DNA of 26,443 nt, taken from NCBI GenBank assembly GCA_001179505.1, contig CDMY01000729.1:1-26443 (forward strand). The letters run 5' to 3'. Of this stretch, positions 1 through 26,443 are shown in pieces. Made by a program: the position numbers and the translations under genes. Position 1 is the first letter of the stretch. Each line of letters opens with the position of its first letter. This DNA comes from Vitrella brassicaformis CCMP3155. Lineage: Eukaryota > Protista > Chromerida. Below the pieces are notes generated by a model that saw nothing but the letters and a program-made list of their open reading frames with translations, searched no databases and was not told the origin of the DNA.

Positions 1-712
1 ACCAACGCAACGAATGCATTGATATATCCAGGTCAATCACGCATCGGTCCGTCATGATAACGCAGAGACACGGCAGAAAAATTTGGTAGTGGGGGGGCGT
101 CACCACACCACACTCCCACCCACCTGCCCCGAACCTCCGCAAGCTCGCTCTCCCTGCGTCACGTCCCTTCTCCTCCTTCCTTCTTCATTCTCTACTGCGA
201 CGCTCGGCGATCGTAGGGCGAGCCTGCACGAGCCTGCGGCGAGCCTCGTATTCCAGGGCGAACTTCGCTTCTCCCCTCAACCAAAACAAAACTGCGTGGA
301 AATATAATCACAATGTTCTGGCACGCATGTCTCAACTCATGAATAAGGCGGATTGTCGAACAATGCGGTCGTTGAGGAGAAATGACCGATCTCTCACATA
401 TCCTTATGGGCGATCGAGCAGTAAGCATAGGTGAATTACTGCTTTCTCGTGCGTACAGTACTCGCACGTGCAAGGCACCGCTTTGTCTGTCTTCCCCTCC
501 CCCCAACACAGCGAGTCCTCTGACAGCTCCCCAACCTAGCAGGCGATGGGTCGTATCGCGGTTTGCGTCTAGGTTTGACAACACAGTCGGAGGCTTCCCG
601 CGTGCAATGATGAAGCTGTGAATTGTATGTAGTTGAAGGAATGTGAGACTGTGTCTTGATCTTCCCCCTCCGCCGTCACAGCGAGTCTTCAGGCGCCCAT
701 TTGGTTGTGTGG

Positions 713-820
713 GTCTGTGGTCGGCGTTCTCTTTCCTGCCTGTGACTATTGACTCATGGAACCTGACCTTCTGCAGCCCCCTCCTGCATTGAAGGGGGAG
801 GGAGCGACATTGCGTTGTCC
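713..820 (+). repeat. Dispersed repeat family A, copy 1
   Basis: Aligns ungapped to 14202-14309 over 108 bp with 17 mismatches by eye, and to 8018-8100 with an internal deletion. The core is CCCTCC..CATT(G/C)AAGGGGGAGGG. Confidence 0.85.
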
Positions 821-1042
821 TCGTGAACATCTGCTCTCATGTGCCGTCACTCCAATCACTCATCAAAAACGGCCGATTCTCGGCTTCTGGACCAGTTGCA
901 CCGCTCATGACTGAGTCCTTTTTATCCGCTCTCCCTGGATTCACGCAAAATACGTCATCGCCTGTTTCTGAGACATTGATGAGTGTTGGAACAAAATAGT
1001 AGGAAAAGTCGCTAATCAGCGCGCTTTTTTTTCTCATCGTAT

Positions 1043-4000
1043 ATGTGTAAAACACGACAGAGCTGCGTCCTTGTCTGGGCGATTTTCATGATCAGCCCCT
1101 CCTTCGTCTGCGGACGAAACCAGGAGAATATCCTCCGCGGCTATTCTGAAGATGCCAGGATCGCGTCCCATTTCGCCTATATCCACCCACAACCGGAGGA
1201 GTCATTTGTCTCGCCCTTCACCTCCATTATTATGCGACCTGGTGCGCTGCTCTGGAACGACCAAGGACCGCTACAGCAAGTGGTCAGAGAGTCAGTTGAA
1301 GTGGTGATTGAAGGAGAGCAAAGTGGCATCAGGGAGGCCTTGACGACCATCAGCCGGGACAATGTGACGATTGTATTTGACGTAGGGGGTGCCTTTGTCC
1401 CCGGTGAGCGGGTCACAGTCTCTGTGAAGGAAGGCATTACTCTCGTGCCAATCGACCAGCAGCATGGTGGTGAGCGGGAAGTGCTGGGTGCCTTCTCGTG
1501 GCGATTCACCATCGCGTCAAGAAGGACAGCTGTACACTATTTCCGCGCCATGAGAGAGCTGGCATCCACTCGGAGCATGATGGAAGCCCGCATCGGTGGC
1601 GCGGGCGAAGATGAAAAGAACAGACTTCTGACGGACTTCAAGCATCGTGATGCCAGACGCGAGCTGGGTAGGAAAAGGAAGAAGGCGGTGCAGTCACTCT
1701 GGTTTATTTCTCTTTCCAGGGGTCTATTGGTCATCCCTGCCCGAGAATTCGACAGCAACCGCCAAGCAGAGGGTCATCAAGGCCTACAAAACGCTCCCTG
1801 AGGACTATCCGGCTGTCGATGTGTTGGTGCCGCCAGTCAAGGGGAAGACGGCCGACGGGTAATAGCGCTGCTTGCCTATCACGCAGAGACGCGACGACGC
1901 TGATTCATCTTCAGTTTCATCGTGGTTGCCCCTCTCCGCCACCCGGACGTATCGGTGCACCAGTACCTTCTGATCATAGACGAAAATGGAGAGCCAATAT
2001 GGTGAGAGCGCGACATGAAGGCCCCGCCCCGTCTTTTTACTTATCATCCCTCTCTGCGTGTGCTGTAGGTTTGACCGGTTCCCAAATGCTAATGACGGGT
2101 GGAACGGCTGGTCCACACGAGATTTCAAAGTTCAGGATAATGGACTGCTGTCGTACATATCTGCCACAGGTACGCACAAGCGCCCACGTTTTATCTATTT
2201 GCATAGACGCACATGTGTATACAGGTGGGTGGTCTGTGTTGGACCATTCGTACGAGGAGGTGCGTCACATCCGGCCCAAGAACGGATACATCACCAACGA
2301 CCACGACATGAAAATACGAGAAGATAACCATGTAACGCGTCGCAACAACACGTACTGCGACGCCTACCCGTGAGTACGCAGTGCAAGACACGTCCGTCTC
2401 GCTGGCTGCATGCAGGTATTGCTCTTGGCCTACGACCACCGCGGGAACGTGAATTTCCTGTGGCGCGGGACGCAGGTCACTAATGTTCTGGGATTCGTAG
2501 TGCAGGTGAGCTACGAATCTGACCAACGCTGCGTTGCATGTGTCTGCCGCTGTGCAGGAACTCGATGACGAAGACAACCTCGTGTGGCAGTGGAATGGCT
2601 GGGTGGGATGACGAGAGATGATAAACTTGTGGCTAAAACAAGACTGAAAATGGCGTGTTTACTATCGTCTCTCCCATGTCAGGACCACATGCATGGCGCT
2701 ATGCAGGAGATTCAGAACACGACAGGACAGGGATTCTTTGACGGAGAAGGATTCTTTGACCAACTGCAGTATGTCAAACGAAAGAGAGAAATTGTTGTGG
2801 GTGCATTATCATAATTTAGTGCAAATTCTGTCGCGTGGACACCCGACGGCCACGTGCTGGTCTCTCTCCGGCACCTCTCACAAATAATCAAAATCAACAG
2901 GAAAACGGGAGCCATCATGTGGAAACTGGGTACAGACGTGTATGGGTACACACATACATGTTACATGTCTGAATAATGACGTGCGCGCGTTCAGGTGGTA
3001 TCGATAGCGACTTCAGCTTTGAAGGTGATGACCCTGGCCCCTCGTGGCAGCACGACGCCAGGCTACACGCAGGGGGTATCCTGACAGTTTTCGACAACGG
3101 AAGCGAAAGGCGCCCGCCTTGGTTAAGTCAAAACATACACGTGTATGTGAATGCATTCGTACGCTTTGGTTGCAGGTCGCGGGCGGTTGAGTACGAGCTT
3201 GACCAGAAAAAAATGGTGGCCAAGAAAATTTGGGAATATAGGGACAATCCTGACAGATTTGGAGTCGCCATGGGCGGATTTGATGTAAGTTCAGAACAGG
3301 CATCATCGAAGAGAGGTGCTACTCTTTGCGTCTCGTAGTATCTCGAGAATGGCAATCTGGTGGTGAATTTTGCTGGCGTTGAGCCCGACACGAACCCCTT
3401 CTACACAGAGGTCACACGGAGGGGGGAGAAGGTGCTGGAGCTGTCTGTCGAACCCGGTAGGTACGCATGCATCTGCGGTGCGGATACGTCTATATGTCCT
3501 TGCATGCACGTGTATGCTCACGTCCAGGGATGGCGTATCGTGCGATGAAGTACCCTTGGTGGGGCGTGCCGTCGACCAGACCGCAGCTCGTGATGGACGA
3601 AAAGAATGCCTCCCTTCATTTCAGTTGGAACGGGGCCACACACATCCATGAATGGAGGGTCCGTACGTACATACGTCTAACATGGAGTATCCTATCGTAT
3701 CCTGCTGCTGTTGCATGCAGGTGTATGGTGGCTTGGATCCCGAAACAAGGGACCTCATCACCTCTATCCCTAAGAAGCAATTCGAGCACTCCATCCTACT
3801 TGCGGAAACACCGTAAGCCTCACCTAGGCCTATGTGTGTGTTGTCCATCTACTTCCCATGGCTGTGTGCTGTAGCCACTCCCCGGTCAACTCCTGTCTGT
3901 ATTATCGCGTTGAGGCCATTGACATAGAGCACAGAGTCAACAGAACGAGCGCCACCTTACTGTCACCCTGGTGCTCCAGCCTGGGCGCCATGTGTCTCAT

Positions 4001-4563
4001 GGACGACGCAGAAAAAGAAGACTGCGCGGAGGACAAACCCTCTCTCGATGCCAAAGAGTGCAAGTCTCGCGGCTGCTGCTACCGGCCCCCCGCAGCGAGC
4101 AGTAAAGATGGTGTGCCATGGTGCTTCAGGCCGCGTCAGAGGGCACCTAATGGTGCGTGTGCGTCGGGAAGGGGGCGGGCAAATGCCAGTTGGAAAGGGA
4201 TACGGAGGGAACAATGTGTGGCACAAGGTGCGTGCTGGCGAGAAACGGACGAAGTGGGAGTGCCATGGTGCTTTCATGCCGGCGATACGTGCAGGCAAAC
4301 AGACACCACGAGGCATAGAGCGTGAGTCCACACGAGAGTATACGACGCACATGTATCTTGAGGTGTGTCGCGCAGGATTGATTGCGGTTACAGAGGCATC
4401 CACCCAAAAGAATGGTCAGTTACGCACGCAGCAGAACAGGTCAGTATGCCTTCACTGTGTCGCTCTGTGTCGCAACAGCATATCTCGCGGCTGTTGCTGG
4501 AGCAGCGAGCAGGAGTCGTGCTCTCTACCAACTGCAGACAATGCCTGGTCGTCCCGCTTTTGA
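1043..4563 (+). CDS. Secreted aryl-sulfate sulfotransferase-like protein (signal peptide, Ig-like domain, ASST domain, 3 trefoil domains); 17 exons, about 845 aa
   Basis: Hand-spliced exons: 1043-1667, 1720-1858, 1915-2001, 2069-2169, 2225-2331, 2416-2505, 2558-2602, 2683-2768, 2820-2929, 2995-3121, 3176-3284, 3339-3456, 3528-3658, 3721-3812, 3875-4321, 4376-4414, 4479-4563. They total 2538 nt, all introns are GT-AG and the frame stays open. ASST motifs: YLLIIDENGEPIW, NDHDM, QLHANS, SLRHLSQIIKINRKTG, WQHDAR, TVFDNG, AYRA, LHFSWNGAT. Trefoil motifs include RGCCY...GVPWCF. The N-terminus is hydrophobic (MCKTRQSCVLVWAIFMISPSFVCG). The extreme C-terminus is the least certain part. Confidence 0.9.
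3988..4563 (+). other. Three tandem trefoil (P-type) domains at the C-terminus of the first ASST gene
   Basis: Domain 1: CLMDDAEKEDCAEDKPSLDAKECKSRGCCYRPPAASSKDGVPWCF (6 Cys). Domain 2: CASGRGRANASWKGIRREQCVAQGACWRETDEVGVPWCF (4 Cys). Domain 3, after splicing two introns: CRQTDTTRHRAIDCGYRGIHPKECISRGCCWSSEQESC (6 Cys, divergent end). Confidence 0.85.
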
Positions 4564-5074
4564 CGCCGATCTGCGCTTGTCAAGATACGAGCTGACTGCG
4601 CAAAAGGGCCGGGTGAGACAGGGCTTGTTCGTGGTGGTTTGTGTTCGTAACATGGAAGGAAAGGTACTTCCACGAATTTGTGGGGGAGGGGATGGATTTT
4701 CCCTCCACCTACACTGCGTATTCCTGGGACAGAACTCATGAGTGACATTTACGTGAACACAAGTGATGTGGCAAGTGTTCTCTTTCGAAAGAGGGGAAGC
4801 AGAACACCTACACTCTGGCTGTGAAGGAGAACAGTCCAGCACACTTCTGCATGTACGCAGACTGCGCAAGCAACATCAGCAGACGGATTCCCTGAACACA
4901 ACAGGCTCTGCCAACGCTATCACCATGCCAAGTCACACATGCACACCTCACATCACACGCACGGCCCTGCCGGCACTTTCCTCAAGCTGTGATGCCGTCA
5001 GCCACCTTCTTTGATCAAAGATGCCTTGTTCGCTCAAGGATGCACGTGTAGTGAACGACACCTACATCATTCAC

Positions 5075-7620
5075 TTACGTACAGGCCGCTGAGGCAACGA
5101 CAGTCGACCGATCCATCTCTTCTCCCTTTGCGTCAATTGCCACAGCTTGAAAGTACATGCAATGCTCGCTTGCTGAACCAGGGACGTCGATCCAGTGTTC
5201 AAACTGTGTCTTTGGCATCTCCTCCAGCACCTCTGCCGGCTCGTCTGTGGCTCCAATCAGTATCCGCCATTTGCTTACTTCAGTAGCCCCGTTCCAGCTG
5301 AAGTGCAAGCGAACCGTCTTGTCTGGATTGTTGTTGTCCAGGAGAGCTGTGGGCTTCCAAGAGGGAAATCCGTGCCAGTCCGCCTTCACGGCGCGATATG
5401 CACGACGTCCTGAGTGCATTGTCAGTAGGGCTTGACTCTTTGCGTTGGTCTGCGTTTTGCACAGAGAAATATCCAAGGCGGGATCCTGTCGGTTTCTTTT
5501 TTCACATTGTTTGCTTGACCTCGATGTATATAGGATTGAAATTTCCCCCCAACACACGACCTGGGCCGATGACTCGATTGCCATTCGGCAAGCGCCGGTA
5601 GCTGCCCCATGAATGGGCCTTGACACCTATTTCATACGAGCCCACTAACGCTGCCACGGTTGGACGCCCCTGACGGTCAAACTCAAGCTTGTAGTCAACA
5701 GCACGGGAGCTGTTGTAAGAGGGATAGTTGATGGGGACCTGATCAGGATTCTGGCCAGCATTGTCAAAAACGGTGATTCGATTGCCACCGAGAGCCCTTA
5801 TGTCGTGTTGTCCCATGAAACTGCCATTGGGATCGTCGATAATTTTGAAGTTCCCACTTTCGCCTCCCAGCCGCCACTCAATTTTGCCGGTATCGCTGTA
5901 ATCCGAAAGGCAGTATGAATCCGATCGATGTATATGTGCTGTGCTACCTACACACTGACGTACCGGTTGATCTTAATTGCCTGTGAGAGCGCTCGCAGAG
6001 AGAGTATGATACCCTTGTCATCTGTCTCCTCCAAAGAGTTAGCATCTGATACACACAATACGCGTGAACGACGCAAACATACACGGACAGATTGAATGTC
6101 ATTCACGTACGTCCTAGGTCCCAAAAGCCGCCTTTATGCTTCTTCTGCTTTATATATCTCCTATGGGCAATGAAAGATGTCTCCCAGAAGGCACTCGGTA
6201 TGTGATCCCAGGACCTCCACTCAAACACCACGTCACCTTCAAAGACCACATACGAGTATGTCTATAGAGGACATATGCGGAAACTTACAAATCAAGTGCC
6301 TATATTCTATTTACTTGCCGGTGAGACCTCCTGTATGACAATGCCCACAGTCCATGTTTCCTCACCACCATCCTGCAGGTCCGGACGAATTTTCGTGGTG
6401 TCCAGCGGCTGCAAGTCATACCTGAGGGGCAAGAGGCGTGCTGGCTGATAGTCTGTCAAGCTCATCATATTTCTCAAGTCAGGACGGACTGACCCGAAGA
6501 GTAAGCCATTGCCATTCTTCGTGAGTTGAAATTCGTGACTATCGATGCCCTGTCCGTGCTGCGCAGAGAACGAAGCCGTCTCCTTGTAATCAGGGCCAAC
6601 AACACGGATAAACGGCCCTTCCCTACTGAAGACGAGCTGCCCCTGAGGCGTTGGTGAAAAGAGTAGAAAGCTGTTCTCCGTGGCGAAGACGGGATCGCCC
6701 TCGGACGTCATGATGATGCCATTATTGGGGCTACTCCATAGGAAAACGTACCCAGGCGCTAACTGGGACAAGTCACCCGTCCGGGCTATGTGCATGCGAG
6801 GGTACACCTTCGGAAGTGTGCGATAAGCAGAGTTGGGGGCAACGAACCTGCCGTCAGCATCACAACTGAGGCCGTCATTACAACGAAAGCCATCAGTCTG
6901 TGTTTCCAACTCATCCCATGTCTCATTCTTCGAGATGCCATCCAGCCAATACATGCCTGTGGCCTCGTTAAGCAATTCCAAAGTCTCAGGGTCCGTTTGC
7001 CCCTTATCCACTCGGGGTTGCGCCGCCTTGTGTCCGCTGTAGGTATCCAGGTTTCTCCACGACATCGTGAAATTCCATGCAGCAGCAGGCAGGATATCTC
7101 CCTCCGTCGTCTCTATACCAGCCTTGACACTCACAAACACCCTCTCTCCAGGGGCGAAAATATCAATTGGCTTGAAGAGCACAGTGCGTCCATCATCCAG
7201 TAGAAGCGCCTCTCCACTTGACCGGTCTCCCGACAGGTCCCCTGAAACTTCAATCTTGTCATGAATCGTATCCTCCCTAATACCACCCTGCGACCTGAAC
7301 CCGATGGTTGTGAAGGGCGAGACGAGGACAGCGTTGGGGAGCGGGTGAGCATAGACAAACGGGGTATTTCTCCACAAGGTTGCCAAATTAGGCGACAGCC
7401 CTGCGTCTTTGTGGATCGTCGTGTCATGGTCTCCCCTGAGTTTTCCTCCTCTCGCTTTGACTTCTTTTGCTGGGTCTAATCCCATCGCTTGCAGAGCAGG
7501 TAACAGCTGCTCGGTGTTGCGTCGAGCAGCCTCCGGGGCACTGATTGCAGCAGCCTCCTCCATAAGCCTCCATGCGAACAAGATGCAAACCAAAGCGAGG
7601 GAGAGGAGACCTCGGACCAT
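5075..7620 (-). CDS. Secreted aryl-sulfate sulfotransferase-like protein (signal peptide, Ig-like domain, ASST domain); 5 exons, about 754 aa; paralogue of the gene at 1043-4563
   Basis: Hand-spliced exons: 7620-6315, 6236-6111, 6045-5964, 5895-5520, 5449-5075. They total 2265 nt with GT-AG introns. Motifs: YRTLP, IDSHEFQLT, FEWRSWDH, LGHANS, SLRALSQAIKINRDTG, GQHDIR, TVFDNA, AYRA, LHFSWNGATEV. The N-terminus is hydrophobic (MVRGLLSLALVCILFAW). Confidence 0.9.
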
Positions 7621-7820
7621 CCTCTCCTACGTGAGGTAGATACATGAACGGGCGACGTGTATCATTTTATTTCACACGTCCTTCAAGTGTATCTAAGTCA
7701 CTGCCCGAAAGGCCTGCTACCTAAGCTGGCCTCCTGGCTGATCTCCAAAGTCCTTTTAAGGCCCGCGGACACAGACACAGACACAAAACACGGAGTTACA
7801 ACAGCACTGTCTGAGAGCAA

Positions 7821-7877
7821 CTCATGACCTGTCAGTACTCAGATGTGAAGTTGCTCATGACCTGTCAGTACTCAGAT
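7821..7877. repeat. Perfect 24-bp direct repeat (CTCATGACCTGTCAGTACTCAGAT x2, 9-bp spacer)
   Basis: Copies at 7821-7844 and 7854-7877, about 200 bp upstream of the - strand ASST start codon. Confidence 0.9.
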
Positions 7878-8017
7878 TCACATCCTACGAGCTACCACAA
7901 AGATATCTGCGTCACCGATCCCATGCACACGAGTGGAGAAGAGAAATGCGCGTGATTCGAACACCAAGAGAGTAGACAAACAGTACAGCACTTTTCACAG
8001 AGTCACAGCACCTAGCC

Positions 8018-8100
8018 TGTTCTCTTCTGCCTATGGTCATTGACCCATTGAAGCTGGTCTTGCACCCCATTCAAGGGGGAGGGGGCGACATTGCATTGTT
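8018..8100 (+). repeat. Dispersed repeat family A, copy 2 (more diverged, internal deletion)
   Basis: TTCTGCCTATGGTCATTGACCCATTGAAGCTGG..CCCCATTCAAGGGGGAGGGGGCGACATTGCATTGT matches the copies at 713 and 14202. Confidence 0.75.
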
Positions 8101-8768
8101 CGCCTCACCACGTTCAGGAGACAGTTACATTTTCTGACTGCGCCGTCTGTGCGGTCCCTTCACTCACTCTTAAAATTAGTCAATTCTCAGGTTCTCGAGG
8201 TGGGAGGGGCCCCCGAGTAATGGAGGGGGTCGTACGAAGAGAAGAAAGATGATAGGCAGGAAGATGAGTGCATGGTGCGTAGGATGGCGGTTGGGAGGCA
8301 GCTTTGCGCTATGCGGGGACGTGCCTTTCTTTGGCGCGAAGCTGCCATTGTGCTGCCTCCCCACATATCGACATCAGTGAGATCTTCAAATTGATCTGTG
8401 TTTCAGTGACCATTGTGCTCTCGTGTGCACGACTTGTGGCTCGCCGAAGCTCAGTCGCCCATCAAATACGCCAGAAGATTGAGAGAATAGTTCAGCTTCT
8501 CATTGATTTCGCATCGTGGAGGCACGTCCGGCCTGCGCCTGCATCTGCGTAGGCCACAGACTCACAGAACAATTACGTGGGACCATCTTTGCAGTGATTG
8601 ATTTGTCGTACTGCGTTCGCAGGACATCGATTAGAGAGGCCATCGGCACTCGTTGCCATTCACAAGGTAGAGATGGAATCTACACGACAGTGCGTTGCAG
8701 ATGTGGATGCGTCTGTGTGTGGCGTCTTTCAGAGGCTCATTGATTGTTGCAGAAGACAGAGGCTCTGA

Positions 8769-9520
8769 ATGTTCATTCAGTGCTTGGTTATGGAGGATGA
8801 TTTCGTTGACGGCTCCTTGGACTCGGATGACGATTTGCTCGCTGGCAACCGTCACGAGTCAGATGATGATTTTGTGCCTGAGGGGTTAAACGAATCTCAC
8901 GAGCCTGAGAGCGATGTGGCAGACCAAGATGCTGAAGATCGTGAAGAGCCTGAAAAGGAGCCGTCTCGAGGGCCAACGGCCCCGACCGGCACCGGCAGAC
9001 CTTGCCGTGTTGCCTGCATTGTAGGCGTCCTGGCCATAATTGCCGCACTTGTCCACTGGTGTGTCAGTTGTGCGAGGACTCGGGATGCCCGAGAGGTCGG
9101 CGGTGTCCTCAATTCAGTCAATATCGGGCTTATCGAAGCCGTACAGCGCAAGGACAGCGGCGTTCAGCAACCACCACTCGCAACAGCTCTCCGGCATCGC
9201 ATGTGGCAGCAATCGCGCTGTGGTTTCCTCGGTCGCTTCGAGAGGATGCAAGACATCGGGCAGGACGAGTGGACGAGTACCAGCTGTGGCGCTCGTCACC
9301 TGTGCATTATGGATGGCCATCCAACGCATCGGGCTGTGAAATACACGAGCTGGGCTGTGATGTGGCCAGCCGTCATTGCAGACAGCATCGGCCGGAGACC
9401 GATTGCGGATGCAATGAAGGTGTTGGACTTTTTGCCGCCATTAGTCACCGCATTTAGGGCGTCTGCAGGGCAGCTTTTCGACGTGTATAGCTTCCAGCAT
9501 GGCCAGAAGGTGCCTTGCCT
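8769..9520 (+). mobile_element. Degenerate transposase-like ORF: acidic N-terminus, CCHC zinc knuckle in a shifted frame, and a DDE (pogo/Tc1-like) catalytic fragment
   Basis: The N-terminus is acidic (EDDFVDGSLDSDDD...SDDDFVPE). A perfect CX2CX4HX4C (CLHCRRPGHNCRTC) lies in the 9002 frame. CIMDGHPTH and FLPP...QLFDVYSF resemble the DDE_1 motifs LLILDGHSSH and LPP..T..LQPLD..F. The match was made by eye only. Confidence 0.45.
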
Positions 9521-10399
9521 CCTCGGTGGCGTCCCGATGCAAGTGAATGAATCGTCTTTGTCTTTGTTGATGTCATGTACACACATGGCTGTTTCGTTTG
9601 TTTGTGTCCGTATGCAGCCTCCTATGGCCCAGTCAGTGTTTCGAGACATGACCATTGAGAGGGCCCGCTCGTTTTATCCTGTGAAACTGCGGAGGAGGGC
9701 GCATCCCTCCCGCCTACGAGGTAGGCGCCCGACGGAGAGCATCTTCATTCTAGGTCTCTCAGCCAAAGATAAGATTGGCAGTGTTGTTTCTCGTTAAAGA
9801 CAGCATCGAAGAGACATCACTGTTAAATCACTGCATCACTGCATTACTGTACAATACGGGCCTCACTGCAATACTGTCTTTGACAGCAATACTGTTCTTC
9901 ACAGTATGCTATCGGCCCTTTCTTCTCTTTCTCTTTTTTTCGGTACTCGAGCGCCCCAACCCACCAATGGACCCCTCATAGGATAGCTAGACAGTGGCCT
10001 AAATGGGTCTACTTAGCTATCGGCCCTCGGCCGGACCACTCCGAGGGCCTTGTCTTTGCTTCTCGATCGAGGAGAAACGCATGGGGTTTCTCATGCCTTT
10101 TCGGGTTCTTTCACACGTCAGCTTCTGTTCGTCTCGATCTTTCCCCTCCCCCCCGTCATTTGTCAGCAAAAGAGCCCTGCCACTTGGGACGTGCGCGACA
10201 CCAAAATAAAAAAGGCAGGCACAGGGCGTGGCAGGTACGAAAAGGCGATTGGAAGGGAGGCATGCAGAAATGCATGAAGGGAGACAGACTGGGATAGAGG
10301 GAGGGACGGCCAAGAAAGACACAATATACATGAATGCTACACCGGTGAAGGCACAAAAAAGCTGACAACGTGTTAAAAAGCCCTATGGTGCGACACAAG

Positions 10400-13300
10400 C
10401 AAGGGCGAGGAGCAGCGGACCGGCAACACAAGCGACTAGCACGCCTCAATCACCGTGACATGGATCTGCTGCTGCTTAGGCAGCCTTCAGGCACCTCGGT
10501 GAAGGGCTGCCTGTGTTCGACATCCCTCCATCCAACTGCAAATACGTTGGGTGCCTGAAGGGTAAAATGACAGAGAATCCGCACAATGAACCAGGCACTA
10601 GGGCGACACGCAAGCGTCAACTAGTGCATCGCGACATCTCCGGACCACATCGAAGATCTGTTCTCGATAGCTATCAATACTATATGGTCTTCGTGGACGA
10701 GTACTTTCGTCGTGTCTCTGTGATATCTCTCAGGCGTCGATGCGATGCAGGCATAGGCCTGAAGCGATACATCGCGAAGGTCAGACACATCGAAGAGCTG
10801 AGATGTGACGGAGCCAAAGAGCTGGTAGAAGGCAATCTGCTGCATGCTGCCGCCCAGTTCGGAATCGCCAAGCAATTCAGCGTCCCGCACGTCCATGAGC
10901 AGCTAATGGCGTGGCTGAGAGGATGATACAGACGCTGAACAACACGGCAACATCGATGCTCGTAACGGCGAATCTGCCGAGGGGGTTCTGGCCGTGGGCT
11001 GTGCAAGCAGTCGCAATCGCTGTCCCTGCAGAAGCAACAAAGGGAACAAAACACCATATGAGATGTAAAAAAAGTTCAAACCTGACCAGCGCAAACTGCG
11101 TGTGTTTGTTTGGATGTTTAGCCTACCCGTTTGTGCGGAAGCATCAGCGAGCCACGAAGTTCAGTCCCAAGTGTGACGCAGCGATCTTCGTTGCTTATCA
11201 TTCACAGATGAAAAGACGGATACCTCTTCTGGATACCGTCGAAAAGACAAATAAAGGTCACAAACATAGCCACCTTCTTTGCACATATGTTCAATCTGCA
11301 GAAGGGTGTCAATCCATACCTCCTACCGGTTCGAGAGGGGGAAGGAAATGGCGACACACATGGGCAGGACGGTCACGAAGCGCCAGACGCCCAAGAAGCG
11401 CCAGACGCTCAACCGCAAGACCAGCAGCCCATCGATGAAGACGCCTTTGACGCACCACAACTGCCACAACTAGCCCCTGAAGGGCCACTCATGCAGGGAG
11501 CTGACGAACACGAACTCGATCAAGCACCACATCCCCATGAGAGTCATGAGAGTGAGCAGATGGACGGTCAGGCGCACGATGAGGGCATGCACACGGGTTT
11601 GAACCAACGACTTGGCTGTTGATGTGGAAGGAAATCTAACCAACAAACACCCAGAATGTCCTCGTAGATCTGGTCGTAAGCGCCAATGGAACACACAAAT
11701 TGAACGCGACTTCATTTCTGCCCATGCGGACCCTGAAAGCGAACGGCAGAGAGATCGGTGCTCAGAGAGCGCATCTGGTGCCTCTTCGGTGTTGTTGAGG
11801 AAGCGGTCGACACATGAACCAAAGGCCTGGACGCAAACAAAGACGCAAAGGCAGAGACATGTGCTTTCTATCTGGCAAAACCAACGAGAGAGTGGTTGCC
11901 TACGCTACAGATGATGACGACGGCGTGTATCTCTTCATTGCTTGGAGATGAGCCGCGAACGCACAAAGAGGCCATGACCTGCAGGAAGATACTGCCCAGC
12001 AAGTGGGTCTTCAAGGCACGTATCGTGATCAAGGGATACGCACAAGACCCAAAAGAAGTCACACAGACCTTCTCACCCACACTGTCGCAGGTCGCTATGC
12101 GTGTCTTCCTTGTGTTGGTTCTCTTAGCTGGTAGTCGCTGTATCAATGCGATGTTAATGTGGCGTTCCTCAACTCCCCTCTAGACCGACGTGTCTTCATG
12201 AACTGCCCTGACGGATACGAGAAGCCCGGCATGGTGTGGATGCTTAAGAAAGCTGTCTACGGTCTCAAGGAAGCACCGAGGGCCTAGCACGTGACTCTGG
12301 TCGACTACTTGAGAAGCATCGGATTCACACAGAGCAGCGTCGACGTCGACCCGTGCATCTTCACACATGACGAGAGGGGACTATGGGTGGTGGTTGTTGT
12401 GGACGACATGCTCTACTCACCTGCAGTGGGCCGAGAGGCTTAACGCCGATGTCCGGCAAGTTCGGCATCAAGGACCTCGGACATCCCGATAGGTTCCTGG
12501 GCATGAAGGTCACCTACGAAAGAAAAGAACGCATCCTGGCACTCTCACAAGAGGAGTACGTGCAGAAGCTCATCGAGAGGTTCAACATGTGTGATCGAAG
12601 GGGACAGATACCTTGCCGTCTGATGTCAAGCTCTCCAAAACAATGGAACCTACAACAAAGGAGCAGCACGACCACATGAGCAAAGTGCCATATCGCGACG
12701 CCGTCGGCAGCTTACTGTACTCCACAGTGACGCTCAGACCCGACATCGCCTACGCAGTCAAGGACTGCGCCATGTGCTACAACTGTGCCGGCAAGCGCCA
12801 TTGGGAAGCTGTCAAGCACATCATCCGGTACCTCAGGGAGACAGCGACAAGAGCGTTGACCTTCAGAAGACCAGCAGACGAGAGCGTGAAGATCCTCGCC
12901 TACGCTGATTCCAGCCATGCTGACCTGGAGAATGACAGGAGCACGGGAGGCTACGTGATCTACCTTTGCGGCAATCCCGTCGCCTGGCGGTGCAAGAACC
13001 AGCCAATCGTCGCGGCGAGTGTGCACGTGAGATTGTTCATACCCAGCAGCAGGCATTCAGCACCGACTCGGAGAGAACGACAATCCTGGTGGACAACAGA
13101 GGAGCACAGTCAGTCTCCTACAACACAGAGATGTCTGATAGGACCAAGGCCATCCGCGTATCACCTGGTGCGTGAGAAGGTCGAGGCGGGCGAGGTGGAG
13201 GTTGGTTGGATCCCATCCGCTGAGAATGTGGCAGATGTGCTCACCAAGAACCTGCCTGCAGGCAAGCACACACCAGTGACAATCTGTCACTACTCACGAG

Positions 13301-13635
13301 GATGGATGGATGTGAAATCTGATGAGGAATCCGATATGGATACATGAGGGGAGGCAGCAGGTCTGATGTAGATCTGCCAGATGGCATCACTCTAGGCTTC
13401 GTAGAGGGTGTTGAGTGAGAGGGGGTGTCGAAGGACCGAGCTGAGCCTGCTACGGGAAACGAGCAGCAGAGCCTGCCGGAATTCCGGCTGGGCTAGGTTG
13501 CTTCGTGAAACGGAGCAACTTCCCCAACGCCATAGCGTTGAACACACTGGGTCTTTCCAAAAGAAAAGGCTCTGACTCCATCTCCTTGGTCATCAACTAC
13601 TCTACGAGCAACTTGAGCACGCTATTTATCCGACA
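10400..13635 (+). mobile_element. Dead Ty1/copia LTR retrotransposon (integrase, RT, RNase H, PPT, putative 3' LTR); gag and 5' LTR not recognisable
   Basis: Domains appear in copia order. GAG-pre-integrase (RLARLNH, CKYVGCLKGK); integrase (LVHRDISGP, FVDEY, LRCDGAKE, AERMIQTL); SH3-like (FGCLAY); RT (SKWVFK ARIV.KGYAQ, DVNVAFLN, KKAVYGLKEAPR, VVDDML); RNase H (YADSSHA, RSTGGY, ADVLTK). There are several frameshifts and a TAG at 12285. Confidence 0.95.
13426..13635 (+). repeat. Putative 3' LTR of the copia element, preceded by a polypurine tract
   Basis: The purine tract GAGTGAGAGGGGG (13413-13425) abuts TGTCG at 13426. The inverted terminus CGACA ends at 13635. The right boundary is tentative because there is no second LTR to compare. 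Confidence 0.55.
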
Positions 13636-13945
13636 GACCGGCTCCAACAGGCCTTCAGCAGTAGTCAGACATCTCTCGCACTTCTATCCTTCTAACCCAT
13701 ATTTAGCTGACCCGCTCTCTTCTCTATATGGACACTCACTGCATTCCCATCCGTCGACGTATTAATTACCAATGAAACACGCAAGGACACACACAAGCAT
13801 GGACACGACAAAAGCTTTGTGTTCAGATGCTATGGATACACGGATCAATGGCGCACACACGTGAATGCGACGAGACCCGCATACCGGAGCACACATGTGG
13901 GACACATGTGGGAGCATATGTGTATGAGCTGGAATAGTGCGTCCC

Positions 13946-14193
13946 GGCCATCAGCACGGTGACAGAAGGCGGCAATGCGGCCAAACGAAACATCAACACA
14001 CCTGCCAGGCAAACACAGGAGCGCTCAGACGAATAGATCTGTGTGCCGGAATCCTGCGTGACGGCCATCAGCTCACCGTGCAGTAGAGAAGGCGGCAATG
14101 CGGCCAAACGAAACATCAACACACCTGTCAAGCAAACACAGGAGCGCTCAGACGAGTACATTCGTGTGTCGGAATCCTACATGACGGCCATCA
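13946..14193 (-). repeat. About 120-bp tandem repeat (2 full units plus a partial) that looks like a duplicated exon+intron unit
   Basis: GGCCATCA recurs at 13946, 14063 and 14186. On the - strand there is a 48-nt exon-like block (14124-14077), a GTGAGC donor and a TTGCCTGGCAG acceptor (intron 14076-14002). Confidence 0.8.
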
Positions 14194-14201
14194 TTCAGTC
14201 A

Positions 14202-14309
14202 GTCTGTCGTCGACGCGCTCTGTTCTGCCTCTGACCATTGGCTTATAGAAGCTGACCTTTTGCAGCCCCCTCCCCCATTCAAGGGGGAGGGAGCGACTTT
14301 GCGTTGTCC
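14202..14309 (+). repeat. Dispersed repeat family A, copy 3 (perfect 9-bp hairpin core)
   Basis: About 84% identical to 713-820. Contains CCCTCCCCC-ATTCAA-GGGGGAGGG. Confidence 0.85.
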
Positions 14310-15983
14310 GCATCACCACCTCCCTTTGCTGTCTGCGCCCTCTCTTCACAAGTGCAGCCGATTTTTGGTTTCTCGGCCACCATCGTCGTTCACGAGCAAG
14401 CACCTCTTCATTCGGCTTCCCCAGGTCTTCAGAATGGCCGCCAAATCGCCTCACACGATGCTCATCTGCCTTTTGATGGATACCCTAAACCTCAACCACT
14501 GGCCACTAACGATCACTGGTCTAGTGTGTACCCTTTCGACCTTTACAAGGTGTCCCTTTCCGATCGCCTTCCGTTACGAGAGGGCCCCTACCCCCTCGTA
14601 CCCGTTCGTCGACCCGCGTTCGCGGGAGGTTCCATCTACCAGTCTTTCGCATATATTCTATCGAGACGGTACTGCCTCTTAGTGGCTTTTTGGTATCTCC
14701 TCAGCCGCTTCATCTCGCGCTGCAGGTCATCGCTGTAGGGCTCCATTAAATGTTTCTCATCGACCATCCGCAGGATAGCGACCCCTTCGGACTTCACTCG
14801 AGACAGCATCACAAAAATTCCACACTCCGATCACCCAGGGTTAAAGTCCATGATAAGCCGGTTTTTGGTTGCCCTTTGCGGTTTCCAGATGGTTAAAGCA
14901 TAGGATGGCCCCATGGGCAGCTGGTAGTGGTACCACGGTGGTACCATCGCCACACGCTCATCGTTTGTAGTGGGGATGGCGCTAGCCGGAGCGCTGATGT
15001 CAAATGTCGCTGTCTTTGGGAAGATAGGTGAAAGAGGCTTGACTGTCGCTGTCGACTGGGTAACAACTTTTACGTCACCCTCGGTGAGCGGTGGATGGCT
15101 GCCTTTTGCAAGCTCGACGTACAGACATCGGTACACCATTGGTCACTGGCTTGCCACACGCCCGAAGGGAAGGACGCTCGACGAAAAAAGCCATAGCTAC
15201 CGTTGTTAATGTCCAGCTCCGTCGCTTGGTCGCCCTCGATGAGGGGCACCAGCTGAGGGCGACCGTAGACCGCTGACTTCGAATGGTAACATCCGTTTTC
15301 TTGTGGCACCAGATCGAAGAATCAGCTAATCCTCTTCAATCGCATAAGAATAAGCTGAGGATGCGGCTGACAGCGTCGTCGATCCGTTACATGGTGTTGT
15401 TACAATGTCCCGTGTATACCTCCACGTCGTCGATTCGCGAATGTCCCGTCTGTGGAGGTATTTGCTTACGCTTGCACTTGGCCGCCGTTCTGTCCCCACA
15501 TCGCCGCCCCCTCACTGAGCCAGTGTTTGGCAGTAGCTGGAATAGCTATCGATTATTGGGGTCGCCGGGGAGGCCTTGAGGTACAGGGGCTATTTAGGTT
15601 TGAGTCATGCACGGCGCAGGCACGTGATTTGCAACTGACATGGCCCTTCATCTCCCCATCTGGACATAGGACACGAACCGTGTTGTTACGAGCTGGCATT
15701 TTGAGCCGAACAAGAGACTGAATTCAAGCACCATTTGTTCCCGTCTCCGGCTCATTCTCAGTGAAGTTCTCAGGAGAATCATACGCTTCGCTGAAAAAGG
15801 GAGGGAGGTGTTCTAGCAGCACCGACCTCGTCCGGCACCAGACACACAGAAATCCGGTCGAAATGAGCTGTGGACGTGTGTGTGTGTGTGGCTGTGCCAC
15901 CCATGCGAACGAGAGACGTCTGAGCCGAATTTGTAGTGTGGCGACGGTGCAAGTAACGACATGAGTACTATGGATGGATTACA

Positions 15984-16054
15984 TGTTGAGTGTAGTGTAT
16001 CTGTTGAGTGTAGTGTATCTGTGAGTGTAGTGTATCTGTTCAGTGTAGTGTATC
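15984..16054. repeat. Minisatellite, 4 x 17-18 bp (TGTTGAGTGTAGTGTATC)
   Basis: Read directly from the sequence. Confidence 0.9.
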
Positions 16055-16285
16055 TGTGTAGGTAGAAAGCAGATGATACATGGAAAGTCGGCACATGCGG
16101 ACGGGCACGATTCTGGGAAGCACACGACAGATGGATGGCCGGAGGAAGACATGGCAAGGCGCAGCTAACACGAGCGGCCCAGACTACCACGAGAACAAAG
16201 GGCGCCTTCCGCCGGTGAAGCAGCAGCGGTTTCATGCAGCACCCTAGCCGGTGAAGCATAGTGCGAGCTTTTGCGAGCTAGATTC

Positions 16286-16328
16286 AGGATCGAGGGCATT
16301 TAGGATCGAGGGCATTTAGGATCGAGGG
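16286..16328. repeat. Minisatellite, about 2.7 x 16 bp (AGGATCGAGGGCATTT)
   Basis: Read directly from the sequence. It is followed by a short CGAAAGACTT duplication. Confidence 0.85.
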
Positions 16329-17080
16329 CGAAAGACTTTCGAAAGACTTGGCCGTCCTGTCGCTATTGCTTCTTCAAATCAGATTTTTTCGACAAACTTG
16401 ACAGAACCGTTGACTTTGACAGATTTCTCGTTTTCTTTGCATATGATGGACATAATCGTTAATGTGTGTGCATCCCCCGCCACCCTGTGTGGCAGCTTTC
16501 ACTGAAGAGGCGTGCACAAGCAACCTCAGCATCAACAAAGAGAGACATCACCCCCACATTGCGTCCAAGTGACTCAGGTGAGCATCAAGCTTACGCACTG
16601 ACTTCATAGTGCGAGAACCTTAAGCGAGGGTAAGCACAAGCGACACATCACTGACAACACAGTCGCACCAAGCGAGCGACAGACACGCGTCGCGACAGGA
16701 CGCCAATCAACCGAACACCAACCACACCAACCAAGGAGGGAGCCCTCGTGCAGTGTGTGCATTCATGTTCGGTGTCAAAAGTCACTGTCCAGGTTATTCA
16801 CGAATCTCGAGTCCAGACAACATGCCAGTCCCGTGAAATAGTGTCACCTGGGCACACACGTGTGCGTCAAATGGCGGACAGACTTACAGGCCACCTGAGT
16901 GTCCATGGTGTCCACCTGGACAGGCCTGTCCTCTCTTCGTGTAATGCGACAGATATTCAAGTACGGAGGGATCGCTTACATTTTTTGATCGCTTTTGATC
17001 GTCGTAAGCATAACAGTGTCTGGAGGGTGCTCATTATTCTCCCTAACGAGATCCTGTGTTCATTTTCTGTATTCTCGGGG

Positions 17081-19541
17081 ATGCTTTCTCTGTGCATCGT
17101 CGTCTGCTTGCTGTCTGCCCATGCCATATCTTGTCCAAGTGAGGATTTTGAAGAAAGTGTTTCCAGCAAACTGGCCGAGGCGATTACCAAGCTGAGAAAT
17201 GACAAGATTCTCACGAAGCCGTTCATGTGGGGCACTGCTACGGCCGCCTACCAAGTGCCCGCTAGTGTGTATCGCCATATTGCTGGCGAGACGCCCATTG
17301 TGTGTGCAGGTGGAGGGAGGTTGGAATGAAGGCGGACGAGTGCCGAGTCACTGGGACACTTTCACGCACACGAGCGCAGCCAAGGGCCTCAGAAAGATCA
17401 GAAATGATGACAATGTGAGGGGGAGGAAGCAGAGACATGCCGCACTTCCTTGCTGTTTTCAGGGTGATGTAGCCTGCGACTTTTACCATAAGGTAAGTGT
17501 GCAAGTAAAGTCAGAGTCACGCTTGTTGAACGTGCGCAATGTGCAATCTAGTACAAGGACGACATCAAGCTGATGAAGGACCTAAATTTCACCCACTTCC
17601 GCTACTCCATCAGCTGGCCACGAGTCATGAACGGAACTGAAATCAATGAGGAGGGTAGGAACAGTAGTAGACGCCATGCTAATTGCGCTTTTCTGCGTGT
17701 ATGAAAGGAGTCAGTCTGCCTGGTCTCTATGCACAGGAATTCAATTCTACCGTAACTTAACGGCACTTCTCATAGAGAACGGCATCGAACCAGTCGTGAC
17801 GTTGTACCATTGGGATCTGCCAGAGTAGAGGGCCAGCCCACAATGGCCACGCCAGCCGCTTCAGCTGAGTACAACAATGATTGCTGCCTTGTGTGCTGTT
17901 TGTTTGACCAGCATTTACGACTGGCGGAACGAAACCGTCATGGAGGCTTTTGGCGAGTTTGCGAACCTGATGTTCGATGAGTTGCAGGGCGTCAAATTCT
18001 GGATCACCGTAAGTTAGCCTCGCACAGTCCAGCCAGACGGATACACACCCATAGGAAGGGATTGTGTCGGCAATGTGTGTCACTCTAGTTCAATGAGCCC
18101 TATATATTCTGCAAGTTTGGATATCATCTAGGCAACCGTACTCAGAACAATAGCAAGCAAGAAACAATGGTGAAGCTGTGATGTTCGCTTCTAGACGCCC
18201 CTGGGGTCAAGTCTGCAGCTGACCACCTCAAGTGTGGCCACAATGTCCTCAAGTCACACGCAAAGGTGCCGATGGGACAGGGTTGAGGGAAGCACCCTTA
18301 TCCTTTGGAGTTCAATGAGTGTGTATGCAGGCTTATTCCATCTGGAAGGAACTGTACGAAAAGGAGCGGCCAGATGCCATGGTGGGCATCACCCTTAACT
18401 CCGAGTGGTACGTGCCCTTTGATGGCAACGACCCCGACGACCTGGATGCCGCTCGGGCGTTAACGGACCTGCAAGTTGGATGGTTCGCCGACCCGGTGGG
18501 TAGGCAGACAGACGAAGAGGGCAGCACGCCACTCCTGTGTTGCGTGTGGCCCTGGTCCACACGTCAATTAAGATATACGGCACTGGCGACTATCCCGAGT
18601 CTCTGAAGGCTCACTATGGTGATGACATGCCTCTCTTCACAGAGAAGGAGAAAGCCGCCGTGAAGGGCTCGGCAGACTTCTTCGGACTCAACCACTATAC
18701 GACTCGGTAAGACACGTACAGACAGGGAGACACATTCAGACAGAGACCGGCTTGACCGCATTGTGCCGTGTGCATGATATTTGCAGCTACGTCAAGGCCA
18801 CAGCAGAGGGTGGCTACCGCAAAATGACAATGCGCCGAAGTGTCCCGATTGGTCCGCAGGCGGCATCCAGTTGGCTGTATATCGTCCCATGGGGATTTAG
18901 CAGGCTTCTCAAATACGTTAACCAAAGGTGGAAACCCAAGAGCATCATTGTCACCGAAAACGGTCGGTCAGCGCTGGATAGTGGGTGTGAGAGACACTAA
19001 CACGTGTGCCTTCCTCCATCGCAGGCATGTCTGATGAGGATAGCAACGACACTGCTTCTCTAATTGACGATCAGAACAGGTCGGACACGAAGGCCGATCC
19101 TATTCGGACTCCGTTGGACTTGTTTCAGAGTCTGGTACTACCAGGAGTACCTGAAGGAGATGGCCAAGGCCATGCTGGAAGGCAGCGTGCCGGTCGCGGG
19201 ATACTTCGCCTGGTCTCTAATGGACAACTTCGAATGGGCGGAAGGATTTGATGAACGGTACACACATCATGGAAAAAGCCACAGCGGGAAGATGCCACCT
19301 CGTGTTCCTCCTCCCCTTCAGCTTCGGTCTGACCTATGTCGACTTCAATGATCCGGAGCGCCCACGAACGGCCAAAAGATCTGCAAAATACCTCGGGTTC
19401 ATACACTGGGTGCCCATGTATCTGATTCGCTGGGGGTTTCTCTTCGTTTACAGAGCCCTGATTCCGAGCGTCGAGGCTCAAATAGGGGCCTGTCAGTCGC
19501 TCGATAACCTCACTGCCAAGTCAGGGGGGGAGGGAATATGA
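17081..19541 (+). CDS. Secreted glycoside hydrolase family 1 (beta-glucosidase-like) protein, about 14-15 exons
   Basis: Signal peptide MLSLCIVVCLLSAHA. GH1 motifs across the spliced exons: FMWGTATAAYQVEG, GDVACDFYH, FRYSISWPR, VTLYHWDLP, WITFNEP (acid/base Glu), HAPG, GHNVLKSHA, GWFADP, DFFGLNHYT, IVTENG (nucleophile Glu), GYFAWSLMDNFEWAEG, RFGL.YVDF. The last exon boundary is uncertain. Confidence 0.93.
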
Positions 19542-19819
19542 TGAGATAGGAGCGCCGCCTCTCTGATTCATGCTTTCCGTCTGATGCTCGCAGTGGGCAG
19601 CTTCGTATTCGATTGTGAGCACTCTGAGCCAAACGAAACGAAGTCGCTTTGTCCGCACGAAGAAACATCAGGAGAGGACTGGAAGTGGTGGGTGAGGTGG
19701 AAGGCTGAGGGTCTGGCCTTCGAAATCCACCCGCTGCGCTGCTCTCCCTTGCACTCTGCCTCGCCTCTCTAAGTTTACCGTAATCGTAAATCACAACAAC
19801 GCATTGGCCTTTCAAAGTC

Positions 19820-20033
19820 ATGAGTTGCCCTCCTCCGTCGGGGGCTCGGGACTCGCTCCGCGTCGGCGTTGCGAAATGCATGCAAAGCTCGCATGAAAGC
19901 CCCCAAGCTCGCATGGAAGCCCCCGCAAAAAGACGGTACCGAATGAAAAAGTCTCGCTGGCCCCAATTACGAACGAACACGAACTTCGGGTAAGAGTGCC
20001 TCGGCTCGCTAAAAGCTCGCGAGTCCCGAAAGA
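19820..20033 (+). repeat. Dispersed repeat family B, copy 1
   Basis: Reverse-complement match to 25516-25722 (ATGAGTT..CTCCTCCGTCGGGG..GGTACCGAATGAAAAAGTCTCG..GAACTTCGGGTAAGAG..GCTCGCGAGTCCCGAAAG). This copy has an extra 20-bp tandem duplication at 19885-19924. Confidence 0.9.
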
Positions 20034-20055
20034 CACGATCAGCATCCCTTCCCTC

Positions 20056-20717
20056 CACCCCGTTGAAGCCTCTTCCCCTGGTCGGGCAATAAAATTTCTA
20101 AAACGTCCCAAATGTGCCGAAAAATATTCAAAAGCCGGGAAACCGCCGAAAAATATTTAAAACCAAAATATATCGAAAATTTGAGGAGAAGCTTTAAGGC
20201 GATGACCNNNNNNNNNNNNNNNNNNNNNNNNNNNNNNNNNNNNNNNNNNNNNNNNNNNNNNNNNNNNNNNNNNNNNNNNNNNNNNNNNNNNNNNNNNNNN
20301 NNNNNNNNNNNNNNNNNNNNNNNNNNNNNNNNNNNNNNNNNNNNNNNNNNNNNNNNNNNNNNNNNNNNNNNNNNNNNNNNNNNNNNNNNNNNNNNNNNNN
20401 NNNNNNNNNNNNNNNNNNNNNNNNNNNNNNNNNNNNNNNNNNNNNNNNNNNNNNNNNNNNNNNNNNNNNNNNNNNNNNNNNNNNNNNNNNNNNNNNNNNN
20501 NNNNNNNAGGAAAGGCTATTTTGAGGCTTGTTCTAGCCATTGAAAACACGTCCAGAGCCTCTTCACTTCGCCGCCTCCAAACCAGCCATCTCTATTTGAA
20601 AACTTCGCAAACCCCTCAAAAAATCAAAGGAGTAGTTTTAAAAAATTGCAAAAAAAAATAATAAGGGAGTAATTTTGAAAAAAAATCAAATCAAAGGGAG
20701 GAGGCTTCAACAGGGTG
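20056..20717. mobile_element. Non-autonomous DNA transposon (MITE-like) with 24-bp TIRs and an 8-bp TSD
   Basis: Left TIR CACCCCGTTGAAGCCTCTTCCCCT (20056-20079) and right TIR 20694-20717 match at 21 of 24 positions. CTTCCCTC is duplicated at 20048-20055 and 20718-20725. The interior is AT-rich and contains the assembly gap. Confidence 0.88.
20208..20507. other. Assembly gap (300 N)
   Basis: Run of N in the sequence. Confidence 1.
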
Positions 20718-22107
20718 CTTCCCTCCCACTAAAGAGATCACAACCGTTCAACCGCAGTCGAAAATCACTCATCCAAACCGTCCCTTTCTCCTTCCAATCT
20801 CCTCACACTTTTGCTGAAGCTTTGTGTGCATTGTTCTGCGTGACAGTTCCCAACGCCTGCTGATGCTGCTGTCTTGTCTTTTCTGTTCTTCCTCGCCCTT
20901 CGCTCTCTGCTGAGCCACTGATGAGAGAGGACGTGCGCAAGGGAGAGCAGTGCTGCTGATGCGGAGGGAGATGTGCTTGCCATCTCCACCCTGGCGATGG
21001 GAGACGATAGCGTGCCCGTCAGAGAAGCAGGGGTTTTCCCGGTTGTATATAGCCCGGACTCTGTCTATTCTTGCCGTGCTCCTGAGGATGTGTACTCTAA
21101 CGCGGACCTCTGTGTGATGCTGTTGGCATGAGGGCGAAATTAAGGCGAGATTCGAGGGCTCCGTCTGATCCTTCTGACCATGGTGTGTGTTCGGCACACA
21201 GTAACTTCAACACTATGAGACCAAGCTCGTCGCATACAAAAGCGAAGAGCAAAGCGATCACCCAGACGTCAGCCATCACCCCACATCCACACATACTGTG
21301 GGCGTCGGATAAGTGGGACGCTGCTTAAATGGGAAAATCGTTGAATGGCCCCGGGCTAGCAAATTTACAACGGATAAATGGGACTGCAGCCGGTGTTGAC
21401 TGTCATCGTGAGGCTTCGCATTGTTCGCAATGACCTGCATGTGATCCAGCGTGCCTGGCTGATCACTGTGAACCAAATTTCATCTCCAAACATCCACAAA
21501 CAACGGCAGAATCAGCGAAGCAAACAAGCAACGTCGCAGCATGACTGACCCTCTTCAGAGCACAGGGAAGTCAGTCGGTTGCAGTGAAACAGCGAGTCAG
21601 CAACCATGATCAGACAAGCAGCCGCCCGCCCGGCCTTCCTCTCGCTCTCGTGAGGAGCTAAGGTGAGAGTGCTTCTAGTTCAAGGCGGACCCCTAGGTGG
21701 TTTTGGGCGGTGACGTGCGAACCTATGGTTGTGTGTGCATCATGACCGCCCTGCCGAGGGCTGCACACACACAAAAGATCAGCCCCAGACTCGACAACCC
21801 CGTCGAGATTCGCGATGAGCGAACCCTGAACCCTAGAGGCATCAGCATGACCGCGTTGACGTGCTGAACAACATGCGGCTCTCAGATTGACCGCACGAGG
21901 TCAAGATCCCGAGATCCGATCGGCCTACCAAAACATAAGGGCGGCCTTTGCGCCTCAACCACGACTCATGAGCCCTCGCTGAGACGGCCATTTTGACCGC
22001 CCTGCCGCACTGATTCATCATCTGTAGATATCGACCCCTTCCTCCCTATCCCTCCCCCTGCAACACCCACCCATCATCTGCCAATCACTTCACCCCCTCT
22101 TGTACAG

Positions 22108-22909
22108 CGACGTCTGCCCACCAAGCCGTGACATCCACACCAGGTACACCTCTCCACACGCCCTATCAGGTGGCACACTCAAATCATCGATATCTCACAT
22201 CTCATCTCACTCATTTTTCCCTGTTCCGTGTGTGCAGATTTCACTCACCCCCGTTTTTCGCGACAACTGCAGCTCCCGCCCAGCTTCCTCTGGCACCACC
22301 AGAGAGCCCACTCGATGGGCTACACGGTGACCTACAACACATGACCACATCACACATACACGTATACTTTTCACTGTCTTCTCTTCCTCCATCCCCTCAC
22401 TCAGTTTGATTGTTGGTCGTTCTCTCAGCAATTTGTGGATGCCGCCGGCCTCTCTGTAGAGCATGACTGAGACCATCGAATGCACTATCATCTGAGGTAC
22501 ACACACGAGGACACACAGGGCATCCACATCCACATATGTACACACACATTCACATATATATACACACATCTACACACGTACTGTGTTTGCTCTGTGTGCT
22601 GTGTGGTGTGGTGTGCAGGTGTGTGGTGTGTGGTGTGCTGTCGTTGTAGAGATGGAAGAGTCTGGTCAACTCGAATCACGCCGCAACCTGCAACGCGCCA
22701 AGGACGGCAAGCCCCCCCTCCCCTCCGTCACGCGCGACGGCACGTCTGCCGACATGCGGCGGTTCCCCCTCCTGTACTCCACGATCGAAGAGCAGCCCCG
22801 CCGCCCCAGCAAGCAGCACTCGTCAGTCGGGAGCCTCATCCTCCTGTCCCGCGTCTTGGTCTTTCATGGCAGCAGCTGCCGCAGCCAGCGCTGCCATGGA
22901 CGTGGACAG
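22108..22909 (+). pseudogene. Orphan multi-exon gene fragment of unknown product, with one in-frame TGA
   Basis: Exon-like blocks 22108-22143, 22238-22326, 22405-22496 and 22650-22909 have canonical AG/GT ends and consistent phases. They read DFTHPRFSRQLQLPPSFLWHHQRAHSMGYT/FDCWSFSQQFVDAAGLSVEHD*DHRMHYHLR/DGRVWS. The TGA is at 22468-22470. Confidence 0.5.
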
Positions 22910-23097
22910 GTAAACAGTTCTGCACGGCCCCTTGCAGTGGGATTGATGGCGCTTGCAGTGCTGCAGAGTGTGGCGGGGGAGGCGGGCCGGGAGTCGTCTT
23001 GATCGGTGAGTCATCAGCGAAAAGGTACCTGTGACATTGGTGGACAAAAAGGGTCATATCAGGAGAGGGATTGATTGTGTGGTAGTGGTGTGACTAC

Positions 23098-23199
23098 CAT
23101 GTGGTGGCGCACTCAATGACGGACAAAAAGAGCAGAGGAGCTGGCGCATGTGGTGGCGCACTCAATGACGGACAAAAAGAGCAGAGGAGCTGGCGCATG
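23098..23199. repeat. Perfect 49-bp tandem duplication
   Basis: CATGTGGTGGCGCACTCAATGACGGACAAAAAGAGCAGAGGAGCTGGCG at 23098 and 23147. Confidence 0.95.
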
Positions 23200-23838
23200 G
23201 AGGTCAGGAACACGACGAAAACAAGGCGAAGTGATTGCCTGTGCACACAGGTACGCGGGAAAATCGCGATGATGGTGAGGTGCCCGTTTGCCCTGTGTTG
23301 GCCCTTACGTTGTCGAGTGTGCGTCAGTGGTCAGCCTGGTGCAGATGGTGCCAGGAGAAGAGGCCAGGGTCGCTCAATCTCTGGGGGGGTAGTTTCTCGA
23401 AGACAGGGATAGTGCGATGGAGGGCGTCAGAGGCCGAGTGGGGCGGTGGGTTGTATGGACGAATGGTAGTGCTTATCAATGCGGTTCACATGCGGGCAGC
23501 AGCGTGGCGCCAGGCCCCGAGGGTGTGGAGAGCTGGCTCCCAGCCAAGATGACAAGTGCCCGTAGATCTTGGTGCTGGTCACGGATGGGGCTGAAAGTGG
23601 GCTCAAATTGACGAGGGCGAAGGCGCTGACACGGTGGTATGAATGCGGTCCTTGTCCGATGCTTATCTGCCGAGGCGGGTTTCGCCCTTGGATCGAATCG
23701 CGATTTTCTCGACAGCCTGTGGGCCACTGGGGGCCGCACGCATATTGTGTGAATTCTGGCATCGATGCGGTCCTGATGCACCTATGGTTACCTACCACTC
23801 TCATCGACCCCCAAATTTCGATATGGAGCGCGCCCTTG

Positions 23839-24121
23839 CGTTTAAAACCGGTTGTGCTCTTGTGCGCGGGTGTGTGGGTGTGTGTGTGGGTGTGGGGTGG
23901 GGGGGGAGTGGGTGGGTCAGGTTCATGTTTGTGGGATGTGTGCGTGGTATTCAGGTTTCTGTCTACCCCCTTTCGTTTAAAACCGGTTGTGCTCTTGTGC
24001 GCGGGTGTGTGTGGGTGTGTGTGTGGGTGTGTGGGTGTGTGTGTGTGTGGGGGGAGTGGGTGGGTTAGGTTCATGTTTATGGGATGTGTGGGTGGTATTC
24101 AGGTTTCTGTCTACCCCCTTT
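23839..24121. repeat. Tandem duplication (135-bp and 148-bp units) containing GGGTGT/GT microsatellite and G-runs
   Basis: CGTTTAAAACCGGTTGTGCTCTTGTGCGCGGG starts at 23839 and 23974. Both units end in GGTATTCAGGTTTCTGTCTACCCCCTTT. Confidence 0.9.
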
Positions 24122-24144
24122 CCCCCTCCCCCCCTCCCCCTTCG

Positions 24145-24264
24145 GCAGCAGGAACGTCGGAGATGGCGGGTCCAGCAGCAGGGGCGTCGAAGACGGCGGG
24201 TCCAGCAGCAGGGGCGTCGAAGATGGCGGATCCAGCAGCAAGGGCGTCGGAGACGGCGGGTCCA
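24145..24264 (+). repeat. 4 x 30-bp GC-rich minisatellite (could encode AAGASKTAGP-type decapeptides)
   Basis: Consensus unit GCAGCAGGGGCGTCGAAGACGGCGGGTCCA. It follows a C-rich tract and CAG acceptor-like sites. Confidence 0.9.
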
Positions 24265-25515
24265 GTCGTGTCCATCAGCGAATGAATGGGCCCGGAGTGA
24301 ATTAGTGGTGTGCGTGTGTGCGGGGAGGTTTGCCCCGGTCGGTTGCAGTGGTCGGGGAGGTTTGCCCCAGTCTTTTCGGGTGGTCTGAGGGTTTTCCCCT
24401 GTCTATTGAAGTGTGTGTCGTTACCTGCTTCCGATGCGGCTCTCCTCACTGCATGCGCCGCTCTTCGTTCTTGCACCGTTGCCCGCTCTGTTCAGAGGGT
24501 GTCCCGCGTTGTTTGGGGGGTGCTCGCTGCTTCCAGCTTCCGAGTGGCTATTCAGCGAGCGGGTCTTAGTGGAGAATGGATGTGTGAAGTGACGAGGCGG
24601 ATTGGCTTGGTGGTGAAGATCTTCGCTGTGGTTGAGTGAGAGTGACCGATGATAAATATGTCAGTCGCTGGGAGCGTCCGTACACACACACCGATAATAG
24701 AAAGGACTGTCCGATGCTTAAACAAGCATGAAAGCGGGAAACGAAGCAACGCACAAAGGTCAACCAGTCGGAATAAGGAAGGCGCAAGCGCAAGAAAAAG
24801 ACAGAGAGACCGTTGCTGCTGGGCTGTCTTCAACGGTCTCTCCTCTCCTGTCTGCTCGTCCTGTCTCCACAAGTTTACAAGACGCGGCTAAGCTCGCAGA
24901 GGAGGGGCCAGCGTCTCATTCATATGCATGAGCACATACACATACACGAATCATACAGACCCAGAGGAGTGAAGGCAGACAGTGCACCCCCAGACAGTCA
25001 CCCAAAAAGTGCTCGTGCGCTGATGGAGTGACGAATCACCGGCGATGAGGGATCTTCCCTCCCTTCATCAGCGCAGCGATATACACCACAACATGCACGC
25101 AAGACGCCACTTTCCCCATGACAGACTCATGATTGATGTGTCATTTCTTGCACCCTGCAACATTTCCCTCCTTTCGAGTGCTGAGCTCCAAGCAGCACCC
25201 GTTCTAGATAGACAGGATGACACATCAATGCCTCGCTGATGAGAATACACAGTGGGTACATTGCAATACACTACAAGGAAGGAGAAAACCTACAGTAAGT
25301 AGCAAAACTCCTTGTCTGCCTCGCCTCCGGTACGGCCCAACCCATCAATGACCGTCCCTCAGTGTTCTTTCGGTTTAAGATGAGAACCGGCTGCTGAGCA
25401 GCACCCTTTCTAGGCATGGGAGTCCTCGTCTCTGGCGAAAGCAGCCACAGAAATCCTATCCGCATGTAAACTACATGCGCATGCAGCGGGGGCAGGCCCC
25501 CAGAAGAAAACAGCA

Positions 25516-25722
25516 CTTTCGGGACTCGCGAGCTTTCAGCGAGCGAGGCACGCTCTTACCCGAAGTTCGTGTTTGTTCGTTTGTAATTGGGGCCATCGAG
25601 ACTTTTTCATTCGGTACCGTCTTTCTGGTGGGGGCCTCCATGCGAGCTTTGCATTCACTGGCATTTCGCGACGGCGAAGCGGAGCGAGTCCCGACCCCCC
25701 GACGGAGGAGGCCAACTCATTC
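25516..25722 (-). repeat. Dispersed repeat family B, copy 2 (inverted relative to copy 1)
   Basis: Reverse complement of 19820-20033, lacking the 20-bp internal duplication. Confidence 0.9.
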
Positions 25723-25783
25723 AGCAAAGACTGTACACATCAATGCTTGAACAAAGAACGCGAGTGCAGCGGCGGCCTGTCAT

Positions 25784-26398
25784 TCAGCCCTCCGCTCCCC
25801 GTTCGTCCTCGTACTCATCCCTTTCTCGCTCCCATTGGTAAAAACGAAGGAAGTCGGCCAGCGATATGGCACTCTTCATGCCCACGAGGCTCTCCTTCTT
25901 TGACCGCTTTGTGCGTGTCGGCTCCTTCAGGTAATGCAGCTGGATGCCGTCCTTGTCAAGCTTAGCCACCTTCACGGTGTATTCGCGGTTGAGCTCCTTG
26001 CAGTGCCTCACGCGCACAATGGCGTACAAGGGCGGGAATGGCGCATCATCGAAACGCAGGTCAGAGCCAACGTCACGGTTCTCGTAGTCCTGCACAAGTT
26101 GTTTGCAGAGCACGTCGCTCTCGTCCTCCCATGACGCGCTCGAGAGTGGGTGCCAGCGCCATTTGCATTTGTATTGGACACGCCCCTTGTGGATCCTCTT
26201 CCCAACGATGGCTTCCACCTCGTGCTCAACGCCCTTCTCAAATCGTGCATCCGGCTCGACGTCATTGAGATGCGGATCATTCATCATCGGGTCCAACGCA
26301 GCTCCAACTGATGATGCTCTCTTCTGTGTCGGCACGTGGTCTTCTCCAAGCGCGAAGCCTTTCAAGGTATCCTCTTGTTCAGGCGACAAGAATGCGTC
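25784..26398 (-). CDS. Terminal exon of a chromodomain-containing protein; the gene continues beyond the right edge
   Basis: HEVEAIVGKRIHKGRVQYKCKWRWHPLSSASWEDESDVLCKQLVQDYE fits the chromo fold pattern (EVE.I...R...G...Y..KW......SWE). An in-frame ATCAG acceptor sits at 26399-26403 on the - strand, and the stop is at 25784-25786. Confidence 0.8.
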   Translation of the reverse strand, partial: DAFLSPEQEDTLKGFALGEDHVPTQKRASSVGAALDPMMNDPHLNDVEPDARFEKGVEHEVEAIVGKRIHKGRVQYKCKWRWHPLSSASWEDESDVLCKQLVQDYENRDVGSDLRFDDAPFPPLYAIVRVRHCKELNREYTVKVAKLDKDGIQLHYLKEPTRTKRSKKESLVGMKSAISLADFLRFYQWERERDEYEDERGAEG

Positions 26399-26443
26399 CT
26401 GATTGAATACCGTCTGTCTCCTGTCTCTCGTCAGATGGCTTTC

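What the first reader, a model, noticed from the sequence alone, without database searches (positions are those of the whole stretch)
1043..4563. Secreted arylsulfotransferase fused to three trefoil (P-type) domains
The spliced protein reads signal peptide, Ig-like domain, ASST catalytic domain, then three trefoils. ASSTs are PAPS-independent enzymes that move sulfuryl groups between phenolic donors and acceptors. They are best known from the bacterial periplasm and from fungi. Trefoil domains are known from TFF1-3, sucrase-isomaltase/acid alpha-glucosidase and zona/mucin-type proteins, and TFFs bind glycans. I do not know of this combination. Inference: an extracellular sulfotransferase tethered to wall, mucus or host glycans, doing sulfation outside the Golgi/PAPS route. 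Six N-X-S/T sequons (NVT, NST, NTT, NAS, NRT, NAS) fit passage through the secretory pathway.
Basis: partly seen in the sequence, partly recalled or inferred. Interest (0 to 1): 0.82.

Follow-up and report, generated by a model that had tools for sequence, protein, structure and literature searches.

The report
Secreted sulfotransferase with trefoil tail
A coral-associated alga (Vitrella brassicaformis) expresses a 17-exon gene for a probably secreted, bacterial-type PAPS-independent sulfotransferase that ends in three trefoil domains, a combination found only in this organism and not yet studied.

Summary
Window 1043-4563 (+) is a 17-exon, 845-codon gene of Vitrella brassicaformis CCMP3155. 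It is already deposited, with automatic annotation only, as CEM31604.1 / UniProt A0A0G4GN27 "P-type domain-containing protein".

- **One transcript:** RNA-derived contigs from several runs splice all 16 GT..AG introns. They join the sulfotransferase exons to the trefoil exons.
- **Domains:** Pfam gives ASST (PF05935, 2e-31) and three trefoils, each above the cut-off on its own.
- **Catalytic site:** the equivalents of E. coli AssT His436, His356, Asn358 and Arg374 are conserved.
- **Closest structure:** Streptomyces Cpz4 (TM 0.8), which sulfates a sugar hydroxyl.
- **Closest relatives outside Vitrella:** secreted Ignavibacteriota-type proteins built Big_5–ASST–CBM4_9–T9SS tail. The trefoils sit where those proteins carry a carbohydrate-binding module.
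- **Family size:** the genome holds at least 45 loci of this family, six of them with trefoil tails. The scan had already flagged four trefoil-fusion findings on other pieces of this genome.
- **Rarity:** I found no ASST+trefoil protein outside Vitrella and no paper on it.

Secretion, sulfotransferase activity and glycan targeting are inferences, none assayed. This is a new variant of a known enzyme kind, of moderate interest.

The parts
1026..4900 (+). Transcribed region as far as seen: 5' end of transcript contig L051 at 1026; the 3' UTR runs past 4900
1043..1667 (+). Exon 1: start codon, signal peptide (1043-1114), N-terminal beta-sandwich (1172-1513), helical linker (1529-1663)
1720..1858 (+). 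Exon 2; the ASST domain starts here
1915..2001 (+). Exon 3
2069..2169 (+). Exon 4
2225..2331 (+). Exon 5; holds the near-invariant His (P0151 H329, codon 2302-2304), the likely equivalent of E. coli AssT His252
2416..2505 (+). Exon 6
2558..2602 (+). Exon 7. The intron after it (2603-2682) is retained in contig L051 and spliced in X7
2683..2768 (+). Exon 8; its last two bases begin the split codon of the His that matches AssT His356
2820..2929 (+). Exon 9; Asn (2824-2826) and Arg (2869-2871) that match AssT Asn358 and Arg374; PF05935 at 27.5 bits for this exon alone
2995..3121 (+). Exon 10; WQHD motif with the predicted sulfo-histidine nucleophile (codon 3051-3053, matching AssT His436)
3176..3284 (+). 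Exon 11
3339..3456 (+). Exon 12
3528..3658 (+). Exon 13; end of the propeller and start of the C-terminal beta-sandwich (SWNGAT motif)
3721..3812 (+). Exon 14; C-terminal beta-sandwich
3875..4321 (+). Exon 15; end of the beta-sandwich, trefoil 1 (3993-4124, six Cys), trefoil 2 (4158-4271, four Cys), start of trefoil 3 (from 4290)
4376..4414 (+). Exon 16 (39 nt); middle of trefoil 3 (IDCGYRGIHPKE)
4479..4563 (+). Exon 17; end of trefoil 3 (to 4521), a short tail and the TGA stop

Best explanation
This is a real, expressed nuclear gene of Vitrella brassicaformis. It encodes a soluble secretory-pathway enzyme of the PAPS-independent arylsulfate sulfotransferase (ASST) family, from the Cpz4-like branch. 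The parts in order are: a cleavable signal peptide, a Big_5-like beta-sandwich, a helical linker, the ASST beta-propeller with its full histidine-based catalytic set, a C-terminal beta-sandwich, and three trefoil (P-type) domains.

Inferred mechanism: a ping-pong transfer. A sulfuryl group passes from an aryl-sulfate-type donor to the conserved His (model residue 483, P0151 H468), and from there to an acceptor hydroxyl.

The trefoil triplet sits where the nearest bacterial relatives carry a CBM4_9 carbohydrate-binding module and a T9SS tail. It most likely acts as a lectin-like module that holds the enzyme on glycans of the cell wall, mucilage or host mucus, or that presents them as acceptors.

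The gene belongs to a family of at least 45 loci in this genome, most likely acquired from FCB-group bacteria. Six of these loci carry trefoil tails.

Shown here: the gene structure, its transcription as one mRNA, the domain content, conservation of the catalytic residues, and the restriction of the fusion to Vitrella in the libraries searched. Inferred: secretion, sulfotransferase activity, glycan binding, and the identity of donor and acceptor.
For: - Splicing and a single transcript.
- The ATG at 1043 lies inside transcript contig L051, which starts at window 1026. It gives the N-terminus MCKTRQSCVLVWAIFMISPSFVCG, with a charged start, a hydrophobic core and small residues at -3 and -1. All four full-length paralogues also start with hydrophobic leaders.
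- Pfam: ASST and three trefoils.
- AF2 model: mean pLDDT 78.4, with the propeller and both sandwiches mostly above 90.
- Foldseek: Cpz4 (9KF6/9KF4) at E 1e-31 and TMt 0.80-0.83; E. coli AssT at E 1e-15.
- phmmer alignment to 3ELQ places P0151 H412, N414, R429 and H468 on AssT His356, Asn358, Arg374 and His436. The 4P04 chain, an H436N mutant by its PDB title, reads QN where 3ELQ reads QH at that position, which fixes the numbering.
- In a 44-sequence alignment H412, N414 and H468 are invariant, and H329 and R429 are at least 90% conserved.
- The roles of these residues, and Cpz4's preference for a sugar hydroxyl, are taken from review PMC13426309.
- The sister bacterial proteins are built Big_5, ASST, CBM_4_9, Por_Secre_tail in that order and come from Ignavibacteriota/Melioribacteraceae MAGs.
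- Tree: the six Vitrella sequences form one group (SH-aLRT 98), sister to that T9SS-tailed group.
- Trefoil 1 keeps the Asp before Cys2 and the Trp before Cys6, the only two side chains that contact GlcNAc-alpha1,4-Gal in TFF3 (PMC7221086).
- Elsewhere, trefoils are attached to carbohydrate-active enzymes: GH31, GH15 and PMT.
- Five further loci in this genome have collinear ASST and trefoil exons.
Against: - There is no assay of any kind.
- I had no signal-peptide predictor. The deposited model starts at the second Met and has no leader.
- The trefoil part of the model is of low confidence (pLDDT 35-70).
- Trefoil 2 lacks Cys2 and Cys4, and its Asn at the ligand position lies in an NAS sequon. 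Trefoil 3 lacks the ligand Trp.
- AssT Thr501 aligns with a Met here, though the alignment is weak at that point.
- No natural aryl-sulfate donor is known in this organism's surroundings, and most ASSTs have no known physiological substrate.
- Trefoil domains can also serve for protease resistance or protein-protein contacts.
- The word-index search failed to list known paralogues (P0006, P0045), so its silence on other organisms is weak evidence.
Confidence: 0.6

Rival explanations
1. The enzyme is a secreted ASST that acts on small soluble phenolics, for detoxification, sulfur scavenging, or remodelling of sulfated algal or coral metabolites. The trefoils do not choose the substrate. They only stabilise the protein against proteases, cross-link it, or retain it in the wall.
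For: Most characterised ASSTs transfer sulfate between small phenols. Trefoil peptides are compact and disulfide-rich. Only one of the three trefoils keeps both TFF3 ligand residues together with all six cysteines. Most paralogues in the genome have no trefoil, and a non-trefoil paralogue nests among the trefoil-bearing ones, so the tail is dispensable for the family's core role.
Against: The closest solved relative, Cpz4, prefers a sugar hydroxyl. The sister bacterial proteins carry CBM4_9 at the same position. In other organisms trefoils are attached to carbohydrate-active enzymes.
Confidence: 0.25
2. The propeller has lost transferase activity or changed its function, for example to a binding protein or a hydrolase acting on sulfated or other ligands. 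The protein would then work mainly as an extracellular adhesin or lectin.
For: The family has expanded to at least 45 loci, which is typical of surface or adhesion families. The residue at the AssT Thr501 position differs. Identity to characterised ASSTs is low: 26-27% to Cpz4 and 13-14% to AssT.
Against: The nucleophile His and three sulfate-coordinating residues are invariant or nearly so across 44 homologues, including this protein. The fold match to Cpz4 covers the whole enzyme.
Confidence: 0.1
3. The fusion is an artefact: a chimeric gene model joining two genes, or bacterial contamination of the assembly.
For: The closest relatives of the enzyme part are bacterial.
Against: There are 16 spliceosomal GT..AG introns, removed in RNA-derived contigs that run from the first exon to beyond the stop. 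Exon 15 carries both the enzyme's C-terminal sandwich and trefoils 1-2 in one open frame. Five paralogous loci have the same order of parts, and in one of them all three trefoils lie in a single exon.
Confidence: 0.02

Closest known systems
Cpz4, the Streptomyces sp. PAPS-independent sulfotransferase of caprazamycin biosynthesis (PDB 9KF4, 9KF6)
   Same: It is the best sequence and fold match. phmmer gives E 2e-41 over P0151 224-664. Foldseek gives E 1e-31 and TMt 0.80-0.83. The match covers the propeller and the C-terminal beta-sandwich, and the WQHD and HxNS motifs are shared. Cpz4 sulfates a sugar hydroxyl (PMC13426309).
   Different: Cpz4 is a 472-residue bacterial enzyme of a biosynthetic gene cluster. 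In the alignment it has no counterpart of P0151's N-terminal Big_5-like domain or trefoil tail. Identity is only 26-27%.
E. coli CFT073 AssT (PDB 3ELQ, 3ETS, 3ETT, 4P04-07)
   Same: It shares the beta-propeller ASST fold and has an N-terminal beta-sandwich. The equivalents of His436, His356, Asn358 and Arg374 are conserved.
   Different: It is periplasmic and acts on small phenols. Identity is about 13-14%. Its N-terminal domain belongs to a different family (Arylsulfotran_N). It has no C-terminal binding modules. Thr501 is not conserved here.
Ignavibacteriota/Melioribacteraceae secreted proteins built Big_5–ASST–CBM_4_9–Por_Secre_tail (for example P0153, P0154, P0156)
   Same: These are the nearest relatives outside Vitrella: 28-32% identity over 71-76% of the query, N-terminal domain included. 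They form the sister group in the tree. The layout is the same, with a carbohydrate-binding module after the C-terminal sandwich.
   Different: They are bacterial and intron-less, and are exported by the type IX system. Their C-terminal module is CBM4_9, not trefoil.
Trefoil factor peptides TFF1-3 (PDB 6V1C, 6V1D, 1PSP, 2PSP)
   Same: They share the P-type domain signature, with E 1e-8 to porcine TFF2. Trefoil 1 keeps the six cysteines and the ligand Asp and Trp of TFF3.
   Different: TFFs are small free-standing animal mucus lectins. Here three domains are appended to an enzyme in an alveolate alga. Trefoil 2 has lost the Cys2-Cys4 pair, and trefoil 3 has lost the Trp.
Trefoil-bearing carbohydrate-active enzymes: animal and fungal GH31 alpha-glucosidases, chytrid GH15 glucoamylase, and a PMT-type mannosyltransferase of unrecorded origin
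   Same: The trefoil is used as an accessory module on an enzyme.
   Different: The catalytic partner here is a sulfotransferase, not a glycosidase or glycosyltransferase. I found no such pairing outside Vitrella.

Membership tests
Arylsulfate sulfotransferase, PAPS-independent (Pfam PF05935 / PF14269) | Match to the family HMM above the curated cut-off | tested here: met
   PF05935 at 109.8 bits (cut-off 24.2) and PF14269 at 86.5 bits (cut-off 27) on P0151, which is identical to the window's codons. Exon 9 alone gives 27.5 bits.
Arylsulfate sulfotransferase, PAPS-independent (Pfam PF05935 / PF14269) | Beta-propeller fold of solved ASSTs | tested here: met
   The AF2 model has the propeller mostly at pLDDT above 90. 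Foldseek matches Cpz4 at TMt 0.80-0.83 and E 1e-31, and AssT at E 1e-15.
Arylsulfate sulfotransferase, PAPS-independent (Pfam PF05935 / PF14269) | Catalytic histidine that is transiently sulfated (E. coli AssT His436) | tested here: met
   P0151 H468 (window 3051-3053) aligns with His436 of 3ELQ and is invariant in 44 homologues. Its role is taken from PMC13426309.
Arylsulfate sulfotransferase, PAPS-independent (Pfam PF05935 / PF14269) | Sulfate-coordinating residues His252, His356, Asn358, Arg374 and Thr501 of AssT | tested here: inconclusive
   His356, Asn358 and Arg374 align with H412, N414 and R429. H329 is near-invariant and is only inferred to match His252. Thr501 aligns with a Met, in a weakly aligned stretch.
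Arylsulfate sulfotransferase, PAPS-independent (Pfam PF05935 / PF14269) | Sulfuryl transfer from an aryl sulfate donor without PAPS | not testable with these tools
   This needs an enzyme assay.
Trefoil (P-type) domain, Pfam PF00088 | Match to the family HMM above the cut-off, three times | tested here: met
   The three domains scanned separately give 44.7, 34.0 and 33.8 bits against a cut-off of 21. A genome six-frame scan hits window 3993-4133 and 4176-4277.
Trefoil (P-type) domain, Pfam PF00088 | Six cysteines, which pair 1-5, 2-4 and 3-6 in known trefoils (established knowledge) | tested here: inconclusive
   Trefoils 1 and 3 have six Cys with the usual spacing. Trefoil 2 has four, with Cys2 and Cys4 lost together, which removes one whole disulfide. 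The same holds in the close paralogue P0152. The pairing itself was not determined, because the model is weak there.
Trefoil (P-type) domain, Pfam PF00088 | TFF lectin residues: Asp or Asn before Cys2 and Trp before Cys6 | tested here: inconclusive
   Trefoil 1 has D690 and W723, so both are present. Trefoil 2 has N744, inside an NAS sequon, and W772. Trefoil 3 has D792 but Ser in place of the Trp.
Trefoil (P-type) domain, Pfam PF00088 | Binding of a glycan | not testable with these tools
   This needs a glycan array or a binding assay.
Bacterial Ig-like domain Big_5 (PF13205) | HMM match in the N-terminal domain | tested here: not met
   P0151:20-150 has no Pfam hit at E <= 1. The region folds as a confident beta-sandwich. 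The homologous region of paralogue P0045 hits Big_5 just below the cut-off (22.9 bits against 23.6) and bacterial relatives hit it above (P0156 33.3 bits, P0154 25.7 bits). So the domain is Big_5-like by homology, not by a direct match.
Secretory-pathway protein | N-terminal cleavable signal peptide present in the mRNA | tested here: inconclusive
   The ATG at 1043 is in transcript contig L051. The first 24 residues look like a signal peptide by inspection, and the paralogues have similar leaders. No predictor was available, and the deposited model starts at the second Met.

The most novel reading that the evidence does not exclude
Vitrella uses lectin-tethered, PAPS-independent sulfotransferases outside the cell to sulfate glycans of its own wall or mucilage, or of coral mucus. 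The sulfate would come from environmental or self-made aryl sulfates. This would be a eukaryotic route to sulfated glycans that bypasses the Golgi/PAPS pathway, built from a horizontally acquired bacterial enzyme and a trefoil module.
Probability: 0.2. Interest if true: 0.8.

Novelty: new variant of a known kind. Interest (0 to 1): 0.5.

Why it matters
ASSTs are valued as PAPS-free sulfation catalysts, yet the natural substrate and role are unknown for most of them. A eukaryotic branch of at least 45 loci, some carrying lectin-type tails, gives a natural experiment on how these enzymes are aimed at targets. It suggests carbohydrate acceptors, as for Cpz4. It is also a clear case of a bacterial enzyme domesticated by an alga, with introns, a signal peptide and a swapped binding module. 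If glycan sulfation outside the cell were shown, it would add a second route to sulfated glycans in eukaryotes. It could also bear on how this coral-associated alga interacts with mucus.

Tried and rejected
- **Exon-by-exon scans:** Pfam and PDB searches of single exons gave only weak ASST hits, because the pieces are 30-45 residues long. The deposited protein P0151, returned by the cluster look-up, replaced them.
- **Joined model:** I did not send the joined 845-residue model to any search or fold tool. The first 15 residues, which hold the start of the signal peptide, were read only from exon 1 by reference.
- **Context look-up:** The look-up of encoding contigs on P0151 returned nothing.
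- **Literature:** searches for 'arylsulfotransferase + trefoil' found one paper that merely holds both words (not read), and 'Vitrella + arylsulfotransferase' and '9KF4' found none.
- **Word-index search:** The search for homologous proteins scored only 8000 candidates and missed known paralogues. I do not rely on it for absence.
- **Model coordinates:** these were not available, so I could not check whether the catalytic residues cluster in three dimensions.
- **Other trefoil loci:** ORFs at five further trefoil loci (C249, C414, C27, C625, C542) gave no partner domain and have no ASST exons nearby.
- **Rejected readings:** I rejected the chimeric gene model and bacterial contamination. A plastid bipartite leader was considered, because this alga has a complex plastid. 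I did not pursue it: the mature protein begins directly with the conserved beta-sandwich, and the disulfide-rich trefoils fit the secretory route.
Full report
**What is there**

The window is contig C729 of a 72.7-Mb, 1064-contig assembly. The cluster look-up names the organism as Vitrella brassicaformis CCMP3155. It names the gene product as CEM31604.1 / UniProt A0A0G4GN27, "P-type domain-containing protein", 830 aa, encoded on a 26,443-base contig. That name is automatic annotation. I found no paper on it.

**Gene structure**

I laid contigs of four public runs on window 800-4900.
- Three runs (X1, X2, X7) behave as RNA. Their contigs skip sixteen GT..AG segments of 51-84 nt.
- One run (X6) is unspliced DNA.
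- X7 record 16, of 3274 nt, runs from 1044 through every exon to beyond 4900.

So the sulfotransferase exons and the trefoil exons are on one transcript. This includes the 39-nt exon 16 (4376-4414).

A JGI transcript contig, L051, shows the same junctions and starts at window 1026. The ATG at 1043 is therefore inside the mRNA. L051 retains intron 7 with a scaffold gap, while X7 splices that intron. All 830 residues of the deposited protein P0151 equal the window's codons. The deposited model merely starts at the second Met (window 1088) and so loses the leader MCKTRQSCVLVWAIFMISPSFVCG.

Exon 15 alone encodes the end of the enzyme's C-terminal sandwich plus trefoils 1 and 2 in one open frame. 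The fusion therefore does not depend on any splice.

**Domains**

- Pfam on P0151 gives PF05935 at 2e-31 (residues 233-568), PF14269 at 2.8e-24, and Trefoil in 3 stretches at 3.9e-23.
- Scanned singly, the trefoils score 44.7, 34.0 and 33.8 bits against a cut-off of 21.
- The AF2 model was built on a 44-sequence alignment. Its mean pLDDT is 78.4 and its pTM is 0.75.
- The model shows an N-terminal beta-sandwich (29-142), a helical linker, a propeller (225-575) and a second beta-sandwich (586-665), all but the linker confident. The trefoil tail is poorly modelled.
- The N-terminal sandwich has no Pfam hit of its own. The same region hits Big_5 above the cut-off in bacterial relatives, and weakly, below it, in paralogue P0045 and the neighbouring gene.

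**Catalytic apparatus**

The review PMC13426309 gives the E. coli AssT mechanism: ping-pong transfer through sulfo-His436, with His252, His356, Asn358, Arg374 and Thr501 around the sulfuryl group.
- phmmer aligns P0151 H468 with His436. The H436N mutant chain confirms the numbering.
- It aligns H412, N414 and R429 with His356, Asn358 and Arg374.
- In my alignment of 44 homologues, H412, N414 and H468 are invariant, and H329 and R429 are at least 90% conserved.
- Thr501 aligns with a Met, in a weakly aligned stretch.
- The best solved relative is Streptomyces Cpz4: phmmer 2e-41 over residues 224-664, and Foldseek 1e-31 with TMt 0.80-0.83.
- According to the same review, Cpz4 preferentially sulfates a sugar hydroxyl rather than a phenol.

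**Trefoils**

- Trefoil 1 has six Cys, and so does trefoil 3.
- Trefoil 2 has four Cys. Cys2 and Cys4, which pair with each other in known trefoils, have been lost together, here and in the closest paralogue.
- In TFF3 only Asp20 (before Cys2) and Trp47 (before Cys6) touch GlcNAc-alpha1,4-Gal with their side chains (PMC7221086).
- Trefoil 1 keeps both of these residues.
- Trefoil 2 has an Asn inside an NAS sequon, plus the Trp.
- Trefoil 3 has the Asp but no Trp.

**Relatives**

Within the genome:
- The N-terminal exon finds 45 places in the genome (the gene's own locus included), and PF05935 finds at least 36.
- Five loci besides this one have collinear ASST and trefoil exons: C272, C336, C395, C534 and C791.
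- Four of these are deposited as proteins with ASST and trefoil by Pfam: P0005, P0006 and P0045 with three trefoils, and P0152, whose deposited model shows only two.
- In C395 all three trefoils lie in one exon.

Outside the genome:
- An exhaustive HMMER search of 1.84 billion representatives with exon 15 gave 213 hits. Among the best 150, only the four Vitrella proteins hold an ASST domain.
- From the ASST side, the only hits with PF00088 were from Vitrella. The next best hits are bacterial proteins of 28-32% identity, built Big_5, ASST, CBM_4_9 and Por_Secre_tail in that order. They come from Ignavibacteriota/Melioribacteraceae MAGs.
- The ESM Atlas neighbours are all bacterial ASST clusters.
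- A quick ML tree puts the six Vitrella sequences in one group (SH-aLRT 98), sister to the T9SS-tailed bacterial group. A non-trefoil paralogue nests among the trefoil-bearing ones.
- The sampling for that tree is biased towards top hits and it has no proper root. So a bacterial origin is likely, not proven.

**Interpretation**

Shown:
- The gene is real and expressed as a single mRNA.
- It combines a Cpz4-like ASST, with an intact catalytic set, and three trefoils.
- The combination recurs in this genome and was not found elsewhere.

Inferred:
- The protein enters the secretory pathway. The reasons are the leader, the many disulfides, the sequons, and the absence of a hydrophobic C-terminus.
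- The protein transfers sulfuryl groups by the sulfo-His mechanism.
- The trefoil tail replaces the bacterial CBM as a glycan-targeting module.

Three observations support the third inference:
- The position of the tail matches that of the bacterial CBM.
- Cpz4 takes a sugar acceptor.
- Elsewhere trefoils are attached to GH31, GH15 and PMT enzymes.

The main rival keeps the enzyme but gives the trefoils only a stabilising or retention role, with small phenolics as substrates. The donor in nature is unknown.

**Novelty and score**

This is a new variant of a known kind: a known enzyme family with a new accessory module, in a new eukaryotic, horizontally acquired and expanded setting. It is already in public databases but has not been described or assayed. 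The scan had already flagged four trefoil-fusion findings on other pieces of the same genome. I score interest at 0.5.

**Rule compliance**

I did not send the joined spliced model to any tool. Searches used single exons by reference or database protein ids. The script only mapped codons to coordinates and compared them with P0151.

Noticed in passing
window ~5075-7649 (-): A convergent neighbouring gene is another Big_5-like + ASST paralogue without trefoils. Its product is 711 aa on transcript contig L051. That contig merges both genes, so their 3' ends abut or overlap.
   Followed up: partly
window 1043 vs 1088: The deposited model CEM31604.1 starts at the second Met (1088) and lacks the signal peptide. 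Transcript contig L051 starts at 1026 and contains the upstream ATG at 1043, which is preceded by an in-frame stop.
   Followed up: yes
window 2603-2682: Intron 7 is retained, with a 10-N scaffold gap, in JGI transcript contig L051. It is spliced out in the X7 contig.
   Followed up: partly
L021 3885-3935 (G000:C272, minus strand): The closest paralogue's deposited protein, P0152, ends before trefoil 3. tblastn finds the last trefoil-3 exon downstream at 82% identity, so the 3' end is probably mis-annotated.
   Followed up: partly
window 20209-20507: A run of N (assembly gap) flanked by A-rich low-complexity sequence. This explains the GC dip in the composition profile.
   Followed up: yes
G000 contigs C249, C414, C27, C625, C542 (L046-L050): Further trefoil-domain loci have no ASST exons nearby. 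Their partner domains were not identified.
   Followed up: partly
whole genome G000: There are at least 45 loci with the N-terminal domain of this family and at least 36 PF05935 hits. This is a large expansion of a bacterial-type ASST family in a eukaryote. Some copies contain stop codons and may be pseudogenes.
   Followed up: partly
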